DNA from: Klebsormidium nitens
Taxonomy: Eukaryota; Plantae; Klebsormidiophyceae
Length of the DNA: 64,000 nucleotides
NCBI GenBank assembly: GCA_000708835.1
Contig: DF237212.1
Location: forward strand, 54,734 to 118,733
Reading direction: 5' to 3'
The notes beneath the pieces were generated by a model that was not told where the DNA came from, did no database searches, and was given only the letters and a program-made list of their open reading frames with translations. Positions within the stretch are counted from its first letter, which is position 1. Every line of letters begins with the position of its first letter. The position numbers were made by a program, and so were the translations under genes. Positions 1 through 64,000 of the stretch are shown here, piece after piece.

Positions 1-96
1 GCCTCGTAGACGACATTGCCTGAAGGATTTTATCTTTATTTTAGCAATGTTTTTTGACCTAATCTTCTGAGCTCGTACTGTTGCTTGCCTCTACAG

Positions 97-199
97 GAAG
101 CTCACGAGCCGGCAGCGGCAGCTGCTGGAAGACCTTTCGAAGGAGTTCGGGGAACGAGAAGGGGACCATCAAAGCGAGGAGAGGGCAGCAAGCGGCTAG
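97..199 (+). CDS. Last exon of a DnaJ/Hsp40 chaperone; gene begins upstream of the window
   Basis: Acceptor ctacag| at 96, then KLTSRQRQLLEDLSKEFGEREGDHQSEERAASG* (TAG 197-199). Matches the '(P)xxLTxRQxELLEEF' C-terminal helix of type-I DnaJ. Confidence 0.7.
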
Positions 200-1520
200 G
201 GCTGGAGCGCGCTCAAGGAACTTAAGCAGGCTGGGGTGCCTGCATGTCTGCCCGAGATCAAGGGCGCATGTGCTACTACTGTAACTGCAGCCAGACTTTC
301 ACTGTCATACATGCGCTATTCCTCTCCATGGCCAACCAAATGAAGGTTGGTTAACACTGTAGTAAGCGCAAATTTCATTGAGCTTATAGCATGCGCAGAA
401 TAACAAAATCTGTGAATTGCATTAGTTGTACGTTTTCCGCTATATGTGGCAAACTTAATCAGAAGCTGCTGCAGTCGGTGACATTACCTCAAGTCCTGGA
501 CTATGTATATAGATTGCCTGCGGATCGAGATTTTCTTCGCCAATTAATGCCTCCGTATTGCAAGATGTATTGCAGCAGGTCTAGGTGCTATTTATAGTAA
601 CATGTGGCGAAACCTTCGTATATGCTATAAACAAAAGCTTGATTTGGGACTAGTATCTGGCAGCGCGCGCGCGCCTCACCATGCCATGCTTAATCTGTAT
701 ATCGAGCTGATTGAGTGCTGTTCATTAATCACCCACTTCGAGGATCTAGAATTTGTAGATTGAGCTGGCATCAAATTGTGTGCACGAACTGTCAGCAGGT
801 GTCGACGCAATCGATGAGTCCCGAATGAGAAACTTAGCATGCATGCTTTAAGCATATGTAACGTCATGAGTCCTAAGCGATGATTAGTACCGGTTTGAAT
901 GGCCGGAAGCAATGATCGTGGTACGTCGCAGCATTTGCATGCATAATAATTGCGACGTGCATGCTTGGTATTGCAAGTATTTGCAAATTATAGGCCCATT
1001 GGGAGCCTATATATATTGTGTACAATATACACGCGTAATAGACTTTGCCTTGATTAGCTGAATTGAAATACATGCCGTCCCCTATAGCTGGACGTACATT
1101 TATGCCATGCAGCCGCGTCAAGCTGTTGGTTGATTCGGCTATATGCATGTGTGAGCGGCTAATATACTGCCAGATTTCATCCAGAAATCATCCATTTGCG
1201 ATTGCCAATGTCTATCCTCTTGCGATCCGAGGTCGCTTCTGCTACCGTCGGCCTCTTCAATCATTACGCACATGCATACTGGGCCTCAGCTACCCGGGCA
1301 TGCGGCATTTAATCCTAGCTTGATTGGCCATAATACTATGAACCAACTACGGATGCTGACACATGATCTCTTCCAGACTTTTAAGGGGCTACCTGTCTAC
1401 CTGCATGTGATTGTTACTATCGTCTGATGGCCTTCATCTATCAAAACGTGACAAAGTCATTACAGTACTTGACGGAAGTTCCTGTATTGCCGATGCCGCC
1501 CCTGCCACCGAGATGCACCA

Positions 1521-3830
1521 CTAGCTGCAGAGCTGTCGACATAAGGAGGGATCGTTGGTAATGACACCACTTACTCCTAGATTAACTTGGTGCCTCAGTT
1601 CCGGCAGATCGTCCGCTACCCAGGCAACGACCTGCCTTCCCGTATGCATAGCGTTTGTATCCATCACCAGATCAGTCTTCGACCAGTGATTAGCCAACCA
1701 TTTGACTTCCTTCAGAAAGTTTTTACCGTCGTAGACCTCCTGCGGATGGAGAATGTAAGCTGTACCTGCAAGCACGCGTCTGACTGTGTTAGCTAATGAC
1801 ATTTTCCCGGAATGGACTCGCCCTTAGTTCTGATGCCTCCTACGCACTCTAGCCCTTCTGGGACGTTCTAAACCCACATGAACACGCAAGCGGATCGGTT
1901 CTAATCGGCGTCCTAAGCCACCACGAGTCTCGAAGAGAGTCTCCAATCGTCCTTCGCAGCGCATTCAGTGCATTCTCACCTAAAACGAAAGCTGTTGTGC
2001 CGCCACTTTGTCGCCTGCCCAGCTCCATCGTCAGTTGGTCTATCAGACGGTGGTTGAAGCTGGCAAACAGCACCCGGAGTCGTTGCTGTGTTCTGCCACC
2101 AGTATGGTCTGGATGCTCCAGCGAGTCGAGCAACTCCATCAGCGACCGCACGAAACGCTTTTCAAACTGCCGAGATGAACAGCGTACTGTCGACGGGGCC
2201 TTGTGGATAGCCTTACTGGATGCGCCTGGCAACGAGGGGGGCTCACAGTTAGAGACCAGACGGTTCACACGATGACAGATGAGATTGGTTCGTAATTGAA
2301 GTAATGGATTTCGGACAACATCAAGGTCAGTAGTTCGAGTGCAAACAACACGAATTTTTGTGAACGGCTGATCTTCTCTCTCTGTTGAAAGGAAGGTACA
2401 CACTGTCAGTAGGAATGGGGTGATTCCTCGGAAGTGCAAAAATTTCTAGGAACAACGTACGTGCATGACGTGGAAGCAACTTGTCTTGCATTCAGGGATG
2501 GAACTCTTCAGCTGCAATAACTCATCACAAGCATTTGAAATCAAGGTAATCAGCATCTTCGAAAGAAGCTTGGTCTGTTGATCAATTGCAACATATAAAG
2601 AGAGTGACATCTTGCAGCTCAGAACACGTTTTTCAAATGCAACGAGGTTCACACCTCTAAAGTTTACATATGTGGCAACATCGAGGAATGTAATCAGAGC
2701 AGCTCCATCCTCAAAAGGCTGTGCTTTTGTGTCGCTCCTTTAGTATGGAAGTCAAAATGGTGGCAGTTCACAGACAGAGGACACATAGGTAACTGGATGG
2801 ATTGCACTTTAACCACAAATGCTATCATCAGATGTCGGCGCATCCTCAAGAAGAACAGCTTCAGATTAGACTTATACCACTCACCGACATCCCAGTAGTC
2901 CTCATTAGAGCTGCCCTCATCGGTGGTGGTATCGCAGCGCGCTTCCGCTTTCAGCTCCACTACCATCTGCAGTTCCTCTTTCCAAAGGAACTCCAAGACT
3001 CCGCCCAGGCTGGGCACCGGTGTGCTTGCAAACTCCGGCCCAAACCAGCCCCCTGCATCGAGCTCCTTGATCTCGCTTAGACACATGTCTTCAACTCTCG
3101 GTTGCACGTCCGCTTCAACAAGCTTGCGGCCCTTTCTTTGAAGATTGTCATCGGTGGTGCGGTCAATTGTTATGGTGCGTGATAGACTGATTGAATGGAC
3201 GTCTTCTCGTGGCCCGCCAGCTAACGATGCCAAGTCTCTTCCCGACCTTTGAGCAGTTGGGTGTCTCCGCTGAGACTGAGCGCCCCATCGTCCCCCAGAA
3301 TCCCAGCCCGTCAGTGCCCGCTTGACACCCTTCTTTGCGACAGGAAGCTTGGCGCTGCTGTAGTACTTCTCCCGCATCGTTCTCTCGTGCATCACAACCA
3401 GCCCATCGTCCGCCGTCATGTGGACGTCCATCTCCAAGCAATTAGCTCCGAGCTCAATCGCAGCTCGGAAAGCTGCGAGCGTGTTCTCCGGCGCCATAAT
3501 GCGGGCCCCCCGATGGCCGCAGCACGCAATGCTGCCGAGCTCTAGGCCCAGCTGGCATGTCCCACCCGACACTGTGACTGACGCACCTTTCGAAACCGGT
3601 AGTTCGACACTCTCGCTCCTTCCGAGGACTTGTTCAGTAAGGAAACCCCCATCAGGGAGAGGGCTGGAGGGGCCGTCATGGATCTTTTGAAAGGTATCCT
3701 TTTCTGAATGGGAGAGCGTTCTACGGATAAAAATCAGACCGAAGAAGAGACATGCCCCCAACAATAGAATTGCTCTCCAGATGCCATGCTCCCAGCGAAT
3801 TGTACCAGGACTTGGTCCCCTTTTGCCCAT
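1521..3830 (-). CDS. Glycerophosphodiester phosphodiesterase (GDPD family) with N-terminal membrane anchor, multi-exon
   Basis: ATG 3830 (MGKRGPS), TM segment IWRAILLLGACLFFGLIFI, motifs GHRGARIMAPENTLAAF, LEMDVHMTADDGLVVMH, IDRTT, LKELDAGGWFGPEFASTPVPSL, ELK, ASFNH, and C-terminal VVAWVADD..LGVSGVITNDP*. Internal splice sites are only partly resolved. Confidence 0.9.
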
Positions 3831-5053
3831 TGTTGGTGGGCAAAGGACACCATTGATTGCAGCCGGCAAGCCGCAGCCTGAGGCTGAGGCCCATGCAGGG
3901 GCGCGGCGCCCACAAAATGCCTGCACTTGAAGAACTAGGAGCGGCAAAGGTTCAAGAGACTGCCAAGGACCACCTCGGATTAGGAGTCTCATCGAACGGT
4001 CTCACTTTCATGCGTGGGCCTACGGAATGCAACGCTACAAACCGTCGATCTGACTGTGCGAGTATCTGACGCTTTATGACGTCAAAGTCCAACCGCTCAC
4101 CGTTGAAGAAGGGGCCTTGTTTGAGACTTCCTCGTGCGTTCAGTGCAGAAATGGTAATTGGATTCTCAGAGCACACCACGTGCGTGTGGGAATACAAGGC
4201 CCTTTGCATCTCCCATCAGGGAGGAGAAGTGCGTGGCTCCTGTGAACGAATCACGGTATTCCAGCTGGACTCGACATGTGATGAATCTGCATGACGAATC
4301 AGCTTCGAGGGTCGCACGAGCGCTGCGCAAGGCAGAAGTAGGCTCAGAAGCGGCCTTCGGTTGGCGTGCACAAACTTCCAGCACGCACCCTTATAGAGTT
4401 TTGCATTGATCTGCTTGTGCTTTACAGATCGTTCATTTGTAAGATTTTGTCAATCGAACGGATCACAAGCGATAATGGTCTTGTCCATCGTGGCATGAGT
4501 GCGCGTCTAGAGGTTGTCCGAGAAGTTTCATCTGATGTCACTTTTCGATGTTTATCCTTCCATCTTTCCGACAAGCATTAGAAGCCAATGAGGACAGTTC
4601 GTAACGCGCAACTGGCGTCGAAGTCAAGGGGCAGCGAGCGAACCCAAGGACCATTCGATGCGAGTGCTGCAACTGAGATGTTACACACGTCCTCTATCGG
4701 CCAGGCTGCTTCTGCAACTTCGCAAAGCAGTCTGTTTCGATCCAGATGCGTCCTACCGGTCTGTTGATGAGCTCAGTCTTGCAGCTGAGGAAGAAGCGAA
4801 GACTCGAGCATGTGTACGGTTCGTTCCCCTTGTCTGGTCTGGTCTGCAAGCGCCCCCTGATTCTGAGTTCTTGATGCTTGCACTGCATTGCGCCCCCATC
4901 CAGCAACCGCCCCTCAGAACACTTCTGGTGCTATACCTACCTAGGCAGGCAATTGAAAAGGCGCTTCGTCAATCTTGCCACACTGCAAATCTGCGCAAAT
5001 CCTGATTGGAATTGACTCGCTCATTGCAAGCTGTCTGCCTTGATCGTGCAAAG

Positions 5054-6187
5054 ATGAACTTCTTCGGTCGTCGCCTCTCTTTGGATACGTCTCGAAATGG
5101 AGCTGCGGAGGATTCCCCTGTGAGCACCCCTGTTGGCACCCCGACCTCGCCAGGTGAGGGTGCAGCAGGTGTATGCTTGGTTCAGCACTGTGTTGGCTTA
5201 TTTCTTAAAAAGAGCTTTGTGCTCAGAGGTTTGCAATTGCTTTCTGACACTGGTTCTTGAAATTCTGAGAACACAGGCTGCTAAAGCTCCTTTGTTTCAA
5301 TCCCAATTAAACCTTGACATTCTGTGGGTGTCCTGCATAATGTGTACTTGTTGCTTCATGTTTCAAGGGATTGCGTCTTGCCATTTTTGTTGTGCTGTGT
5401 TTGCGATGATATATGGACTTGAAAAGGGAATCAATTAGCAGATATTCGCTTTGCCATTGTGACTTCTACAATTTGGCCTCATCCAATCAGGGAAGGGGAC
5501 TGGGTGCACAGGCATTTGGAGTAGTGCCGTAGGAGGCCGATTGTATGTATTTTCTGGTTTCTACAAGTATAGTAGTTAGGTTGCAGTTTGGGACCGTCTA
5601 GGACAAATTGCTGCTCATGCAGCCTTGGCAATACCCTGTTCTCTAGGGTTTAGGAAATTGCGTCTGTTTTGTATAATCAGATCAAACCCTTGGTCTTATC
5701 AAGTATGGTGATACATTACTTCTCAATTCAAAAGTTATTTTGATTCCCTTAGCAAAGAAGCCCTGCATTCCCCTATTCCTCATGCTTAGTCACTAGCTGT
5801 GCATAATCTGTCAAGCGCTGGCCAGCGGAAAAATGATCAGACTTACTCTCTTTCTGACAAGGATGGGAATGCTTGAGGAGCCGGTTCTGGGACCAAAACT
5901 TAACCGCATCGCCCTGTTATGCAGGTATGTGGAAGGGCAACCCGCAGCTCAGCAGCAGCAAACCCATCAACATTCCCCAGGGAAACAGCCGCATGGCACC
6001 CGCTGAGGACGACAGGACCCCATCTTTGCTGCAGTCTGCATCCTCGAAGCTGCTGGCCCGTGCTCAGAGTGCCCCGAACCCCCACATCGAGCGCCCCACG
6101 TCCTATGATGAGCGTGCTGACCCCGAGAGCAACGTCATCGGGGAGCGGCTGCTCTGGTGGTTGCTGTTCCCCCCCGGAAACTTTTGA
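5054..6187 (+). CDS. Hypothetical small Ser/Pro/Thr-rich protein, two exons (5054-5168, 5925-6187)
   Basis: Phase-compatible GT-AG join (GCAG|GT ATG) gives MNFFGRRLSLDTSRNGAAEDSPVSTPVGTPTSPGEGAAG-MWKGNPQLSSSKPINIP...LLWWLLFPPGNF*. No family recognised. Confidence 0.5.
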
Positions 6188-8054
6188 GTGCATTCATCGG
6201 AGGTAGTGTGTTGCTGCCGGGCGGCTCAGATAGATTAAGTGCGACCATTCACTGCAAGAGTTTGATGGTGGCAGTTGAGGCCCTGCCTCTGCAAGTCCGT
6301 GGAGGCAGGCAGTGTGCCTGGAATCAGTAGATCAGAGCGCAGGTCCTGATGAAGGGGGGGAGTGTGTGACAGTCCGTGTTCCTCTTCATCTTTGATTGGG
6401 GTGGTAGCGTAGGACTTGACCTCCCCGAGGCGGATGTCCCGGTGTAACCATGTAGAGGGCAGCCGTGTCAAAGGGTAGACTAAGGTTTAAGCAAAGCCTG
6501 GCAGCGAGTGTGCATGCAAGCTTTGAGGGCTTTGCATTGCAGCAGTTTGTCGGGGGCCCATTCTTGTGGGACACCATGCAAGGTTTTTAGTTAGCACGGG
6601 CTTGCATTGGGGTTCCCTAGGTATCTGAAGTGGTATATGCAGGCTCAGTTTCAGCGGAGCCAGTGCATGCTACTTCCTTGTAGAAAGGTATTACAAAGCA
6701 GCGGCTCCGTTGTGAATAGAATGCAAGCCTTTGGTAGCTCGAAGCTTGCTGAATTAGCTTGGGACTGCCTTCTTATAGTTCCCAAGTTAAGAGAGTCCGT
6801 CCTGCGTTAGTGTTCTGTACCACAAGAAAGACGAGCCTGCTAGCTGTAGAGGGTTTGGCAAACTGTAATCAACGCACTGTATGTAGTATACAGAATGAGT
6901 GTGAGATCTTGTAATGAGACTGAGTTTATACTCCTTTTTCGCCTGTTCAATACATCAAGTTTCCTAAGTTTCAGAAATTATGTTTCCAGTGGCCTTTCTC
7001 AGAACTTGTGTGTTGCTTGTGGATAACATGGGAAGACATGGCTTCCACGTAATCTTGACTTTGACCTATTTGACTTGATAATATTCTGTATGAATGACCC
7101 GAGCTTCACTGTCTGCGCACCTTACATGAACATGAGTGAATCATGTCAGACTGGTCGGATTGTTACTACTTGCTAAATGAACGCATCCGTGCTGCTTGAG
7201 TCTGGCTTTCACATTCTGATTTGGACTTTCAAATCAAGTGCAAGCACATGTGCATGCATGCTACGGCAATGTACCTACGTACTAACAGGCAGTTCAGCTA
7301 AATTGAGTCGCCGCGCAGCAAGCATGGGCGGCTTGAGCAATAGCTCTGGGTACAATGCAGTAGTGGTCACTGCAAATGCATGAGCATTTCGCAGTGTTCA
7401 TGCAGCGAGTGCTGCATGCATTGCATTCGACGCTGCCGCATATCACATGGCCGCGCTACGGCGTGAGCCACATATAAAGGCCTGAGCCACACCGAGTCCA
7501 CTAGGCTTGATATGGCATACTACTCAGCTTACAGCAGTTTGTCGGCTACATGCATTGACCTGATCCTATGGGTCAACCGCTCTCCTACTGGTTACAACAG
7601 TTCACAATATAGCCCTGCTTAAATGTCTGCACGCGATCATCTCACATAGGCTGATTCCGAAGAGGGAAGCTAATTTGTCATGGGATACATGTGCAGCCAG
7701 AGATGTGGTTGCTTGATGCTGTAATTGATACTGGACTTTGGCTAGGATAGTCAGACAAAACGACATCATGATCACTGGACCCCTGGAACTTGCGAACAAG
7801 CGCGTTGCACCGCCATACAGGACGATTATGAGAGGCGATGCTACATTGCGAGGGTGCGACCAAAACAGTGTCGAATATGATTCAAGGAGTAAGGGGTATC
7901 CAAGGTATCTATTTCAGTTCGAACTTGGACGCAAAGAGATAATGGGTAAATGATTAGCTCAAGTGGCAAATCAGAAGGAGCCCGCACGTCGGATGTATTT
8001 ACATTAATGTCCCCTTTGAAGCTGAGCGAGAAAGTCTTCTGGAGTCCGTCGTCT

Positions 8055-11000
8055 TCAGAAGATGAAGTCCGGAACCTCCAACGGAAACCGTTCCACCTTG
8101 ACATCAAACTCCGGACCGATAGGCTTCGAAAGGCTGCAAATAAGGAGTTTGTGGAGGCTGGTGTCCCTTCACAAATGTCCAAACTTCGAAGTAACGGCTT
8201 CTTGTTAATTTAGGCCAGTCCAAAGGCCAGTAAAGATTTCACCAACGTGAGAGGCGGACAGGATACAGAGCATTCCAAGAAAAAGGTAGCATTAATGCCA
8301 AAAAGATTTGGTGTAAATCTGGACCCAGGACTGTGGCCGCCTTGCTTTGGCTAAACAACAAAACGCTCTAGACAGAAGTGAACGGCAGAGACATTGGTCT
8401 TCACCGACGTTTGCCTGCTCATCTCGCCGTTTTTTGACCGGTAGTTGGGTCCGTACATGTATACCTGATGCTCTCTATGTTTTCATAGACCGGTATCAAA
8501 CGTAATATCGAGGCATCCGGAAATGGAAACCGCAACAACTTGATTGCCCTGCTTTGGTATATATAGAAGAAACAAAGCGGGCTCGAGTCTGCTTACCTCC
8601 CGGGCACAAACTGGAGGGATCCCTCCATGGAGCCCTTTTTGGAGTTTGAGTTGCTGCAGCTCTGGTACAAGAACTCGGGCTGGCCCGGCTGCAGGAGCGG
8701 GTACTGCACGCAGCGCGGAAGGGGAGAAGTCAGTGAATTTAACAAGTGCCGGAAGAGGACAGCGGCAAACTAGAAGCAGCAACAAATCGGTGTGAAAATC
8801 TAGCGAACCCCATGAGAACCTCACTAGTGGGTCTCTGTGTCGAACCTTGGGAGAGCTCCACAACAGGTGCGCTCCAGGGTGCCAGCCATTCAGAAACCGT
8901 GATCAACCTGGTGTCATCCGGACGGAGTCGAGGTCTTGCCTTTCGACAATCGGCAGGGCCGAAGAAGAAGCACGGCAGGCTGAGTGAAGGGACCCATCGA
9001 ATCACGAGACAAGAGTTGAGGAAGCAAGGGGGAGTTGTTTCCAAGGAAGAGGCGAAGAGACTGCAAAGATGTTTGATTGAGGCACTTGAAGAATCTAGAA
9101 TACAAGCGGAAGTGATTGCAGATATTGTTTCCCGACCAAGTTGGCACTGCTTGTGATGACCCGTCAAGAACTTACAGACGCAGGCTTCAAGGGGGCCATT
9201 GTGTCCACGACTTGAGGTATCGCTCAAGGCTGCCCGGCGCCTCACAGAATCCCATCCGGAAACAGCACCCCGACTCTCTCTCTCCGCCATTAGCGGCCTA
9301 ATGACTTCTGATTGATGCAGAACTGTCTGCCCCTTCCTCCAGCAGAGATCAAAAAACATTTTTCCAGCCGTTCAGAATACCCAATCAAGCAGCCGCTCAC
9401 CTTTCCAATGACTCCCGCTCCCCGGACTTCGTCCACGACCGCACCATTCTCACGGATGATCCACTGCCGCGACCGCAGCTGTACGCTTCGGGGGGGTTGC
9501 ACGCCGGCCACCTCTTCGGGGGGCTCGTAGGAGAGGCGAATGGAGTAGGCGAAGAAGTACCGGTTGATGACCGGGTGGAGGGGGTGGATGTGAGAATGCT
9601 CCGGGACAAAGATGGCGGAGCTGCGCACCTGACGAGACAAAGCAAAACGAAGGCTGAACGATCGGTTTCCTTTGGACTTGCTTTCTGTAACTCTGCTCAG
9701 GAGGAGAAGGGCGCTTTGAGCCTGCCTCATTATGTCGAAAACGTTCCCAACCCTCGACCATGAAGCAGGGTAGTATCACAGCGTCACACAAGCAGCAAGA
9801 TGAGAAACACAACTTGGAAAGTGAGGTTCAAACTAAACACTTGTATGAAATGAATGGTCCAGTCCTGTAGACTACTCGCATGTGTTGCGGTTTCGGAGTT
9901 GCTCACCTTGACCCCTCTTGTCACTGCTTCTGCCACAGCCGGCCCAGTCTCTGGAAACAGCGAAATCCCCCGGGTGCGATCACCCGTCCACAGGGGTTTG
10001 ATAGGATACCAGCCCTCCTGCAACCGCTGTGCATACTCCTCCAGCCACCTCAGCATGCCGTCCCCCACTTTTGTCCCCCCCTCCCCCTGATTATAGTCTG
10101 CTGACCCCTTACTGGCCCCAGCCTGCGGACCCCCCTGCTGCGACTCAGGGGGGCAGCAGGGAAGGTGATGGCCGGTGAAGGTGCGTGTGTAAACCTCGCC
10201 GTCGACCAGGGACACCGCAAAGTATTTGTCGCGCTTCGGAGACTCGGCGAAGCGGACCAGGTTGGCGTGGCCCCGGACTGGGGCGATCTCGCGCGCTCTT
10301 ACGAGGCGTGTGCAGACGATGCGGTCATCTGGTTGGGAAAGAGTGGGGATAAGAGATTGGAGGCAGAGAAGCTTACTGTCGTTAGGAGTAAAACATCATC
10401 GAGAAGTCCCATAATCTCCAGAGACATTTGTGAAGGCTCGGAAAGCAACGGTCCATGGTTTCAATTGGTCAGGGAGCTTGGGGACAAAGAGTTGTATGGA
10501 ATCAACGGCGCATCTCCATGCCAGTACTCTAGATACAGCAATGTAGGACCTCACAAGGGCAGTTCACAATCGGTCAAAAGAGCTATCTTCGAGAGGCAAG
10601 TGACTTACAGAAGCTGTAACCCCCGAGGAGGCCCAAGAATAGATGTTCCAACTTCTCCGGGGTGTCCCTCTCAAACAGGCTCTCATCCCACTGGCCATTG
10701 TGGAGCCGGTACACGACACGCACCGCCGGGGGAAGTGGTGCGCCCAGTTTCTGCAGATTAGAAAAGAGCTTGCTGGCGCGATGCTTTCGTGGAGTGCTTT
10801 CACAAAGTCCCTTGGCATCAAGCAGAGCGCTTTTAATATGGCACGAATTGCATAAAAGCAGTCCACCACCAGTTAGCTCAGTATGTGAGGTGGCAAGAAG
10901 ACAGCCAAGGCTGCAACCAAGTGTCCTGAAACAAGCATGGCCCAGAGGCTTAGACTTTCAATCGAGATGCTTGCCCCCCTTCTCATCAACAAACTGGGCT

Positions 11001-11703
11001 TCTGCAGATTCCACCCAGAAATGTCAAGCAGCTTCCACTCCTTCCTAACGCTAGGTTGATGTCAAGGGCTGTCAGAAGTGGTCACCCAGGAGCTTTAATT
11101 TCAGAAAGGGCAACAACTCAAACTAAGTTTCATTCAAACAACATGAGCCACAGCTTCAGTGACCAGTTTCTGAAAGCAACGCTTTCTAGATGCCCACTCC
11201 ATGCCCCTTTCCCAAGGAACCAACAACTTAAAGACCTGAAAATGAAGTCCATAAGGGCTTTAGCGGGTGACAATCTAGCTCACCTCCTCCAGGTGGTCAA
11301 GTTCCTCTTCGGACGCCCCAGATGAAATTGTTGCGGCGATTGCAGGGGCGTGCCGGCCAGTCCAATCAAGTATCGCACCCCAGCAGCGCTTTGCCCTTGG
11401 AAGGAGGTGTCCGTACTGGTTCTTGCCAAACCCAAGGTACCACGACTCGTATACTTTCTTGAAAGATGAGGTTTGATTCCCATTCCAGTCCTCCGCTAAT
11501 GTCAAATGATAGTCCTGCTGGCACAAGCCTTTCCAGATGTCGTCCTCATCAGCAAAAACCCGCCATGCCTGTTGCACGCATGCAACAGCTGCACAATCTC
11601 GGAAGTTCAAGGAAGAGAACATATGAGACAGAACTTGAGGATTCAGGGCGTGAATGGTGGTGGTGTCTTCAGAGATTGGCGCCATCGGAGCTGACTCCTC
11701 CAT
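8055..11703 (-). CDS. SKIP16: F-box protein SKIP16 (F-box + SMI1/KNR4-like + ApaG domain)
   Basis: F-box (IHALNPQVLSHMFSSLNFRDCAAVACV), 'GASEEEL', 'GLLGGYSF', 'GDGMLRWLEEYAQRL', 'RGISLFPE', ApaG 'YFFAYSIRL...QLRSRQWII..VDEVRGAGVIGKYPLLQPG'. Last exon 8055-8133 reads SLSKPIGPEFDVKVERFPLEVPDFIF*. Confidence 0.93.
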
Positions 11704-12091
11704 GCAATCCGCAGACTTGCTGGCCACCTTCCTCCACCACAACGAAGAGCAAAGACTCACTGAACCCAATGCTGACAATATTGGTCCAGCTGCAGTAGGG
11801 GAATCAGGCTTGAGGAACGTGTTTAAGGAAAGGGCAGAAGCAGCTAAAAAGCGCAGATGGGCTGTAGTACTGAGCTGTGCATTAGTCCGGCATTAGTAAA
11901 GCTCTGTAGGTCAGCTGCAGCTACCTCTTCTGCCTCGAACGCACATCAGCTTTTTCAGGCTTTCTAAGTTTCAAGTTTGCAGAAGCAGAAAGACTGTAAG
12001 TCTGTTTTAAAAGCTTCAAGTTCAATGACAAGGGTTTGCTAAACCTCCTACACTGACAGTAGGTTTAGAGGCACGACATTGGGACTCAAAA

Positions 12092-12115
12092 TTAGGGTTT
12101 GCTAAGTTAGGGTTT
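12092..12115. promoter_or_regulatory. Two perfect telo-boxes (TTAGGGTTT = AAACCCTAA reverse complement) between the divergent SKIP16 and dehydratase starts
   Basis: TTAGGGTTT at 12092-12100 and 12107-12115, with a partial copy near 12030. Confidence 0.5.
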
Positions 12116-12265
12116 ATATGGAGAGAAGCATAGCAAGGCGCAGCATTGTCCAGCTGTGTCACTGTGTATCCTCCTTGAATCTCTGGCGTAACCAACAAAA
12201 CAGTTGGATGCTCATGGTGATCGTGATCAAAGAGCAGACAAAAGGATCCGCAGGTAGTGAGGCCG

Positions 12266-15200
12266 ATGGGGCCTTCTGTGGTATGCGACGTGCAGTGGCC
12301 TCTCGCAAGTGGTGCACTCGGTTGGCACTCTCCTGCAAGCCTCGGTGTAGCACAAGGAACAAAGATTCCCTGGCTTTGTCCTGCTTTTCATCAGGCAAAC
12401 TGTTCCAGAAGTTGCAAATCCACCCCGTGTCAACTTTCCACATTGAAGCAACAAAGTGAAAGGAAACAGATAAGCCAGTTGCCTACATTTGCTGGCCGCC
12501 AACCTCTGAACCGGTCGCAAAGGCGCCATAATTTCTGTGCTTGTAGTTGTTCAGAGACCAGTGAGCATGTTGGATCCAATCCTGAAACCCTCCCAGCTCA
12601 GAAAGAACCTTCCTTAGGCGCCACCTCAACTATCAGAATGACCAAGCAGATGGCAATTGCAAGTGGAAGCTCGGGGGGTTTGCTTCAGAAGAATGGCCAA
12701 ACAAAGGAAATTCCGCCAGCTCTGAAGCAAGTACTTGAGTTTCCCTTGCCAACATTTGAGGACGTCAGCCTGGCTATGTACCGAACAAGAAATCGTAAGC
12801 ACAATCTTTAACTCCCTGGGACAATTGCTGACAAAATGTTACAATATGGGTGGAGGGGAGAAAGCTCGACGATATCGCCATTAAAGGGTGGTGAGGGCAT
12901 TGAAGGATTTGAAAGAGCTTCAAGCCACCTGCTTTTGTTTGATGGCAAGCGATTGAAGCAGAGACAGTATTGATTGGCAAGCTCATCTTGTGCATACCGC
13001 TGCAACGAAAGCTGATCTTGTGAGCTGTAGCAGCTACTACAAAAAGCAACACAATTTGCACCTTCTCCTTGACAAGTGGGGGCATACAGGGTCGTCGCTG
13101 ATCCGTTTACACCACCGTCTGTCAACAATAATTGATTGGTCATGTTACCTGCTCTGGGGCCTGGTTTGCAAGAGGTCAAGGTCTCTCAACTTGAAACAAG
13201 ATTGTGACCCGGCTGTTGGTTAGTGTGAATGGTTAGAAGTTGGATCTGTAGGCGATGCAGACTACAGCAGATTTGGACCTGCACCAGATCTTAGCACCTG
13301 ACCATGTCTTTTTGTTTGCTTTCATAAAGGTATCCGCAACACCGAGTGCACCCTCTCTGATGCTCTCTCTGAATTGACCGGATGCGAGCTGTATTTGAAG
13401 AAGGAGTACAAGCAGCGAACAGGCAGGTACGCTCACGATGCTTGCAGCTCGTTGGAGACTCTTCTCGTCAAGCATGCCCAGTAAACTTAAGTTGACCAAA
13501 CCAAAATCTATGTATCCACCTTTGTTGGTCTCATGAAAGAGGGCTCTGCTTTGACCAAATCCTCGGTAACTGTTTTTACCCAGAATGCTTTCCAGTGCCT
13601 ACAACTGTCAGCAGTTTCAATCATCATTACAGTAATGCACTTTGTGTCAGGCATTTCCACAAGGACGCATAAGCACTGGCTCTATTGAAGACATCAGAGA
13701 CTTGCAATTCCCAGCCTACGACCTCATAACTTTCGGGACCCACCCTTCCATGGGGTGTCGAACCCCACTTCTTCATGCGGTCACCTTACGGCTCGAGCGA
13801 CACCCCTTGATGCAGTTTCAAGGAGCGTGGGGCCAGGAACGCCCTCCTCCTTCTGAGCGCAGAGCAGCGTGAGCGGGGGGTGGTAGCGGCATCGGCCGGC
13901 AACCATGCTCTGGGTCTAGCGTGGCACGGTCGGGACATTGGCATCCCTGTGACGGTGGTCATGCCGGCAAGCGCCCCGTTGACAAAGGTGATCGCGCCAG
14001 CGTTGCCTTCTGAATTTACTAAAGGTGTTCGCAGCTTATTGAAGGCCCATCCGCCTGTCTTCGGGAAGGCTTCGGCAACAGTCTATCGAGGAGTAAGCAG
14101 TAAGGGTGAGCGAGACTTCCGGTTGGAGGATTGCTAAGCTCTTATGATCCTCTGATGTCGACAAGACTCCTATCGAGATGAAAGTAAGTTCCATACGAGG
14201 CGTCCAGCCGGCAGATTTGACCAACAGAGTCGTATTATCATTCCTGCCAAGTTCCTTCATAGATTTGTGCCGATCTCCTTCTATCCATCCACCAGGCAAC
14301 GGATCTGTTTCTTTTACGCCTCGTAGGTGACGAAATGCAAGGCCCTGGGTGCTCGAGTCATCCAACACGGTGACGACATCGGCGAGGCCAAGGCATATGC
14401 AGATGAAGTGTACGTAAAGGGCGAGGGCCTCCGATATGTCAACGGCTTCGACCACCCTCACATCATCGCAGGGCAGGTGGGTGGGGATCGATAAATCAGC
14501 CCACTTATATGAGCGTTTTGCGCAACTGATTTTGCTTAACAGGATTGCTGGAGTTGGGGCTCTTTCTCTGTAGGATAACCAGACGGGGGCCTTCAACCCT
14601 GGAGGTCTCCAATTGTTCTGAAGTACTCTTCATTTTCGGGGAACTCCGAAGTGCACGGCAAAAAGGGACCTAACGGGGAGTCCACCGGATCATGCCGTGT
14701 GCTTTCCAATTCAGCCTTGAGTCACAGGGCGTCAAACGCATTCGACCACAGATAGTAGCCCGTTAGTGACTTGCTCGAAAACCGTGAGGGCTTACCTTGG
14801 AACAAGCTGTGTGAGCTTCGTTTCTGGGATCTTGATCAATCTTTCAAGTTTCCACGAGAAAGCTGTGACAGTGTTCCTGGAAGCCAGCAATCAGTTCACC
14901 CCCGCTGATGTGTGTCGAAGTCATCAGCTAGCCGACCTCTGTCGGCAGCAGTCTTTTGAGTAGTGCTTCGACCCTGAAAATGCGTCTTTTTCCAAATTGC
15001 AGGGCACGATTGGGCTGGAGATGCTGGAGCAGGTCCCCGACATGGACGCGGTAATTGTGCCCGTCGGCGGAGCAGGCCTGATCGCGGGCATTGCATTGGC
15101 CATCAAGGTGAGCGGAGCGTAAAGACGTACCATCAATTGGCAAACAATGAGATTGATCTGCGATTATCTGTTTTGATGGACAGGTGGCCGTCAGAGCAGA

Positions 15201-17702
15201 TCGTGATAGACCAGCGCTCGTCCGAGGAATGCGCGTTACTACCGGAATGCGCGTTACTACCAGAACTCGCATCTCCGTTCGGTTGACTTGTGGCATGCCT
15301 TCCCCCCAGCGACGCGTTAATCCGCTTGGCAACCCAATCACGGAAAACATCGTTGTAATGGAGAAGTCCTATCGGCTCCCTCAAGCCCTCCCCCAGGCGG
15401 ATGATTAGCTTCTTGCGTCCAAGTGCAGAGTGCCTTGGCGAAGTCAGCCCCCACGTCGCTCCCAAAACTGCGCTTTCACATAGCTCTTCGACGGTCTTTT
15501 CTTCATCGAAGCAATCAAACTCACATACGTCATTTTTTCGCGTACAAAATCCTCATCCCAACATTCCGACTCCTGCAGACCCTCCAGCCGAACGTGCTCG
15601 TGATCGGCGCGGAGCCCAAGCTGTGCGCGAGCTTCTGCGCGGCGCTGGCCGCGGGACACCCCGTCCGGGTCGACATGCAGAGCCCCACGCTGGCAGACGG
15701 CCTCGCCGTGCCCTGCGTTGGCCCGCACTCCTTTGCAGTGGCCAGGTGAGGGGGGCCCTCGTGGCTCGGGAGGCCAGCGGTGTTGGGCGATCTTGTCAGC
15801 GTCTTGTGCAAGATTGGGGTTGAGATTGAAGACTGTGCCTGCTTATTCTGGAATAGTGCGGAAATCAATAGCAGCACTGAAGCGCAAGTTCTTCTCGTGC
15901 GCCAAGTAGGCCTGAAGACCCTCTCAGCATCAATCCGCCTTATGCAACTTTGCATCAGAACACTTCGCATGATAATAGATGCTTTTCGGTGTCCGTGCCG
16001 TCGCAGTGAAGAGCAGCCTAGCTTTGCACCGGCGCAATGGCCGCCCATCCGCTTCCCTGCCATCACCGACCGATCAAACCGTTTCACACTGTCTGTTTAT
16101 TTTCATGCATTTCATTTCATTCACAGCTATCCACGATGATCTTCCACACGCTAACGCCCTTTTGCCACGTGCCAGAACATTGGTGGACGGAATGGTGCAA
16201 GTGAGCGAGCGGGACATCGGCCTCTCCGTGCTGCGCCTCGTCGAGCACGAAAAGCTGGTGCAGGTCAGACCGCACACTATGGCCTTAGTCTACTTATTCC
16301 GCCCTCATATTGGTGCCAGAACCGATGTCCGGGAAACGTTCTGTTTTCCTAAATCCGCTTTGAAGTCCTGATTCTGGTCCTTCGTCATAGGAAGGTATGC
16401 TGAAGGTCGCCACCCCTACTCTATGCCACTCCAGTATCCTAGTTCTGCTCTGAACTTTCTCCTCCCTCGGAACCCGCTCTAGTGATCCCAGTCCGTTCTG
16501 GTCTTCTGACATTGTGCCTTCTTTGCTCAACCCTCACTCAACTTGCACTCTCAAAAAGTTGACTCCCTCAACTTTGTCCCGCTCCCAGGAGGGCGCCGGC
16601 GCGGCGGGTCTGGCCGCCCTGCTGTCGGGCCAGCTGCCGGAGCTGCGCGGCAAGAAGGTGGTCATCCCGCTGTGCGGTGGCAACATCGACACCACCGTCC
16701 TGGGCCGCGTCATCGAGCGGGGCCTCGCCGCGGACGGCCGCCTCGTGCGCTTCAGTGCGATCGTGAGCGACCGACCGGGAGGTATTGCGGGGCTCTGCAA
16801 GGTGAGAGAAGCTTTCTTAGTGTTGACAATTCGACGACGAAAATAGAGCTTGCGGCGTTGGAGGCCTCTCAGGGGAGTGCGGCTGGTGTTGTGGCAGTGC
16901 TTTCGGAGGGGTGACGGCGTTGCAATTTGGAGGAGAGCGGGACGTCTAATAATCTGCCCCTGAAAATCCTCTTGCTTTGCTGTCGAGAGTGTCTTACGGA
17001 AACTGACGCTACCACCTCCCCAGTTACCCTTTTCTAATTCAGCGCAAAATCAAGACCGAATTCTTTCTTGCCCTGCAAAGTGTAGTAGAGCAGGAATATT
17101 GAGTACCAGTTCTTGAAGATGGTTACAAGATTTCACCGCCTCCTCCCCTTGTGGGTACAGATCGTGGCGGAGGAAGGCGCCAGCATCAAAGACATCGTGC
17201 ACGAGCGCGCCTGGCTGGTAGATGCGGTCGCCCACGTCCAGGTTTTCATGGTAAGGATTCACCAATACCGCCAGCGTTGGTCTGCAATGCTGCAACACAC
17301 GATCTGAGCAGCGAAGGTGGTTTTGGCGGCTGGGTGATGTGCGGGTGCTTCGGTGGTTCGAGCGTATGTTCTGCCGGATGGGACTCCAGTTTCTCGGTGT
17401 TCTTTATCTGCTGAGCACAGGCCGACGGCAGGCGTCGTTGCAAGCGTTTGGCGCATGCCACAGCAGTCCGGTCCTTCTAGGGCTTTGGCAATTGTGCCGC
17501 CGCCTCCTTTAAGCAGGTACAGGTATGCGGAGGACCTTCGGTGCGCCTCGATTGGATAGACTTGACCAGCAATCCGCACCCTTTTCGCGTGCAGGTAGTC
17601 GAAACGACAGGACGAGATCACGTTGAAAGACTTAGGGACAGGTTAGAGCAGGAAATGAACTTCAAAGGACCAATCACATCGTGGGGTCAAGTTTCGCTAT
17701 AA
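12266..17702 (+). CDS. PLP-dependent threonine/serine dehydratase with one C-terminal ACT domain and a long N-terminal extension (possible transit peptide)
   Basis: Spliced exons give [10 protein letters not shown]...[42 protein letters not shown]...[12 protein letters not shown]...[18 protein letters not shown]...[11 protein letters not shown]...TLADGLAVP...[10 protein letters not shown]...PLCGGNIDT...ACT ([29 protein letters not shown]). Stop TAA 17700-17702. Confidence 0.93.
15226..15261. repeat. Intronic tandem repeat, 2 x 18 bp (GGAATGCGCGTTACTACC) plus a degenerate third copy
   Basis: Read directly; lies in a dehydratase intron. Confidence 0.85.
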
Positions 17703-18956
17703 GCTACCGAGGTGGATTCGAGTGTCTTCAGAAGGCCGGTCTGACAGGTACAAACAGCACAGGTACATCAAGGTCTGATTTTGAGGAAGTAAAAGGTATA
17801 GGAGAAGTGATAAGGTTGCCTGCCATTACTTTGAGAAGGTTATCCGCGACGACAGGTAGAATAGCAAATTGGCATCGGGTATTCGCATTAGCTTTCAAGG
17901 TGTTTAGAACAGGACGGAACTGTCCGTGCCGCGGGTAACAGCAGTAAGCCTTGCAACATAAAGTAGGTGGAGGACGATTCCCCAATGACATACGTCTACG
18001 GTGTATGTGTTGTGCACCATCGTTACCAGTGTAAGTTGAGTCAATTAGAGAGTCGAGCTAAAACTACCGAATTTGTAGAGGTTGCGCTCAACAGGGGTGG
18101 CTTGTTCTCAACAGCTTCACTTGCGGCGTGGCTTGTCCCGAAGGACGGTCGCGAGAACATCGACTAAATTCACACGCAGCAGAGAACCCATGCATGCATC
18201 GGGCCAGGATCAGTCCCGTTGAGGTTGTGGATGACTTTGGAGAGCCAGCCTGAGGATGCATCTCATCATGCATCAAAATTGCACCTTCGAGGGCCCCCGG
18301 CCCCAGAGCACCAGTAAGGGCTCACCAGTGAACGACTGCTAATGCTTAATAATGCGCAGAATCTCCTGAAGGAACACAAATGCGGAAGATCGTCCGCGTA
18401 CGGTCGGAACTTGAGAAGGCCCTAATTTTCCATCGTACACATTATGGGGATGCGTCGCGGAGGTGAATTGCAATGATGCCCGCTAGGATCATGCATCTAT
18501 GGCGCCCTTTGCTCATTACATTAGGGATAGAATGACGCGTCCGCTGCTAACGTGAGTGTGCAATTTTGGTGTACTCTACCAAAGACTGAGCGGCGCTCAG
18601 TGGCATGTGTTGCAGCCATTCTCATACGAACCTCAGAGAGTGTTGCGTCAGCAGTGCTCAAATCGCAGACAACATATGCGCCACAAAGAAGTTTCGCTCT
18701 GGTTGAGCGCAAATCACAGATAGCCAATTTGGAATGTGTGCTTCTATATCTATGCTCGCGTACAGGAGAACCTGACGCAAACGCAGTCCAAGCTTGTTTG
18801 TGGCTTGCTTAGGGCAGTGAACGAAAATGAGGGTTACGTAAGCCCGTTTTCTGGAGTCCGGACTAATCAGCATCGTTGCTAGACAGGGCCACTGCTGTGT
18901 TTCTTACTGTTCGGAGACGCCTGAAGAATGCTTTCAGGCTTGAGGCCCTTTACAGA

Positions 18957-19879
18957 TCAAGCAGTCAGGACAAGGATCGCATAGAGAATTCCGGGGATGT
19001 AACCTGCACGTCGTGCGCGAGCCATGCGCGCGGGGAAGGTTTCAGCACTAGATTGTGATAGTGTTCGAAGCAAGCGTGTTCAACCAAGCTTTTAGAAGAG
19101 TTGTTATGCACCTTCCAAAATGATTTTAGAGCATCCCAAAGTTTGAAAGCAGGCAGGGGCGTTGATATCCGGGCCCGAACCTGTCGAGCTCAAGTTGCGA
19201 AGGTGGGCTGCTCGCCGGCAAACTCAGCAGAGAACCGATTCTGAGCTGTCAACATAAGCGGCATAAGCAGGCAGAATCGATTGGAGATACAAGAAGATCG
19301 ACAGAAGCAGGCATTGGAACTTTAAAAACCTGAGCGATCGAGGCAGGCTGTACTTACCTAGTAGGGTCAAAAGCAAGCAGATCCAGAACTCGGATCGGCA
19401 GTCGTACCTCATGAAGACGCCCAAAGGTGGAAGCAGGACAGCTGCATGTAAGATATTGGCTGGGACTATGCAGTTGCTGAGACAGCATTTTTTAACTCTA
19501 TGGCAAAGCTCTAATCGCAACGGACCATGACGATCTCATGTTCGCAGAAAGCGGGATCGTGGGCAGGGCCCAGCTCAGCCTGAGTATGATGAGTATTAAA
19601 AACCGCATGATAGATGTGCCAACAAAGCACCCTCGCGAGGAATCTGGCAAAGACGTGCACGGGGGCTCTACATGGACACCTTTCTAAAAGCCCTCCTCAT
19701 GAACCTGCCAATATCGTCAGACCCGGCTCCCGGGGCTCCGGCCTCAAACCCGGGAGCAGCAGCTCACCGCACAGCATTTCGCAGCAGTACTCTGTGGCGG
19801 TGCGCGCGGCCGCGTCCCTTCTCACCCGCACGAAGGTGCCATACTCCGGCCGGGGCGGCTCACCGGGCGGAGCGCTCAT
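18957..19879 (-). CDS. RCI2: PMP3/RCI2 (UPF0057) proteolipid, copy A, 3 exons
   Basis: MSAPPGEPPRPEYGTFVRVRRDAAARTATEYCCEMLC|AVLLPPLGVFMRYDCRSEFWICLLLTLL|GYIPGILYAILVLTA*. Confidence 0.92.
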
Positions 19880-20163
19880 GAGCCCAAGCGGCGCTTTGCT
19901 TCCGACACGGACGCAATGTCTGAACGAATGCAGGGCGCGGCGTCTTGCTTCAGATAGAGGCGCCCAAGCCTCGCGGCGCCAAACGCGTCAGGGCGAGCTC
20001 ACTTTGTATCGGGAGGCAGGAAGAGCTCCGACTTCACTTGCAAACGGATGCCTGCCAAGAAGCTGATAGAGTAGGCGCTTTGTGTCGCCTGTACATGCAT
20101 ACGTGGAGGTGCATGCGAGCAGGGCCCGGCCCGGTCAGCCGAGGGGGCGACTCGGATCTGTGC

Positions 20164-20170
20164 GCCACGT
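20164..20170 (-). promoter_or_regulatory. ABRE core ACGTGGC in the shared divergent promoter of PMP3 copies A and B
   Basis: GCCACGT on the + strand. Confidence 0.45.
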
Positions 20171-20312
20171 CAGCTTAGACAGCTTATCGGAAAAGCTACT
20201 GTAGCCTGACATTATCTCGAGGTTTCCGCACAAGTGATGCTTGACACCCAACACGAGAGCGGAGGGTATCAAAGAGCCAGCTTGCGAAGCGGCGAAGATC
20301 TGAGTTGTTGCG

Positions 20313-21525
20313 ATGAGCTCAACGGGACTGCCCCGGCCCAGCGTTCCGCCGCTGGGCACTGACGATGATCCGGCGGAAGACAGCTTCGACAACAGGTCGA
20401 CCACCGAGCTGTGCTGCGAAATTCTCTGCGGTGAGACATTGCAGAGTGGATTGCACGCTTTGAAGGACAGCAACAGGGGAACAGATGCAAAATGGGGAGG
20501 AGTAACTCATCCTTGATGCAAGAGCGTAGAGTATGTGTGCACGAGCTTCAACCTGATCACTTCACCATCCAGCTAGTCCATGAAGCCCCGCTCAAATCAA
20601 GCAAGATCTTTGAATGCTTCCATGAGGTACGGAGGCTTCCTAACTGGTGATACGCCACAGATTCTTGTGATGAATCTACCCCTCACCATGCTAGCACAAG
20701 TTCCTGCTGATCAGAGTTCCCGAAACGTTTGATCGATTCTTAGAGTTCTTTGCTTTTGGATGCAGCAATCCTGCTTCCTCCTGTGGGCGTCTTCTTCCGT
20801 TACGACTGCAGGCTAGAGTTTTGGCTTTGTCTCCTCTTGACAATCTTTGGTGAGACCCACACCTTCATTTGTGACACACTTTTTGGGAACCACTTTGATA
20901 GATGTGTAACTGACTCATCCTTGCAGTGCTGGTAAATAAGCGGACGTAAAGGTTCATCTTTTATCTGGAATCTAATCTTTTTTTCCTCGCCGCTTGACGA
21001 TCAGCATCAAAGGAAGCAAACTTGTTTTTTCCCCTGCAACCACAGCAATCCGTTTGAGGATCTAGGATGCTCGCTGTCAAATTCCCAATTCTGGGACAAC
21101 TGACAAGAGAAACGACTTTCTGACCTGATCACTCGAAGGATCTGCCGTACCAACTCGACCAAGAACCTGACGTCCACGGTTGATCTCTCCGATCGGATAA
21201 CATCATCATCTGTCAGATCTCAAAAAAAAAGATTTCCTTTGTCTGTCAGAACACCTGCCCAATTACTTCTTGCTGCCCAAGCGTCTTCTTTTCTGTTCGG
21301 ATGAGTTGCGCCTTTCACTCTGTTATGTAGGATAAACTCGCTCAAAAGAACACACATACTGTTTGGCCCTGAATTAAAGAGGCCTGGCTGGAGGCTTCTC
21401 TTGGCCGCAAGAACCCTTGAATGATGCTTTACATGTCGCCCACTTACGAATCACAAGGAGAAGTCTTTTCTGTCGCAGGTTACGTTCCCGGTATCCTTTA
21501 CGCACTTTACGTTCTCCTTCGGTAA
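20313..21525 (+). CDS. RCI2: PMP3/RCI2 proteolipid, copy B, 3 exons
   Basis: MSSTGLPRPSVPPLGTDDDPAEDSFDNRSTTELCCEILC|AILLPPVGVFFRYDCRLEFWLCLLLTIF|GYVPGILYALYVLLR*. Confidence 0.92.
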
Positions 21526-22960
21526 AGTCAGACATGGGTAAGCATTTATGCAAGGCTCAACCGAAACACTCTCAATCGATGCAATTGAATGCTTGATCGA
21601 AAAATTTCTTAATAGACTTCTGAGGATGTCTGCTGCTTGTGAGTTGTCGCCGCACTGCTGGAAGACTGCAAAGTCCGGTCCATAAGTTTGCCTTCCTTTC
21701 CTCAGGTGTTTCAACCCTCGTTGCAACCGCTGCGATCTGGATATTGGTCCCGATTAGCCGCTCCAGATTCTGGACTCGAGCTTACCTTGTTACATGTCAT
21801 TGCACCCAGGTATCGAGCAAGGTGGCCCTTTGAAGCAGATGGATCTTAGGGTGAAACTGCAAGCTTCAATCATTCCGAAGCGAGCACTATAAGGTTGGTA
21901 CAAAAAGAGAACTCGAGTTCGTATACCCCTGTGATCAGCAGAACAAAAGATAAAATTAGGACGGAAAACGAGTTCTCGGGAGGGAGTCGAAGGGGGCGAG
22001 TATTTCAGATCGAAATTTGCGATTCTTTCACGTGCACCAGAAAAACGTATGATAAGTTCCCGGGTAATGATATTTACAAAAGTACGATCCTGTTCGAATG
22101 TGAGCTGGATCCATTCGGTCTTCTATTTCTGTGGAGCCGGGCGACCTTATACTGATGCAATCAAGGCAGCCCATGTGTACGACAGGGTTTCAAACCTGTC
22201 CTTGGTCCTTGGACCGTCGAAAGTACGGCGAAAACAATCCGCAGATTGCTTTGCAGAATGTCGAGGGATGAACTATAACGGACATATACGAAACATGACA
22301 TCATCCGCATCACCATGATGCCTTGTGAAGAAGGATCGCGGGGAGTGGAGCTTCATGGCAAAGGAAACAAACATGTGCATGGCTAGTATAGATGAATAGG
22401 TAGGTGTTCTCCAAATTGCCGGCCGCTTTCAGCCCTTCAGTTCTGCATACTTGCGGTCTGATGAGAATAAAAGCTCGTAGACAAATGTAAAACTGTGGTT
22501 CGTCAAAGTGATATTTTCCAGAAGATTAAAGCCACGGAAGCCGAGCGGGCAAGAGAATGTGGCACTCAGTTGTTTCACGGATGAATTGCCCATCTCCACC
22601 TCATGTTGCAGGTAGCTGAAGCGGTCTCGGCATCGTTATAACCAATCTTATAAACGGATAGATCGGGAAGCTGCGGTTGAGAGTTTGAACTATGATCCAT
22701 TGAGGACTTAAAGGAATAAGTTGACACTTGGACACACCATCTCTTACTGTAAAGCGAGAGCTCAAATCTAGAACGAGCTTACACGACCAAAAAGTGTATC
22801 GAAGAATGGCAGCAAAACAATGAAGAGCACCGACGTCATTGGAGCGGGAACTGTTTGCGGATCTCTTGAGCAGGCATATTGCTTGAGACACAACCACTGG
22901 ACGTTTGATGATACAGTTTTTAGAAGCAGTACAGCTGAGACTTCAAGCTATGTTTCCACA

Positions 22961-23960
22961 TCACAGCAACACACAGGCCGCGTAGATAACTCCAGGAATG
23001 TAACCTGCAAGCAAGACAAAGCACTAGATCAGTCCTCGACGAAATGGTTTCACGAGCGGCGACCGAAGTCTAGAGTTCACACTCGGCAGTATTGAGAGCT
23101 CTCCGGCTCTTCTGGCCCTGAGCTGTCAAGTTGACGGAGCTGAACAACTGATTCTGCAGCTTCTGCATCTTTGTAGATAGAAGGTGCGAGAGAATGCCCA
23201 GAAAATCCAACAAGGACGAAATATGCTGCTAATCCATCCCAGCCTGAAGGTCTCCAGTGATTCGGTGATCGAAGCCCCAGATATCAGCCTGAGGCGAAAG
23301 GGACAATCAAGTGAGCGAATGAAGCACTTCTCCGCTTCTCTCACCTAGGAAGGTTAGCAGCAGGCAGATCCAGAACTCGAATCCGCACCCATACCTCACG
23401 AAAACACCGAGGGGAGGAAGCAGGATGGCTGCAATGTAAGAAACCGCGATATGGAGAATCTGAAGCTGTTTTTACTGCACTGCGGGTCATTCGACAAGCT
23501 GAAACACCGATTGGTACCCGACTTTACAGCCGGAAGAATAGCTGAACGGCACGAAGACATGATTAGCAGGTGAACTTGTAAGGGCTCTGCCCAGATATGT
23601 TTCGATTGGATCCAAATGCCATGCGCCAAAGAGACCGCGCCGAGAATTTTGTTGCCAACTCGGCGGGCAAAGAACGGCATGCACGTGGTCTCCTGCACAA
23701 GCATGACTACTCCTTCAAGGAGTTTTACCCGGAACTGCTCTGACGGCATCGTTAGCTTTGCGCAGACCCAGATTGGTTCCACTTGTTTGGGACAGAGTTC
23801 CAAGGAGGCGTTGCAATCGGGAGACCTGCTGCCAAAGTTGAACAATGTTCATGGATGTCGTACCACACAGAAGCTCGCAGCAGGTTTCTGTCCCCGTCCT
23901 CCGGCCGTCGCCAGCCCCTCTGCTCTCCACCGGCGTCGCCTCATGGTCCACGGAGCTCAT
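22961..23960 (-). CDS. RCI2: PMP3/RCI2 proteolipid, copy C, 3 exons
   Basis: MSSVDHEATPVESRGAGDGRRTGTETCCELLC|AILLPPLGVFVRYGCGFEFWICLLLTFL|GYIPGVIYAACVLL*. Confidence 0.92.
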
Positions 23961-24122
23961 CGTGGCGGCCGGGAGTTCAAATGGCTTTATGCTGCTGAAA
24001 TCTTCTAGCGCTCCCAGTGAGCATGGGCCAGATTGAAAACTTTCAGGGCGCCAGGGAGAGCTGCTTCAATGAATCTTCGCAAAAGAGGTCGGTGCGTGCT
24101 GGTCAACACTGATGCGGATGGC

Positions 24123-24129
24123 GACACGT
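24123..24129 (-). promoter_or_regulatory. ABRE core ACGTGTC upstream of PMP3 copy C
   Basis: GACACGT on the + strand, about 165 bp upstream of the ATG. Confidence 0.4.
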
Positions 24130-25760
24130 CGAGCTTCTCTGCTTCAAACTTTTCAAGACCAGCCTCAGCTTCTTAATCGTCAACAGCCTGACGAGGTCGA
24201 GGGCCTCTCAGGAAAGAACGCACCGTGACGCCGACAATTGCAGCAAGGCGCTCAAGCGGAGAATCCAAGAACCCGTCTGACGATGCGTTGCGCTCTGCGA
24301 ACGCATGCAGTGAAACTTTCCGTACATCCTGCCTGGGCTTGAGAGTGCCGGGTAAGATCACAATGGTTTTGGTTTAACAAGTACAGTCGCTGACAATGTC
24401 AGCTGTACGACTGTGAAAGGTGTCTTTGTGCACAGGGCATCTGCACACCTTTATGTTTAGCCTGACTTTAGCCTTATATATAATATAAGCAGGCATCATG
24501 CCGTCACCCCAGTAGTGTAACTCCTTGCTTCGCGTTTTCAACTGGAATGACCGGGACGCAGACTTCTCTTTTCACTTTCGAACATACGTTCTTTAAGCTA
24601 CGTTGGAATGTCCGACGTCAAGATTTCCCCCTGGGATTGTGCCATGTTACAGTATCGGTCTGATTGAAGCAGGTGCTGTATCTGTGTATGCAAGTTTGCA
24701 ACCACACCAAATTTTGCAGGATGTACCCGATGCAACCGGCATAGTGCATCTGTGAATTCAAGAGTATGTAATCGAATGAACTGCAGCATTCCGTGCATGG
24801 CGTGTGGACAGTGAAAAACACCGGGGTCTTACTAACCCAGGATTGTGCCACTTGCACATGAAGCATCCAAAAATCCTTTTAAGCCAGACTAAGAATCACA
24901 GAGAACTTGCATCTTTGACAAGTTTATTGTTGTTATTATAGTTGCATCCAAAAGTAATACCGGTAGTTGCCGCATGCTGCTCTAGTTCTGTAGACGTTGT
25001 GTCCTCTATTATAGGCACTCTTCGCACACATGTCCCGGTGTAGCTTAAAGATATGCCAACCTCCAACTAGGAAGGCAATGTAGCCTGTTGATATACATAT
25101 AGCCGACAAATCTGACCAGGGAATCTGATTAGGTGAATCCTGACAATACGAACTCCGACAAATCTCAGCAGTCTGAAGCATAATCTACAACAGCGGAGGT
25201 AAAAGCCAAAATACTGCACAGGAATTACGACGGTCAATGATCAAAATAAGTAATACCATTATTGAAATTGTTGCAGGAGGTCAGCAGAGACTAAAATTCG
25301 AAAAATGTTGTTTGCAGATTCTGCGGACCTATCAAGTTGGCCGTGGTGGCTCAATGACTGTCTCCAGGTCCAATAAAGCTCCTCATAACCTTTCTGAGCT
25401 TCTATAGTAGTACATGTGCGCGTGCTGCTTGTTGGGAGCTGTGTATACTGTCAAATCAAGGGGCGGAGCAGCTAGAATCATATACAGTTCACCTTCCTCT
25501 GCACGACTCACAGTCAAAAAAGCGGGCGTCGTTTTTTAACCATAGCTGCAAAGGGGCACGAAACACAGCTCAATGACTGTTCACGCTGTCATGCGAGAAA
25601 CACAGTACCGCGTGTCTTCTGCATACTGGGCTCCACATCGTGTCACCTTCCTTCTTAGGATCCCCAGAAATGCGAGCAGTTTGCAGTCCAAGTTTCATGT
25701 AGGTCACCCGTAATTCAGCAACCACTGAAGCCTAAACAGACGGCCTTACCTGGCCAAGTT

Positions 25761-26707
25761 CTATCGGACAATGACGTAGATTGCATACAGAATGCCTGGA
25801 ATGTAACCTGCAAGACAGATGCGCACAGCACTGTCAGATGATGGATGCGCGGGCATTGTGTTCTACAGAATGCATACGCACTGCAATTCTGAGTGCTGTC
25901 AGATCCCCATATATGCGGGAGCAGCGCCCTGAAAAGAACTACTTGGGAGACATAGCTATGGCTGCAAGACGTGACAGCTAGTGGACGAATCATTGTTGCT
26001 CGCAAAGGCAGCACGAAGAGGTGTCCTGCAGGAGCAAGGACAAGGAAGTGCACTCTAAATTTCCCTGATAAGATTCCACAGGTAGATTGACTGAATGAAC
26101 AACTTTCAGGCGCACTTACCGAGGATGGTCAAGAGCAGGCAGATCCAGAACTCAATTCCGCAAGCGTACCGGAAAAACACCCCAAGTGGAGGAAGAAGGA
26201 TAGCTGTAGTAGAGGGAAGACTCCTTTCAGTATGTGGCTGTTTTAGCAAGGATGTTACAAGTTTTCAAAGCAGACTTTCCTTGGAAAATGAGTTCGCATT
26301 TGCAGTCAAAGTTTTGGCTCTTGAAGTATACAACGCGTTGCAATTGCATGCACAAAGCACTGTGCCAACCCCTTCAGACGATATTGACAGCGCAGAGCGG
26401 TTTCACGTGGTTTCAGTTCGTATCTCATGACTCCTGAAGTTATCACAAAAGCATCAGGCAAGCTACCTGGCCATCATTCTAGAGCTGCCAATCAATCATT
26501 TACGGGTCAAAATAGCTCCTTCAAAGTTGAATCCCATCCTTCCTCTCCACCTGAGCATTTTTAGCCAGCAACACCCGCAACATGCTACTCCAAACAGCCT
26601 CTACAAAGGATGCATCCTTGGAAATCAGTTAACTCACCAAGAATGATTTCACAGCATGTCGCTGTCTGACTCTCTCGCGTAGCCATCGGTTGTTGGAGAG
26701 TGGCCAT
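25761..26707 (-). CDS. RCI2: PMP3/RCI2 proteolipid, copy D, 3 exons
   Basis: MATLQQPMATRESQTATCCEIIL|AILLPPLGVFFRYACGIEFWICLLLTIL|GYIPGILYAIYVIVR*. Confidence 0.93.
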
Positions 26708-26977
26708 GGTGGCAGGCAGGTATTGGTGAAGCGATGTATTGAGGTGAAGGGAAGATGTTGATTTGTGAAGGCAAGATGCTGGTGCCGGGGACTTCACCAA
26801 CACCGCTGTTGTTACGGTACCGGTATGCCTTGCAAAAGTGGCTAGCTCCCACACGGTTGCTTCGTGCAGACTGGGGCACCGTTCGACCTTCACTTGAATT
26901 GCCGCATGATCACCTCAGAGGCTCGGAGCGTCTTCTTGCCCCTGAGGCTGCGGAACCCGGCTGCCAACTGGCGAGTT

Positions 26978-26988
26978 GGACACGTGGC
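26978..26988 (+). promoter_or_regulatory. G-box/ABRE GGACACGTGGC upstream of PMP3 copy D, with TGACGTCA about 40 bp away
   Basis: Identical to the classical Em1a ABRE sequence; about 270 bp upstream of the ATG. Confidence 0.55.
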
Positions 26989-27153
26989 ATCTTCTCAGGT
27001 GGAATCTGTCGGCCCACCAATGATGACCTGACGTCAGGGACCCCTCCGAGAGAACGGTCATGGCATTGAAACGGCGACAGTTGGCGGCATCGCAACGGTT
27101 CACCTAAACTCTCTTCATGGCGCAGCGTGGCCGCCGCCGCGCTTTGCATAAGA

Positions 27154-27315
27154 CTTCAATTTAAACTAGTAGGTAAGCCAGGCAGCCTGGGACGGGTGGG
27201 GTTAGTTTGGGGGTTAGGGTGGGTTCGGGTGCGGAGCGGGTGATTTTGAGGGTTAGGTTTTTAGTGTTAGGCTGGGAGCTTACTTTACTTGGAGCTTACT
27301 TTACCTAAATTGAAG
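27154..27315. mobile_element. Putative 162-bp MITE-like element with a G-rich, telomere-like interior
   Basis: Terminal inverted repeats CTTCAATTTA...TAAATTGAAG, extendable imperfectly through GGTAAG/CTTAC; flanked on both sides by AGA (possible 3-bp TSD). Confidence 0.35.
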
Positions 27316-27334
27316 AGACATGCGCTTTGCCAGC

Positions 27335-27371
27335 CCAGTCCGCGACTCGGTCCCTGCACGTCGCGGACTGG
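27335..27371. repeat. Perfect 12-bp GC-rich inverted repeat (CCAGTCCGCGAC / GTCGCGGACTGG) with a 13-nt loop
   Basis: Read directly. Confidence 0.8.
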
Positions 27372-28589
27372 CGGCCGCGCGCCCGGCCAGCCGCCTTCCA
27401 ACTGAACTGTTCATGCGTTATTTCGGCTCCGAAAACACACTGTTTTCAACATAACGGGGCCTGGCACCAACATTGATGACGGTGATCTTCAAGAAAATCC
27501 TTGTTGGCCAACGATGTTGATACAAATACCTAAGCGTCGTTTGCAAGCTGCATGGCGTGCTTCGATATGTTAGCTGTGGTTACAATAGTTGTGCAACCTT
27601 CTAATGCGCGATGAACACCATGCATGCTTGCGAACGCTCCTTGTGGAACCAACTAGCGATAACCGTGTTCTCAGACTTCACAGACGAATAATGCATTCGC
27701 GTCGCCATGATAAAACGAATCTGGCTTGCACGAAAACACAACGAACCACACAAGTAGTGCAGTAAAATAGTCGGTTGGCGGCATCCACAAAATCAAGATA
27801 GAGCTGTCAACCAATCTCCCAAGAAGCAGAGCTGCAAATAGTGACTGCATTTGGGGTGAACCGGCACACTGCGGGGTGCAACTGCGAGTGGAACCACAGC
27901 ATGACTGGAACTCAGCGATGTCAATCCACCTGAAAATCGAGTTGGCAAATATTGGGTTCTTGAAACTGACAAATCAAACATAAAGCGTTGTGTTGTTTCA
28001 ACAAGAACGATCTGCATCATGACTCTATCAAGAACTATTTTACCGAACCTGCAGTAAGTGCCCACTTTGCAAAAGCACCCTAGTTACAGCGCTGCACCAT
28101 CTCTTGGCCAACTTTTTATCTTACATCGGTCTATTTTACATGAAGAAGCAAGGAGATGCACCGCCTGCTCACCTCCTGACGAACGAAGAGTCTCTCTAAT
28201 ACTGTATTTTGTTCCGCCCTAACAAGCACTGCCTCTATAATCGGAAGAGGAAGATTCTTTCGTGCCTGCAGGACGATCCAAAAGTATGGTGGGTGCTCTA
28301 TTACTGCGGAGTAAGACGCGCTGCAAATGAGTGAGTGGGTGAGAAAGGCCACAATCATTCCAAAGATCCTCAAGCATTTCACCGTGACCAATCTTGTATT
28401 GACCCGTCGCTTCCATCAAGCGGCTTGCAATGACGAATGAACGAAGCTTTTTACGACATAGCCCATCCTGGTCACATTGCAGGAGAAGCCACGAAAAAGA
28501 TTGTCTATGTCGATGTAGAAGACCAACTCACCAATGCTGTTCGTCCACTTGCTGTCCTCTTATTGACTGTGCTGAGCTGGCCATCGCAA

Positions 28590-31500
28590 TCAGTCGCTCG
28601 GCTTGATCTGGCACATCACCTCGCTGATCGTTGTGAGCCAGAGCTCCACCTGCCAGAAGGAACTTTTCACGTAAATATGGATGGGCGTGCCCCTGCCCAT
28701 ACGAGCTTGAGGAGTGGCCTTGCCCGCAAGCGGGCCAGCAGTCAACGACAAGCAAGCTTTCGCATCAAATGCTTCCTTCTTCTAAGTTCACTTTGTAACA
28801 TCGTGTAGCATACTCGGGATCTCGGTAAACCTGTCCTCGTTCGGCACTGCAAAAAGTTGGGCGTGACGCAAATGCAGGTTATGTCGGCGCACGGATCTGG
28901 TCGGTCGAACCCCCGGGCAGTTTATTTCCATACTGCCAAAGGCCCCGGTTCTTACCGACCAGATCCGTGCACGACAACTTTCAGGATCGCGCCAGGTTCT
29001 AACCTCTCTTAAGTGCGGACAGCTTTGACCAGAATGTCTAGCAGCAAAAGGCCCTCTTCAATGGGGCATTGGCAGCGACGGTTGCCTAACAAGCCCAAGA
29101 CTTTTGTGGTGTACATGGAAGCAGCAATCATGTGATCTCGTTGAATTCGCATGGCACGCAATCGAACTGTCTGGCACAACAACACAACTGCATAGGGCGC
29201 TCTTGCGGACCCGCAAAAACAAAGAAAGATGTTCATTTCGGCCGTTGCCTGACCTTGAACTTGTTAGCGCTCGCGCACTGCAGCTGGAGGCCGTGACACG
29301 TGGCCACGTAGAAGCCGTGCACAGCAGCTTCCTCGGCTCCACCCGGGCCGGCTGACGTCAGCGGGCCTGCCTCGACAACCTGCGACAGCGGGATGGTGCC
29401 CTGGGGCCGCGGATCTGCCAAGAAAAATAGGTCAAAAAGTCAGCAGGGGCAACAAAAATGGATCAAATGACCATCGGTCTAGACCTAGCGCATATCCCAA
29501 AACATAAGTCGACTTGCACAATGGCCACGGGCAGTAAGGGCCGGTTTCAAGGAACAATCCAGTCTCGCAAACAATGTAAACGATGCAACTTCGGTGCGTG
29601 CTCGGTTCATACTCAAGAACGGATGCCGTCGCCAACTCTACAGATGTCTGCAGAAAGGGTGGACGGTACCTGTGGCGCGGAAGTAGTATGAGAGCGTGTC
29701 GTCCTCCAGGACTAGGAAGCGCTGCAGCCAATCTCCGTCGAAACTCCCCTCGTCAAGGCCTGCAGACGGCAGGCCGTTCGACGTGTCGCTCTGCCAGCGC
29801 TGCAGGGAGCGAATGGCCAGGGCCACTTTGTCAATGTTTGCGGGGCACACTGCATCGCCAAGTTCTGATCAGAGTGTGGTCGTGCGCCGACGGGAAGAGG
29901 ACCCCTCGCAAACATCGTAACATTAGCGAGGGTGACCGGAGCTAAAAACCGACTGACCATGCGCTGCAGTCATCCAACGACGAGGGACAGATCCGCGAAG
30001 CGGCGAACACGTCCGAGAAGTGAAACCGATTGGATAAAGCTCGTCTTCTAGCAACCTTTTCGTGAATAAAGCCGCTGCCGCGTACCATTCTGATGACGAG
30101 GTACTCGGCCAGGGCTGCTGACCGCAGAAGGCCGTCCAGGTGGTCCAGCCTAACGACACACAGATTGGGAGGGGTTAGCTGATGTGCAGCTCAAGATCGG
30201 AACACGAGGCGTTCACTTTGCAAATGCTCAGGAAAGCGTTGACTCTTAGGCGCCTACTTCGAAATTGATAAAGAGGCGGTTGTCGCTGTGTGGATGACCG
30301 TTAGATACGACTGAACAGGGGCCTTGGCGAGGAAACTCCGCTAATAGTCTACATTCTAGAGCAAGTTAACCAGCGTTGCCTTCGAGGAGCTCGGAAAGCA
30401 GACAACAAAGCGAACCAGTTATAAAGACAAGGATTGCGGCAACCTGGCATCAGATGCACTCCGATGACATCATCCATGCTCAGCCTACCAGCGCTTAGCC
30501 GGGAGGTCCTGCTGGCAGGCTCGGAAACGAGCACGTCGAGAATGAGCAAAGGGTTGATCCATCACTTGCCAGGGATAGGGAACGGAAGACGTGCAGAGTA
30601 CCTTGTCATGACCACCAAAGACGAGCAAAACAAACATATCGCTGACCTCGCCTGCCTCTAGGTCAAGGAGTTAAACAACTCCGTCATTTAGTGACCTTTA
30701 CGATCATGCAAGCCTGCCCGTGTAGAGAACTCAGCCGAGGGGTCTGGCTTTGAGAAACAAGGAAGTGTTCTAGCAGAAGCGGCATAAAAGGATGCGCAGA
30801 GAAACGAAGTTTGAATCCGAGGGCAATATGCGCTGCGAGGTTCTTCTCAAGCACCGGTGGTATGAGGCAGCAAACTCACGCTGCTTGAACAGTCACTGCT
30901 TGCTCCTCGGCTGTCGTCACCTCCCCTCGAAGTGCCTGGATTTCTGATGTCATGTTGGACAGCTGCATAGACCAACCGCGAAGACGCCATTCAGGGTAAT
31001 GGAATACAGATGAATGAAGCAATACGAAAGGCAAAGGACAGTCGACACTATGCACACACTTTTGAATGTGCGGTATCTGAACAGGCTGTTCAATGCGACC
31101 TCTTGATTGGTCAGTTTCCTGGACGAACTGAGGACCGTTCAAAGTGAGGAGAGGGCTGCAGGTCTTAAGAAAGAAACGTAAGACCCGGACGCTGAGTACC
31201 ACGAGAAAATAACCGGATATGCCAACAACTATTTCTGCAAACAAATTTCCTTCGAGAGATCTTTTAGAACTGTGCGCTTCAAGTCTCCTGCATTTAGCAA
31301 CCCGTTTGCTCCTTTCGAAATCAAGTCCCTCAGCCTCCCTTCCTCCTGCGAACTGGAGGAAGGAAATCTTCTTGAATGTTACTTCCAACAGGAAGCCCAA
31401 CTCGATGTTCAATTGGAAAATTGGGCTGCCCACCTTGGTCTCTAAAACCTGCGGATCGACCTTGGGCGCCTTGCCGAGCAGGCCGCCCCACAACCACCTG

Positions 31501-33650
31501 CCGCTGCCGCTAGTTTGTGTAGAGGTCCGCTGTAGCCGCGCGGAAGAGGGTGGCCCCGCGCTCATTTCAGAAGAGAGAGCAGCCCTGGCGCACACAAGAG
31601 CCAGGCTTCAGTCGAAAGCTGAAACCCTGGCAACGAGAGTATCACCATGCCCATGTTCGCCAACTGGACGCATCTTTTGGCTTGAAATCGACAGATGTTT
31701 TTGCCTTCACAGGAAGCTTTCATGTACCACCTCAGAGACGTTCGCCAATTGTATGTCGTACTAGATTGGGAGCAGAGAGACAAACGTACTGTGCCAGGCT
31801 GCGACGAAAGCACAAACGTGTAACCTCCGCCAGTTAAAACGCTGAACCATACTCACCTGAGACTGCTGGCACGAGTGGGCGGCAAACCAGTACCGCCTTT
31901 ACTCCCCTGGGCTGGTCCGGCCGCATCGCCGCCCTGCAAATCGCTTTCTCCGCCTTCAGACTCCCTCCCAGCTTGACTACCCGTGTCACCGACAAGCAGC
32001 TCGTCATACAGATCAACCACCCGCGTCTTCCCTTTTTTCCCTTGCTTAGAAGCTGCCCGGTCGAGGGCTGCAGCTCGGCTCGAGTTGACCGCCCCTCTCT
32101 CGGCACTGCCCTCTGAAACGAGGGGCGCACTCGCTGCTTCCGTGAACAGCGGGGGGTTGGCTTTTTCACTGGGGCCTCGGATTTGTGAGCCAGTCGTTTT
32201 ACTGGGTTCAGCTGCAATCGAGGGGCGCCTGGACTCTGGTCTATCCTGAGACACCCCGTCCTTAAAGGAGAAGCCCTCGAGAGTCACAGCCCCCACGGTG
32301 GAAGCCCCCCTCTCTCTGAGTCCACTCTTCCCCCTCTCCTCATCGCCAGCAGTCACATGTGACTCAGGGGGGGTGACAGCACCATCAGCAGGTGGACTCT
32401 GGACCGAGGGCTCACTTTTTTCCTCGGCGTTCTTTGATGGCGCTTCCGGAAGTTCTCCGTGGCTAAAAGCCATCTGTGGACAGGGGTCCTCCCCGACAAT
32501 CACCTCAGAGGAGCTGGTGGCTTTTTTCTGCTGCTGCCAAAATGGTGGGCTCACAGGTTTGCCACCCCCGGAGCTCTCAAGTTTTGTGTTTGACAAAGGC
32601 CACCCGACCAGTGACTCGGCGGGCGCCTCTGTTTCTTTCCCCTTCTCCAGACAAAGGGAGCACACTCGGGCTGGGATGCCACCACTGGTAAACTGCACGC
32701 CAAATGCGACGCCTTAATCAGCATTGGAAAGAGTTGCTTGATGTGGAAAGGTCTACCACTTCCGTTCCAGCCCCAAGCATCGCACCAGGGGCCAGCCTGT
32801 ATTGGCCCCAACCTAGAACAGGGGATGCCTGTATATTGTTGCTTGAGCCACACATGGGTTTACCCCTCCATTCCGGCAGCGTCCATGCTCTTGCAGGACA
32901 GCTCAATGCCCCCTTGAATCGTCATAAGCATGGGCAAAGGCAGGGTATGAATTTATATCCGTACCCCATCCTTTCTCGCCCGACTGTCAAAGCCCGCTGA
33001 TCTATCCTGTCACTGGCATTTAATGCATGTACTATGTGGCTCTGAAACCCACCTGAGCTGTACCCGGATCGAGCGGCATGAAATGAGAAGCACACTTCAG
33101 ACAGAAGATGTTTCCACAGGAGAAGCAGTGATACCTGCAGACACGAGTTGAGTAGCTTGGGCATAAGTGAAGGAAGGACACTCTATACAACTAACAGTAC
33201 AGATGGTGATCAAGGAGCTCCTTCTGATCAGGCCTGCATTTCTCCTCACTTCGATTAGGTAAGCCAAGGTGATGGGAGTGTGAAACAGACTTGACGTCAA
33301 CACTGAATCCGGAGAAAAAAGAGAAGCGTCTTCATATGGTGGTGGCATCTCTCGACAAACGTTCACCATTTGTAAATGCCCCCCAGTAGGACATGCTGCA
33401 AAGCATCATGGTTGGGCAATCTGTAAATTGTTCTGCATAGTGCAAACCCTAATCTGCAGATACTGAGGACCCAAGCGTAGACTCCTTGGAAGACGATAAG
33501 GCGAAGGAGAGTCTTCGAGTTGGCTCCTTACTTGCTGCTTGAATCAGCAAGACTGACTCCACAGCCAGGATTGACGCATCTGTGCACCGCCTCCAGAGGC
33601 ATCCAGTGCTTCTTGGTGATGTCTTCAGTCGTCAACTGTCCCCCTACCAT
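28590..33650 (-). CDS. FYVE-like zinc finger + low-complexity linker + coiled coil + C-terminal PH-like domain protein
   Basis: N-terminal exons: MVGGQLTTEDITKKHWMPLEAVHRCVNPGCGVSLADSSSK|YHCFSCGNIFCLKCASHFMPLDP|..GGIPARVCSLCLE. C-terminal exons: DWLQRFLVLEDDTLSYYFRAT|D.RPQGTIPLSQVVEAGPL...FYVATCHGLQLQCASANKFK|VELWLTTISEVMCQIKPSD*. Middle exons (30.2-31.4 kb) are not fully resolved. Confidence 0.72.
28883..28975. repeat. About 93-nt intronic fold-back with a perfect 17-bp stem and an inner 6-bp stem
   Basis: GCACGGATCTGGTCGGT (28889-28905) pairs with ACCGACCAGATCCGTGC (28954-28970); GGCAGT/ACTGCC closes a 10-nt loop. Confidence 0.85.
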
Positions 33651-34443
33651 CTTCTCTGAACCCCGATGCGGAGTGGAGTGTGAGTGTGACCATCCTACCG
33701 CTGGTACTTTCTGATGCGCTTCAAAGTTTTACTCCTTTGTGGCATTTGTCAACTTCACTTCTGATGAAAATCCTGTGCAGAATGCAGAATGCTTCTCCCA
33801 GATTGCCCTTCAATGCAGACGCAAGAAGCTAACCAGAAGTACGTCCACAGAATGCGGTTGTGGCCCTGGAAACCTTGCAATGGTTGCATGATGGACCCTG
33901 CATTATTGGTGGTATCAATTGGTGCGACCATTGCAGGCTGTCTCAGGTGTCTGCCAACCGTGTCTTTGAAAGGAACTGACGAAGTTGTCTGCTGATGTCA
34001 AATTGCTGGGGGAGATGCACAAAGAGCAAAAAGGGTGTCAATAGGCCGAAGCTGCCAGCTTGCGGCGGAGTGGCGGCTTTCAAAATATAAAGGCTGGCAA
34101 ACACCCTGGTTCCGCTATTCCGCCGTTCCCCTGCGGCTCGAGCAGCGACCGAGCCTTGACACTCACTCACTCTCTTCATGATGTGCCAGCGTTCAGCTGA
34201 ACTCAGCTGAACTGCGTAGGATCGTACGCAGGCAGATGACGCGTGACATGGCCGCAGCTGGCACTGGTGCGGGTGAAAGTAGGTAGTAGGTAGCAAGTGT
34301 AGGAAGTGGTGCTGGCAGGGCGCGCAGTGCTGTCGAGCTTGGGCCATGGATTAGACCCATTGTCATTGCTTATTGTAGGGTGGTGCGGGCTGGGCGGTGG
34401 TTGTCAGCCAATAAACTGGCCAAGGGAGCGCTGATGCCGGAGT

Positions 34444-37400
34444 ATGACAGCTGCCACAATGTCGGAAGAAGGGGTACGTCTGATGAATGTTCAGCATCCA
34501 AAAGTAAGTCTTATTGTCCAGGTTCGACAGCGTGCATTCATTAACAGGCCTTTACAATTTATTCTTTGGAAGCTGACAGTTCAGAGTTTTGCTTCCGCCC
34601 TGACACTGTTTTCTACGACCATTGTTGCAGTATTGAACTTTCATCGCTGCAGTTTTTTAAGTGTCCATTTCTATCTGGTCACTACACATCCCCCAGCTGC
34701 ATGTGGCAGCTGGTTGTCCAAGCCAACCAGAACCTTCCGTAAATCAGCTCACGCTGTTTTCAGAGTATCTGATGCTCCCTGCAGTGCTGACACTTGCCGA
34801 CACCCTAGCATTTAGTCTGTCAGGAGTTGTGGATAAAAGAAGCCAGCGATGAGCCGTCATCCTTTCCATTTCATGACTCCTTCTGTTGCTTGCAAGGGCT
34901 AGAAGCTGCCAGCTTTTCTATTCCAAGAAAGAGATACTTTGAGATACTTTAGCACCCTCGAACTCTTTTCAATGTTAGCAGTGCAGCCTGAATGGCATTC
35001 GCCAACAAAGGGACAGGTGCTTCATGGCCAAGCCCTTTCTTGTTGCAGTCTCCCCGCGGTTACGAGAACGCCGTAAAACGACTTCCAACGCAGGGAGCTT
35101 ACAAGACTGAGGTAGGAATTTATTGGATATTTGTGATTGTGCAAGCTTATAATGGTTGCATCTGGACAAGATAGCTGCTACTTGGAACGAAGTCCAAAGC
35201 CCGGAAGCTGGCCTCTGCATATCACTACTCGTAAAATGGATAGGCGTAAACTTGCGTGTTGAGTTCTAACAGGAGAACTAATAAGTTTCTCGTCTGCGAA
35301 CAGCTCTGCAACAAGTTTGAAACTGCAGGCGTATGTCCTTACGGGGGTGCTTGCCAGGTGAGCTGCTTGTAGGCTCTGCGCAGAGCATATGCAGTCAGTA
35401 CTTAAGCTGCTGTCACATCAGTGAGTCATGAAACGCAGGCTTATGCTTTCCTACTTGAAGGTGGCATCTCTGGCTATTCCATGTCCACCTCCTTTGTGTT
35501 TGCCCCTATGCTGCCATAAGAAAGTCTCAGCGGTTGAACTCACGAGCGTGTGCGGCAACCGTCACTTTTGTGCCTGGTGACTGAACCCTCAGTTTTGAAC
35601 ATGCAGTTTGCCCATGGACTGGAAGAGCTGCGGCCAGTAATCAGGTGTGTTGACCGTCCAAGCCTGAAAAAACCATAGATTCTCCAGGTGTCATATCTTC
35701 TGTTGCACATACTCCCTCATTGCACATCTCAACCTTTCCAGTAGAATAAAGTATAGAGCAGAGTATACAAGGAGTTGATGGAATTCTCTGAGCACCTTGA
35801 GATTGGTGATTGAGGCATGTACTTCTTGTTTCTAGTTGTTCAATAGTTACAAATCGTGGATGAGTCCCAACTCAGAGTGCAACACTTTGCCTCTTTTACA
35901 GGCCTCCGTCCTTCAAGACCAAGCAGTGCGAGTGGCTTGCATCCGGTCGGGAGTGTCCTTACGGCAGGCGCTGTCACTTCAAACATCCCACCGATGAAAC
36001 CCTGCCCCTTACCAGCCTGCACGTCAGGGCCAAGAGTTGGGACGCCGCCGTGCCAGTGTCCCCCAAAAGTTTCAGAGAACTGGGCACCTCAAACCTAGGC
36101 AAAAAGGTGCTCTTCTCATGGGAGAGCCCGGAGAGTGACCGCTTTGCATCAGGTTTGCCGACGTTCAACAAATCGTTGAGCAGCGAGCGGGTCAAGTTTG
36201 TCAACAACTGGCCGTCTTCGGCGCTCCCTTCCGATGGGCAACTCGCAGCCCTGCAAGCGGGGAGACGCCTGTCTGCTGGGGCAATTCCTCTGCCGCAGGC
36301 CTTGCACCACGACCCGCCGTCGCCTGCTGACCTGTCGATCGGATTGAGCAGGCTGTCCCTTAGCAGCCGTGCGGACCCCTTGGCACGCCTCTTGATTCCT
36401 CAGCCGATGCCAGGATCGCCGTCCGACCACAGTGACAGCGAGCATAGTTCCCCGTCCAAAAGTCAGGGCTTTGCACCACATTTGGGAGTAGAGCTTAGTA
36501 GCCCTAGGAAAGGTCCCCACTCGCCCCGCACCACACTAACCTGTAAAACAAGCTTCGAAGGGAGCCCCCGAGCATTTGACGCACACCGCCCGCTGCATTT
36601 AGAGCCATCCTCGCCCCTCCACCATTCCCCGTATGGCCGGGGACCCCTCTCATTCACAGAGGGGCTCAGCCCTACCAGGGCGCAAGCAGAACTGACGGAC
36701 GCTTTCAAGAGGGTGAAAGCATCAGGGAGTTCGTACAGCGAACGCTTGGCACAACTGCAGTTCATTTTGGACGCTCTTACTAGGCGGGGTCTGCTGGGGA
36801 CAGAGCTGCATGTACGGGTGAGTCGAGTTTGGCGGCTCTTGATTCTTGAGATGCGGGTAATGCCTTCCCCTTCCATCACTGGTGGCAACCAGTTTTGGTC
36901 ATCCGCATACCTCTGGCTTCAATCTTGCTTACCATCGCTTTTTGAACCACAGATAGGGAAGTTACTTCAGTCACAATTGCCTGAAGCCGATACAAGAGCC
37001 TTGAGCTGATACTCCTTGGCCTCCTGCAACATGCGACTTGTATTTTTCAAGCTCTCTTTAATCCTCTCTTGCCGCTTCCTGTGTAGGTACTTGAAACCAT
37101 GGCCAGAGACGCTGTCCAGCATGCGGACTGGAACTGGTTCTCACAGGTATTGTATCTTACTCACGGTGATTGAGGCATGACCGCAATTGTGACCGAGAGG
37201 ATTCCAGTTATGCGACATTGGCAATGTCTTTCGGTGCTCCTTTTTCGCTCGTCACAACCGGCAACAGCAAGCTGGCCCCAACATGTCCTCTGTCTTGTTT
37301 GCACAGGTTTGGAGTGCAAATTTCTCTGTCAGTGTGTTGCGTCAAGCCTTCTTATATTGAGCATGAGCGATGCGCGGTCCCTTATTGCAGTGCCGAGCGC

Positions 37401-38261
37401 AGCTTACTAGGCTGCCAGCGGAGGTGGTGTGGAGCCGTGACGAGTTCACGGCCTACCTCATCCTTCAGTCTTACCTAAGTGGCGCCCTGCCAGTGGAAAA
37501 TCTGGCGGCTCTGGAGGACAGGTAGGCTGCACGGACTGGGTAGATGCTGTCTGAAGTCAAGGACTACTGCCTGCATATACGCTCTTTCTAATCTTCTGTT
37601 AGGGGCATCATCAGTATGTGGCGAGGCCGAGAGCTATGCTAGCAACGATTGCAGTCTGCTCTGATTTGTCAGGACTTTGACACGTTGCTTTTGAGTCGGT
37701 TGACTTCGCGGTCAGCGCCAGCCTCGTTGTGAGATTAAGGAAGTGCCTTCGTCAATGATAATTGCTACCTCTGCAGGTATCCTGTGGAAAGCCAGGGACC
37801 CATCGTGCATGCACTGGCAGTGTGCAAGGCAGTCGCGGCTGGAGACTTTCTTAGCTTCTTCAGTCTCCGAGAAGCAGCGCCAAATTTGAACGGCATCATC
37901 ATGGGTGAGCTGTCTCCTGTTTCTTCCAGTCTCACAGTGTATGATTGAGGTGCCGTTCAGGTTCTAGCACAGCTTACATCTTGAAGTGGTATCTTATTCT
38001 CTGTTTGTGCCAGAGTCGGGACTCTCATCTGCGCTCTGGAGCTCGAGGGCTGGTTTATCATAGGGGTTCGTTCTTACGAAGCTTGATTGCTCTGCAGATG
38101 CTGTGGCCAATCAAATGAGGAACGTGGGGATAAGAGACATTCTGGCCGCCGCCGCAGAGCACGAGCTCGCAGTCGACCAAATGGCGGACCTCTTGGGCTT
38201 CCGAGGTAACACCGCTGCCTTTGCTGACTGGATGGAAGCAGAAGGGTTTGCTGCCCGCTGA
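34444..38261 (+). CDS. Tandem CCCH (TTP/TIS11-type) zinc-finger protein fused to a C-terminal SAC3/GANP/THP3-like domain
   Basis: Exons 34444-34503, 35049-35111, 35304-35357, 35607-35644, 35902-36817, then four more. Fingers: [26 protein letters not shown]-x18-CEWLASGRECPYGRRCHFKH. C-terminus: VRVLETMARDAVQHADWNWFSQCRAQL...DEFTAYLIL...HALAVCKAVAAGDFLSFFSLREAAPNLNGIIMD...QMR...LLGF. Confidence 0.85.
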
Positions 38262-39695
38262 GGCTCCCGCTCGGTGCTTTCATGGTGTAATGAATCGCGA
38301 ATATCAGGGAAATTAACGCCAGATTAGAGATATTTATGGTCTACATCTAGTAGATCAGCGTCACAGATCAGGTCGATAAGTTAATATTGAGTGGGAGAAT
38401 TGTATTGTCAACGAGTTCTCTTAGAGTCCTTAGAATATTGCTAGCTGTGCCTCAGGTGTGCCCAATTCAATTCAGCTATAATCAGCTTATAGTAATCAAG
38501 GAACTGCAGTTTTGAGCTCGACTTGTCTGTAGCAAGAAGGTATATGTGCTTGCCTGTCTAAAGTAGCTGTCAAGAGGTACATACAATTGACGGTGCGCAT
38601 GTTGTATTTGATCTATGGTGGTCAAAAACGTTAGTTTAGAAGCATAGCCTTGTCCATAGCCGTTTTTGCTGTCCATCCTACTTGGATTGATGGTGCTCGA
38701 TTCCTAATTCATTGCGCACATGGCCGATCATCAATTGGATTCTCGTTTGTGGACATGCTGGGTAAGCTTAGTCGAAGATGAGCAATGCTCACCTGTTGAT
38801 ATGAACCCTGCGATATCGGATGCATGATTGTGAAGGCCCACCGTCGACTTCAAACAAGGATATTGCAAGACATATTGTTAATTTTATTAAGTTGTATACT
38901 CAACCATTCATCCACTTGGTTTTTAGCTTTATGTACATACAATCGAATGTCCAGGCCTTCCTTGATAACGCTGGAGTAGCTGGGCGGGGCTATCGCAAGG
39001 ATCGTCTGCGTCAAAAACTGCTTGCTCGTTATCAATCATTGTCAGACTCATCGCACAAAAGTCGGAAACATGCATGCAAGCACTATAGACCAGTAGCTGC
39101 AACTGAGTAAATATGATGGTAGAGAGTCTTTCATGAACCTGCTTCGCATTTTGGGATCCACCTGCGCGTCCAATTGTGATGATTGAGCGCAAATTGATCC
39201 GTTTCAAGACCCGATTCATGGGGGCCAGGTCGAACTTAAAGGGACGGCATAAGACTTGCTGGCATGCAGATATGCGGAATCATTGAAATGGAGGGGTATC
39301 TCTTGTGTAACAATATGTGATGACTTAGTGTCTTCAAAACATGTGCCCGACATATAGGTAGGGTAGTATGCGGGTGGGTGCTATTGTGCAGCATGTGATC
39401 TTTGGGCCTTAGTTGTGATTCCGCTTCTATCCAACATTCAGGAAACACTCAATTACCAGCAAACAAGTCTCTTAGAGAGATAGAGACTACTGGCTTCGAC
39501 AAATGCACATGAACCTACTGAAGGCCTACATTGGACAGAGGCTGCGCTATGATGGTCTGAATAGAGCAATGCAATCGCAAAATTGACTTACATATCTGGC
39601 CCAGTGACCCAGGCACTTCTTTATCAGTATTGTGCAAAGGCGTCCCAGAAGATAAGGCAACTCAAAAAATAACAACGCAGCAGTCTCCGCATCTC

Positions 39696-40857
39696 TTATA
39701 CAAGCACCGGAAGCTTCTCCTTCAGGAGTTTGTCCAACTTAGCTTTAGTAATGGCCCCCTCATTGTGAGTTAAGAGCTTTCCGGATTCGAAAATAAGGAC
39801 GGTTGGGAGGCCGTATACTTTGTACTTCTCGGTGGTCTTCGGATTTGCCTCCACGTCTACCTTCACCACCTTCAGCTTCCCATCATATGTCTGCACAAAA
39901 CGTGTGTACAATTGAACCAGAACTGACCAGCCACATACTAGACATCACAGTCCAACCTCCGTCTCACTTTCAAGCGTCACAGCCCACCCTTCGTCTCCAG
40001 TACTCTTAAATTGATGTATTTGTATTGTGGCCACAGGGGTACAGATGGGCGAAAATCTGATGACTTGACGACCTGAAGCTTGAAGCTTGCCAAAGGGTTA
40101 CAGGCTTCAACAAGTCGATGAGCGCAACTGCTGCCGGGCTGCTGACCTTCAAGATCTGCTGGCAGCATCAAATACCCAAGCAACACCACAAACCCTAATG
40201 CTGAGCGGCCTGACGAAGACCACGGATGCCTTTGGGAGAAATGTGCGGCTCAATCGGATTCTTTCTTTGTGACCACATCGACATTTGCGCGAAGCAGAAA
40301 GCTCAGCAAGATGCATGCAGCAGAGCGCAAACAAGTGTGGGGCGTCAACCTTCCTAGTATTCCAATTCTAACAAACTCCTCCAGAGTAGTTCAACAGCCG
40401 TTTAACCTAGTGTCAGCATTGTACTCACCTCTGCTGCCCAAGTCATGAGTGGTGCTACTAGCTTGCAAGGCCCACACCAGCTGGCATGGAAATCTACCAG
40501 CACCGGAAGCGGCGACTCAACTACTTCACTTTCAAAGTCAGCATCCCCAATGTCGGCAACCCCTCCCGCGCAAACTATTGAAGGGGAGCAGCTTCTCTGT
40601 CCAGATGGGCACGGCCCGCTCTTGTGCGTCCACCTGAGAGGTAAGCCCGAAGCAAAGGAACTCCTCAGGCGCAGCCCAGATGATGTGTCTGCTGATGCGA
40701 GAGCTCTTTTTAATGAAGGAGCTGCGGACTTCTTCAGAGCTGGCAGCCCTGCAACACAGGATTGCCGGCTGTCTGCGGAAGGGCGGCTCACACCCTGAGC
40801 GTATGCGCACGGACGAAAACACAGCGACTGATGCGCGGCGAGAGCACTGGAGCCCAT
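39696..40857 (-). CDS. TRX-x: Plastid thioredoxin x, two exons, with transit peptide
   Basis: WCGPC active site in [19 protein letters not shown]; x-type signatures KVYGLPT and EGAITKAKL; Ser/Ala-rich N-terminus. Confidence 0.9.
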
Positions 40858-41219
40858 GATGCAGAAATTCTTTCCCTCAGGACAGACCTTTTTGTTGGAT
40901 GCTTAGCTAAGCTGGCAGCTGGCGCCTTTCCTCACGAATCCAATCCAGTGCGCAAGGCTAGATACTCAGAGTCGGATAGGGTACGGTAGTAGATAGGTTG
41001 AGCTGAGCCGAGGATCACACGCACCACGTGCAGGCTCCTCTCTCTCAAAGTACCTACGTCACCCCAAAATGGTTAGAAGCTAACCTTGACGTTTTCTTTG
41101 CCGTGCACTGAAAGACGTCTCTCGGGGACGGAGCGACGTGGAACCACGGGCCAGACTGTTCCAGCAAAGTGACGTTTACTAAACCGACATGTAACGTGGC
41201 TAGGCTAGGTTACCGTCCA

Positions 41220-41244
41220 ATTGGCGCGGGTTAACTTTCCCGCC
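41220..41244 (+). promoter_or_regulatory. Two E2F-type sites (ATTGGCGC at 41220, TTTCCCGCC at 41236-41244) upstream of POLD3
   Basis: Canonical WTTSSCSS / TTTCCCGC matches about 165-190 bp before the start of a DNA replication gene. Confidence 0.6.
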
Positions 41245-41408
41245 AGATACCATGGAGAAGGCCCTTGAAAGTGCGTGCTGCACTGCAGACGCCAAAAGTT
41301 TGTCAAAGCATCCTGATCAGTTCTGTGCAGCTAACAATGGCTGCCATTGGCACTTTCCTGAGCATCAGTCAATAGTCTACCCGTGCGTCTTCCTAGACCT
41401 ATTGCGCC

Positions 41409-44400
41409 ATGGCTAGCAACGAGCATGCTCAACTGTTGGACAATCTGGACATGCTCGTGGCAGACGAGAAGAAGATAGTAAGCTGTCTCTCTTTCAAAAG
41501 CGCCTGAGGAACAAGCTGGTGCAGCAATGCCTGGCAATTTCAATGGGTTTCAAGAAGCTGCACTCACAGAAGTAGCCTCTGGACTTCTGGTATCTCGTAA
41601 TGCTGCCGGGGTTTCAATTTGGAGCTCGTGGAGTCTGTTCGTTTGGAACACTGAGAGCGCCAGTGGTTGTCGCATAGATCTCGAAGCACCGGCGCTCTCA
41701 TAGTTCCGAGCAGATCTCAAAGCACCGACGCTCTCATAGTTCCGAGTAGAAGTCAAAGCACCGGCCCTCTCATAGTTCTGAGATTTATGACTGTGCAGAG
41801 GTTGAGCGTCAGATTGATAAGTTTAGCATTCCCAGCTCACTTTCGCAGGAAAACTTTTGGACGGAGTGCTTCACAACATTCTCATGTCTTTAAGCATATC
41901 TTTTCCTGAATTCTCAGCGCCTTTGCTCATTTTGTCCAGGTGTCCTTTAAATGGCTCAGTCGAGCGTTCTCCCTCCCTTCAAATACTGCCAAAGAGTGAG
42001 CACATTCTGCTCAAGACCTCTTGAAAGGCTTGACTCCTTGCTACATATTATATATTTGAGCCACAATTGAAACATGCTATGTTGCACGAAGTGAATGCAT
42101 GAAGAGATTGGGATCCCCCACTGTACATGGAATATGCTTCTTATTTTGCCATTCAGCTCAACACATGATGCAGAATTGAGAAGCTCTTACGAGCAGCTTC
42201 CTCTGATCTTTGCATTTCTTTGCAGGGTCCTGAAGGCATATGCTGAGAAGAAGAAGGACGCAGTGAAGGTAGTGTACCTGGTGTCAGGTTGGACCCGCAA
42301 TGACTCACGTGCATTCTCCCTCCAGTTGGTCGGGCCAAGTAGCCTCGAAGGTAAGCCCCAGTCGGTCTCGTCAGCTCAACCTGGTTATGCAGGTGTGTCT
42401 GCAGAGGCAGTCGCGGGGGTGTCTGCCTGCAGAGTTTCTTGGAAGTATAAAAAACTTTCAGGAACTTTTCGGACTTTCTTCTCAAATGTTTGTTGTAGTG
42501 AAGCAGATTCTGTGGGAACAAAAGTGTAGTGCTGCGAACCTGCGGATTGTGGCTATGCACTGAACTGTGCGGGTGTGCAGGGGCCTTGGCAAACTTGGAC
42601 GAGGCATCGTCCCATGTCTACAGCGTACAGCCGTCCATTCCCAAGGACCCAGCTGCTCTTTGGACCCCGGACTTTATCCAGGCAGAGGAGCTGTTCAACC
42701 GGCCGCCAGAGGAGGATAACTGTTTGCGGAATAACAGGTAAGGACGAGGACAAGGTCACTGATGAACAGCTCAAGCTCATCTCATGAACCAGCGATGTCT
42801 CAATGGTGTTATCAGAGGTCTTTTGGAGTTATACTGTGGCGTTCTGGTGCCCGTCTTTGTGATGCAACTTTCTCGAGAGTTAAGTACAGGAGGTCATTTG
42901 CTTCAATCTATCCTCTCCTCTGCAGCTTGAGTGGTGTGGTGTTGACGAACGTCAAATGCAACCCGGGAGGCAGGCGGAGGGCTGCTCCGCCCCCCTCGAA
43001 TGCTGGCGAGGGAGCGCTCAAGCCAGTCGTTCCAAAGGGCACAGCCGAGAAACCTGCGACGCCCCCCGCCAGTCCCGTTGTCAAAACCGAGGAGGTTGAA
43101 GCCGCAGCGCCCAAAGCTGCGAAGCTGGGGGCAGCCCCGAAGGCAGGGCCGGCAACTGGGGCAAAGGGAACGAAATCGAAAGCGGCACCGGCAAAAGGGG
43201 GCCTGGCGAACCTGTGGGGCAAGGCGCCCCCCAAAACAAAGGCCGCTGCTGCAAAAGTAGAGGAGGTGGGGGGCGTCAGGGGGGGTGATGCTGAGGCCCG
43301 CATTCGAGTGATGGAAGAGGCGGAGGGGGGGCAAAGCAGTGGGGAAGAGGAGGAAGAGTTGGCCCCCCGGGGGCGGGCAGGGCGGCGGAGACGGGTGGCG
43401 CTTGACGAGGAGGAAGAAGAGGATGACGGGGGCTCTGAGGGGGCTAATGGCGGTGACGTTGCGATGGAAGATGCGGAGGCGGCCGACCAGGGGGCTGACG
43501 TCGTCATGCGTGAAAGCGAGGAGCCCGAAGCGGGGGCGGCGGAAGAAGCGGAGGCGATGGATGCAGTTGATTTGAATGAGACGACACCTCCCGAGGAACA
43601 CTTGGAAGTGAAGCCGCCAGTTGCTGGGGTCGGGGGTCGAGGGGCTGCTGCGAAACGAAGAAAGATTGCGAGGAGCACTTTTGATGAGAGGGGAAGAGAA
43701 GGTGCGGCCTCCCAACTGGCTTCGATTCGCCTATGTTGCTTCAAGTCAAAGCTGCATCTGTAACTGTCATGCTGTTCTCGTTGGAGGCCGAACTGACGTT
43801 CGTGGATTCCAGATGCTCTGGCTGTTCTGGTCAAATTCAGCGGACGGTTTCCGTGAGTTCTTAGGGGGTTCAAGGAGGCAACCGCTGATACTTCGAGGCA
43901 ACATTTTCGCTTTCAAAGAGTGCATGGCGTTAGCATTCTATTTGCATAGTCATCCTTTGAATGAGCATTATAGTTGACAAGTTCCTCGCAATCCAGTCTT
44001 GAAATCAAAAGCTTATCGTCGACCTTGTGGCAGTCGTCGAAATGGTTTGGGAGGACGAGCTGGGAGGCGAAGGAGCGGAAGCAGTTGCTGACGTTGCCCC
44101 AGAGCCCATCAAAGCGGAACCAAGGTAGGTCTGCACGAGAGTGCTGTTTCTTTGACTGGAATCGGCATGCGCGAGCAGAGCCAAACCTGCGAATCGGGTT
44201 TGACGCTGCATGGTCTGCGTTGGTCGGAGTATCTTTGCTGAGTCTCACAGGCGATCATGGCACGGTCACCCAATCACAGAAGATTCACCCGACGTTGATG
44301 TATGTGCGTCATTCGCTCCCATTAAGAACGTCCACACGTAAAGGATTTCGAGTCTTTTCAAACCCCTTAAGGACACTAGTTGGCGCGATCTTATGATGCA

Positions 44401-44552
44401 GACCTCCATCGCCACCGAAGCCTGCGCCCAAGAAGGCGGCTGCCAAAGAGGCCGACAAGCCAAAGGCGCCAGCGAAGAAAGCTGCTCCTGCTGCCAAGGG
44501 CGGCAAGAAGGGGGCTCAAGGGAATATTATGTCTTTCTTCAAGAAGAAGTGA
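41409..44552 (+). CDS. POLD3: DNA polymerase delta subunit 3 (Cdc27/p66)
   Basis: MASNEHAQLLDNLDMLVADEKKI|VSFKWLSRAFSLPSNTAK...VYLVSGW...HVYSVQPSIPKDPAALW...GGLANLWGKAP..., acidic/basic disordered middle, C-terminal PCNA PIP box QGNIMSFFKKK*. Confidence 0.93.
41676..41782. repeat. 3 x 36-bp tandem repeat in POLD3 intron 1
   Basis: Unit approximately AGATCTCRAAGCACCGRCGCTCTCATAGTTCCGAGC, starting at 41676, 41712 and 41748. Confidence 0.9.
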
Positions 44553-45372
44553 CGTGGCAGAACACGCTCATAGAACTTCGTCCTGAAGAATCTGGAAATA
44601 TCGATGTGACGAATGCTAGCTGGCGTCATCGATGCGTTTCTGGCTGACATGTTACTGAACAAGTTGCTTTTGTCAGGATCGCTGGCGGTCATCATTGCTT
44701 TCCCTCTGGATGCATATTGCAACCAAGATTGGGTTCCCAGCTTTGATTGGTGCAAAGTTTGGCTGGACAACCATCTAATAGACACGGATCCAAGAACCCA
44801 GTGATGGCGCATGTCCCGCAAGGAGCTATTGAATGGAGGAATTGTTTCCAGTTGAGTATACCTACCCGGACCTCCTTACTGCGAGCGTTACACAATCATC
44901 ATTTTCGCGAAAGGTATCCATGTGCATGTGCATGAAATACAAAGAAGATATAAGGAGGGCACTGCAGCAGGCACTTCAGCACATGTACCGTTAAGTTTTA
45001 ATGAACAGCACGTCACCTATTAGTGGTAACTTGCATGTCTGTGGGAACACGTCTGCACAAAGCACATGCTAAGCATGATGCATGATGCTTGATTTATTTT
45101 GCAGAATGCATGCCCTTAAACCGAACAAGGTTTTTGAAACCTTACATGTTACCCACAGTTGTACAGTAGTAACGCGTGGGATGATTCCCCCGTAAACGTT
45201 ACTGACCGCGAGCTATAGCTAGCTACACCGCAGCAATCCCTCCACGCTAACTACTCCGTTAGCCCAAAGTTTTCCACCACTTGTCGAGCTTGAAGTCATT
45301 TCATCAAGGGAGCAGAACGACTATACGGTATACCGTAGTTGCATCCTTCTGGCAGCCAGTCCCGCGGATCCA

Positions 45373-48300
45373 ATGGCGCCTGGGAATCCAGCATCCGGCA
45401 TTGTGTTACATTTGGACGACTCCGCTTCTTCCAAGACCGTTCTTCTGGTTTCCAATGTGGTGCGCTGGGTCAGTGAGGTGGTGGTGGAGGTTCAGAATGA
45501 CAGCAAGGTGAGCCGCTGGAAAATAGACTCTGTACGTAGTAATGATCAGAAAAACGCGCAGAACCGCTGGTTTCGTCCTTTTCTTTAGCAGCTTCAAACT
45601 TCTTAGGCTGGCCGTTAGAGGACTCATGTAGATCTGTTGGCACTATCCTGTGCTCCTTTCAATGCAGACAAGGTCGATACAGATAAGAGCAAACCCTGTA
45701 CCACCCTGCCACAAGTCAGCATTGGTACGTATGAAAATGTCAAATGCTCCCTGCAGGCAGGGCCCATTGCGCAGACTGTCGATGGGGAGGTTTCTGGCGC
45801 TGGTACCATCTCGCGATATCTTGCGCGAGCGGGGGGCGATGTCTGCTTCGGTAGACTCTTTGGGGAGACCCCAGAAGCGCAGGCTGGGGTGAGAATGATC
45901 GTAAACCTAATAGAATTCGAGCCTATTTACAACTTAGACCAGACCTTATGCATTTCCCGCCACCATCTGCAGTCAGCTACTGCTTGACAAGCACCGCACT
46001 TTTCAATCTCCTCTATTGCGCCTGGCACAGCAGGCACTCTATCGAATTCAACAGGACATAGAAACACCAGAAAGTTTGTCAGTTCAACAGGACATAGAAA
46101 CACCAGAAAGTCGTCAAATCAAAAGGCGAGCTTCTTCTCCCACAGGTTGCACAGTGGTTGACCAACAGCAACACCATCTTGACGAGCCCCACTGGTGTCA
46201 CCCCCGCCAGCCGGCTGGCTGCACTCAACGTGTACCTGCAGCCGCGAGCGGTGCTGTTTGGGTCCGGCACCACCATTTCAGTGGCAGACATCGCAGCATT
46301 CTCGTCTGTCCACAAGGCAGTGGTGAGCTTTCAACGTCTTTCCCAGCAGATCAATAGAAACCGCGTTGCTTAGATGCTATAACTGAGATTTTGTGAAAGA
46401 CCTGACCGCCACAACTTGTCCTTACATCTTTGGCTCCTTATGTGGGAAGGACAAACATAAGAATGAACCACTGTGCGGTTCAAGAGTCTGGCTTTGATCG
46501 CGCCTAATCATCTTGACTTCTATGTGAGGACTTTGCAGTCTCTTGTTGGCATCTGGAAGCACGGAAATGAGGTGTGTGTCTCCCTTTTCAGGTAGCGCTG
46601 AGCCCTGAGGACCAGGCCTCTCTGCCCCACCTTCTACGATGGTTTGACTACATCCAGCACGCCGGTGACATCAGCGGAGTCTATACGAAGATTCCGATCA
46701 AAAAGCCCAGCTTCAACCCTCCGGTAAGTGAATGAGTTCCGGAGGCTGTGCTATCTTTCTGCGGCTAGCAGATTCACGTGCTTTGCCTCCCTCGTGAAGT
46801 AAGGGGCCAAGGAAGCCCTTGTGTAAGAAGTAAATGTGAGGCCACAGATTGACAATCCGACCCGTCAATCTGGGTCACCTTTTTGCAAATACGCACAAAA
46901 AGCCCTGATTTCGAGCCTTCCGTTAATTGTCCAGGCCTTGGCAGCCCCTGCCCCTAAACCCGCCAAGCCAACGGAAGCAGAGAGCAGTGCATCGCCGCCG
47001 CCAAAGACACCAGCGGCCTCTCAAGCAACCAGCGAGACTTCTAAGCCCAGCGCTGGCGGCAAAAAGGAGCCTGCTGATACCTCGTCAAAGGCAGCCGCTG
47101 AGGCCAAGGCAGGGGAGGTAGGAAGCGATTACAGATTCCACAATTTCTGCAGTCTTACTTCGGAGACGTCTGTTGGTCGTTCTTTGCTCTTGAAGTTAAG
47201 GAGTGTTTTCTAGCCGCTAGACGGACTGACAGATTATGTAGCAGGGAGTGGTGGTAGTTGAAGGGTCTGTCGATTCTAAGTATGCCGTGTTTTGGCTTGA
47301 TATCGTTCCTGCTCCACCTCTGCTGCGGATAATATCAACACTGTTATACTCCGTGTCTTGTTTTGCAGGGAAAGGCCGATGATTCGAAGGAGAAGAAGGC
47401 CAAGAAGGAGAAGCCCCCCGCTGTGAAGAAAGAAGTGGACGTCAGCATTAGCGCTCTGGACATCCGGATAGGAGTCATCACCAAAGTGGCCAAGCACCCT
47501 AACGCCGACGCGTAAGCAGCCACAGCTCTCATCAAATGGTCTTGTCTCGATCTTATGACATCTGCTTAACTGGTGGTGCCCCTCGATCTCACTATCGGCG
47601 AGATGCTGCGCCGAGCAGATTTCGGCATCTTTACAAGAAGAACAAGACCCTTGGCACGTTGTCAGCAATGAAGTGCACGGCGACGTATTGCATCGTCCTC
47701 ACGATGTCCTGACATCCCCGTCGATCGCCCCGGCCAGTCACTAACAAGGCGAAGGAGCCCACCTTGCTTTCACACGTGAGTGAGACAAAGCTCTAAGCTG
47801 TTGTTCCATGACCACAGGCTTTACGTGGAGGACATTGATTTGGGCGAGGGCCCGCCGCGGCAGGTCGTCAGCGGCCTCGCCAAGTTTCTCACAGAGGAGC
47901 AGATGCACGTGAGGCCAGTGGCAGCCTGAGGTCTCGTCGCTACCGCAGAAATCTTCCGCTCTCTCTGCACGTCTTTATGCCAGTCTTCCTATCTGTTTTA
48001 GCCATCATTCTGGTGCCTTGAGACGCTTGGCTGCATAAGCAGCTTCTGCCAATCCGCTGCCAGCTTATACTGGTCCTGTAGAGCTTGTATAAAATCACAT
48101 CTTCTCAAATTACACTTGGAGTCCCGTTATGACGTCCTTGGTCGGTGCGTGTTCCTGCAGGGCCGAAAGGTGGTGGTGCTGGCCAACGTGAAGCCGGGGA
48201 AAGTGCGGGACGTTATGTCCAGCGGCCTGGTGAGATGCGATGCGCCCATGATTGCACTTTGACGCTCTTGCTCGCTGCTCGTATCTTGTATTCCGGTCTC

Positions 48301-49241
48301 CATCTACTTGGTGCTGCGGGAACGCGGTCACGTTCGTCCCTTGTGTTAGGGCTTTGCCTTTCATATGAGGCGGAACACCCACGGGGGAAATGGTGTCGCT
48401 GCGTTGTTCTACCAATCTTTTGAGCAAGCGCCGCTTTCCAAGATCCGCGTTTTTCAGTGGGTTCGCAAATGCATGCTATAAATTCCGCTTTCGGCAGAGC
48501 GAGATTGCGTGCTTTGGCGAAAGGATCGAGACTGCGATAAGTGATTACTCTTCTTGGTTACAGGTTCTCTGTGCTTCGAATGAGGACCACACGCAGTGCG
48601 AGCCCATCGTTCCCCCAGCTGGTGCGGAGGTGGGCTCGAAAGTCACTTTCCCGGGGTGAGTACAATTTGCGGACGACCGTTGGTGAAAGTTCGTAGTGTT
48701 CTCTGCGCTTGTAGGAGCTGTCTGAATACTTTCGCTGAAGCCGAATCGTTCTTCATTACTAACCGAGCTTCTCTTGGGCTTGCCTTAGAAGCCGTCTGTC
48801 TCGTCGCCGTTTCGCAGGAAACATTCTGTTGAATGTCACTAATGTCCGTCTCCTTTTCCTGCAGGTACGATGGCGAGCCGGAGCCTGTTCTGAACCCCAA
48901 AAAGAAGCAGCTCGAAAAGATACTGCCCGTGAGTATATCCTCTGATGGATGAAGTCTAGAGACGCAAGAAGTTGAGCTGATCTCATCGATTTCGATGCAC
49001 ATGGTGGTTCGTTGAGAAAGGCGCATCGTTGAAACTGTGCTCGTTGTCTTTGCTGCAAGGAGCGCCCAGCTGCGCTACTGCAAGGCTCCTGCTGGTAGGA
49101 AGAGGGATTGGAGCGCTTCTCTTTTTTATTTTGCAGGACTTGAAGACCGACAAGGATGGAGTTGCCAAGTTCCAGGCTGTACCCTTCACGACTTCCCTGG
49201 GACCGTGCACATCGTCCTTGAAAGATGCGATAATCAAGTGA
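45373..49241 (+). CDS. Arc1p/AIMP1-like aminoacyl-tRNA synthetase cofactor (GST-like N-domain + EMAP II/OB-fold tRNA-binding domain)
   Basis: GST-C-like 'VDQWL...LNVYL...SVADIA...HLLRWFDYIQ'; OB-fold '[41 protein letters not shown]...VVLANVKPGKVRDVMSSGLVLCASNEDHTQCEPIVPPAGAEVG...PVLNPKKKQLEKI'. Stop TGA ends at 49241. Confidence 0.92.
46047..46118. repeat. 2 x 36-bp tandem duplication in an intron of the Arc1p-like gene
   Basis: TTCAACAGGACATAGAAACACCAGAAAGT... starts at 46047 and 46083. Confidence 0.85.
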
Positions 49242-51549
49242 CCAGATGCAGAGAAAGAAGGTCGGAAGCATGATGTTCATCGAGAAGGCTCGAGGGGGAA
49301 AAGGATCTTATTTTGCGAGGCTTTTGTCCTGTTCAACGTTATCCTTTGAGTGGCGCCATGGCGTTTGGAGCGACTAGGCCAGTGCAGCGCGCGTTGATCT
49401 GCTTATATTGGTCGGTGGATCTAATTTCGTTGGACTTTGGGCGGTTACATGATGGATACTGCAAGATACGATTTAGGCCCCGTAACATGAGCCGTGCACC
49501 CCTAAAAAAGTATGCAAGGAGATCAAGCGTTTGTCTATCCATACGACCAAGGGAAACCTAGGTCAATAATGGAATCTGCAACCCTAATTATCATAACCAG
49601 TGCTAGGATATAGCTCTGAGAGTTCCATGGCAGATTGCATGCAGGGCTGCACAGGCCGCAGTTTGCTTCTAGCATGGTCCGTACATCGATCAAAAAGCCC
49701 ATGTAAGTGCACTACTTGAGACCTCTTCAGGTGACGGCTGCGATCCTCTGTTGGGCCTAATGAGCAAACATATCTGACATCTTACTAATATATATCAAGC
49801 TTGCGTGTGTGTCACGAATTTCCGCTCCGGCCAGAATAAACGTTTCGGCGAGAGGCCGTTTCAGGGCATATGAAGTAATGCTCCGAACGGCTTGCAAAAA
49901 TAGCAGGCAACGACCAGAGGGCCGCCCCTGCAAGTGTGTTCGGTATTGGGTATTAGCACAGCAAGCCGTCCCTAGACGGTCATTGACTTGCTGACTCTCC
50001 CTGACTCAGGACGAGTTAGCAAACCCGGATGCCCTCTAGAGACTTTATAAGCAGACTCGTTCTGCACTCTCTGTGGGTTAAATGGTAACAGGTTGAGCCG
50101 AGCCGGCACGTCGACGCACAGCCTGGCAATGCTCCGATACGACCGTTACCAGTCCCGGGTTAGCTTATTCACACCGTCAATGTACGGTACCCCGGAAGGC
50201 CTCGCAATAAAATTGCGCCCGGCCGGCCATGACTACATGCTGAGTCACTGACGTCACTCTACGGGAAGGGTTTTGGAACCAAACCCTGCGTAACGCTGTA
50301 ACGCAACGGCGTCGGCTTCAACACCGCGCTCCACGTGTCGGTTGGTTGATCCGACGGACAGCGATAGAATCCTCGCTGATCGAAACGTGGCCCAGTGCTA
50401 CTTCAGCTCCATGTTCTTCTCGGCACCCCTCACCAATATTCTGCGAAGGGAAGACTTAAGAAGCTCACGAAAGCATGGTCTTCGAAAGGGGACGGGTAAC
50501 TTAATCAAAAATCGGCCGCCACAAGGGGCACCTCATACAACTTAGGCTTCTTCCTGATCTTTCAAGCATCATATGGACTATATGAAGGCCGGGCGCTAGC
50601 CTGCACGCAGCCCCTCAGTTACACATAGTTGATATAACAACCCTGAAGCGCAGTGGAGACTTCTAGTAAGCACGAGCGTTCCAATGGCATTCATTCAACT
50701 TGGTACTCTTTTGGGCCCTCTTGAATGGTCAACGGTGTCCGAGGCGGCATATGCAAGCGTCGATGCATGATTGAACGACTTCGAAGAATTTTTCCAATCA
50801 GGGCTGGCAGGTTGCAGGTGAATGGAGTGCCGAAGTGGCGGCGATCGACACGCTGATCAAGTCTCATACCAAGTGATATACGCCCTGATGAGGTGTAGCA
50901 TGCAGAGGAATCATATGCTAGACATGCTGCTTCGCTGTCAGTGATTGCTCCATAACTATATTGATAGAACGTTCTTTTATGAAGCCCTAGCTCCGGAATT
51001 GCTTGTCTCTGCGCCATGAGCCCAGGTGCCTAAGCGTGTATAGAAAGATGTGACCATCAACTGATCGGAGCCAAGAAGTTCACGAGACTCAGGTGAAATG
51101 GCTTAGTCCGATCCCTCTTGATCAAGCCGTGCATGACTCCACAATATGCAGGATTCCACGACAACTCAAGAAAAGCTATCAGCTGCTCTCAAACTTAGAT
51201 CCGTGGGCTGATCGGACAGCCACAAGTCTGATGTTGATGGTCATTAGTACTTGCCAGCGATCGGCGGCAAATAGTTAGCACCCTATCCTGTTGCAGTGGC
51301 CCTTCCTAGCTTCCTACGGGAGTCCCAGTTGTGCAGTCCTATCACACTATTGCGTTTCTTCCATCCGTCGATTAGTGCCGTTCAAACCAGCTTGGACGAC
51401 ATCTGTTGTGACGTTCCATCGTATGCTGCCACGCCCTGCCTATCCACCAGTACCGTCGTTTCTTTCAATCTGGCTGTTGGTCATTCTTACAGCGCACTGG
51501 CTTCCTCATCAAATCTTTTAGAAAATAATTCCTATCGCTATAACAGTGC

Positions 51550-54500
51550 TCAAACCTCGGACTTGACCAGAGGGCTGTGCAGTCCGGTGGATGGCCGTGC
51601 CCTGTTCCGCAGGGAGACGACCAGCCAGACGAGGCACGCGGGAAGCAGAGCGTACTTAGCCACCATACCGATGGAAGCGAGCGACAGCCCAACCGATGCC
51701 AGGGCGGAGCCGAGCCATGTGCGCGGCGTGATCAGGGTCTCGTCAGCCCACAAGCGGAGACCAGCTGCAAGGTAGAGATTTGGGGAATAAGCAAACACTG
51801 AACGCCAATCCAATTATTGATTCAAAAGAAAGACAGAATAACACGTAATGATGCTCGCCAGCCATTGTAGCGAGTCCTTTGACGATCAAAGCACTTTCGT
51901 TTCTGGCAGAGCGTGAAAAGGTTCCCGAGTTTCTTGAAGTTCCAAGTGCTTGGGCACGGGATATAGCTTACATGTTGCCCTCGCGCAATAGGATATGAGA
52001 GGATCTCGTGGACAGACTTGAGATCGAATGAAGTTAGAGAAGCGGTGACGACGGTGCGATTCGAGTTGCTCACCATGGGGCTCAAGCTCCGCGGGAACGC
52101 CCGCGGCCGCTGCCGTGACGTCGACGTCGGCCTGCAGGGGCGCGCCCTGGTACTCGACCGCCAGCGCGGAGAGGCTGCCCTTGCCCGAGCGGGTCGCCTG
52201 GAAGAGCGGAGTGACGCCCGTGAAGGTGTACATGACGGCGTCGAACTCGGCGCCCGCGGGCAGGGGCCCGTCCCGGACCACCACCGCGCAGCTGTGCGCG
52301 CCCGTGCGCGCGGAGAAGCTCGGCTCGCGCTCGGCGGAGTTGCCGCCGACTGCAGAAAGGCGGAAAGGAATAAAGTCAAGACGTGAAGCCAGGCCAAGTT
52401 CACCGGAAGAGTTTAGTATCAATCAGGAACATGCTGGAGCACAACGGAGGCCAACGTCTTTGACTGTCCAGCGACTGGTTCCATGAACGCAGAAGAGGAA
52501 ACCGCGTGCAACGCAGAAGCGTCTCGACGATTCCTAAAGCTGGATGGCGTATATCAACATTTGCGTAGGATGCCAAGCCTGCGCCCGTCTCACCTTTAGC
52601 GGCGACGAGCGTGAGCACGGACCGCTGTGCGGCGAGGCCGGCCATGCCGGAGCGCTGGGTGCGCAGCGTGGCGCGCCCGACGAGCGCGGGCAGCACCAGC
52701 AGCTGCGCGAGCACGCCCTCGTCGCGCTCCGCGTGCAGGCACTTGGCGCGCGCCTCCTCCGCGATCAGCACGTTGTTCAGGATGCTGACGGCGCACTGGG
52801 AAAGGGCAGGTAATTTTGTCAGAGGGAGTAGTGTGGGCAAGACTGCATGAGTCTGATGGACGTTGCTGACAATCGACGTAGGCCAGGCGCCTATGAAGGG
52901 CGGAACGTTCAGCGGCAAGAAAGGCTGCAATACTACGCGTGCGTTCAGTAATCTAGATTGGGTCAGAGACGCATGAATTGTTTCAAATGCGATCAGTAAA
53001 AAGCACGTATTCTGAGTCCCTTCTTCTTGACGAAGTTGGCATTTCGTTTCGCGAAACTCACGTCGGCGGTGCTGATGTCCGCAACAGCTGCCGTGTCGGC
53101 CTTGAGAGACGCCTTGAAGGACGCCTCAATGAACGCAAGGATGTCTTCGCTGGAAGTCCACGTGGCAGCCGGGACGGCCGTGACGTCGACCAGGGAGCAA
53201 ATAGCGGAGTGGAGATGGACAGTCGAAACAGCCGGCTGGGAGCTGAGCTCGGCGACCTTGTGAGAAAGGGCGGCGCGCATGGTCTCGATGGAGCCTGCAT
53301 CAGAGCGGAGGTAAAGGGTGAGGCTTGGGAGCGACAGGCGTGGTTATCTTCACAGTCAATGTACCTGCACAATGCGTTGTCGAAGATGGAGAAAAGTGTC
53401 AAGTTGCACATAGCAATCACTTGCGTTCCCCTCCAATTACGAAGGTCACTACAAATTTCTATATCCAAAAGAAGGGTTGTTCCGTCATAGCCTGAGCCTA
53501 GATTCTCAAGCCGTGTGTAGAGACTTCTCTGACTTGGAACAGAGCCCGATTGCACTACATTATTGTTCTCATTCAGGACGTCGAGGAGCCACTTCCACCC
53601 ACCATCGACGGTGCAGAGCTTGTCGGCGCCCTTCATCCCCAGGCCCCGCGTGTACCGCAGCGCTTTGCCCACGTCAGCGGACCGGATGGCCCAGACGAGG
53701 TCCTGGAAGCTCTGGCTCGCGGGCGCGGCCGCCATGTCGTCCGCGGCCTTGATCGCGGCCGCGTGGCCCGACACGCCCTCCAGAACGAGCCGCATCTCCT
53801 CCTCGATCTCCGCCCGTTCGCTCTGCTCCGCCGCGTCAACAGACTCCGCGTGGCCCGACAGGCCCTCCCCAATGGCCGCCTCCTCAGCCGCAATCTCCTC
53901 CTCTTCCGTCAGCTCAGCGCTCTCCTCAGTGGCGCCCGAAAGGCCCTCTCCGATCTCCTGCGCCTCCGCTCGGATCTCGTCCAGTTCGCTGCCCTCTCCG
54001 GACAGTCCCTCGCCGATCGCCGCCTCCTCGGACGCAATGTCGTCCGCGACCAGGCCCTCGAGCGCGCCGGAGATGCCCTCGCCGATCTCGTTCTCCTCCC
54101 GCGCGATTTCGGCGGCTTCAGAGACGGCCTCCGAGACGAGGGAGCGCCGGCGGCGGTGCTGTTGCTGGTGCTGGGCGGAGCTCAGCTTGAGCTTCGAGAA
54201 ACCGCGGGTGACGTCACCGGAGAGGCCCTCGCCGATGGACGCGGCATCGGCGGCGATCTCGTCCTGCTCGGCGCTCGGGTTGGCTGCGGGCAGAAGGGAA
54301 ACAGAGGCTTTAGTGTTGCGTCAGCAAGCGGAGCATGCTTTTTGTTATGGTGCTTGCACAGGGAAATGGAAGAGACTTGAGAAAGTGATTCTGTACGAAG
54401 AAGGCGTGTTTGGGGATGTTTTTGGATGGCAACGGAAAGGTCATCACTCGAGGGAAGGCGACTGACAAGAACGAAACGGTAGAACAAGTTTCCTTTTTGT

Positions 54501-57043
54501 GCTGGCCAACTTGCGTCCCTTTGACGCTTTTTGAACGCCGTTCAGGTTGATCTGTTAGGTGATTAGGTAGACAAACGAGAGACTCTGTCTTACCTGATTC
54601 CACGCTGCCTTCGTAGAAGACGCAGTTGTCCACGGAGAAGGGAAGGTACGTGAACTTGGCGTCAGTGGTGGCTCCGTAGAGCTCGGCGTTTGCTGCAAAG
54701 GGCACCGTATAGACAAATGAGCAAGATACTTCAGATCTCTATGTCAGAAGCAAATTGCACTTCGTCTCTCGTCGATCAGAGTTGCTGTGAGAATCTTCTG
54801 AAATCGTCGCACAGACAGGACTCCAGGAGCACGTTGGATGACGTCACTCACCGGTATACGTGAAAGTGGGCCCAGCCACTGAGAAGTTGACGCCATCGGG
54901 ACTGATCCTGACAACAACACGTTCGCTGCCCATCTGCAGCGCAAGAATCAGCGGAGACTATCGGATTGGGGGCGGAGAACGGATTGCGATCCGATCACCT
55001 TAGGTAGTTTGCTACTTGAACTTTGCAAGCATGGCCATAACATTTGGAAGGCGGTCTGTCCATGGAAGCTGTTTCAGAAGAGGAGCCTAGCTCGGCCAGT
55101 GTTGGCATCGACGTGCGCACCTGGGGTGGCACGGTGCAGGTGATCATTGTCGGTCCTTCCCCGCTCTCAGGTGGTGTAACAGTGGAGGCCTTGAAAGCGA
55201 GATCGCCGAACCTGCATGTGTGGGAGCAAGCCCTTAGGCGAGAGAGATTGCAAGCGACGCAAACTAATTATATGCACACCAAGAGCTTCCATCGGGGTCT
55301 GGCAGAGTTGATCGAGACGAACTCCTAGCAGCTACTTGGAGAACGGTCTTAGACGGCAGAAAATGATGTTCCCCTCCTTACTTGCAGAAGAAGGTCGTAT
55401 GGTCCTCAGGGATTGAACCAGCCAGGCCGATGGTGACCTGCGTGTGGCCAGCGGAAGGACCGTACTCGGGCGAGATGGCAAAAGCGCACACATCTGGAAA
55501 AGAGAGCGTTGATTGATTAGTTCTGTGTCTTAGTTCTTGATGTCCCACGAATGAATGTCGCTGATTGTTCGTTGAGGGCTGATGAGAATAAGCGCGTTAT
55601 AAGACCATCTCTAAAGCGCTCAAATCAATCACGGGCTCCACATGAGCTTTGGATATCACGTGACAGTGCGAATGCCTCCTCCTTTCAGTAAAAGCGATCT
55701 GAGGGAAACATTTGTGTGCTCAAAGCAGACTAAGCGATGAAGGAGGGTTCAGAAATCGGAAGCGAGCCTTGAAAGAATGTACACTCACCGAAGTCTTTTG
55801 CCGGCTTTGAGCCGAGCCCCTGCTGCAACAAGCTGCTCTCCTCTGTGAAGAGAAGCTCGTCGTCCTCCATGGTCTTCCGGCCGTGAGCTCCATAAAAGCC
55901 ACCCCCATAGAAGCTGGTATCTACAGCACTCGTGGTCCTGTGACAGAGGTGACAATGCAAGGGTGGGCTTCTTGCAACCAATGAAGTAGCTCTGGAAGAT
56001 GCGAGTCCACTTAGCCATCAATTGCATCGACAAACTGTGCAGTCTAAGCTGGCTCCCAGATTGATACGAAAGCTTTACACAAGCACCGCAACGTATATTT
56101 GCTGGGAAGATACTCACGTCATCATGTCCGCGTCCGAGTCGAGCAACTCTCTGTGGAGTCCAAGGAGCTCCTCCTCAACACTGCCAGAGCTGCAGTGGAG
56201 GTGAATATTCGTTGGTCAGAAGGCTTCTTTTGAACCCTGCTCGGAAGACCTGTTCCCTGCTTGCATCCTGCTACTGGTTTTGCAGCACTGAAGATCCTCA
56301 CGGCAGAACTGACACCCTACGAACACAATCTGGACCTGATCTTTCCCTTGTCATCGATCCAATTGCTTGATCTTGCGCTATGTTACCACACTGCTTTTTC
56401 AGGGTGCTGACACTATCCAACTCACCTTCCGTCAAAGCCAAACAGGCGCCGGCTGGCTGCCTTGGCTGGCTTGGCTGCATACAAGGTGGTGAAGGTGGAG
56501 CTGTCTGCTGAGAACTGCTCGCCATCCAGGGAGACAGTCACTGTGGCAACTCCCACATCAAGAAGAGGAGCACGGCACAAGATCCGTGCTGCACTTGCTG
56601 GCGTAGCTGGAACATACTCTCCATCAACAACCTCGGAGTCGAACCTGCACTTTGCAGGGAGCTCGGTAGAATCCACGACCAGTGTATCCTCCTGCATACA
56701 GAAGAGAGAGTCAAGTTTGAAGAAATTGTGAAAAGGATGAGCTTCCATCAAGACAGTGCTCAAAGCTGCTCAAGTAGATCAGGTTAGGATCGTTCCATAC
56801 TCGTTGCGAGAAAGTTGGGAGAAATGGTCAGAAGCTTATGCGTACCTCAAACCTTGATCTCTTCAGCATTTCTGCTGTGACTCCTTTCAAGGGCATTGTG
56901 CCCGGCGCTAGATGAATGCTGATTAGTGTTCCATCCCCTTGTTCGCCCACGCTTGGGGAAACTATTGAAATGCCAGGAAGCCCTGCACTGCATACGACCA
57001 AGCAGCTCACAAGCAACGCTGAGAGGACGATGGCTCGAGCCAT
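51550..57043 (-). CDS. Uncharacterised type-I membrane protein (13 exons, roughly 900 aa): signal peptide, two IPT/TIG-like domains, acidic repeat block, unknown domain, C-terminal TM
   Basis: All 12 introns join GT-AG in compatible phase. Signal MARAIVLSALLVSCLVVCSA; IPT-like 'CRF..EVVDG...ILCRAP...VTVSLDGEQFS...FT' and 'ISPEYGPSAGHTQVTI...FCKFGD...ITCTVP...VRISPDGVNFS...FTYT'; TM YALLPACLVWLVVSL followed by a short tail. Several exons are strongly GC3-biased. Confidence 0.85.
53760..54270 (-). repeat. Six coding repeats of consensus E-I-x-x-E-x-x-x-I-G-E-G-L-S-G
   Basis: DEIAADAASIGEGLSG, AEIAREENEIGEGISG, DDIASEEAAIGEGLSG, DEIRAEAQEIGEGLSG, EEIAAEEAAIGEGLSG, AEIEEEMRLVLEGVSG. Confidence 0.9.
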
Positions 57044-59613
57044 CCTTGCAAAGCACAACTGTCTCAGAAGCGCGCTTCCCCCGGAATTTCCGTTACAGGG
57101 CTATGGCAGCAGTATGCGGTGCTCTCCAAGTCCCCGTAGGACCAAGACGCATGAGCCTCCCTTTTGGTCAACTGCGCTCCTCTCTGTGGTAAAACACCTG
57201 CCTGGAGGGTATCTTTCTTCTTCTTCCAGATTCAATCGCGACCCCTTTTCGGCAAAGTTGTACAAGACAGATTGACCGAGCTGCAGGAGCTGGCTACCAA
57301 TGAAAGCTGAGCTAAGAACAGGGCTGATTGAAGAGCCTGGGCATTCCAGAGCTCAAGATCACCAGCAAGCTTTTCCTTTGAACCTGGTATGGATGGTGCT
57401 CAGCTCGCTTGAACTGCAGAAACTGCAAGCTCAACGGCAGCCCGCCACAAAAGAGCTGCCCGACAATGACATTGACGGCCTGTGCCCGCAAATGCCGCGG
57501 TTTACACCACTTTGGGACGTCACGGCTCAGCTGTTGAGTGTGATTGCCGGGTGACTGCCACTTATCAAGTTTATTTGGGCTCTCAACAGTTGATGTTGCA
57601 GCAATGCAATTCAGTTTGTCGTTTTCAGCTCGTACACAGGAACAGCAATGTCGGCCGGCTTCCGCCACGAATGAAGTACTGCATGGTGCACCCGGACAAA
57701 ATTCAATATTTTGGTGATGCAGGAAACGGCAAACCTAACATCTGCCATCAGTGTAATAAGTGCCAGAAACTTGGCGAGGCTCAGGCGTGGCAGAGCAGCT
57801 CTACCATATTAAAAGGCACAAGCCTTAGTCCCTCAAGAAGTCAAAAAGATACGGGTTGAAAGCCGTAGCATGGTTCCAATCGCCGACTGTATTGACATAG
57901 ACAAGCCGGAGCACCTCAACGAAGATATTAACCGACTATATTCATGTATTACGCGATCTGCAACCGCACATCTAAACCCCACTTTACTCCATCCATCCCC
58001 CGGGTGCTCAACTTGACCCAACCGGCTCTAAGAAGTCCATCACGACTTACCAGAGGTCCCTGAAGGCTGAGTCTAGGTAGTATTTACCTACGCAAGATCG
58101 GAAGTTGAGCCTGCAACAGCAACTGGGCGGCTCGCGGCCAGCAGACGGCCGCTGCCAGCGGCGGACATTCATACCTATGATGGTACGGTACCTCCAAGAC
58201 CCGTTTCACTTGCATGCACAGGTATTAGTGGTAGCAATCTCAAGTGCTGCCACCGGAAGTGACAGTTGCGCGCGATCGAATCCTAGAAGCTGGATCGAAC
58301 CGTCCAATCCGAGCAGAGGCTATTCGAAAACCGTAGATGTCGCACTCCGTCCATGCTGACGTCAAGTCTCAGTAGGTTTCTGGTGTTCAGCCTGCCGAAT
58401 CTTAGTGACTTTGTGAAAGCTAAATATTTCCGAACTTAGCGTGAGGCTGCTGCATCAGCATTAGTCACCCTCTTCGGTGCTAGCATACTTAGTCGCGTTG
58501 CCAGGCCGAACCAAAGACTCAGTGTCGGACGAACTCAAACTGAATCGCAAACTCAGCTAGGACAACCATGCGCGGCTTGTCAAGCGTAAGAGTTCAAAGT
58601 CCAGCTAGGAAAAGTTTTAAAGCGATCGAGTATCAAACCACGATCCCCGTCCATGACCGCTACGTGAACATCAAATGGTGACATACTCAACCTGGCATGT
58701 GCTAGACCAAAAGAAACCATCGAAGGTTCAGTACTAGCATGAGAGCTAGTCATGAGATAGAGCTAGTTTTCGACCTCCAACCGCACTTGGTACGTCCGGC
58801 CATGCATATATGCCAGTAGTATACGGTACGATATGTAAATCCTTATATTCTGTGCGATGTCGATCGGCAATTCCATGTGCATGCACCGGCGGCGCAACAG
58901 ATCGCACATGCTGAATGCTGTATGACTTTGACCGCTCGATCGCAATTGGGTTTCATTCCGATCGCACACTAGTTTCATTATGTGTGGTTGACAAAAAATA
59001 ATTGCTGCCACCTTACAAATGACACATTGCTGATTGTTTTCCCTGCATGATGCATATTCATGCGACGGTATAGACGAGGTGCATTTGAAGAAAGTCTTTT
59101 TGCTTATATGCTGGATATCAATCCAATTAACTAGCAGTTAGCTTATATGTGTCAAGGTCCGATCATGCTGCAAACAAAAATTGTAGTGCATTCCGACGAA
59201 AAACCGTTTGGCTCTGAATGTGCCATACCATGGAATTCTCTAAGAGGTCTGCTCAGACGTGCGCTCCGAAGCAGCGGTCTTTGGGGGTCAAAGAAATCTG
59301 AAAGCTTCAACTCAATTGCCGTTCCCAAACCAATATATTTGCATGACATCCCCAATACGCAATAGCTCGTGGAAACCCCTGAATGCACGATCAAAAGGAA
59401 CGGTGACAACTGGTGGCCTATCAAGCCTCACACTTTTTCTTGACCGGGGGCTGCCCAAACGCAAACCGCAATTGATCAAAGAGCAATCACAGCCGCCTTT
59501 TTCTGGTCTAGGCTTAGCTAGGCTGAAGCCTGCTTGACCCGGTGAATGAACTCGTTTATGCTAGCGGAAAAGCAAAGAGTGCGCGCTTCAATCCACCTAT
59601 CGAAGACCCCGTA

Positions 59614-62600
59614 TTATTGAGAACCGCTACTTCTTTGACTAGTAAAGAGCTGTACGGTTTTGTAAGTCCACTTGTCGATCATGCCTGCACGCTCAAAACA
59701 AAGGAGTCAGGCAGGAAGATATGAGAGCATGGTCATTTTCGATTCGATGCGCGGCACAAGAGGCCAAACAGGTTTCGCAATGTTCGTGCAGGTGAGATAC
59801 GGTCTCTCGAATGTGGATGGACCTTGTCAATTGGTCCTTTGACTCACCAGTGACTGCAAAGGTGCCCCCCAACACAGCGCAGATCCGAGTAAGGAAGTGG
59901 CCGAAGTTCCTCCGTCTTTCGGTGACTTTGACAGCAATGGGAGAAAGATCGTACAGAAAGTAGACAGCTGTAACCCGAACAGAAGAACAGTGTGTGTCAG
60001 CAACAGCAGTTTTTGCGGGCTTCAGGAACGACTTCAGTCGCAATCCAAAGAGGACTGTCCGTCGGAAAGGCACGTGCTGGGTTGGAACCTATTGCACAGA
60101 TCTTCTGTACATATTTGGCAAGCGACTGTGCATGACGTCGTTTGTTAACGCCCTTAGATTACTCCTTGTAAGGTCAAGCCTCACTGTACCGCCACGACAT
60201 ACCTAAGCATCTCAGTTGAACGATGAACCGATCTTTGAAGCTGCTACGACCTCCCTCGTCTGATCATACTAGAGAACGCTCCCGATCATATCCAGCTATC
60301 CACCGTGGAACCCCAACTTGAAGTGCTGCTCATTGAGAAACCAGTCTGCTAAACCCTTATCCTTAACCAACTTTGAATGAAGATACGTCCAAGCAGAGGA
60401 CAAAGCTTAGTTCAACAGAGCAACCGACGCGCCTCATCGGCATGCTGAATCTACTCAATACTTGTAACCACTCTAACGCTCTTTCCCTCCAAAGCTTCAA
60501 ATCAATCCAGGCAACACCGGCTTCCTAGCTGGCAACTCAGCGGCTTTGAAGATTCAGGACCTTGAAGGATGCTCAGTGCACTCGTTTTACCTGGAAGGCC
60601 CCCCGGTTGCATGGATGATGGCATGAAATACTCCGTGACGGAGTACTGGTTGGTTTCCACATGATCGCCTTTAAGAGGGAAGTACTCTGTCGGGACAACC
60701 TGCAGCAGATCGGCATGACAACTGATGAGGAAGGGCTGGAGTGAAAGATGTCTCACAACTCCAAAGGTCGTTGCAGTCTCGGACGAATGTATGTCGAGCA
60801 GGGTTTGCAGGAGTATCGTGAAAGAATGGCTATACTTTCGCAAGAGCAGAAGCGTAGAACCGATTGGACCTTCTCAAAACGAATATCTTTTCGAGGAAGA
60901 GCAACATGACAGTTGCTGCACTTAGGAAACGGACGCTTTCATGCTTCCTTCCGATCACGGCTTACTTTCACAGCCTCCGCTGTCAAAACTGAGTAGCCCC
61001 CTGAGATTGACGTCAACCCTTACCTTGATGAAGTACTTGAAAGTGCCGCTCTCTTGTTCTGTCTTTAGAATCCTGGTGTAACCATCCAAGGGGTTCGTGG
61101 TCCCAGGAATTGGAGGCCCAAAAGATACAGACTCAATGTGATGGCTGACGTTTACTGTGCTCGCACTTGCAAATACCTGCGAGATAAGAGACCCTTCTTC
61201 AGCAACAGAGGAAGACACGACATCGGAACATCCGCTTGGCCCTGAGCGAATCTTTCGTGGACTACTACCCTGTACCTACGAAACATTTAGAGACAAGCAG
61301 CACGGTACTCACAACTGACGTCGCAATCTTTACTTGCTACGGAATGCAAGCAAGATTACAAACTGAGTATGATGCTCACGTTGGTGACTTACCTGTCCCA
61401 GCACATAGTAGCTTTGCCCATGGACACTGATGTGGAAGTTGCCTGCGACTCGCTCCACGTCCAGGTGCCCATATACCTGCAAACGAACTCCACATCTTTT
61501 CTACCTGGCTGTAAACTTTTTGTCGACAAACCAGATGCAAGACCTCAAATCAAACCCAGGAGGGGGACCAGGTCGATGAGGAAGGAATAACAACATTGTC
61601 CCATACGGTCACAGGAGCGCCGAAAGAACCGATTCTTCACGTAAACCCATGACTGTCAAGCAGAGAAGCTGTTCGAATGAGATCTACAGTAGGCACGGCC
61701 ACACTTCGACTCACCCTGCAGCCCTCCTGATTGGCCAACGCAGCCTTGATGTCTTCTACCTGCTTGTTCGCGTCTGCTTGAGCAGCCCGACGAGCGTTGG
61801 CCAACGCAAAATCATGCTCAGTGGTATCTTCTGCGTGCGCCTCATTGTGAGCAGTATCGTCAGCATGGTCCAGCTTGTCAACCTGCTGCCAGATGCCAGG
61901 CCGGCCTTGGGAGTCCAGGCGGGCCTGTACGGAGCACATGGAACCACTTCTCACCAGCCACAATGAAAGCAAGCCAAACATGGCACATCATCTAGAATGA
62001 ACAGCAGCAAGAAGCCTGTGCTAGATCATATTGGGGATGAAAGAGCAACAGCCACTGACCATGTCTGCGGCTGCAGACACGGGGCTACTGATCAACAAAG
62101 GCGCTCTCTGAGTCTTACCTTCCAGATATTGTTGCTGATGTCTACTTCATGTTTGCCAGACATGTCGAGGGCATCCAAACTCAAAACTGCACCAACAGGA
62201 CGGCACTGCCGACATCAGCCAGCTTAAGGATTCCTGCAGCTTGAAACACCCCACTCCCATCCACCGAGAGCAAGATAAGCAGCGCAGGTGCGCCCAAAGA
62301 GCGAGCACACCTGAATCTCTTTATACATATGCCCCAAGGAGTGCACCTGGATCTGTTTCATCAATAAGCTACGAACAATTGGATGTCATCCAATGGGGTG
62401 TTAGTGCTAACCTGAGCAAGGTAAGGATGGGAAAGTGATGTTGATGTGGATAGGTAGCTTTTCCCGTCCTTTCACGTCAACGGTCATCTGCAGGCAAACA
62501 AAGCACATAAGCTGATTACTCTGCTGACAATCTCCTACATACACAGAACCCTCCTGCCATACATAGAGTCTGATGCCAACTGGTGATGCTTGAGAAGAGC

Positions 62601-63009
62601 CGCTTAGGCATCATGAGCGGAGGCATTCGGAACAGAGCCTCCACAAGCAGAAGATAGACTGGAAACATACGGACAGGTTTAGTTCAGCAAACTCACCTCA
62701 TTCTCTGTGTAAGGTGTCATGTAGAATTGCAGTTCGTTGACAAAGAGAAGGACCATCAAGGATATTCCCATGATTGATACTGCAAAGACCGCCTCATTCG
62801 GGTTAGCCAAACAATGGTAGGCTGATTGTAAAGACCAAGCAAGGAGGGCAGGGATTGTACAATCAAGACTTCGCTGCCCACACTGAAACGCCTACTCAAA
62901 GCACACAGATGAACTTACTTGCTGCGCCCGAAATAGTCCTCTGAGTCAGGTGCGATTCCGCCCGGGGATAAGCATCGATGCGGCTAAGGGCCGCTATTTT
63001 GAAAGCCAT
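59614..63009 (-). CDS. ER-Golgi intermediate compartment protein (ERGIC2/3, Erv41/Erv46 family)
   Basis: MAFKIAALSRIDAYPRAESHLTQRTISGAA|ISIMGISLMVLLFVNELQFY..|MTVDVKGREKLPIHINITFPSLPCS|VLSLDALDMSGKHEVDISNNIWK|...EGCR...NVSHHIESVSFGP..PGTTNPLDG..GTFKYFIK|VVPTEY...NQYSVTEY...FLYDLSPIAVKVTERRRNFGHFLTRICAVLGGTFAVTG|MIDKW...*. Confidence 0.95.
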
Positions 63010-64000
63010 CAGAAGCTAGCTACAGCAGCCCGACTATAAGCTGACCCAAATTCCCCTTTCCTGGGATTGATCAACACCTCGTTGTTACTTGTCGCATGAG
63101 ATCAGAATGTGAAATGCTAGACCACCTCCAATGTCTTACTTTGATGACACCAGATTGTGGAAGAAATTCGACTTGAAGTTGAGTTTCTAGAAAGGCACGT
63201 TGCCCACAAGCAAATCTGCAGGTAAGCCGCTTTCGTCCCAATACCTTGAAACAAACGTGAATCGAAACTGACCACCACCTCCTATGCAGCTCACAGCGAA
63301 GGTGTTAAGAACTACGGTACTACCAAGTATGAGATGACTTCAGGTACTTTAGCCAGACACTGGGCAGATCAAGCTACCTAGCAAGGCGCCCTCTGGCCAG
63401 GCTCCTACATGCAGCCTTCACTGCTTCAGCACACGAGCTGTTCCAGACCGCTGCACTCCTGCAGAACCTGAGCAAAACCCTCTTCACTCCGACCGGGTTA
63501 AGGTAGGTTAAGGGTACCCGGCCTATTGGCAACGGTTCGCGAAAGCTGCCGTTCCTTTGAAATATCAGTGCCCTTTCCCAGAGTATACTCCCGAGTGGGC
63601 CTACCAAATGAAGTTCAGGCTTATCTGGACGGCCAGGATCGCCCCGGACGGATCGTACGGTGGAAATGCGTTAACGCTCGTGCCGGATTCGACAGTGACG
63701 GTAAATTCTGTTGCATGTACCGTAGAGGACGCCACGTCACCACCCCCACGACGATTTCCGGACATTTTCTCGATCACCCGCGCGTCGAAACGGTCGGGAC
63801 TTAAGGCTAACCGACCGGGCACCACCGAGCGAGGTCGGTGCTCAGGGACTTAGGGAGACTGTGTTGAGTCCAAAAGGCAACTTCGAGGGCCCGGTAAAAT
63901 CGGACCGGGTAGCAGGAGGTAGGTGGAGGCGCACGGGGCTTAGGGAGGTCCGCCCCCCTTAGGGTAGGCCAAGGAAGGGTGGTAACTATGGAGTCTGATG

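Follow-up and report, generated by a model that had tools for sequence, protein, structure and literature searches.

The gene at positions 34444-38261 (+ strand) of the analysed window, i.e., the whole stretch of 64,000 nucleotides taken from a Klebsormidium nitens contig, encodes a three-part protein: a tandem CCCH zinc finger (residues 38-100), which makes the N-terminal half, to judge from its sequence, one of the TTP/ZFP36 type; a Ser/Pro-rich linker of ~215 residues; and a SAC3 PCI domain (residues 316-537), whose sequence and modelled fold assign the C-terminal half to the LENG8/THP3 type. The fusion is a lineage-specific variant built of known parts, found in one algal genus so far.

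The gene comprises nine exons, and their codons reproduce the public 537-aa protein without a single difference. The summed exon length (1614 nt) equals 537 codons plus the stop, and the codons lying within a single exon translate to the public protein in 535/535 cases, an agreement far beyond chance. The exon table given below is based on tblastn with the public protein and on the junctions of RNA contigs; sequence searches were performed with single exons or with the public record, which is identical to the exon translations.

34444-38261, + strand: gene, from the start ATG at 34444 to the stop at 38259-38261; 9 nt before the ATG there is an in-frame stop
34444..34503, + strand: exon 1, residues 1-20, 100% identical to the public protein by tblastn
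35049..35111, + strand: exon 2, residues 21-41, closing with YKTE (35100-35111), the lead-in of finger 1
35304..35357, + strand: exon 3, residues 42-59, finger 1 from C43 to Q59 (35307-35357)
35607..35644, + strand: exon 4, residues 60-71 and 2 further nt; finger 1 is completed by FAH (35607-35615), then follows the inter-finger linker GLEELRPVI
35902..36817, + strand: exon 5, residues 72-377; one open frame with finger 2, then the Ser/Pro-rich linker, then the SAC3-like start
35927..35986, + strand: zinc finger 2, C81-H100, CEWLASGRECPYGRRCHFKH
36632..36640, + strand: Y316-G-R318, with R318 in the R column of the family YLR motif
36632..38258, + strand: predicted LENG8/THP3-type SAC3 PCI domain, residues 316-537 (the last 222), exons 5-9
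37087..37146, + strand: exon 6, residues 378-397, VLETMARDAVQHADWNWFSQ; diverged counterpart of the family VYETHAR helix
37391..37521, + strand: exon 7, residues 398-441, containing the EFTAY motif
37777..37904, + strand: exon 8, residues 441-484, containing HALAV...FF.L...APN
38098..38261, + strand: exon 9, residues 484-537, with the TGA stop at 38259-38261

All the introns (8/8) are of the GT..AG type and each junction is supported by RNA contigs from four studies, the one between exon 1 and exon 2 (34503/35049) having been found in 4 runs. The contigs X3 (1946 nt) and X8 (1756 nt) extend from exon 5 through exon 9 into the 3' UTR, which is colinear with the genome to at least 38500. Since the exons of the fingers and the 3' UTR are joined within single contigs, the fusion is carried by one mRNA. 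It is virtually certain that the gene is real, expressed and nuclear, with the identity and anatomy described here. That two adjoining genes were misassembled, or merged in a chimeric gene model, is extremely unlikely: finger 2 lies in one open exon with the first three SAC3 helices, spliced RNA contigs from the four studies bridge all the exons, and related genomes, assembled independently, show this arrangement too; this explanation is refuted by the contigs together with those assemblies. The first-pass annotation had placed finger 2 and the start of the SAC3-like region in exon 5, and the exon does contain, in one open frame, the former (35927-35986) together with 62 residues from the beginning of the latter (36632-36817); it had also asked whether cDNAs end before the SAC3 exons, and the spliced contigs continue through these exons to the 3' UTR. 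In some low-depth RNA contigs introns are retained.

Both fingers conform to the C-x8-C-x5-C-x3-H pattern, being C43-x8-C52-x5-C58-x3-H62 and C81-x8-C90-x5-C96-x3-H100, respectively, and the gap from H62 to C81 is exactly 18 residues (GLEELRPVIRPPSFKTKQ), so that TIS11d and TTP align without gaps. Pfam zf-CCCH recognises two stretches (E 3.7e-14), and the comparison of the finger region with the PDB retrieved 9y10, TIS11d (1rgo) and TTP (1m9o) at E-values from 6e-22 to 2e-20. The conserved Tyr and Phe of TTP-type fingers stack on RNA bases; the aromatic residues Y54/F60 (finger 1) and Y92/F98 (finger 2) match the Tyr and Phe positions in the alignment with TIS11d (1rgo). The pattern, the spacer and the stacking-type residues reported in the first-pass annotation are therefore all present, and its attribution of the fingers to the TTP family agrees with the matches of about 1e-20 to TIS11d/TTP. 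Its further claim of TTP-type lead-ins stands for finger 1, where AYKTEL matches the (R/K)YKTEL consensus, and only in part for finger 2, whose lead-in SFKTKQ is non-canonical and retains just the x-aromatic-K-T of that consensus. The SFKTK of finger 2 is invariant across three Klebsormidium-type orthologs.

The two fingers, the 18-residue spacer, the YKTEL lead-in and the Tyr/Phe residues are shared with TTP, TIS11d/ZFP36L2 and the plant C3H14/C3H15 (CDM1) proteins, whereas the SFKTKQ lead-in sets the K. nitens protein apart from the TTP family. The identity with land-plant C3H14/15 is ~60% over the fingers; however, in the land-plant proteins the fingers are located at the extreme C-terminus, with no SAC3 domain after them, whereas in K. 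nitens they are N-terminal and are followed by the linker and the PCI domain.

Concerning the C-terminal half, a word-based search with this region retrieved only the protein itself, and a large HMMER search was therefore needed. The latter, performed with the SAC3 part, yielded 579 matches at E up to 1e-3; Pfam SAC3_GANP was present in 10/10 of the best matches scanned, and the named plant matches were annotated as 'SAC3 family protein A'. In phmmer, the domain matched the human LENG8 PCI domain with an E-value of 1.2e-14 (residues 350-530, about 30% identity). When scanned alone against Pfam PF03399, it scored 27.2 bits versus a cut-off of 27 (E 3.2e-6), over profile positions 163-276 only; SAC3_GANP was not found at E up to 1 in the scan of the whole 537-aa protein, nor in the exon by exon scan, which detected the fingers and in which the exons were too short for a SAC3_GANP match. 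A feature-based atlas search with the whole protein gave no usable match. The AF2 model of the SAC3 part (pLDDT 87.7) is all-helical, without beta strands, and its top structural match is LENG8 in TREX-2.1 (9dlr_A; Z 19.0, rmsd 3.5 A, 201 residues), with the superposition covering LENG8 575-781, that is, the helical part and the winged-helix helices; Thp3 (7ewf) comes next, followed by Rpn12/PSMD8 and Sac3/GANP. The E-value to human LENG8 and the Z-score both agree with the SAC3/LENG8-like C-terminus previously proposed.

The idea that the N-terminal third of the domain might be missing was rejected, as re-alignment from residue 290 disclosed the YxR/VRP segment. Like LENG8, Thp3 and plant SAC3A, the protein has a C-terminal PCI domain with the YxR loop, the VRP arginine, EFxAY, HALAV and FF.L..APN. 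The SAC3 PCI fold, as modelled, is shared also with the TREX-2 scaffold GANP/Sac3 (Z 13-14 to 3t5v, 9dlp and 9upb); unlike GANP/Sac3, the K. nitens protein carries no FG, CID or acetyltransferase-like regions, and the phmmer search gave not a single GANP or Sac3 chain at E 10 or better. By sequence, the domain belongs to the LENG8/THP3 branch and not to GANP/Sac3. In GANP/Xmas-2, an RNA-recognition-type domain precedes the SAC3 domain; an RNA-binding module joined to SAC3 is thus loosely precedented.

Within its family, the K. nitens PCI domain is, by sequence comparison, a fast-evolved outlier. It keeps 31 of the 50 near-invariant columns (>=90% conserved), each of 51 homologs keeping >=88% of them; the remaining 19/50 residues (38%) are changed. 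In the tree, it lies on a very long, unplaced branch, with a terminal length of 5.63 versus a median of 0.6 (about 9x). The family motifs GTC..LEK.YLR, KSIRQDLTVQ and VYETHAR are not found as such: of the first, Y.R alone remains; the second reads QFILDALTRR (IRQDLTVQ being replaced by ILDALTRR); and the third reads VLETMAR, with Leu in place of the Tyr equivalent to LENG8 Y624, a residue reported to contact DDX39B D66 (PMC12216326). According to the alignment, four LENG8 residues that are reported to make key contacts with PCID2 (PMC12216326), namely R703, A743, F748 and Y756, correspond to C457, D497, A503 and Q511. Furthermore, the protein terminates about 19 residues short of LENG8, directly after the last winged-helix helix, and the family terminal 'LDxKxS' winged-helix hairpin is absent. 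Relative to LENG8/Thp3/SAC3A, the differences thus include the IRQDLTVQ and YETHAR motifs, several reported PCID2/DDX39B contacts and the lack of the terminal hairpin.

Other positions are retained, so that the residue-level comparison with the partner contacts of LENG8 is mixed, some being kept and some replaced. R318 is aligned to LENG8 R563, with Y316 two residues ahead, and LENG8 Y561-x-R563 is the 'YxR' trigger loop (PMC12216326); in the orthologs, both Y316 and R318 are retained, with variable flanking residues. R331 is the invariant VRP arginine of the family. L430, L435 and A436 occupy the positions of LENG8 I679, L683 and A684, and F465 that of Y711, all four LENG8 residues lying on the PCID2 interface (PMC12216326).

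The related genomes L001 and L002/L003 exhibit the same exon structure and stop position and both domains; the gene is conserved within the genus and under purifying selection, the dN/dS values of the SAC3 part being 0.23 and 0.085. A CCCH finger was found in none of the best 150 of the 579 SAC3-domain relatives, and of the 45 finger relatives from other genera, none has PF03399 among its precomputed Pfam domains; among the matches listed, the fusion was not found in other lineages. The first-pass annotation had considered that the architecture might be already common and annotated. The latter is true, since the public K. nitens record is named 'CCCH zinc finger-containing SAC3/GANP... family protein', a name that already spells out the architecture; the former is not, given the 150 and 45 relatives without the fusion. 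Its statement that no characterised protein combines both parts is in line with the literature search, which retrieved no paper on this zinc-finger/SAC3 architecture.

As to the possible role of the protein, LENG8-PCID2 and Thp3-Csn12 have been described as connectors: UAP56/Sub2 is bound by their PCI core, and their specificity comes from the N-terminal tails (PMC13322074, PMC12363940); the LENG8 complex with PCID2 and SEM1/DSS1 is referred to as TREX-2.1 or REX. Work of 2025-2026 describes LENG8/Thp3-PCID2 complexes as switching nuclear mRNPs to retention or decay instead of export, with specificity provided by disordered tails that bind early splicing factors. LENG8/Thp3 have a long disordered N-terminus binding splicing factors or PAXT, whereas the K. 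nitens protein has a TTP-type finger pair instead. In the hypothesis we favour, these fingers would bind UAUUUAU-like AU-rich single-stranded RNA (UUAUUUAUU-type), as other TTP-family fingers do, the protein would be anchored through its PCI domain to a PCID2/THP1/CSN12-type PCI partner and DSS1, and the retained YxR loop would engage the UAP56/DDX39B helicase. ARE-bearing RNAs would in this way be handed over to nuclear mRNP remodelling, retention or decay, and a direct RNA-reading module would replace the disordered specificity tail of LENG8/Thp3. This ARE-directed connector mechanism, taken as a whole, is proposed tentatively, as somewhat short of probable. The adaptor between AU-rich mRNAs and export or decay, as suggested at first pass, is still plausible but weakened, because the domain has lost many invariant residues, including PCID2/DDX39B contacts, and the terminal hairpin. 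The broader proposal, i.e., that the protein is a LENG8-type decay/retention connector whose specificity derives from direct ARE reading by TTP fingers and not from splicing factors, in effect a natural tethering experiment, seems unlikely. If true, it would imply that streptophyte algae possess a sequence-specific nuclear ARE pathway coupling PCID2/DSS1/UAP56 remodelling to defined transcripts; we know of no such pathway described in any organism.

The same changes are compatible with a different history. The protein might be a TTP-like regulator of mRNA decay or translation, whose SAC3-derived helical domain has lost its pairing with PCID2/DSS1 or UAP56 and has been neofunctionalised into a lineage-specific interaction, dimerisation or regulatory module, without a TREX-2-like link. 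We regard this as possible, though doubtful. It is supported by the loss of the 19/50 near-invariant residues, among them the Tyr that contacts DDX39B and four positions reported to contact PCID2, by the missing winged-helix hairpin and by the very long, unplaced branch; the persisting purifying selection fits a new but constrained function, and the conserved short linker motifs could recruit decay factors. On the other hand, the YxR, the VRP arginine and the PCID2 contacts of the helical domain (L430, L435, A436, F465) have been kept, the high-confidence model of the PCI fold superposes best on LENG8, and a partner could have co-evolved with the changed surface.

The domain, having kept the helical PCID2 interface but changed in the winged-helix groove and at the Y624 equivalent (PMC12216326), might also act as a competitor or decoy: it would bind a shared PCID2-type subunit without productive UAP56 engagement, because of the lost Tyr and the truncated winged helix, and the binding to ARE RNAs would locally block TREX-2-type export. 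LENG8 itself has been proposed as a dominant negative towards TREX-2 (PMC12363940). However, the changed winged-helix contacts are those reported as the primary assembly interface (PMC12216326), and this scenario appears very improbable.

Should the connector reading be correct, the exchange of the tail for a module that binds RNA sequence-specifically would demonstrate that the PCI core is open to re-targeting, and the protein would offer a simple system for asking what this core does on a defined RNA. Through its strong divergence, the domain is in effect a test, by natural mutation, of the LENG8 residues that can be dispensed with. All this concerns a narrow case, i.e., one algal genus so far, known from sequence and RNA contigs.

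The linker contains one further element:

36329..36364, + strand: conserved linker motif DLSIGLSRLSLS, residues 215-226

The linker motif GLSRLSLS may be reminiscent of the motif with which TTP, at its C-terminus, binds CNOT1, a likeness on which no claim rests. Residues 215-226 are one of several islands of the linker that are invariant across the three Klebsormidium-type orthologs.

A split gene on the + strand was seen in the three-frame translation of positions 34300-38400, and a word-based protein search with its long open exon as query retrieved P0001, a public 537-aa protein named 'CCCH zinc finger-containing SAC3/GANP/Nin1/mts3/eIF-3 p25 family protein [Klebsormidium nitens]'; the fusion architecture is already labelled in the public record, and the protein is uncharacterised. 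P0001 matched the window in nine pieces at 100% identity (the search queries throughout being single exons or P0001 itself).

Exons of the fusion gene (tblastn of P0001)
34444-34503, +, exon 1
35049-35111, +, exon 2
35304-35357, +, exon 3
35607-35644, +, exon 4
35902-36817, +, exon 5
37087-37146, +, exon 6
37391-37521, +, exon 7
37777-37904, +, exon 8
38098-38261, +, exon 9

The summed exon length is 1614 nt, every intron has GT..AG borders, and the codons contained in single exons (535/535) match P0001 in translation; since the nine exons translate to P0001, the window is DNA of K. nitens and the interval 34444-38261 proposed by the first-pass annotation coincides exactly with the CDS limits.

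The fusion is carried by a single mRNA. Across 34300-38500, Logan contigs from four runs, each belonging to a different study, show all eight junctions at depth 95-430 and no others. Two long RNA contigs, X3 (1946 nt) and X8 (1756 nt), each connect the finger exons to exon 9 and on to the 3' UTR, and exon 5 by itself contains finger 2 together with 62 residues from the start of the SAC3-like domain; therefore, the cDNAs do not end before the SAC3 exons, and an artefact as the source of the fusion is essentially excluded. RNA contigs of low depth (3-12, versus 95-430 for the spliced ones), probably representing unspliced precursor or minor intron retention, pass through four introns.

Intron-retaining RNA contigs
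34474-35078, through intron 1
35328-35633, through intron 3
37117-37417, through intron 6
37495-37803, through intron 7

The N-terminal part is a TTP-type tandem finger, as had been claimed. Finger 1 (C43-H62, lead-in AYKTEL) and finger 2 (C81-H100, lead-in SFKTKQ) are both C-x8-C-x5-C-x3-H, are spaced by 18 residues and carry the aromatics Y54, F60, Y92 and F98. Pfam reports zf-CCCH in P0001 (E 3.7e-14), and the region aligns gap-free with solved structures (9y10, 6.4e-22; TIS11d 1rgo, 1.3e-20; TTP 1m9o, 1.8e-20). The closest full-length relatives, C3H14/C3H15 of land plants, share about 60% identity across the fingers; unlike P0001, they carry these at the extreme C-terminus, with no sequence beyond.

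In the C-terminal half, SAC3_GANP was matched neither in exon-by-exon Pfam scans nor in full-length P0001, even at E up to 1, and is reported only when P0001:305-537 is scanned alone (27.2 bits versus a cut-off of 27; profile positions 163-276 only); because of this, the precomputed Pfam list of P0001 contains zf-CCCH families only, despite the SAC3/GANP of the public name. With phmmer against PDB sequences, residues 350-530 matched the PCI domain of human LENG8 (E 1.2e-14), and the domain matched yeast Thp3 at E 0.61. An exhaustive HMMER search retrieved 579 proteins (E up to 1e-3), among which the top ones from outside the genus are 34-38% identical; SAC3_GANP was present in 10/10 top matches scanned, and the plant matches bearing names are 'SAC3 family protein A'. 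Among known structures, the AlphaFold2 model (51 homologs as input; pLDDT 87.7; eleven helices) is closest to LENG8 of the TREX-2.1 complex (VIA Z 19.0 over 201 residues, with rmsd 3.5 A and 30% identity; Foldseek E 1e-6), followed by Thp3, Rpn12/PSMD8 and Sac3/GANP. The LENG8 match, the SAC3_GANP-bearing relatives and the predicted fold thus identify a LENG8/THP3-type SAC3 PCI domain, in line with the earlier assignment.

This domain is strongly divergent. In a 52-sequence alignment, K. nitens keeps 31 of the 50 columns that are at least 90% conserved, versus at least 88% in every homolog; the family motifs KSIRQDLTVQ and VYETHAR read QFILDALTRR and VLETMAR, and the GTC..LEK block is absent. 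The terminal branch measures 5.63 versus a median of 0.6 in a maximum-likelihood tree that leaves the placement unresolved. P0001 ends at LENG8 residue 781 of 800, and therefore lacks the terminal 'LDxKxS' hairpin of homologs; the stop codon of the ortholog L003 lies at the same place. R318 aligns with LENG8 R563, the YxR trigger-loop arginine, with Y316 two residues ahead; orthologs keep this Tyr and Arg, with adjacent residues changed.

LENG8 residues and K. nitens counterparts (contacts as reported in PMC12216326; numbering anchored on five residue identities, R703, Y711, A743, F748 and Y756, in the phmmer alignment)
Y624, contact with DDX39B D66: L379
R703, contact with PCID2: C457
A743, contact with PCID2: D497
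F748, contact with PCID2: A503
Y756, contact with PCID2: Q511
I679, contact with PCID2, helical domain: L430
L683, contact with PCID2, helical domain: L435
A684, contact with PCID2, helical domain: A436
Y711, contact with PCID2: F465
R574, invariant VRP arginine: R331

Orthologous loci in related genomes were reached through two Logan-assembly ORF fragments with 81-88% and 68-69% identity to P0001: L001, which matches exons 1-8, and L002/L003, which together match exons 2-9. Where covered, these loci preserve the exon order and carry both fingers along with the SAC3-like exons. The fusion protein is under purifying selection.

dN/dS by region (dS is saturated for L003; a few HSP-edge codons may be intronic)
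Fingers: 0.18 versus L001, 0.014 versus L003
Linker: 0.10 versus L001, 0.11 versus L003
SAC3 part: 0.23 versus L001, 0.085 versus L003

The Ser/Pro-rich linker (35987-36631 in exon 5, with one island at 36329-36364) is not freely variable, being constrained in islands: SLHVRAKSWDA, NLGKKVLFSWE, FNKSLSSER, GLSRLSLS, IPQP and SPRKGPHSPRTTLT do not differ among three orthologs whose identity across the linker is otherwise only 63%. GLSRLSLS may resemble the CNOT1-binding motif at the TTP C-terminus.

The gene joins two known modules in a new combination specific to its lineage. Beyond this group, the searches turned up no protein that contains both: the CCCH pattern occurs in 0 of the best 150 of 579 SAC3-domain matches (HMMER library with one representative per 50%-identity cluster), PF03399 in 0/45 full-length word-search matches once P0001 and both ortholog fragments are set aside (precomputed Pfam), and the closest Atlas clusters each hold one family or the other. 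The first-pass annotation knew of no characterised protein of this kind, and the literature search likewise found no paper uniting CCCH fingers and a SAC3 domain.

LENG8-PCID2-SEM1 (TREX-2.1, 'REX') and yeast Thp3-Csn12 have been described as nuclear retention/decay connectors whose PCI core binds UAP56/Sub2 and whose N-terminal tails bind U1A, RRP1B and ZFC3H1 or, in yeast, Mud2-Bbp (PMC12363940, PMC13322074, PMC12216326, 10.64898/2026.04.13.716336); Arabidopsis SAC3A was recovered in a splicing-reporter screen (PMC6283158). The fusion described at first pass is confirmed, and its interpretation, which extends from the two domain assignments to a putative adaptor that would couple AU-rich mRNAs to export or decay, is partly supported. 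On the favoured but tentative reading, the fingers would recognise AU-rich RNA, and RNAs bound in this way would be coupled by the PCI domain to a PCID2/DSS1/UAP56-type machine. The replaced LENG8 contacts and the constraint on the SAC3 part speak for the main rival, still rather unlikely in our judgement, by which the PCI domain would have abandoned its ancestral partners and now serve a TTP-like regulator in a different, constrained function; action as a decoy appears quite improbable.

Two long open frames flank the fusion gene and have no obvious link to it: a 333-aa frame that is acidic and Ala/Glu/Lys-rich, and a 281-aa frame that is Ser/Pro/Gly-rich. A third open frame resembles the opening exon of a thioredoxin targeted to an organelle.

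Neighbouring open frames
42762-43763, +, long open frame
31853-32698, -, long open frame
40402-40857, -, 151-aa open frame with Ser/Ala-rich N-terminus and WCGPCK motif

Follow-up and report, generated by a model that had tools for sequence, protein, structure and literature searches.

An orphan gene of Klebsormidium nitens for a predicted type I membrane protein with IPT/TIG-like domains and an acidic repeat

Gene structure and transcripts

A coding gene of 13 exons lies on the minus strand of the 64,000-nucleotide stretch of Klebsormidium nitens DNA analyzed here (the window), running from 57043 to 51553 with its stop codon at 51552-51550. Rebuilt from the sequence, it reproduces exactly the limits that an earlier note on this DNA had given for a complete gene. 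Reconstruction of the open reading frame from the ATG at 57043 yields a product of 891 amino acids, and all 12 introns are bounded by canonical GT-AG. The exons are as follows.

57043-56846, 56691-56426, 56189-56118, 55937-55789, 55493-55382; minus strand; exons 1-5
55211-55121, 54933-54852, 54692-54594, 54283-53603; minus strand; exons 6-9
53294-53062, 52795-52594, 52349-52074, 51764-51550; minus strand; exons 10-13, with the stop in exon 13

The earlier note had suggested checking the splicing by RNA-seq, and transcript contigs (four runs of one study) indeed join exons across 11 of the 12 introns, skipping each at the exact model boundaries. The non-obvious donor of intron 9, GTGGGT, is among the sites confirmed by these spliced contigs. 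Intron 11 (52350-52593) is without a bridging contig; it is the sole GT-AG solution that preserves the frame, and its splice sites are kept in two orthologous loci, L001 and L002. The gene and the features observed in it are real.

Strong GC3 bias, previously read as consistent with high expression, is present in exons 9, 11 and 12 (0.88-0.96, versus 0.52 in exon 1). The inference of high expression is not supported, however: the transcripts are short fragments at a contig depth of 2-7, and of the 24 runs listed, four contain them, these four belonging to a single study.

Predicted architecture of the product

The spliced reading frame contains the layout that had been described for it, namely a signal peptide, two Ig-like domains, a six-copy acidic repeat, a Cys region, a transmembrane (TM) helix and a short tail. 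Database searches and structure prediction were run exon by exon, and the joined 891-residue model was used in local scripts. The principal features are listed below with the evidence used to delimit them.

56984..57043; minus strand; signal peptide, aa 1-20 (KD19 up to 2.5; kept in L001 and L002)
56479..56974; minus strand; IPT/TIG-like domain 1, aa 24-137, exons 1-2 (Pfam TIG, invasin, hhalign)
55790..56478; minus strand; linker, aa 138-228, end of exon 2 plus exons 3 and 4 (three-way alignment)
54691..55789; minus strand; IPT/TIG-like domain 2, aa 229-324, exons 5-8 (exon 5 alignment, conservation, periodicity)
53748..54281; minus strand; acidic repeat region, aa 358-535 (repeat counts, alignment, AF2, periodicity)
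54263-54216, 54113-54066, 54044-53997; minus strand; repeat cores 1-3
53981-53934, 53900-53853, 53813-53766; minus strand; repeat cores 4-6, core 6 degenerate
54144..54155; minus strand; RRRR, aa 400-403, in QHRRRR(S/A)LV between repeats 1 and 2 (invariant in four orthologs)
51736..53747; minus strand; juxtamembrane region, aa 536-830, end of exon 9 to start of exon 13 (Pfam, PDB, AF2)
51607..51717; minus strand; hydrophobic stretch, aa 837-873 (KD19 1.4-2.0; strongly conserved)
51553..51606; minus strand; tail, aa 874-891, 18 residues (ortholog alignment)

Hydropathy peaks are confined to residues 1-33 and 837-873. The predicted signal peptide has a basic n-region, a hydrophobic core and a small-residue CSA/G context at which it would be cleaved. 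Near the C terminus, hydropathy separates a small-residue-rich amphipathic segment (residues 837-851) from a predicted TM helix (852-873), and the tail that follows is basic at its start, with RNRAR directly after the helix, as the positive-inside rule expects. A type I single-pass protein is therefore predicted, with the signal peptide at its N terminus, one TM helix near the C terminus and a basic flank on the cytosolic side. The tail ends in an invariant KSEV-COOH, and the terminal codons are GAG GTT TGA in both L001 and L002. KSEV resembles a PDZ ligand of class I, or else an ER-export signal of the C-terminal-Val type, and may act as either. There is one N-glycosylation sequon, which is not conserved in the orthologs and counts against the surface protein proposed below.

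The earlier note had assigned IPT/TIG domains to the N-terminal half. Two Ig-like domains are retained here, but statistical significance at the level of single exons is not reached. Exon 2 alone matches the second half of the Pfam TIG model (PF01833) with an E-value of 0.056 and 13.9 bits, against a gathering cut-off of 20.9 bits, and domain 1 matches an invasin Ig-like domain with an E-value of 0.046 in a PDB profile search, below significance at the exon level. Exon 5 aligns with the first strand of three plexin-A1 IPT domains and one MET IPT domain (E ~0.6, not significant), and exons 5-7 are individually too short to be scored against Pfam TIG. The assignment never becomes significant because each domain is split across exons and was scored exon by exon. 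The two domains align with each other in hhalign (E 0.003), and the patterns 'ISP..GP..GGT.(V/L)TI' and 'C..P....V.V..DG..FS...FTY' are visible in both. Domain 1 carries an insertion of ~25 residues and a conserved pair, Cys81/Cys105; domain 2 has its hydrophobic periodicity peak at 165 degrees, as for beta structure. An IPT/TIG identity is thus plausible for both domains. The linker between them gives no Pfam match.

The acidic region contains 21% Glu and has a net charge of −33. Its unit spans 16 residues, (D/E)(D/E)I-x6-IGEG(L/I)SG. Where six EIxxExxxIGEGLSG repeats had been counted, we find five copies and a sixth, degenerate one ending in LEGVSG. The string IGEGL was observed four times, whereas in 2000 composition-preserving shuffles no 5-mer exceeded two occurrences. 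Synonymous differences separate the copies, which are therefore held at the protein level. Recent tandem duplication of the DNA was ruled out by these codon differences and by TRF, which reported no array. AF2 draws long helices through the copies with modest confidence (pLDDT 65), and the hydrophobic periodicity of the region peaks at 105 degrees (z 2.6). The model keeps the helix unbroken at the motif, contrary to the suggestion that helices are capped by GEGLSG turns, although three Gly within seven residues count against such unbroken helices. The claim that the repeat belongs to no recognized family stands: exon 9, which encodes it, has no Pfam match and nothing significant in a PDB profile search, and a single ortholog fragment was recovered among the representative proteins searched (see below).

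Between repeats 1 and 2, RRRR(S/A)LV is a candidate site for a furin/kexin-type (RXRR) or S1P-type (RXXL) protease, as judged from its motif. The juxtamembrane region of ~295 residues has five invariant Cys (580, 616, 662, 680 and 749) and matches no Pfam family. PDB profile searches with exons 10 and 11 gave no significant match, hhalign detected no relation between exons 12 and 2, and inspection by eye for SEA, GPS, ZP and FAS1 motifs, as known in general, found none in residues 536-830.

Conservation and lineage range

Three orthologous loci (L001, L002 and L003) have exons collinear with the gene, and all three keep its exon structure; two of the three are syntenic. Whole-gene dN/dS is 0.17-0.20. 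Conservation of the protein is highest in domain 2, where exons 5-6 match L001 at 100% identity and L002 at 93-94%. Linker exon 4, in which an acidic stretch comes after an aromatic Gly motif, is also conserved (dN/dS 0.02-0.08), and linker exon 3 differs in length among the orthologs. All 11 ectodomain Cys are invariant in a three-way ortholog alignment. The repeat cores, the RRRR site and KSEV show no change in any ortholog spanning them, and GEGxSG is invariant across the six copies in four orthologs.

Searches for more distant relatives returned little. The window holds no paralogs of the gene. An exhaustive HMMER search of 1.84 billion representative proteins with an exon 9 profile had one match, the ortholog fragment P0002, and word searches with exon 9 and with an exon 12 profile yielded nothing beyond the ortholog open reading frame fragments P0001-P0004. 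Metagenome scans with exons 12 and 11 gave no matches, feature searches of the ESM Atlas (exons 12 and 9) led to nothing usable, and Pfam searches with ten exons gave sub-threshold matches at most. The literature held nothing relevant on the repeat motif or on Klebsormidium together with TIG. As far as searched, the protein appears restricted to the Klebsormidium-type lineage, the search with C-terminal exons 11 and 12 having covered metagenomes rather than annotated full-length eukaryotic proteins. Since the acidic repeat and the Cys-containing stalk are without detectable relatives, they may be new protein modules.

Proposed working and alternative explanations

The gene is a genuine, expressed one of the Klebsormidium type and under purifying selection, and the chances appear roughly even that its product is a lineage-restricted type I single-pass protein that works as follows. 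Its signal peptide would be cleaved on entry into the secretory pathway. Two disulfide-bearing IPT/TIG-like domains would form the binding module farthest from the membrane, an arrangement known from other E-set surface receptors, and the acidic, largely helical repeat region would serve as an extended charged spacer whose motifs suggest that it could bind basic wall components or cations such as Ca2+. Closest to the membrane, the Cys-containing region would be a stalk. A Golgi subtilisin-type convertase may cut once at RRRR(S/A)LV, splitting the IPT fragment from the membrane-anchored remainder, and the TM segment with its KSEV tail may direct trafficking or bind a partner. A surface location is suggested by motifs, and we read the product as a type I protein of the surface or the secretory pathway that is confined to its lineage.

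If this is true, an early-diverging filamentous streptophyte alga possesses a lineage-restricted surface protein that is a candidate for a role in attachment to the cell wall, in holding filaments together or in environmental sensing; the alga's group serves studies of plants' move onto land. The interpretation offered earlier is partly supported, and its description of the locus as an undescribed system was overstated; there is one lineage-restricted orphan membrane protein, partner genes are not in evidence, and the gain is a modest one in annotation. A bolder version of the proposal is unlikely in our judgment. It would make the 16-residue IGEG(L/I)SG unit an undescribed extracellular module, either a helix that binds cations or wall polymers or an acidic Ser-Gly site of glycan attachment. 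The module would belong to a membrane-to-wall linker specific to Klebsormidium, which a single convertase cut would mature and which would aid filament cell adhesion or life on land.

The lone basic site bears on whether the protein is instead a polypeptide precursor from which acidic IGEGLSG units are excised as repeated signaling peptides. Secretory-pathway entry, five to six near-identical units and one invariant polybasic site would suit such a precursor, which we nevertheless hold to be quite improbable. RRRR is the only basic cluster in the array, and processing sites flanking each unit, the mark of a multi-copy peptide precursor, are missing: no basic or other conserved cleavage site stands beside individual units, and the residues after them are D, A, E, A or H. 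A Gly-basic amidation context is absent, neither the length nor the sequence of the spacers is constant from species to species, the units are embedded in predicted long helices that span copies, and the flanking domains are conserved at least as strongly as the repeats. The earlier idea of a processed precursor thus keeps some support from the single invariant site, and release of repeated peptides does not. Least probable of all, and very much so, is a C-terminal ankyrin domain, which would make the protein an intracellular membrane-tethered regulator with TIG and ANK modules, as in CAMTA or NF-kB p100. The exon 12 profile matches ankyrin (ankyrin-1/2) and DARPin chains through a GxTPL...GA-type stretch, with a summed E-value of 5.7e-5, but this sums many weak repeat matches, single repeats having i-E values of at least 17 and the best single stretch 17-22. 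An ankyrin fold in exon 12 was rejected because no Pfam Ank family appears at E-values up to 10 in three orthologs and AF2 models it as beta strands, though with low confidence (pLDDT 42). The region also has conserved Cys, and CG-1, RHD and IQ elements are absent. The signal peptide is canonical and therefore places residues 536-830 in the lumen, which likewise argues against an ankyrin regulator.

Two further explanations concern where and when a membrane protein of this kind would act. It is rather unlikely that the protein sits in an internal membrane (ER, Golgi or vacuole) with its acidic region as a lumenal Ca2+ buffer; the net charge of −33 on the lumenal segment, the scarcity of glycosylation sites and the short conserved cytosolic tail, with its possible sorting signal, are in keeping with this. 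Against it, KKXX and H/KDEL-type retrieval motifs are absent, C-terminal Val is more often an export signal, and IPT domains that carry disulfides and stand in tandem typify surface receptors. There is a slim chance that the protein serves in gamete or cell-cell adhesion, like GEX2/FUS1, and is expressed at a special stage only. Ig-like E-set domains are present, the best PDB sequence match is to invasin, a type of fold reportedly first noted in FUS1, and transcripts come from one listed study only. Yet there are just two Ig-like domains here, the acidic repeat and C-terminal region are without counterpart in GEX2/FUS1, and missing word matches in other runs are not evidence of silence.

Known systems share parts of the proposed surface protein's layout. 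Plexins, MET and RON have a signal peptide, extracellular tandem IPT/TIG-type domains and a single TM helix, the layout predicted here, but the algal protein lacks Sema, PSI and a cytoplasmic kinase or GAP, ends in an 18-residue tail and alone has the acidic repeat; the exon 5 alignment to them is, as noted, not significant. GEX2 and FUS1, compared by architecture, are also short-tailed type I proteins of the green lineage and contain Ig-like E-set domains, although they have more of these domains and neither the acidic repeat nor the stalk domain. The TIG-then-ANK order of CAMTA and NF-kB p100-p105 may find an echo in the exon 12 PDB matches (ANK being unconfirmed), whereas a signal peptide and TM helix are present here and a DNA-binding domain is absent.

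Fibrocystin and PKHD1-like TIG-array membrane proteins also occur in green algae. Their TIG ectodomain contains a polybasic proprotein-convertase site, and with a single TM helix and a short cytoplasmic tail they resemble the layout proposed here; fibrocystins differ in their length of several thousand residues, their G8/PbH1 modules and their numerous copies of TIG, nothing of which is seen here, and no sequence relation was detected. Membrane mucins such as MUC1, with its SEA domain, have Ser/Thr/Pro-rich repeats, unlike the acidic and predicted helical ones here, where neither a SEA match nor a GSVVV-type site was found. By analogy of architecture only, they share with the algal protein the same order of modules and a possibly cleaved ectodomain.

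Gene structure, transcripts and conservation

Three-frame translation of the minus strand, combined with a search for GT-AG junctions that preserve the frame, leads to a single solution of 13 exons encoding 891 amino acids. Its limits and exon number are identical to those claimed in the earlier note.

51550-57043, minus strand: subject gene, from translation and GT-AG junctions; ATG at 57043, last codon at 51553, stop codon at 51552-51550

Transcript contigs from four runs of one study, carrying the same species label, were compared with the region 51400-57200. They skip 11 of the 12 introns exactly at the model positions (their CT..AC ends correspond to minus-strand GT..AG), including intron 9 with its weak-looking GTGGGT donor. 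No contig bridges intron 11, whose splice sites are canonical and kept in orthologs. Two further contigs, one inside intron 8 (54434-54582) and one extending exon 1 into intron 1 (56788-56845), carry no strand and probably represent unspliced pre-mRNA or intron retention.

Word searches matched two open reading frame fragments with exon 9 and two more with exon 12, and three contigs carry orthologous loci:

L001: Logan assembly, ortholog contig
L002: JGI metagenome, ortholog contig
L003: ENA assembly, ortholog contig, exons 9-13 only

Exon order and splice sites are the same across these contigs, and all 14.7 kb of L001 can be aligned to the window, including introns and neighbours. Over the whole gene, dN/dS comes to 0.17 (L001) and 0.20 (L002); by exon, 5 and 6 hardly vary, and constraint is most relaxed in exon 10 and in the repeat-bearing exon 9. 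Collinear orthologs and these low ratios indicate that the gene is real and that purifying selection acts over its full extent.

GC3 climbs along the gene from ∼0.52-0.56 in exons 1 and 2 to 0.88-0.96 in exons 9, 11 and 12, with extremes of 0.52 in exon 1 and 0.96 in exon 11. All introns have a GC content of 0.43-0.56 and the gradient, which is kept in both full-length orthologs (L001 and L002), is exon-specific and therefore not a regional GC effect. The GC3 bias described previously is real. Its reading as a mark of high expression is unsupported, as nothing in the transcript data points that way. Contigs over the gene in the four runs are short, with a depth of 2-7, and the gene's words are next to absent from 20 other listed runs with the same species label, an absence that is not proof of silence.

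Protein layout and candidate domains

Layout of the 891-residue predicted protein (amino acids)
1-20: signal-peptide-like
24-137: Ig-like domain 1, containing an insertion
138-228: linker; exon 3 variable in length, exon 4 well conserved
229-324: Ig-like domain 2, with ∼33 conserved residues extending beyond it
358-535: acidic region holding the repeats; 21% Glu, net charge -33
536-830: C-terminal region with five invariant Cys
837-851: small-residue-rich segment
852-873: predicted transmembrane helix
874-891: tail with RNRAR-like start and KSEV end

This layout is most likely that of a type I protein in the secretory pathway or at the cell surface, which would be built from four functional parts. 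Farthest from the membrane, two IPT-like domains would serve in binding; next would come a long, acidic, helical spacer, for which cations or basic components of the wall may be ligands, and then a stalk with disulfides. The conserved transmembrane segment and tail would make up the fourth part. The protein can be read as a lineage-restricted variant on the theme of single-pass surface proteins with IPT domains, in which the acidic repeat is apparently new. Overall, what the earlier note observed is confirmed, and its interpretation is supported in part only.

Domain and fold searches were run on single exons, and the joined model was analysed in local scripts only. Pfam TIG matches exon 2 at a sub-threshold E of 0.056, an invasin Ig-like domain is matched at 0.046, and exon 5 aligns with the first strands of the plexin-A1 and MET IPT domains (E ∼0.6). 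Domains 1 and 2 match each other at 0.003, and the hydrophobic periodicity of domain 2 is that of beta structure. The evidence for IPT/TIG-like folds is consistent across tests, yet sub-threshold.

Exons 10 and 11 have no relatives in PDB or Pfam, and metagenomes scanned for exons 11 and 12 gave no match. An exon 12 profile does match ankyrin repeats, at E 5.7e-5 when all matches are summed. We do not accept an ankyrin reading because that value adds up many weak matches to 24-repeat proteins (i-E is 17-22 for the best single stretch), no Ank family comes up in Pfam, AF2 gives strands (though at a pLDDT of 42), and the region carries invariant Cys and lies behind a signal peptide.

The KSEV terminus (51553-51564) is invariant in every ortholog that covers the gene end, and is similar either to a class I PDZ ligand or to an ER-export signal that ends in valine. 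The whole protein has one N-x-S/T sequon, which is absent from L001.

The acidic repeat and its lineage

The repeat unit comprises 16 residues, (D/E)(D/E)I-x6-IGEG(L/I)SG, in five copies plus a degenerate sixth ending in LEGVSG; L002 has one additional degenerate unit. GEGxSG is unchanged in all copies of four orthologs, and the spacers between copies show indels among orthologs. Since copies differ in synonymous codons and TRF finds no tandem DNA array, the repetition is old and maintained at the protein level. AF2 (three sequences, pLDDT 65) predicts long helices that span the repeats and, where the C-terminal region starts, a helix-turn-helix; hydrophobic periodicity in the repeat region peaks at 105 degrees (z 2.6).

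The suggestion that the repeats are released as peptides fails its defining test, since the units lack flanking processing sites. A single maturation cut is plausible: an invariant RRRR(S/A)LV site lies between copies 1 and 2, and its RRRR(S/A)L agrees with both the furin/kexin-type RX(K/R)R and the S1P-type RXXL consensus sequences.

PDB and Atlas searches yielded no relatives for the repeat exon. A HMMER profile built from three orthologs matched just one of 1.84 billion representative proteins, P0002, which is the fragment from L002. The protein annotated in the genome itself was not matched, so that either the collection lacks this gene or it covers the lineage thinly. Restriction to Klebsormidium-like algae is, on sequence searches, well supported for the repeat and provisional for the rest of the protein, because the search free of a length limit covered exon 9 only and exon-sized word-search queries are blind to full-length annotated eukaryotic proteins.

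Neighbouring loci

Three nearby open reading frames or exon sets were noted:

59693-61981, minus strand: upstream same-strand neighbour whose exons match Pfam COPIIcoated_ERV (E 9.6e-12 and 5e-4), an ERV41/46-type ER vesicle transporter
42762-43763, plus strand: 333-residue open reading frame; DNA polymerase subunit Cdc27 is a weak Pfam match that stays below threshold (E 0.007)
L003 3709-3927, minus strand: open reading frame downstream of the partial ortholog, with a precomputed Pfam WSC domain match

The region of the 333-residue frame is syntenic with L001, and the COPIIcoated_ERV neighbour adjoins the ortholog in L002 too.
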